A DNA stretch of 15,486 bases from a virus, in the IMG/VR virus record IMGVR_UViG_3300045988_126454, positions 1 to 15,486 of that record; one strand, 5' to 3'. The notes under the pieces are model-generated. The model worked only from the letters and a program-made list of their open reading frames with translations, ran no database searches and was not told where the DNA came from. Within the stretch, counting starts at the first letter, position 1. Each line of letters starts with the position of its first letter. The translations under genes were made by a program, and so were the position numbers. This document shows positions 1-15,486 of the stretch, one piece after another.

Positions 1-288
1 GTTACATAGTCCGTGTAGCGCGGACACTGTTTTCCCCAAAAAGACAAACATACGTTCGATAAATCAGATGTTAAATTCGCAACCTAAAAGTTGATCTATT
101 CCAATTTGTCAATAGTAAAAATGCACAAAGATCTACTAAATCTTTGTGCATAATGCATATTGATTTTTAAGTTTTCAGACAATTGAACGAGTTTTCAAAG
201 TTGTTCGCACAACACGAAAAAACAGTGTCCGCGGTAGACGGACACCATTAGTCCGTCTAGCACGAACACTTGTTCGATGTGGATAACT
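1..288. repeat. Left inverted terminal repeat (ITR-L), 288 bp
   Basis: By manual comparison, the reverse complement of 15199-15486 equals 1-288. Identity ends after GGATAACT (281-288). The repeat starts at base 1 of the window. Confidence 0.95.
116..151 (-). terminator. Intrinsic-terminator-like hairpin in ITR-L, facing the genome end
   Basis: ATGCACAAAGAT (121-132) pairs with ATCTTTGTGCAT (140-151): a 12-bp perfect stem with a 7-nt loop. On the minus strand the stem runs into a T tract (complement of taaaa, 116-120). It lies downstream of the last minus-strand gene. Confidence 0.6.
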
Positions 289-394
289 ATAAAAGTAATT
301 CTATACACAATTAAAATAAAAAGTGTCCGACCACTGCTGACACAACCTGTCCTTGGTGGGCGAACACTATAAACACTTGTTCGATGCGGATAAC

Positions 395-970
395 TTACGC
401 GGCGTTTAGCGTCATTGTACCGTTTAAGCAAAATGTTTTAGTGGTACTAGCCGTTGTTTTTACTTGTATAGCTGTAGAGTTTGGATATACTCTAATCTCT
501 GCTCTTTCTAGCGTATCACTAACATCAGTAGCTAGAAGTGTATTTAGCGGAAAACGTCCGTCAATAGTTCCATTTATAAATAAGTCTGCTAATGATATGT
601 CAAATGTTCCCTTGCAATTTATTATTAATGTAAAATTTACCGTGTTTCCGATTTGTATAAATTGTATTATAAAGTTTTCATATGCTCCAAAGTTTCCAGT
701 GAATGGCGTAATGTTTTGGAAATAGTAGTTCTTAAGCATTGATCGTATAGCTTCATCCGCACTCTCTCTATCTGTAATTTCTTTATCAACGCGCGCATTG
801 ATTCTTATATCTTCCGCGATTCTGTCAGTTTCTTCTTTTTTCAATGCCGCGTCAATTTGCACAAGCGCGTTACTCAACGGCTCTAAGCCCGTGCTTTTCG
901 GGCTAGTGAATCCATAATTTTTCGTTTTGAAAACAATGTTTTCGTCTGGATGGTAATTTCTTTTATACAT
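395..970 (-). CDS. Putative receptor-binding / tail fibre protein (191 aa)
   Basis: ATG at 970 is preceded by GGGAGGATGAAAAA. A charged helical N-terminal half (ALKKEETDRIAEDIRINARVDKEITDRESADEAIR) is followed by a beta-rich C-terminal domain. It is the last gene of the structural block. No specific family recognised. Confidence 0.45.
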   Translation of the reverse strand: MYKRNYHPDENIVFKTKNYGFTSPKSTGLEPLSNALVQIDAALKKEETDRIAEDIRINARVDKEITDRESADEAIRSMLKNYYFQNITPFTGNFGAYENFIIQFIQIGNTVNFTLIINCKGTFDISLADLFINGTIDGRFPLNTLLATDVSDTLERAEIRVYPNSTAIQVKTTASTTKTFCLNGTMTLNAA

Positions 971-983
971 TTTTTCATCCTCC

Positions 984-1808
984 CTATCGATTTAATACGC
1001 CAAACTCTCCAAGCGCATATACTTGTAAGTTTGGGTTTCTCGTTTGCGCGCTTGCGTTGTAAGCCACAACTGTCCATTTATCAACATTAACAATGATTCC
1101 TTCACAGTCAATACTTGCATTAGAAAGAAAGTATAATCCATTTTTCTGCATACTTTCTGGTAGCAAGATTCTTATGCTTGCACCCGCTTCTAACGTCACA
1201 ACCTGCTCCCATATACCGCCATAAGTTACAACATGCTCCAAGATTCCTACTGTTACATAATTTTTGATTTTTTCATTTATTTCATTTTCAAAGTTTGTTA
1301 TAATATTGTTAATTTCGTTTTTGTATGAGTTGAACTGATTTGTAATATCCGTCTGAAATTGGTTGTTATTTTGAACCATATTGTTAAAAGTTTCTGTCCA
1401 CTGTGCAAAAGTAGACACCCACTGCGCCCAAGTAGCTAACCATTGCGACCATGTGGTTTTCATGGTATTCCATTCTGTTACAATGTTATTCCACTGATCG
1501 ACAATACCATTCCATTCTGTCACAATGTTATTCCATTGATCGACAATAGAGTTCCATTCGTTGATAATCTGGTTTAAAAGTTTTGTTGCATCTTCGATAA
1601 ATTTCTTTTGCGCATCGGTTAAATCGTTTACTTGTTTAATAAGCTGATTAAGAATAGCACTTGTGCGGCACAATACCTCATAATATGATAGTGCATCATC
1701 GTAAACAAGTGGTTGAGTTTTTTGTAACCAAAACGCAAAGTCTGGAAAATGTACGTTATACAGTCCAGAATTTACGTTAGGGTCAAATGGGTTAATTTTG
1801 TTCGCCAT
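984..1808 (-). CDS. Putative tail fibre / appendage protein with an aromatic (Trp/Phe) heptad-repeat shaft (274 aa)
   Basis: ATG at 1808 is preceded by GAGAGGAGAATAAA. It occupies the position of phi29 gp12, after the collar genes. The N-terminal YDDALSYYEVLC motif resembles phage fibre N-termini as I recall them. Central WNxIVxx heptads are followed by a beta-rich C-terminus. Confidence 0.5.
   Translation of the reverse strand: MANKINPFDPNVNSGLYNVHFPDFAFWLQKTQPLVYDDALSYYEVLCRTSAILNQLIKQVNDLTDAQKKFIEDATKLLNQIINEWNSIVDQWNNIVTEWNGIVDQWNNIVTEWNTMKTTWSQWLATWAQWVSTFAQWTETFNNMVQNNNQFQTDITNQFNSYKNEINNIITNFENEINEKIKNYVTVGILEHVVTYGGIWEQVVTLEAGASIRILLPESMQKNGLYFLSNASIDCEGIIVNVDKWTVVAYNASAQTRNPNLQVYALGEFGVLNR
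1467..1550. repeat. Tandem 42-nt repeat (2 units, each made of two 21-nt sub-units) inside the fibre gene
   Basis: Units 1467-1508 and 1509-1550 differ at 4 positions. A partial further unit follows from 1551. The repeat encodes WNxIVxx heptads. Confidence 0.85.
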
Positions 1809-1821
1809 TTTATTCTCCTCT

Positions 1822-2616
1822 CTATCTCATCCAATCAATAGATAAGCCCAAGTTTCCGCGGTTTCCATATGCCGCCATATTAAAATCGTTTCCATGTTCG
1901 GAAAAATCGTCAAAAATTGACATAAACAATTCTTCACAATCTGAAATAATCGCATTATTAACGTTTACAATGTGCTCGCGGTACATAATAAGTTCGTTCA
2001 TTTTACTGCCACGCCATCCTTTTTCTGTCCGATGGCTAGTGTCTACAACTGATGTATTACTCTTACCTGTGTTTTTCTCACTAACTGCGCGGCTGTCCTC
2101 TCCTGTGCTTTGACCTCTAGTCATGCCGGACGCATAGTCCGCACCGGAAAAATTAACTTGTGGGTTATCACTGTTAATTCTTTGGTCATTAGCGCTACTA
2201 CTGTTAGTATCGTTCATAGTTCGATCTGCTTGTGATGTATTGCTTCCATCAGTAGTGTCTGTATCGTCAAATGTCATATTTGTATTTTCTAAAATTTGTG
2301 CAACACTTAAATTGCTATCATACATTGCTTTATATTTAGGCATGTTACGTCTCAATGTATCATTAAGTCTAAGCTTAAAAAGACCGATTGTTTCAAAACC
2401 GATTTCACACATGTAAAAGTGTATAATAAACATACGTTCAAAATTTATCCGGCTTGTCTCATCGTCATTGTACCACGGGAAAGTAAAATCAAAAAGCTTA
2501 GGCATACCTTTTTCGATTTTGTCGTAAGTAGTAGCGTTTATGTCTTTCCAGTCCGTAAAGCTTTCAATGTAGTCTCTAATTCTGGTTGTATATGTCGCTA
2601 TTTTCAACACCCCCAT
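1822..2616 (-). CDS. Putative lower collar protein (gp11 analogue)
   Basis: Lies directly downstream of the portal gene, as in phi29, and overlaps its 3' end. Contains a central S/T/N/D-rich low-complexity segment. The start is uncertain: ATG at 2616 or TTG at 2622, neither with a well-spaced RBS, so translational coupling is likely. Confidence 0.45.
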   Translation of the reverse strand: MGVLKIATYTTRIRDYIESFTDWKDINATTYDKIEKGMPKLFDFTFPWYNDDETSRINFERMFIIHFYMCEIGFETIGLFKLRLNDTLRRNMPKYKAMYDSNLSVAQILENTNMTFDDTDTTDGSNTSQADRTMNDTNSSSANDQRINSDNPQVNFSGADYASGMTRGQSTGEDSRAVSEKNTGKSNTSVVDTSHRTEKGWRGSKMNELIMYREHIVNVNNAIISDCEELFMSIFDDFSEHGNDFNMAAYGNRGNLGLSIDWMR

Positions 2617-3466
2617 TCGCAAGGTTTTCTTTTCGCTCCACGCCTAAGCCGTTACCAATGTATTGCACATCAACATTAATCCCAAACAGACGGTTGATTT
2701 GATCGCACGCGCGCTTTCGCACACCTAAAAAAGATTGTCGGTTAATTAACGTGAGGTCAGCATCTTGTTCGACTTCGCTTGTAATTAAACGCTCTTTTTT
2801 TGCGCCGTCAATGTTACTAATACCAAACTGCACGCAAAAGTCTGCGATTTCCTGACGCATAGCTGTAGTGAGATCTCCAAACACGTTAGGCGCATCAAGC
2901 TTAAGGACTTTGACATTATCGAGATTTGTTACACCATCTTTAACGGCAATAAATGGCACAAAATCATTATATTGTTTAAATAGATTTTTTATACTTAATC
3001 GCTGATTTTCGCTAGCCGCTATAGCTATTGGCGTTCTCTGTGCATATATATTTAGGTTTCTTGTCATCCTCATGTTAGCCAAACTCTCCGCGTACATCTG
3101 CACATAATCTACGCTTGGGTATCCTACGCTACTATCCCAGATAATAACGCTATTATTTTTTCCTAAGGTTTTAAAATACTGTTGTGCGTAAGCAAATCGC
3201 ATGTTCGGCACTCCGTAGATGTCCACAGTGCCGCCAAGGTTGGTTTTCATAGCTGCATATTTTTCTAATACATCATCTTTAAAAAAGACAGCCTGCCCCC
3301 ACCAAAAAAGATAGTCCTCTATCACTCGTGGTGGTATTTCATCTGGCAATCCTATCCACTCAAAGCGGTTCACAATCATTTCGTGTAGCATATTAAAATA
3401 TCGTATATAATAATTGCGATACTGCGGCACGCTGAAATATTCTGCGTCTTTCGATTGATTTTTCAT
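2576..3466 (-). CDS. Portal / upper collar connector protein (phi29 gp10-like)
   Basis: ATG at 3466 is preceded by AAGGAGTGTAAA. Blocks recalled from phi29 gp10 are present in order: FEWxxLP, AQRTPI, NQRLSIK, KKERLITSEV, GINVDV. The size also matches phi29 gp10 (309 aa). The 14-aa extension in the ORF track uses a TTG inside the upstream gene. Confidence 0.85.
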   Translation of the reverse strand: MKNQSKDAEYFSVPQYRNYYIRYFNMLHEMIVNRFEWIGLPDEIPPRVIEDYLFWWGQAVFFKDDVLEKYAAMKTNLGGTVDIYGVPNMRFAYAQQYFKTLGKNNSVIIWDSSVGYPSVDYVQMYAESLANMRMTRNLNIYAQRTPIAIAASENQRLSIKNLFKQYNDFVPFIAVKDGVTNLDNVKVLKLDAPNVFGDLTTAMRQEIADFCVQFGISNIDGAKKERLITSEVEQDADLTLINRQSFLGVRKRACDQINRLFGINVDVQYIGNGLGVERKENLANGGVENSDIYNQN

Positions 3467-3479
3467 TTTACACTCCTTC

Positions 3480-5165
3480 TTAATTATTTGACAAGCTATA
3501 GTTTCCAATGTCGTTGGTGTGCCATATTGTCACACCACGATCAAAAATAGATCGCAAAATGACAAGGTAATCTAAATCAATGTTTCCGCTGATTGTGCAA
3601 TTACGTGTTTTGACAAAATCCCACGCGCTCCGGTTGTGGATTGATGGTGTACCAATCTCGCCTATCTTATAGCCAAACATTGAAAAATAATCATCAATTT
3701 TGCGTGCATACTCTGCGCGAATTTGCATAGGATAATAGCTGATGTGATCGTTACCAATAATCTTACTAGCATTTCCGTTAGAAGTAGTTACGTTTCCGCT
3801 CGGTTGCAAATAATGATTAACTACGGCTTTAATACCGTCTCCGATAACTTCCGACCAATCAGTGCTACTAAGTGTCGCAAGTGGGCTAGACTTAAAAGCA
3901 TCACTCGCGGCTTGCTTTCCTGTTGCTATGGCGCTTCCCGCTCCACTTGCCGCCGCACCTAAAAATCCAAAACCCGCACCAGATAATGCCTTTCCAACTC
4001 CGCTAAAAACTCCTGCGGCTGTGTCAACTCCCTGTGATACTATACCCCCCGCACTCATTAAAGCACTAGCACCCGCTGTACTTGTCATCTGTGCAACATA
4101 TGCTTTGTATGCGTCTGTCATAATTGCACATTTCGGATAATCCGAAAAAGTAAGCATATCAGTATAATCCTGTGCAAAACCCTTATACTGGATTGGATAA
4201 GATACTAATAACGGGTTAGGTGTCATTGCTACTGTGTAGGTAAAACTACAAGCATTACTGGAAAAGTATTCATATTTGTATTCGATACCCGTGCCATTAT
4301 TGTTATTTCCGTATAAAAAATTATAAGGATAGCAAAATAACTTTTTGTTTTTTGGTACATATCCATCAATATTGTCGTATTTTTTAGGCAAATTTAATTG
4401 CTTGAACTGTGTTTCTTCGGCAATAAAGCTAGTTGGCATCATAAACGCGTTCAAAATTCCGTCAATCGTACCGTTTGCGTTAGCGGTAATTAAAAAATCG
4501 TTTACGCCGTCTCCATTATCGAAAACGTTAAAAGTGATAGCAGTATACACACCATCTCTAAATTCTCCGCCGTTAAAATTTCCGCTCTCGTCAAATGCGC
4601 TAGGTATTACAACACTCATAATGTTTCTGTCACTTAATTCCGGCGCGTCATAATTCTGCTCTGTCTCCTGTTTAACAATATATTCGCCTGTTTCCAATCC
4701 TTCGGGGAAAGTGTATTTACCTATAACATCATCAGACTTTTTTACAATTTGTCGCTCGATATAACACTTATTTAGCACCATATCGAATTGGCAATTTGTC
4801 CAAACGTCCATGATAAAATTCACTCTGCACGAATTAACCGACAGCGGTTCGACATTTGTTATAAATCCATATGCCCAGTTGTCCATATATCCTACGTTTT
4901 TAAAAGCAATATAGTTCGCACTGTCTGCATACAACTCATTGACAGGTGCGGCAAAGTCAGCATAACCTCTTTTAACTGGCGCGGCATTGTCAGTGCTATA
5001 GATTGCCTTGCTATCAACATATGCGAAAAGTTCTTCTCGGCTGTTAAAAAGTCGCACGTGATTGTAGGAAGAATCCCACGGAATACCACGGCATATTCTA
5101 ATTTGCGCAACAGGTGCAATTCCATCTACATTTTTTTGTATTGGCATTGGAATCATATTATCCAT
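3480..5165 (-). CDS. Tail knob protein (phi29 gp9-like)
   Basis: ATG at 5165 is preceded by GAGGTTAGC. The C-terminus FGYKIGEIGTPSIHNRSAWDFVKTRNCTISGNIDLDYLVILRSIFDRGVTIWHTNDIGNYS closely parallels the phi29 gp9 C-terminus (YGYKINRV...TKDCFISGDI...IFDNGITLWHTDNIGNYS). A Gly/Ala/Ser-rich loop precedes it, as in gp9. Confidence 0.9.
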   Translation of the reverse strand: MDNMIPMPIQKNVDGIAPVAQIRICRGIPWDSSYNHVRLFNSREELFAYVDSKAIYSTDNAAPVKRGYADFAAPVNELYADSANYIAFKNVGYMDNWAYGFITNVEPLSVNSCRVNFIMDVWTNCQFDMVLNKCYIERQIVKKSDDVIGKYTFPEGLETGEYIVKQETEQNYDAPELSDRNIMSVVIPSAFDESGNFNGGEFRDGVYTAITFNVFDNGDGVNDFLITANANGTIDGILNAFMMPTSFIAEETQFKQLNLPKKYDNIDGYVPKNKKLFCYPYNFLYGNNNNGTGIEYKYEYFSSNACSFTYTVAMTPNPLLVSYPIQYKGFAQDYTDMLTFSDYPKCAIMTDAYKAYVAQMTSTAGASALMSAGGIVSQGVDTAAGVFSGVGKALSGAGFGFLGAAASGAGSAIATGKQAASDAFKSSPLATLSSTDWSEVIGDGIKAVVNHYLQPSGNVTTSNGNASKIIGNDHISYYPMQIRAEYARKIDDYFSMFGYKIGEIGTPSIHNRSAWDFVKTRNCTISGNIDLDYLVILRSIFDRGVTIWHTNDIGNYSLSNN

Positions 5166-5180
5166 GCTAACCTCATTTCT

Positions 5181-5202
5181 AAGGGGGGCATTAAGCCCCC
5201 TT
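5181..5202 (-). other. GC-rich hairpin between the capsid and tail-knob genes
   Basis: AAGGGGGGC (5181-5189) pairs with GCCCCCTT (5195-5202), loop ATTAA. Six G-C pairs plus flanking pairs. There is no clear U tract on the minus strand. Confidence 0.6.
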
Positions 5203-5208
5203 GCTGAT

Positions 5209-6486
5209 TTAGTGATTAACTGTAACAGTACCAGTACCACTTACTGTACTCTTGTACCTTGACGTAGCTTTTACGGTAAGTGTTGCCGCTTTCTCGTCAT
5301 TGGCAATATGCAAGATATTCGACCCCGGAATAAAACTTGTATACTGGCTTGTCGCGCCCTCAATATCGTAGTCAAGCATCTGCGGCGTGTACTGGCTGTC
5401 TCCGGTTACTAACGCTGTAATTTCCACATCAGTTCCCACATTTCCGGCGGTATCGGTAACACTTACGGTTGTGAGACCTACCGTATCGGTTGTGAAAACG
5501 ATACACGGGAAAAACGGAGAATAGGAAAACATTTCACTCATAGTGTAAAAGTAGTTCCATGTCAGCGCCGCGCCGTTTCTCGAATCGGTCAGTGTCCGGA
5601 AATTCTCACGTACATTGAAAAATCTCATATCAAACAGCGCAAGCTTGATATTGGGGTCGTCAAACTTGTCAATGATAATTTTGCGGACATTGATGTCAAC
5701 TTTATCCATATTAAAGGCTGTTGCAAGCACTTCAACATCTAACTCCGCGTCAATTTCCGGCGTTGTGATATAAAAGATTGTCTGATCGTTTGCGCAACTG
5801 TCTGCTCCGGCAATGTTGTACTCGGGATGGGGAAATTTCATCTGACCAATGTAAGCCTTTACAAGCTTTGTCAGCTTCTTCGCGTTTTCTGCGCTCGCTG
5901 TAGGGTCTGCAACATTGACCGCATAGAGCTGATCTGCCGCGCTCGCGCTCTCAATCAGTCGCTTCATACACAAATATTCATCCCAATTTGCGGCGGCAAA
6001 AAGACTCTGTACTTTTGCATTGATTAAATCGCGCACACCATATTCCGACCGGAACGCTGTACGCAAGTTGTCAAAAGTGACTGTAACCGCGTACTGGATA
6101 GCGGGTGTGATCTTGTGATACGCCGCCATGACACTTGACTGATAGTAGGCATACAGTTCTGCAACGGTTGCGAACTGGTTAAACTGCTTACCTTTTGCCA
6201 TGTTGATAAAAATTTCTTCTTCTGTACCGCCGTAACGCATCGGATCTCTCTTAAGCACTCCGAGCGGATTCTCAAAAAAGACTGTCTCGATTCTCTGCTC
6301 CATAATCTGTTCTACTAATGCGTTAGCGAACGCATTTCGCAACGGAACGATGTTCAGCAAACTCTCGTATATACTCGAGATATTCTCTGCTGTTGCTTCC
6401 GGTATTCTGTTCTGATACTCCAAGCTCTGCATAGATCTTACTGCGTTTAAAATGGCTACGTTCGTAGCCGGAACTTTGTTACCCAT
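5209..6486 (-). CDS. Major capsid protein (phi29 gp8-like) with C-terminal Ig-like domain
   Basis: ATG at 6486 is preceded by GAGAGGAGAAAAA. The N-terminal pattern NAVRS...IPEATAENI...NPLGVLKRDPMRYGGTEEEIFINMAKGKQFN parallels phi29 gp8 (NAIRN...VPLATANNV...NPLKKFKKG..GRTIEEIYTDITKEKQY). The beta-rich C-terminal roughly 90 aa resemble the gp8 BIG2 domain. The longer ORF in the track starts at a TTG inside the scaffold gene. Confidence 0.88.
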   Translation of the reverse strand: MGNKVPATNVAILNAVRSMQSLEYQNRIPEATAENISSIYESLLNIVPLRNAFANALVEQIMEQRIETVFFENPLGVLKRDPMRYGGTEEEIFINMAKGKQFNQFATVAELYAYYQSSVMAAYHKITPAIQYAVTVTFDNLRTAFRSEYGVRDLINAKVQSLFAAANWDEYLCMKRLIESASAADQLYAVNVADPTASAENAKKLTKLVKAYIGQMKFPHPEYNIAGADSCANDQTIFYITTPEIDAELDVEVLATAFNMDKVDINVRKIIIDKFDDPNIKLALFDMRFFNVRENFRTLTDSRNGAALTWNYFYTMSEMFSYSPFFPCIVFTTDTVGLTTVSVTDTAGNVGTDVEITALVTGDSQYTPQMLDYDIEGATSQYTSFIPGSNILHIANDEKAATLTVKATSRYKSTVSGTGTVTVNH

Positions 6487-6499
6487 TTTTTCTCCTCTC

Positions 6500-6790
6500 T
6501 TACTCTGTACTGCCGTCAAAGTCAAGCATTTCCGGCGTTACATCTTCGACCACGCCAACATCTGCCTTTGGCTCTTCGATGTCTGCTTTCGGTGTTTCCT
6601 GTCCGGCTAACATTTCGCCAAAACGTGCAATGTATTTTTCGCGCAAGCCCTCATACCGTTCCTTGTAGCCGTCATCTGTTACGTTTGCGCCGCTTCTGAT
6701 GAATTCTGTAATCACATTGATTTCTTCATCTAATTCTTCCGGCGCGTCAATCTTTCCTAAGATTGCTTTCAAAGCTTCGTCTGCTGTCAT
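6500..6790 (-). CDS. Putative scaffolding protein (96 aa, acidic, helical)
   Basis: Lies immediately upstream of the capsid gene. Its size and acidity are like phi29 gp7. RBS GGAAAGGTAGGTAAAAAG. The call is positional. Confidence 0.55.
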   Translation of the reverse strand: MTADEALKAILGKIDAPEELDEEINVITEFIRSGANVTDDGYKERYEGLREKYIARFGEMLAGQETPKADIEEPKADVGVVEDVTPEMLDFDGSTE

Positions 6791-6794
6791 CTTT

Positions 6795-7943
6795 TTACCT
6801 ACCTTTCCCTAAAAATGGTTTTAAATAGTATATAAACGGCGTTTTTCTCGCGCTTGGAATAGGCGCTACACCGGATATATTGATTGTACATTCTTGATAA
6901 ATATTTGTATCACTTAATACAAAAAAACGTATAATAATTTTCCGCAATGCTGTAACATTTACTTTAATATAACAATAACCTCTTTCTTTTTTAACAAGTT
7001 CCGCTCCGTTTGGTACGCTAACTCCCCAATCATAATTTGATCTTACATTAAATCTAACAACAGTACCAACGTTTGCTTGTTGGCTGTAGGGTGTAACGTT
7101 AATCTCCGGCGCGGGCGGCGCGGGTCTGTTTATACCAATCTGGCATTGCGCTGTAATGCTCTGATCTTCAACTAACCAAAAACTTACAACACTTGTAACT
7201 TGCGCACCGTTTGCATTGCTGCTAATAATCAAAGCATTAGTTTCTTTTGTTGCTGTTAGATACTGACCGATGCTATAAGTCCATTCCGAGTTAGCATTAA
7301 CAGTAATTCTAATACTTTCCCCATCTACTATACTAGCACTAATAGGGTCTATTGTCAACACTTTTATTTCCGGCGGCAAGTTACCATGCATATCATCGTA
7401 AACATCCATACTACAAGCAAAACGATAATCTTGGACATCTTGCCCCTGCAAGGTTGGATTTTCAAAGTTTTTAAGCACATATGTGCTCGCTGTGCGCATA
7501 TCTGTAGCATTTCGTAAAACCTCAAGTGTACTCGCGTATGTAGTCTGTAACTCATATGACAAGTAATAGACAGCTAACTCAACACTTCCTATACTGCTAT
7601 ATCCACCGCTTTTCCATGCATCATAATAACCTGTCTTACGCGTGTAGTATGTCCATTGTGCCAACCCATAACCCTTATGCACTGTATCTCCGTCTAAACC
7701 GCTATTTATAAACTGCTCGCGTGTTACAGTACCATTATCTACACTGTTAGTATAAATACGGCTTCTATTAAAAAAATTTGTACTATTATTATCGTTTTCG
7801 CACCTATAAGGCACAATTCCACTTTCCGCCCATAAGTTACCAAGCAAAGCCGCCAACCCTATTTCGTTATTAATTAAATTATATAAGCCGTTCCACACCG
7901 CCCTAGTATAACCATAATCACGATAGTCCGATCGTCTACCCAT
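6795..7943 (-). CDS. Peptidoglycan hydrolase, phage-tail-lysozyme-like N-domain plus two tandem beta (Ig-like) domains
   Basis: The motifs LLGNLWAESG and GYGLAQWT are typical of the phage tail lysozyme family as I recall it. Two roughly 85-aa beta-rich repeats are separated by RPAPPAPE. The ATG at 7943 overlaps the ATPase TGA stop by 1 nt. Confidence 0.6.
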   Translation of the reverse strand: MGRRSDYRDYGYTRAVWNGLYNLINNEIGLAALLGNLWAESGIVPYRCENDNNSTNFFNRSRIYTNSVDNGTVTREQFINSGLDGDTVHKGYGLAQWTYYTRKTGYYDAWKSGGYSSIGSVELAVYYLSYELQTTYASTLEVLRNATDMRTASTYVLKNFENPTLQGQDVQDYRFACSMDVYDDMHGNLPPEIKVLTIDPISASIVDGESIRITVNANSEWTYSIGQYLTATKETNALIISSNANGAQVTSVVSFWLVEDQSITAQCQIGINRPAPPAPEINVTPYSQQANVGTVVRFNVRSNYDWGVSVPNGAELVKKERGYCYIKVNVTALRKIIIRFFVLSDTNIYQECTINISGVAPIPSARKTPFIYYLKPFLGKGR

Positions 7944-8995
7944 CACATCAACCTCACACTAAGTATATCAAGCACAATATCTTTACATTTCAAATCTTTA
8001 AACCTCAACAACCCAAGGTCATAACTCCTCTTAAGATAGTCATAGATAAAACTATGACTACTCAGCATCAAAGTGTCTGCGTTATGACTGCTAGCATCAA
8101 ACGTAAACCGATATTTACAGCTCTGATCGACAGTATGATCTACATACACAATTCCTTTTTCTGGATATTCTCTTATGGCATAGCTATCTTTTCCAGAAAT
8201 GAGTGTAAAAATGTATCTACTGTTTCCGCTTACGCTTTCAACAAATGCGGTAGCATCACACATGTAAATGCCATCAGCGCTACTAATCTGATAGGTGCTA
8301 TCTTTAAAAATAATACCTAACTTGCAAAGTTTTAGTGCATTTTGCGCGTCTTTATTAACAACAAACTGCGCAACCCATCCATGACCTCGCAAAAATTTAG
8401 TGTTATCTCTTAATCTCTTATGTATACCAAAAAAAATAAAATAGGGATTCAAAAGAGTTACATAATTGCCGAGCATATATACAGGTACTTCCCTAACCTG
8501 TTTACCTTTACCACGGCATATAGTTCGCAATGTACTCTCAAATTTTGTCAATTCATGCTTTAAATAACCATTATTTTCAAGTACAAATTCATCAAACACA
8601 ATAAGTTCTACATCTTTAAACATTGGGCTGTATTTTTTAAGTTTATCAGTGTTGTTAAAGTATACAGCATAGCCAAGTAATTTAACATTATCATCTTTAT
8701 CATGTAACATCATAGCACTAATTAAACCCTTTACAACAGTTTTATTAGTTACAACTTTTCCGCACTCTGGACAAGTGTCCAGAATATCTTCATACATTTT
8801 TCCACTGCTCGATATTTCATCCTGTGTTCTGTATAAAAAAACAACTTGCTTATCATTCTGTACATTTTTCAAAGATTCAATCAGAAGCGCTGTAGTCTTT
8901 CCGGCACTACGATTTCCGATAATCATTCTTAAAATCGGTTCTTCGTTATCCAAGTCTTTTACATTTTTTATACTATCAAGATTATAAAAAGCCAT
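7943..8995 (-). CDS. DNA encapsidation (packaging) ATPase, phi29 gp16-like
   Basis: Walker A GNRSAGKT and Walker B LIVFDEF are present. NPYFIFF matches NPYFLFF of phi29 gp16. Size is 350 aa versus 332. RBS GAGGGGGAAACGTA. Confidence 0.85.
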   Translation of the reverse strand: MAFYNLDSIKNVKDLDNEEPILRMIIGNRSAGKTTALLIESLKNVQNDKQVVFLYRTQDEISSSGKMYEDILDTCPECGKVVTNKTVVKGLISAMMLHDKDDNVKLLGYAVYFNNTDKLKKYSPMFKDVELIVFDEFVLENNGYLKHELTKFESTLRTICRGKGKQVREVPVYMLGNYVTLLNPYFIFFGIHKRLRDNTKFLRGHGWVAQFVVNKDAQNALKLCKLGIIFKDSTYQISSADGIYMCDATAFVESVSGNSRYIFTLISGKDSYAIREYPEKGIVYVDHTVDQSCKYRFTFDASSHNADTLMLSSHSFIYDYLKRSYDLGLLRFKDLKCKDIVLDILSVRLM

Positions 8996-9012
8996 TACGT
9001 TTCCCCCTCAAA

Positions 9013-9083
9013 CTGGACTAGCGGGAATCGAACCCGCATTGACGGAATCAAAATCCGTTGTCCTACCGTTAGACGATAGTCCT
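9013..9083 (-). tRNA. tRNA-Gln (anticodon UUG)
   Basis: Manual cloverleaf: acceptor AGGACTA/TAGTCCA, U8, D stem GTCT/GGAC with GG in the loop, anticodon stem ACGGA/TCCGT with loop TTTTGAT, T arm GCGGG-TTCGATT-CCCGC, discriminator G. CCA is not encoded. The layout parallels Bacillus tRNA-Gln, except position 1 is A (A1:A72 mismatch) instead of U. Confidence 0.85.
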
Positions 9084-9088
9084 AGAAA

Positions 9089-9104
9089 TGTTTCACGTGA
9101 AACA
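9089..9104. repeat. 16-bp perfect palindrome TGTTTCACGTGAAACA (copy 1)
   Basis: Self-complementary. It fills most of the 25-bp gap between the holin stop (9109) and the tRNA 5' end (9083). Confidence 0.95.
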
Positions 9105-9108
9105 CTTC

Positions 9109-9438
9109 TTATTTTTTCGGTGCTTTCTCCAAGATTTCTCTAATCTTTTCCGGCACTAAGCTTTTATTTATCCGGCTTACATTTTCCAAAATACTGCCGA
9201 TTTCCATCAAAATAATATATACACAAATACTCTCAAACACCGGAACGCTAAAGCCCATATCAAGAAAACTCTGTCCGTAGTCAATCAAAAACCCAACAGC
9301 CACAATGACGATTTCACCGAACTTGTTAAAAAGTCCGTCACGCATCACACTGCTGTTAAAATTACTGTTTTTAACTGCCATAACAATTCCCGTGATAAAA
9401 TCAAGCACAATAAACAACATTACAATTACAATACTCAT
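9109..9438 (-). CDS. Holin (Phage_holin_4_1-like, 3 predicted TM segments)
   Basis: Three hydrophobic segments are present. The motifs LDFITGI near the N-terminus and YIILMEIGSILEN in the last TM are typical of that holin family as I recall it. The C-terminus is charged. RBS GAGGAGAAA. Confidence 0.8.
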   Translation of the reverse strand: MSIVIVMLFIVLDFITGIVMAVKNSNFNSSVMRDGLFNKFGEIVIVAVGFLIDYGQSFLDMGFSVPVFESICVYIILMEIGSILENVSRINKSLVPEKIREILEKAPKK

Positions 9439-9453
9439 TTTCTCCTCTTTTCT

Positions 9454-9773
9454 GCGGCGGTAGCAATTAACAGAATTACCGCCGCGTTGGTAGTTTTAGA
9501 GTTTCGCGGTATCGGCTCGCACCAACCACGGCGCGGGGCACGGTTTTTCCCGTCAGTTTACGCCCACAAAAACCAATCCGGTACTACTCCACACACTCCA
9601 ATTACTCGGACATAGGACATTTTCGTAAGGAATTTAGTAATTGAAGTGTGTGCAATAGTACCATATAAATTATGTTTTATGCCATGTACGGCAAGCCATG
9701 CCGCTCCATGCCGTTTTTTGCCGTACATGCCATAAATGCCATTCTTACGCCGTGCAATGCCGTGAATGGCATT
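9454..9773 (-). ncRNA. Candidate structured non-coding RNA locus (function unknown; a pRNA-like role is only a hypothesis)
   Basis: A 346-bp gap without a credible ORF. Six hand-verified helices are detailed in the findings. Two of them contain a position that is G:U on the minus-strand transcript but C:A on the plus strand. The region looks locally GC-rich by eye. Confidence 0.45.
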
Positions 9774-9784
9774 ACACGGAGATC

Positions 9785-10183
9785 TTACCGATTAAACGGA
9801 TTGTACGGCTCTGCCGGAACAAGCTTTGAAATGTCAATGCCCTTAAGGTATGCGCTCTGGTACTTCTTGCCCTTGTACTTACCCTCAACAACCTTAAATG
9901 CAATTTCAACTTCGGAATCAGCGCCGATTTCTTCCGCCTTAATTGCTGTCTCATCGTCTGGATTCTGCTCAACACCGTCAAGATAGACCGGAAAACTGAA
10001 CTGCGTGTGCGCCTTTACAAGCTTTGTGCCGTCATCGGACGTCTTAACCGGACAGTCAATTTCGGTGTTCAGACCCGCTTTTGAGATCAGTTCCGCCGCG
10101 GCTTCATCTGTGATCTCTACCATAATGGAAAACTTACCATCATTTGAAAATGTGGAATATACTCTACCTGTTGCGTATAACAT
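9785..10183 (-). CDS. Putative OB-fold ssDNA-binding protein (gp5 analogue), 132 aa
   Basis: Located in the replication/early region. The beta-rich pattern with IGADSEVEIAFKVVEGKYKGKKYQSAYLKGI resembles phage SSBs of the T7 gp2.5/DUF2815 type as I recall them. The call is weak and mostly positional. RBS AAAGGAGAAAAAAGAT. Confidence 0.35.
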   Translation of the reverse strand: MLYATGRVYSTFSNDGKFSIMVEITDEAAAELISKAGLNTEIDCPVKTSDDGTKLVKAHTQFSFPVYLDGVEQNPDDETAIKAEEIGADSEVEIAFKVVEGKYKGKKYQSAYLKGIDISKLVPAEPYNPFNR

Positions 10184-10237
10184 ATCTTTTTTCTCCTTTT
10201 CTCTAATTGGATTTTAATGCTGAATAATGGTGCAAGC

Positions 10238-10255
10238 ATGTTTCACGTGAAACAT
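10238..10255. repeat. 18-bp perfect palindrome ATGTTTCACGTGAAACAT (copy 2)
   Basis: Self-complementary and intergenic, 25 nt after the stop of ORF 10281-10562. It is flanked by an outer inverted pair, GCAAGC (10232-10237) and GCTTGC (10267-10272). Confidence 0.95.
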
Positions 10256-10280
10256 TTTAAAGTGTTGCTTGCTGTGATCT

Positions 10281-10562
10281 TTACTTCTTTGACGCTTTGT
10301 AGGCATCATACTCTTCTGCTGTCATTGAGTTCTCAATGAACGTGGACAACGGCATGAAGCGGGTTTCCTCTTTACGGTCAACCTCAATCAGATTACCCTT
10401 TGCAATACCGAAAGACGCTAAAATCTCGTCTCTCTCCGCCGCTGTAGTAATCTCATGATCCCACTCTACAACATCCCCCATTTTAATACCATCTTCTGCC
10501 GATACCGTCATAATCTGGTATAATACTTTTGTTGGGATAGTTCTGGAAATTACCTTTTCCAT
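10281..10562 (-). CDS. Hypothetical small acidic protein (93 aa)
   Basis: ATG at 10562 is preceded by AGAAAGAGAGGAAAACAAA. No family recognised. Confidence 0.6.
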   Translation of the reverse strand: MEKVISRTIPTKVLYQIMTVSAEDGIKMGDVVEWDHEITTAAERDEILASFGIAKGNLIEVDRKEETRFMPLSTFIENSMTAEEYDAYKASKK

Positions 10563-10611
10563 TTTGTTTTCCTCTCTTTCTTTGAATAATGTAGCGAAAA
10601 CTGCGTAGCTT

Positions 10612-10640
10612 GTTATAGCTTGCCATCGTCAGACTGTAAG
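10612..10640 (-). promoter_or_regulatory. Possible sigma70-type promoter (CTTACA-17-TATAAC)
   Basis: On the minus strand the -35 CTTACA is at 10635-10640 and the -10 TATAAC at 10612-10617, with a 17-nt spacer. It lies about 45 nt upstream of ATG 10562. Confidence 0.3.
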
Positions 10641-10657
10641 TTGCTATCTTTTCAGTG

Positions 10658-10677
10658 ACGGGAGAATGTTCTCCCGT
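10658..10677. other. Hairpin ACGGGAGAA/TTCTCCCGT directly after ORF 10685-10948
   Basis: 9-nt perfect inverted arms (10658-10666 and 10669-10677), 7 nt after the TAA stop. The T-rich tract (TTTCGGCTTTA) follows on the plus strand, not the coding strand. Confidence 0.55.
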
Positions 10678-10684
10678 TTCGGCT

Positions 10685-10948
10685 TTATCTGAAAAATTCG
10701 GTTCTATTCACTACTCTGTCGGGATAAAACTGAATGTATCCAACTACTTCCGGTTCTACTAAACGCCATATATCTTTGCGTGATCTTCTTGTAATACGAA
10801 CAACATCGTATGCTTCTGGATGTAATTCCGCTGATGCAGTGTATATGGTATTTAAATAATATATGTGTGTTGTGTTTACGTAATACATTGCACCTCTTTC
10901 TACCCTGTCTTCTAGGTTGTACTTTGTTTGTGCTGAAATTCTTACCAT
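10685..10948 (-). CDS. Hypothetical protein (87 aa)
   Basis: ATG at 10948 is preceded by the conserved leader AAACAAGAAAGCGAGGAAACAACA. No family recognised. Confidence 0.6.
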   Translation of the reverse strand: MVRISAQTKYNLEDRVERGAMYYVNTTHIYYLNTIYTASAELHPEAYDVVRITRRSRKDIWRLVEPEVVGYIQFYPDRVVNRTEFFR

Positions 10949-10949
10949 T

Positions 10950-11013
10950 GTTGTTTCCTCGCTTTCTTGTTTAATGCTTTGTTGTTTTTATCTTCCTTAC
11001 AATATCTATTATA
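10950..11013. repeat. Duplicated leader/-10 module (copy 1); the partner copy is at 11414-11471
   Basis: The 23-nt block GTTGTTTCCTCGCTTTCTTGTTT is identical at 10950-10972 and 11414-11436. The 21-nt block TTCCTTACA[A/T]TATCTATTATA occurs at 10993-11013 and 11451-11471 with one mismatch. Confidence 0.85.
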
Positions 11014-11165
11014 AAAGCAACTACTCTGAAATTATGGTATTTAGAAACCATATCTTTTCCCGCACCAGAATCACGAACTATTTTGCCATCATGTAGATAC
11101 GCTATGTCTATATTTGAATATGGTGTCCAACCGCAATTTAACATATATAAATTATAAAAATTCAT
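10971..11165 (-). CDS. Hypothetical small protein (64 aa), paralogue of 11210-11413
   Basis: RBS AGGGAGAAAACAAA. It aligns with the neighbouring 67-aa ORF on shared residues: F.L...N..W......I.Y.H.G....DSG...DM..KY.NF.V..F. Confidence 0.6.
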   Translation of the reverse strand: MNFYNLYMLNCGWTPYSNIDIAYLHDGKIVRDSGAGKDMVSKYHNFRVVAFIIDIVRKIKTTKH

Positions 11166-11209
11166 TTTGTTTTCTCCCTATGTTTTGCAGACCTTGTACG
11201 TGACGCCCG

Positions 11210-11413
11210 TTAGAGCGTTTCGGTTATTTCTTGCTCTCTTAAAAATAATGAGTTTTTATAAAAACTTAAAACTTCAAAATTTTTATATTTATAAATCATG
11301 TCTAACGCCTGTCCAGAATCCCATTTAGTATCTCCTAAATGATTATAGCTAATAGTTAATTCTGTTTCTGTATCCCATTCTGCATTCGCTGTAAATAAAT
11401 CAAATAATGTCAT
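11210..11413 (-). CDS. Hypothetical small protein (67 aa), paralogue of 10971-11165
   Basis: First ORF downstream of the strong promoter at 11466-11493. RBS GCGAGGAAACAAC. Confidence 0.65.
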   Translation of the reverse strand: MTLFDLFTANAEWDTETELTISYNHLGDTKWDSGQALDMIYKYKNFEVLSFYKNSLFLREQEITETL

Positions 11414-11465
11414 GTTGTTTCCTCGCTTTCTTGTTTGGTTGTTTTGTATGTTCCTTACATTATCT

Positions 11466-11493
11466 ATTATACACTAGTTCTCTATTTTGTCAA
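11466..11493 (-). promoter_or_regulatory. Strong sigma70-type promoter (TTGACA-16-TATAAT)
   Basis: On the minus strand TTGACA is at 11488-11493 and TATAAT at 11466-11471, with a 16-nt spacer and TG immediately 5' of the -10. It starts 4 nt after the polymerase stop codon. Confidence 0.7.
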
Positions 11494-11497
11494 CCAT

Positions 11498-13645
11498 TTA
11501 TTCGCAATTATCTATAAAATTTTTTCCTATAATTTCCGAGTATTCATCGGTAATGCCTAGAGTATAAGTTGTGTCAATTATGGCTATATTTGACGCTGTT
11601 GTAAACGTTGATTTTTTACCTATATAATCTGTTATTGTTATCGAATGTATGCTCGATTCATTGAAATAAGACACGGTGCGACCAGAATCAGTAAATAACT
11701 TTCCAATTTTAAAATCAGAAATTCCGTTTCCGCGCTCTAACTCTTCCGCACCTTTTTGTTTTGAAAGTCCAGATACAGTAACATGTAACTTGTTATCTTT
11801 GCTATCTATGTATGCGTACTTTTTAGCACCTAGCGTTTTAAATTTTTTATAATTACCATCGTCATCCCATATCCCTAAATAAAAACGCGTTACAGTACCA
11901 TCCTCATTTTGACGATCTGCATAATTGCGATAACGTTGTTTTTTTGCTAATAAGTAATCATTTCGATCTTTAAAGCTTTGTAAATGCTGTTTTCCTATAA
12001 ATTTTACACTATCAGTATCAGCATAGACAAAGTCCCACCCAACGGCATCTATCATCTTTTGCAACTCCCAACGCGCATTGGCAGTAATATAAACTCCCCA
12101 TTGATAAAGCAAAAATGAATTTTTTGATGTAGAATACTGTGCTATTGATTCTATTAAATCCGGTGTAGCCTTAGACCATTCGCCATTATCGTAAACTATT
12201 TCATCGTGACATATATCTGTAACCATCGTACCAAAAACAGAATTTAAGCTATTTTTACTTTTCATATACTCATATTCTTTTCCTTTTACGTCCTTAAGCT
12301 GTGTTTTTTTGTCGTAAAAATCTAACATAGTGCTTACTATTGGCGCGGGCAGATAATCTTTTTTCGCCATGTAACCGCATATCCACTCTATGCCCTCAAA
12401 ATGATATTGATTGCAGATAATGATAAAATCTAGTTCTGTGCAAGCATACGTTACCCATTCAGCCGATAACACGCGCCCGTTGTCGTTTATATACTCTTTA
12501 CTAAATGATGTACAATGCGCAAAGTCTATATATGGCACTGTAACATCGTCATGTAGTGTTATAGATTTAAAAGTAACTTGCATAATTATAGCGTTTTTCT
12601 TTTTGTTACAATCAGATAATAATTGTGTAAAGTTTTTTGGTATATACTCTATAAACGGTGTCATAGGGTACAAATCCGAGCATATACATGCTGGATAACT
12701 TGATACTCTATCCATACTGTAAACGTTGTCTATGATTGCGTCTGCATAATATCTGCTAGCATGAGTATTTCCTCCGCGAAAAGCTTTTCGCAATAGTGTA
12801 TATACTGCAGGCGTAGGCATTAGACTTTCGAATAATTCTCTATAATGTTTGTCCTCTCTGCAAGCTTTGCGCATTTCACGCCGCACATATCCGGTCGAGG
12901 TCAAAGGTATTGTTGCCAACGTGTCGTTATAATCATCCAATTTTGATAAAATACATTCCTCTAGTCCTTTTACATCGTTATAATCATATGATAACTCTGT
13001 TTCTGTTTGCGGCGTATCTGGTGTCCGTATTTTTTTATAATCATATCTATCTTCTAGTTTGTGATGAACACAAAATTTTGAGTTTTCGCAAAACTTTGCT
13101 AAACTCATATTTGACAAAAAGTAGCTACACCTAAATTCAAAATGCGGAAATGTTTCACGTGAAACATCTAACCTGTTTACCGTTCTTAAATAATCAGACT
13201 TTAAACAAGCGTTAAATTTAATAATCTTGTGCGCTTCACGTGCAAAAAGAGATTCGATATATAAAAAATCCTTTACAAACATAAATTCATAAGCTAAATT
13301 ATGAACATATATAACTAATTGTTTTGATGCTGATAATTCTAGGTATTCCCCTAGCTTGCTTAAAAACTTTGTAAATTCTTCCCAACGTGTGCCAAAACAA
13401 ACATTTCCTTTGTAAGAAAACTGCCAATGGTACATAAATGCATAAGGTTTTTCGCTGTTTATTGTTGTAGTTTCTATATCAAATGTTGCAGGACTATCTA
13501 TATAAGCAATAGCCCTTTTCCCTTTTTTTCTGACTGTAGTATAATTCCAATTTATTAGATTATATGGATAATCGTATACTGTGTAAACTGTTTCATTTTT
13601 TGCATATTCTTTCCCGTTTTTCGTATAAAATGTTTGTATTACCAT
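11498..13645 (-). CDS. Protein-primed family-B DNA polymerase (phi29 gp2-like), 715 aa
   Basis: Motifs occur in canonical order: ExoI FDIETTT, ExoII YVHNLAYEFMF, ExoIII YDYNDVKGLEE, motif A DRVSSYPA, motif B KSKNSLNSVFG, motif C YADTDS, and KxY GAKKYAY. Its ATG overlaps the upstream gene's stop (ATGGTAA). Confidence 0.93.
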   Translation of the reverse strand: MVIQTFYTKNGKEYAKNETVYTVYDYPYNLINWNYTTVRKKGKRAIAYIDSPATFDIETTTINSEKPYAFMYHWQFSYKGNVCFGTRWEEFTKFLSKLGEYLELSASKQLVIYVHNLAYEFMFVKDFLYIESLFAREAHKIIKFNACLKSDYLRTVNRLDVSRETFPHFEFRCSYFLSNMSLAKFCENSKFCVHHKLEDRYDYKKIRTPDTPQTETELSYDYNDVKGLEECILSKLDDYNDTLATIPLTSTGYVRREMRKACREDKHYRELFESLMPTPAVYTLLRKAFRGGNTHASRYYADAIIDNVYSMDRVSSYPACICSDLYPMTPFIEYIPKNFTQLLSDCNKKKNAIIMQVTFKSITLHDDVTVPYIDFAHCTSFSKEYINDNGRVLSAEWVTYACTELDFIIICNQYHFEGIEWICGYMAKKDYLPAPIVSTMLDFYDKKTQLKDVKGKEYEYMKSKNSLNSVFGTMVTDICHDEIVYDNGEWSKATPDLIESIAQYSTSKNSFLLYQWGVYITANARWELQKMIDAVGWDFVYADTDSVKFIGKQHLQSFKDRNDYLLAKKQRYRNYADRQNEDGTVTRFYLGIWDDDGNYKKFKTLGAKKYAYIDSKDNKLHVTVSGLSKQKGAEELERGNGISDFKIGKLFTDSGRTVSYFNESSIHSITITDYIGKKSTFTTASNIAIIDTTYTLGITDEYSEIIGKNFIDNCE
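13150..13167. repeat. 18-bp perfect palindrome ATGTTTCACGTGAAACAT (copy 3), inside the polymerase coding sequence
   Basis: Identical to copy 2. It encodes DVSRETF in the polymerase frame. Confidence 0.95.
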
Positions 13646-14136
13646 AGGCTTCTACCTTTTGCATATGTATGCATTGCCGAGCTATATTCTTGTAGTTCTA
13701 ACTTTATTTCGTTCGCTGATTTACCCTCTTTATATAACAGGTCGTATATTTCTATAATATCTTCTGATGGATTGCGCATTTTTAAGCTTTTATACTCTTG
13801 AGAGTGTAAAAAAGCGTAAAAATCTTGATCGTTTAACAATTCTTCTGATACTCCTAAGTTTCTAAGCGCTTGTGTTCGCTCTTGCCTTATCTCTCTTATC
13901 CCTGTCAATGTGTAACTTCTTGCCGTTACAAATCGTACAAGCTTCAAGTAAGCGCGCTGATTGTACTTATCTGGGTTCCATTCATCCCTTTTACCTAGTA
14001 CATTCAATACACTTTCTTTCTTATATCCAGCTTTTATGATGCGATCTCTTTGTTTGTTAGCAAGCGGCGCTAACTTTTTGTACATGTCGCGCCGCTCTTT
14101 TCCGCGCAAAGATAAGAGATAATCTTTGTTATACAT
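13639..14136 (-). CDS. Candidate terminal protein (165 aa, basic); call is positional only
   Basis: Lies immediately upstream of, and translationally coupled to, the protein-primed polymerase, like phi29 gp3-gp2. It is Lys/Arg-rich. I recognise no sequence similarity. Confidence 0.35.
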   Translation of the reverse strand: MYNKDYLLSLRGKERRDMYKKLAPLANKQRDRIIKAGYKKESVLNVLGKRDEWNPDKYNQRAYLKLVRFVTARSYTLTGIREIRQERTQALRNLGVSEELLNDQDFYAFLHSQEYKSLKMRNPSEDIIEIYDLLYKEGKSANEIKLELQEYSSAMHTYAKGRSLW

Positions 14137-14374
14137 GCCTTATCCTTTCCGCGCATATAGTAAATGCTATGCGTGTATTAGCTCTCTCTATAATGTCGTT
14201 TACATTCTCTTTTTTGTTTACCTCTACTGTTACAAATTGTACTGTAACTTCTGTGTCAACGGCAAATACTATAGCGCTCGAACCATCACTATACATTGCT
14301 ACGGTGTCCACAAGGACACCGTACCATTTTTCACATACTTTTTTAGCTATTGCAATAATTTTCTTTTTGTTCAT
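14129..14374 (-). CDS. Hypothetical protein (81 aa)
   Basis: ATG at 14374 is preceded by AAGGAGAAAA. It overlaps the next gene's start by 8 nt. Confidence 0.6.
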   Translation of the reverse strand: MNKKKIIAIAKKVCEKWYGVLVDTVAMYSDGSSAIVFAVDTEVTVQFVTVEVNKKENVNDIIERANTRIAFTICAERIRHV

Positions 14375-14383
14375 TTTTTCTCC

Positions 14384-15103
14384 TTATGATTCTGTAATCA
14401 GCACATTATAACCGCTTTTCTCAAGTGCGGCTTTCAAATTTGCGGCATTTTGCGCATTGTGAAAAGCACCTTTCTGATCTAATACGCAGACACGGTAGAT
14501 CTTGCCGGCACCTATAACTTCTGAAACGTCCTCTTCATCTTTCTCCAATGTTTTTTCCGATTCATCCGTGCCAATGCACCTTGTACCAGTGATCCCGTAA
14601 ACAATAGCCGCCGCCATTTCCTCAGCGTTGTATAACGATACATCTTTTTCAGAGCCTACAAAGCAACATTCGATAATGACGGCAGGGGCTTTTGTCTTAC
14701 GCAAAAAGTACAACTTTTCTGACTTTTTAACTCCGCGATTCTTAAAACCAAGCGAACAAATTGCATTTAAAATGTCGGTAGCTTTATCCACGGCTTTTGA
14801 TTTATCGTTATACACCCATGCTTCCGCCCCATTAGCCGCCGCAGAACTTGACGCGTTAAAGTGTATTGACAAATCAAGATCAACCGTGTGCGCATTTGAC
14901 TTCTTTACAATCTTAGTCAGCACATCAGACTGTGTAAGACCGTTTTCAACTGTACAGTCATAAACGGTGTGACCCATGCGCCGTAGTTCATCGACCACAA
15001 GATCTTTTACACGTCTGTTTTCCAAAGATTCTGAAATCAGACCTACAGCGCCGCAAGCTACTTTTCCGTGCGGGTTGTGCCCAGCATGTACATTAATTAC
15101 CAT
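14384..15103 (-). CDS. N-acetylmuramoyl-L-alanine amidase (Amidase_3) endolysin with a C-terminal SPOR-like domain
   Basis: INVHAGHN and LSIHFNAS match the Amidase_3 zinc-ligand motifs. The C-terminal KIYRVCVLDQKGAFHNAQNAANLKAALEKSGYNVLI resembles a SPOR repeat. RBS AGAGAGGGAATTAAA. No signal peptide is evident. Confidence 0.8.
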   Translation of the reverse strand: MVINVHAGHNPHGKVACGAVGLISESLENRRVKDLVVDELRRMGHTVYDCTVENGLTQSDVLTKIVKKSNAHTVDLDLSIHFNASSSAAANGAEAWVYNDKSKAVDKATDILNAICSLGFKNRGVKKSEKLYFLRKTKAPAVIIECCFVGSEKDVSLYNAEEMAAAIVYGITGTRCIGTDESEKTLEKDEEDVSEVIGAGKIYRVCVLDQKGAFHNAQNAANLKAALEKSGYNVLITES

Positions 15104-15147
15104 TTTAATTCCCTCTCTTTCTGATAGACTATTTCTATCTATAATCC

Positions 15148-15176
15148 ATTTTAAACCTAGTATATAAAATTGTCAA
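15148..15176 (-). promoter_or_regulatory. Strong sigma70-type promoter (TTGACA-17-TAAAAT) just inside ITR-R
   Basis: On the minus strand TTGACA is at 15171-15176 and TAAAAT at 15148-15153, with a 17-nt spacer. It lies about 45 nt upstream of the amidase ATG and 23 bp from the ITR boundary. Confidence 0.7.
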
Positions 15177-15198
15177 CCAGAACTTTTGTTCATGTATG

Positions 15199-15486
15199 AG
15201 TTATCCACATCGAACAAGTGTTCGTGCTAGACGGACTAATGGTGTCCGTCTACCGCGGACACTGTTTTTTCGTGTTGTGCGAACAACTTTGAAAACTCGT
15301 TCAATTGTCTGAAAACTTAAAAATCAATATGCATTATGCACAAAGATTTAGTAGATCTTTGTGCATTTTTACTATTGACAAATTGGAATAGATCAACTTT
15401 TAGGTTGCGAATTTAACATCTGATTTATCGAACGTATGTTTGTCTTTTTGGGGAAAACAGTGTCCGCGCTACACGGACTATGTAAC
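15199..15486. repeat. Right inverted terminal repeat (ITR-R), 288 bp
   Basis: Perfect reverse complement of 1-288, ending at the last base of the window. Confidence 0.95.
15336..15371 (+). terminator. Mirror copy of the ITR hairpin/T-tract, facing the right genome end
   Basis: Same 12-bp stem (15336-15366) followed by TTTTT on the plus strand. No plus-strand gene is known to need it. Confidence 0.35.

Follow-up and report, generated by a model that had tools for sequence, protein, structure and literature searches.

A conserved structured RNA upstream of the holin gene of a phi29-like human-gut phage, a candidate divergent packaging RNA

In the complete 15.5-kb genome of a phi29-like phage (the window, i.e., the whole stretch of 15,486 nucleotides analyzed here), the intergenic gap upstream of the holin gene encodes on its minus strand a structured RNA of about 290-330 nt. 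With a probability of about 60%, we consider this RNA to be a divergent, possibly permuted, packaging RNA (pRNA) of this phage clade. A pRNA-like nature had been suggested tentatively by an earlier inspection of the letters (hereafter the sequence-only reading) and is now the best-supported reading, from the layout of a three-way junction, the complementarity of two of its loops and the RNAs carried by related phages. Reviews up to 2024-2025 confine prohead RNA to phi29 and its relatives among the Bacillus phages, its role and origin being still debated (PMC5066667, PMC11476376, PMC12670572). The sequence-only reading likewise restricted pRNA to Bacillus phages, which is nearly right, a putative pRNA having been proposed for Streptococcus phage Cp-1 (Martin et al., 1996, as cited in a passage of PMC6266182).

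The window phage is of the phi29 type. Indeed, it possesses a protein-primed-type polB (PHROG match, E = 2.5e-54), a gp16-type packaging ATPase, upper collar connector (7e-59) and lower collar (1e-33) proteins and an inverted terminal repeat of 288 bp, and its clade infects a human-gut bacterium, probably a clostridial Firmicute. The gap is bounded exactly by the start of the holin ORF (9438) and the stop of a 132-aa ORF (9785), both on the minus strand (Table 1), and the RNA sits as the leader of the holin gene. As noticed by the sequence-only reading, it is the biggest internal non-coding gap, the others being of about 120 nt or less. Its richness in GC is real (0.47 vs about 0.38 elsewhere) but not unique, as two coding regions reach 0.47-0.49. 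Said to be ORF-free, the gap is so in biological terms: mechanical ORFs do exist (56 aa on the minus strand; 42, 43 and 104 aa on the plus strand), but they have no match in PHROG, and the gaps of relatives span 333-359 nt with indels that are not multiples of three. The 56-aa minus-strand ORF was rejected as a protein gene because it lacks a PHROG match and its frame is broken by indels in relatives. As for the proximity to the packaging ATPase put forward earlier, the holin gene and a tRNA separate the RNA from the ATPase gene, unlike in relatives.

Table 1. Features of the RNA locus and of its surroundings in the window.
Feature	Position	Strand	Basis or remark
Structured RNA locus, whole intergenic gap, 346 nt	9439..9784	-	ORF map, fold z-score, conservation
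5' domain, RNA nt 1-122	9663..9784	-	repeats I2, I6, I7
Hairpin of the 5' domain	9752-9761/9768-9777	-	
Hairpin e, 19 bp, in the 5' domain	9676-9694/9718-9736	-	
Hairpin d: 9 bp, G·G mismatch, 17 bp, 29-nt variable apical loop	9580..9662	-	I1
UAUUGCA, 5' half of hairpin d internal motif	9651..9657	-	invariant in both clades
UGGAGUA, 3' half of hairpin d internal motif	9585..9591	-	invariant in all 35 sequences
Three-way-junction domain, pRNA-like core, 3' part of RNA	9508..9579	-	model R1, alignment A4
Helix A'	5' strand 9572-9579, 3' strand 9508-9516	-	closes junction
U-rich junction strand UUUUGU, between A' and C	9566..9571	-	unpaired in covariation-supported structure
C helix, 4 bp	9562-9565/9536-9539	-	compensatory changes in 4/4 pairs
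CE bulge loop GUAAACUG, 8 nt	9554..9561	-	AACU at 9555-9558 complementary to D loop
E hairpin ACGG-GAAAAA-CCGU, 4 bp + 6-nt loop	9540..9553	-	compensatory changes in 3/4 pairs
D hairpin GCGCC-GUGGUU-GGUGC	9519..9534	-	two pairs compensatory, one G·U to G-C
D loop	9524-9529, GGUU at 9524-9527	-	complementary to CE loop
Single-stranded tail GCGAAACUCUAAAAC	9493..9507	-	conserved in both clades
Hairpin a, 9 bp, 14-nt loop	9454..9485	-	I8; main clade only
Holin SD GAGGAG	9442-9447	-	upstream of holin ORF
Holin gene, first ORF downstream of RNA	9109..9438	-	PHROG 199 holin, E = 4e-12
tRNA-Gln(UUG)	9012..9084	-	ARAGORN and Rfam, 59.9 bits
phi29 gp16-type packaging ATPase	7943..8995	-	PHROG 2150, E = 4e-47

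The dense structure perceived in the gap was confirmed by folding its minus strand, which gave an MFE of -144 kcal/mol vs -100 ± 5.5 for shuffled sequences (z = -8.0), with 0 of 100 shuffles folding equally well; for the plus strand, z = -5.6. The gap is conserved in 57 human-gut contigs falling into two clades (35 IMG/VR loci and 22 gut metagenome contigs), and MFE folds of the sister clade, done independently, give the same architecture as in the window clade. The proposal that the structure is formed by RNA made from the coding (minus) strand was borne out by G·U pairs and compensatory changes in the alignment of relatives, several G·U pairs of the junction domain being C·A if read on the opposite strand. 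That G·U is tolerated on the minus strand only, together with the compensatory changes, speaks for RNA over most of the gap.

The same evidence bears on a DNA-level interpretation, in which the inverted repeats would be operators instead of RNA helices and the gap, especially its GGCAT-rich stretch (9676-9777, spacing of about 10 bp), would hold phage-regulator sites or a late promoter region. Six of the 16 genomic GGCAT pentamers do lie within about 80 bp, with spacings of 9-10 or about 19-21 nt, many competing palindromic pairings exist in this stretch, and the region is placed where a late promoter is expected. However, the minus-only tolerance of G·U and the compensatory changes in hairpin d and in the junction argue for RNA, the 10-nt periodicity of GGCAU is weakly supported by Tandem Repeats Finder, the minus strand of the gap showed no promoter of the sigma-70 type, and such an explanation, which we judge highly improbable, could apply to the 5' domain only. 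In RNA terms, this domain is rich in GGCAU/AUGCC motifs; its helix e is invariant in the main clade apart from G·U changes (AU18/GU10), and in the sister clade the domain adopts three different hairpins within an enclosing helix.

All six helices drawn by the sequence-only reading (a to f) are present where it had placed them, a, d, e and f as inverted repeats (a = I8, d = I1 with 27-nt arms, e = I2, f = I7) and b and c by eye. Helix e proved to be 19 nt long and not 12, helix f competes with other pairings in a stretch rich in repeats, and hairpin d, credited with a single mismatch, has two G·U pairs in addition to a G·G mismatch. Two helices did not withstand comparison: helix c, between a U-tract and an A-tract, clashes with the covariation-supported E hairpin and is missing from the sister clade, and helix b, also missing there, varies in its distal part without compensation in relatives. 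Hairpin a is invariant in 30 main-clade sequences, with one G·U, and missing from the sister clade, so that the comparison speaks neither for nor against it; it ends 6 nt upstream of the holin SD and, as no U-tract follows, is not an intrinsic terminator. A long-range helix of the MFE fold joining the 5' and 3' parts (UCUCC/GGAGA) was discarded, being just 64% paired in relatives.

The three-way junction is closed by helix A' (8-9 bp with one bulged A). In its model R1 (alignment A4), 99.5% of the cells are paired vs 34-39% when slid, and 15 of the 25 pairs are changed on both sides. Moreover, columns 33-36 of the CE loop pair with columns 64-67 of the D loop over 4 bp in all 17 distinct sequences, the combinations being AACC/GGUU, AACU/GGUU (window) and CACC/GGUG (sister clade). 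One of these pairs varies as AU11/CG6 and another as CG16/UG1, i.e., the pairing is supported by one compensatory event (A-U to C-G between clades) and one C-G to U·G change (window), a 4-bp match between such loops arising by chance in roughly 10% of shuffles.

This domain contradicts the statement that the locus does not resemble phi29 pRNA, with which it shares the order of the junction, the size of E and the AACC/GGUU loop pair. In the RF00044 consensus, phi29 pRNA comprises A, a 1-nt joint, C of 9 bp, a CE loop of 9 nt (GAUUAAACC), E of 4 bp + 6 nt, UUU and D of 6 bp with a UGGUU loop, while the window core comprises A' of 8 bp, a 6-nt U-rich joint, C of 4 bp, the 8-nt CE loop, E of 4 bp + 6 nt and D of 5 bp with GUGGUU. 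The likeness extends to the phi29-like podophage genome with its gp16-type ATPase and gp10-type connector, to the identical 5'-3' order (A, C with a 5' bulge loop, E hairpin, D hairpin), to a CE loop of 8-9 nt ending in AAAC(C), to a D loop holding GGUU and to the AACC/GGUU complementarity. The phi29 pRNA has U-rich junction bulges (PMC5066667), and the window junction is likewise U-rich.

The differences are nonetheless substantial. The C helix of the window has 4-5 bp, not 9; in place of an A helix formed by the termini, an 8-bp A' adjoins a closed hairpin of 83 nt; the long terminus-formed A helix with an ATPase-binding bulge, a trait of phi29 pRNA, is not present in the window RNA. This RNA has neither domain II nor a terminator and carries an extra 5' domain of 120 nt; it lies mid-genome upstream of the holin gene, whereas that of phi29 lies at the left end behind an early promoter, and the host is a human-gut bacterium, not Bacillus. 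The 120-nt 5' domain, which has no counterpart in pRNA, counts against a pRNA. So does, as pointed out by the sequence-only reading, the N-terminus of the portal protein (MKNQSKD), which is less basic than its phi29 counterpart. Scanning the minus strand of the gap for consensus types revealed no sigma-70-type promoter and no intrinsic terminator, so that a discrete small RNA is not evident. A pRNA is typically a discrete transcript of about 120-174 nt with its own promoter and terminator (domain II), whereas the window RNA may be processed from a longer transcript.

Hairpin d (83 nt) abuts helix A' without a linker and is conserved as a structure: compensatory changes occur at four of its pairs within the main clade, and the sister-clade MFE folds contain the same hairpin with different helix sequences, the apical loop varying in both length and sequence. 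Inside it, UAUUGCA pairs with UGGAGUA around the G·G mismatch, and the flanking helices covary. We propose that this hairpin serves as a spoke, namely as the distal portion of an A helix. It could instead belong to an element of RNA processing or stability at the early/late boundary, where RNase III would cut the 27 bp of hairpin d and so separate the replication and late messages, the other helices protecting the new ends. A long near-perfect duplex of 27 bp with one mismatch (RNase III hairpins have at least about 20 bp), co-directional genes, a gap devoid of promoter or terminator consensus and a downstream tRNA, which also implies transcript processing, all suit such an element. Yet it leaves unexplained the covarying junction with its conserved complementary loops as well as the invariant asymmetric motif in d, and we hold it to be very unlikely; processing is, besides, compatible with a packaging RNA and could serve it.

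That the RNA immediately precedes the holin SD, without any terminator in between, is also what would be expected of a cis-regulatory leader of the late (holin-tRNA-ATPase-structural) transcript. Such a leader, a compact three-way-junction fold with loops kissing inside the molecule, would respond to a ligand, a protein or temperature and regulate read-through or the translation of the holin and late genes, and hence the timing of lysis and packaging. In riboswitches of the purine type, a three-way junction with arms of similar length brings its loops into intramolecular contact in a 5' leader. The window junction has two arms of similar length, complementary loops and the 5'-leader position; C (4-5 bp) and D (5 bp) being alike in length, a contact of the CE and D loops inside a single molecule is conceivable. 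In addition, the CUCU of the conserved tail is complementary to the SD (AGAGG), a pairing predicted in the sister-clade folds only, helix b of the main clade (12 bp) competes with hairpins D and a, and no model ties the window RNA to pRNA. Against this stand several observations. In the main clade, CUCU/AGAG amounts to only 4 bp and is not part of the MFE; no expression platform is conserved, a and b being missing from the sister clade and distal b being uncompensated; and Rfam returns no riboswitch or leader match. Furthermore, one of the window "loops" is an internal bulge preceding a further hairpin, and the junction comes with a hairpin of 83 nt and a 5' domain of 120 nt, unlike in purine riboswitches. 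A leader would also account neither for hairpin d, which is long, conserved and endowed with an invariant internal motif, nor for the fact that only this clade lacks the post-ATPase RNA of 133 related loci. We regard such a leader as unlikely.

These related loci provide the comparative frame for a packaging RNA. Phages whose ATPases are 35-46% identical to that of the window carry, directly 3' of the ATPase gene, canonical pRNA-like RNAs with paired termini, covarying kissing loops and a terminator. Type-1 RNAs, defined as matches to model R2 that lie 1-50 nt past the ATPase stop and precede a terminator, were recovered with R2 in 57 of 63 and 76 of 78 loci. In the R2 alignment, 90.7% of the cells are paired vs 31-42% when slid, 32 of 33 pairs show compensatory changes and all four kissing-loop pairs covary; cognate loops pair over at least 4 bp in 12 of 19 cases, vs 12% of shuffles. 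Type-2 RNAs (Clostridium phage HM2 and loci L118, L119, L208 and L209) exhibit a covarying CE/D complementarity of 5-7 bp. Both types exist in cultured phages, Clostridium phages CS229P1 (type-1, OP172772, unannotated) and HM2 (type-2, LT600745).

The type-1 phages belong to the same group as the window phage (ATPase 35-39% identical) and their RNA, also located between the replication module and the ATPase, has the same three-way junction, CE bulge, D hairpin and covarying CE/D loops, the E hairpin being CGG-GUGAAAGAAA-CCG in type-1 and CGG-GAAAAA-CCG in the window. It differs by a 20-bp A helix made from the termini with a 3-nt bulge, by a C helix of about 10 bp, by its own terminator and by its co-transcription behind the ATPase on the strand opposite to all other genes. 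The type-2 phages are the nearest relatives by ATPase (42-44% identical), with co-directional genes in HM2, and their C of 5-6 bp, CE of 7 nt, D of 5-6 bp and 6-nt joint come near those of the window, as in L118, the nearest outgroup RNA (C 5 bp, CE 7 nt, D 6 bp, 6-nt joint). Their RNA is nevertheless 3' of the ATPase with a terminator, has an A helix from the termini and an E hairpin CCC-UAAC-GGG, and shares no sequence similarity with the window RNA. In the window clade and its sister, the ATPase stop is overlapped by the next ORF, leaving no post-ATPase gap, and 9439-9784 is their sole sizeable non-coding region. Under either arrangement, the RNA is placed between the replication module and the ATPase, and the window clade possibly holds a rearranged version of the pRNA-like RNAs of its relatives.

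Sequence and covariance searches did not bridge these groups. The window, type-1 and type-2 RNAs are absent from Rfam and unannotated in the GenBank records examined, and a BLAST comparison with 50,697 phage records gave no match, either for the window or for the gap alone. None of the models R1, R2 and RF00044 links the three RNA groups: R2 had no match in the window, L031 and L034 (E <= 1), nor in phi29, Cp-1, HM2, L118, L119, L121, L122 and L142, and R1 (window-type junction) had none in phi29 and 64 distant loci. Rfam searches of the whole window (E <= 1) and of 9420-9800 (E <= 10) did not return RF00044, with which the phi29 control scores 145 bits; they yielded the tRNA and sub-threshold matches to miRNA precursors only, the latter because the gap contains long hairpins. 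Known pRNAs share only about 12% of their sequence (PMC5066667), and the missing RF00044 match is hence weak evidence against a pRNA. Cp-1 offers a parallel, as a non-Bacillus phi29-like phage for which a pRNA was proposed (as cited in a passage of PMC6266182) and missed by Bacillus-based covariance models; this pRNA is unannotated in NC_001825 and was not identified by R2 or by folding three Cp-1 gaps. Genome collections scanned by DNA pattern and by ATPase gave no match. In IMG/VR and metagenomes, stricter and looser DNA patterns anchored on UGGAGUA, the invariant motif of hairpin d, retrieved the same two clades only, and no extra loop covariation was thereby gained.

Taken as the packaging (prohead) RNA of the clade, the 3' domain would be divergent and probably circularly permuted. 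By analogy with phi29, its three-way junction (A', C/E, D) may bind the portal vertex of the prohead, and the CE bulge loop (AACC; AACU in the window) may pair with the D loop (GGUU) of the next RNA, leading to a ring. In the same analogy, A' would stack coaxially on the adjoining hairpin d, a possible permuted equivalent of the A helix, and this spoke would dock the gp16-type ATPase; a likely protein contact is the invariant motif UAUUGCA/UGGAGUA, which surrounds the G·G mismatch. The RNA could be carried inside a longer transcript running into holin-tRNA-ATPase, an embedding made possible by the variable loop at the distal end of the spoke and by the position of the strand break, between d and the 3' strand of A'. 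In favor of a permuted form, packaging activity has been reported for circularly permuted pRNAs of phi29 (Zhang, Trottier and Guo, 1995, as listed in PMC3753930 and PMC1636484).

A bolder proposal, which we put forward tentatively and consider rather doubtful, is that prohead RNA has undergone a natural circular permutation in the window clade and now forms part of the leader of the late transcript (holin-tRNA-ATPase). Hairpin d, with its variable loop, would have sealed the open end of an ancestral A helix, the break in the chain would have shifted to a place beside the junction, and the 120-nt 5' domain would be an addition. The molecule would then be first a part of the late mRNA and later, whole or processed, part of an ATPase-docking ring on the prohead, coupling the expression of lysis and packaging genes to motor assembly.

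About 130 gut phage contigs, as well as CS229P1 and HM2, have beside their packaging ATPase an RNA with all the structural hallmarks of pRNA. If the bolder proposal held, the window RNA and types 1 and 2 would together make pRNA an ancestral and general part of the phi29-like motors of gut phages infecting Clostridia, rather than a peculiarity of Bacillus phages. Confirmation of these RNAs as packaging RNAs would widen the comparative set to several families without common sequence, informing on which pRNA features the motor needs, and would supply cultured, genetically distant systems for asking whether phi29-type motors generally depend on RNA. It would also represent a natural experiment on RNA permutation and mRNA embedding and provide new self-assembling three-way-junction and kissing-loop modules for RNA nanotechnology.

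Finally, the base of hairpin d (GGUACUAUUGCAC) resembles the 5' end of the type-1 RNAs (GGUAUCUGCAC), a likeness that is probably coincidental because the sister clade lacks it.

The window, 15,486 bp long, is a complete phi29-like podophage genome with every gene on the minus strand, and its longest internal non-coding stretch lies between the replication genes and the holin (see table). The sequence-only reading had delimited this gap exactly, as the ORF map confirms, and had proposed there a GC-rich, ORF-free and densely structured RNA made from the coding strand, possibly resembling the prohead (packaging) RNA, or pRNA, of phi29. The minus-strand RNA reaches a folding energy of -144 kcal/mol where shuffled sequences give -100 ± 5.5 (z = -8.0); the plus-strand fold also lies below shuffles (z = -5.6). 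Several pairs read as G·U in the minus-strand RNA, and their plus-strand counterparts would be C·A. ORFs found mechanically have no family match and are broken by indels in relatives. The GC content is elevated (0.47 versus ~0.38), but two coding regions are equally high. Regarding the six helices proposed (a to f), all are present, a, d, e and f being found by a repeat finder and b and c legible in the sequence, but d, e and partly a and f hold up, whereas b and c do not. Helix c (9542-9548/9568-9574) takes bases of the covarying E hairpin, and the sister clade lacks its U-tract; helix b, in competition with hairpins D and a, varies uncompensated in its distal half and does not occur in the sister clade. 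Four helices of the conserved fold had escaped notice: the closing helix A', C, E and D.

Relatives of the gap were collected via flanking proteins (35 IMG/VR loci) and via a DNA pattern (22 gut metagenome contigs); in all of them the gap spans 333-359 nt at the same place. They split into the main clade, to which the window belongs, and a sister clade (with L031-L035 among its members), whose ATPase is 77% identical and whose 132-aa protein is only 35% identical; no further gap-bearing clade was found in IMG/VR, metagenomes or the genome collection searched. Sister-clade sequences, folded independently by MFE, yield the same architecture although their helix sequences differ. When 59 sequences (17 distinct) were aligned to a covariance model built on the 3' domain, standard pairs occupied 99.5% of cells, versus 34-39% with partners slid by 1-3 columns, and 15 of 25 pairs showed both-sided change. 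The other helices were examined on a whole-gap MAFFT alignment built from sequence only: hairpin d shows compensatory changes at four pairs within the main clade, helix e varies by G·U alone, and helix a is invariant and confined to the main clade. The covariation that the earlier reading had proposed to look for in related loci is seen in d and in the 3' junction domain. UAUUGCA/UGGAGUA, around the G·G mismatch of d, is invariant in both clades, and d enters the three-way junction without a linker. A DNA-level element, contradicted by G·U pairs and compensatory changes over most of the gap, is scarcely probable, and could apply to the GGCAT-rich 5' domain. A long-range helix closing the MFE was rejected on the same alignment as spurious, because it is 64% paired in relatives.

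Features of the window and pRNA-like RNAs of other phages (L-numbers denote collected phage loci)
Feature	Location	Strand	Remarks
Inverted terminal repeat	1-288; 15199-15486
Endolysin	14384-15103	minus
B-family DNA polymerase	11498-13645	minus
Small ORFs, then 132-aa ORF	9785-10183 (132-aa ORF)	minus
Gap	9439-9784		between 132-aa ORF and holin
5' domain	9784-9663	minus	two hairpins; GGCAU-rich
Hairpin d	9662-9580	minus	9 bp, G·G mismatch, 17 bp, variable 29-nt loop
A' 5' strand	9579-9572	minus
U-rich joint	9571-9566	minus
C helix 5' strand	9565-9562	minus
CE bulge loop	9561-9554	minus	GUAAACUG
E hairpin	9553-9540	minus	ACGG-GAAAAA-CCGU
C helix 3' strand	9539-9536	minus
D hairpin	9534-9519	minus	GCGCC-GUGGUU-GGUGC
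A' 3' strand	9516-9508	minus
Conserved tail	9507-9493	minus	GCGAAACUCUAAAAC; directly after junction
Hairpin a	9485-9454	minus	main clade only; then holin SD
Holin	9109-9438	minus
tRNA-Gln(UUG)	9012-9084	coding strand	between holin and packaging ATPase
gp16-type packaging ATPase	7943-8995	minus
Lysin-like protein, major head protein, tail protein, upper and lower collar proteins		minus	listed after ATPase
Type-1 RNA	L124-L181 ~7027-7200; L211-L286 ~2224-2390		directly 3' of ATPase; ~115 nt, then terminator
Type-1 RNA	Clostridium phage CS229P1 OP172772 ~10552-10666 (L205:2560-2674)		directly 3' of ATPase
Type-2 RNA	HM2 LT600745 (L206:4540-4640); L118/L207; L119/L210; L208; L209		after ATPase

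In the comparison with phi29 pRNA, based on the Rfam RF00044 consensus (positive control, 145 bits), both RNAs have their elements in the same order. The E hairpin has 4 bp and a 6-nt loop in each, and the D hairpin 6 bp with loop UGGUU in phi29 and 5 bp with loop GUGGUU in the window. The joints and the C helix differ in size: 1 nt versus 6 nt, U-rich, from A to C; 9 bp with a bulge versus 4 bp for C; UUU versus 1 nt from C to D. The CE loop comprises 9 nt in phi29 (GAUUAAACC) and 8 nt in the window. The phi29 A helix is built by the RNA termini, whereas the window RNA is closed by the 8-bp A' and has no A helix as defined for pRNA. This counts against a pRNA, as do a promoter/terminator scan of the gap that gave no signal of a discrete transcript and the weakly basic portal N-terminus, a feature already cited against a pRNA by the sequence-only reading. 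The phi29 ring on the prohead is built by pairing between AACC in the CE loop of one molecule and GGUU in the D loop of its neighbour (PMC5066667, PMC12670572). In the window family the two loops carry AACC/GGUU, the window itself having AACU and keeping a U·G; the sister clade carries CACC/GGUG instead, a compensatory change. As this is one independent event and a 4-bp match between such loops arises in about one shuffle in ten, the complementarity taken alone is only suggestive of pRNA-like loop pairing.

An ATPase profile search retrieved 64 more distant gut loci (ATPase identity 35-44%), of which ~40 have an ORF-free stretch of 150-340 nt straight after the ATPase stop. Its MFE fold is that of a textbook pRNA, with an A helix formed from both ends and carrying a 3-nt bulge, a three-way junction, a ~10-bp C helix, a CE bulge, E and D hairpins and an intrinsic terminator. 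On a plain MAFFT alignment of these type-1 RNAs, RNAalifold found compensatory changes in 19/24 pairs. A covariance model of type-1 RNA (R2) matched 57/63 loci and 76/78 of a second set, always on the ATPase strand and within ~50 nt of the stop; pairing fills 90.7% of cells over 55 distinct sequences, versus 31-42% when slid, with both-sided change in 32/33 pairs. All four CE/D kissing pairs covary, the outer positions being AU28/UA14/GC4/CG1 and AU36/CG8/UA1. A model-independent parse gave at least 4 Watson-Crick pairs between cognate loops in 12 of 19 RNAs, as against 12% when loops are shuffled and 15% in non-cognate combinations, with more than 10 different duplex sequences. One type-1 RNA occupies an unannotated 180-nt gap of CS229P1, a cultured Clostridium symbiosum phage; type-1 RNAs have no annotation in GenBank and no Rfam entry, and Rfam does not detect them. 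In type-1 phages (L153:5992-7180, CS229P1), the ATPase and RNA form the only opposite-strand transcription unit; it separates the structural module from the replication module, an arrangement that suggests their co-transcription. R2 missed further post-ATPase RNAs at L121:4913-5060 (CE/D, ACCA/UGGU), L122:5220-5330 and L142:7042-7160, the last with a three-way junction of different proportions.

The ATPases nearest to that of the window, those of Clostridium phage HM2 (43.7% identical), L118, L119, L208 and L209, are followed by a second RNA, unrelated in sequence. The junction of these type-2 RNAs is close to that of the window in size (C 5-6 bp, CE 7 nt, D 5-6 bp, 6-nt joint), with CCC-UAAC-GGG as E hairpin. 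Their CE/D complementarity covaries over 5-7 bp, from GUAGUCU/AGACUAC in HM2 to AACUA/UAGUU, GUAGU/ACUAC, UGACU/AGUCA and GACUA/UAGUC. In the HM2 subgroup, an additional hairpin turns the junction into a four-way one. No covariance model connects the phi29, type-1, type-2 and window RNAs, a further point against a pRNA in the window. No gap follows the ATPase in the window clade or its sister. These phi29-like phages appear to carry a pRNA-like RNA as a general component.

In the window clade the post-ATPase gene is absent, and the sole sizeable non-coding region has the same junction and, too, sits between the replication module and the ATPase. The simplest reading, to which we give a probability of about 0.6, is that 9508-9662 is the packaging RNA of the window clade. 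What would set this variant apart is the construction of its A helix: hairpin d continues, through its 3' arm, straight into the 5' strand of A', so that d and A' could stack as one long helix. A loop variable in length and sequence closes the distal end of that helix, and the chain is interrupted where the 5' end of d faces the 3' end of A'. This layout is the topology of a circularly permuted pRNA; engineered circularly permuted phi29 pRNAs were reported active (Zhang et al., 1995, as cited in PMC3753930 and PMC1636484). Such a topology would let a packaging RNA sit within a longer transcript. For the window RNA, the stacking of d on A', the ring, the contacts with proteins and the function are our inferences.

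If the RNA were instead a cis-regulatory leader for the holin and the late operon, this would fit the position of the gap, the CUCU tail opposite the holin SD and the missing terminator, and similar arm lengths would permit an intramolecular loop contact; since such a leader has no conserved expression platform here and leaves the complementary distribution with post-ATPase RNAs unexplained, we consider it rather unlikely. The late transcript must be processed at the tRNA-Gln, lying as it does between holin and ATPase; that hairpin d is itself a processing element acted on by RNase III is improbable, and would be compatible with either a pRNA or a leader.

According to reviews, pRNA occurs only in phi29 and its relatives among Bacillus phages (PMC5066667; PMC11476376), and a 2025 search adding 12 pRNAs names Bacillus phages only as seeds and matches (PMC12670572). 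The sole exception found is a Cp-1 pRNA proposed in 1996 and, according to PMC6266182, not recovered by Bacillus models. As full-text literature, in which subscription journals are thinly covered, yielded no mention of a pRNA from gut or Clostridium phages, types 1 and 2 are probably families of the pRNA kind not reported before.

Several minor features accompany the gap. The single-stranded tail (consensus GCGAA(A/C)CUCUAAA) is conserved in both clades, and its CUCU, complementary to the holin SD (AGAGG), is paired in predicted folds of the sister clade only. There (L031-L035, L191), an outer helix, GCCGC/GCGGC, closes the whole ~290-nt RNA into one multi-branched fold enclosing the 5' domain, hairpin d and junction; no clear main-clade equivalent was found. 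Six of the 16 minus-strand GGCAT copies of the genome lie within 9683-9761, spaced by 9-10 or ~19-21 nt (weak scores in Tandem Repeats Finder), and in the sister clade three GCAT copies stand exactly 10 nt apart; a protein could bind such sites on DNA or RNA. Elsewhere, the window has two lysin-like genes, the full endolysin being the first gene at the 'early' end and 6795-7946, just after the ATPase, encoding a 383-aa protein with an endolysin-like N-terminal domain. The 288-bp inverted terminal repeat is perfect; within each copy lie a 25-nt inverted repeat (9-33/219-243) and, at 98-173, a palindromic hairpin that causes a spurious miRNA-precursor match in Rfam. Contigs related to the window come from human gut metagenomes.
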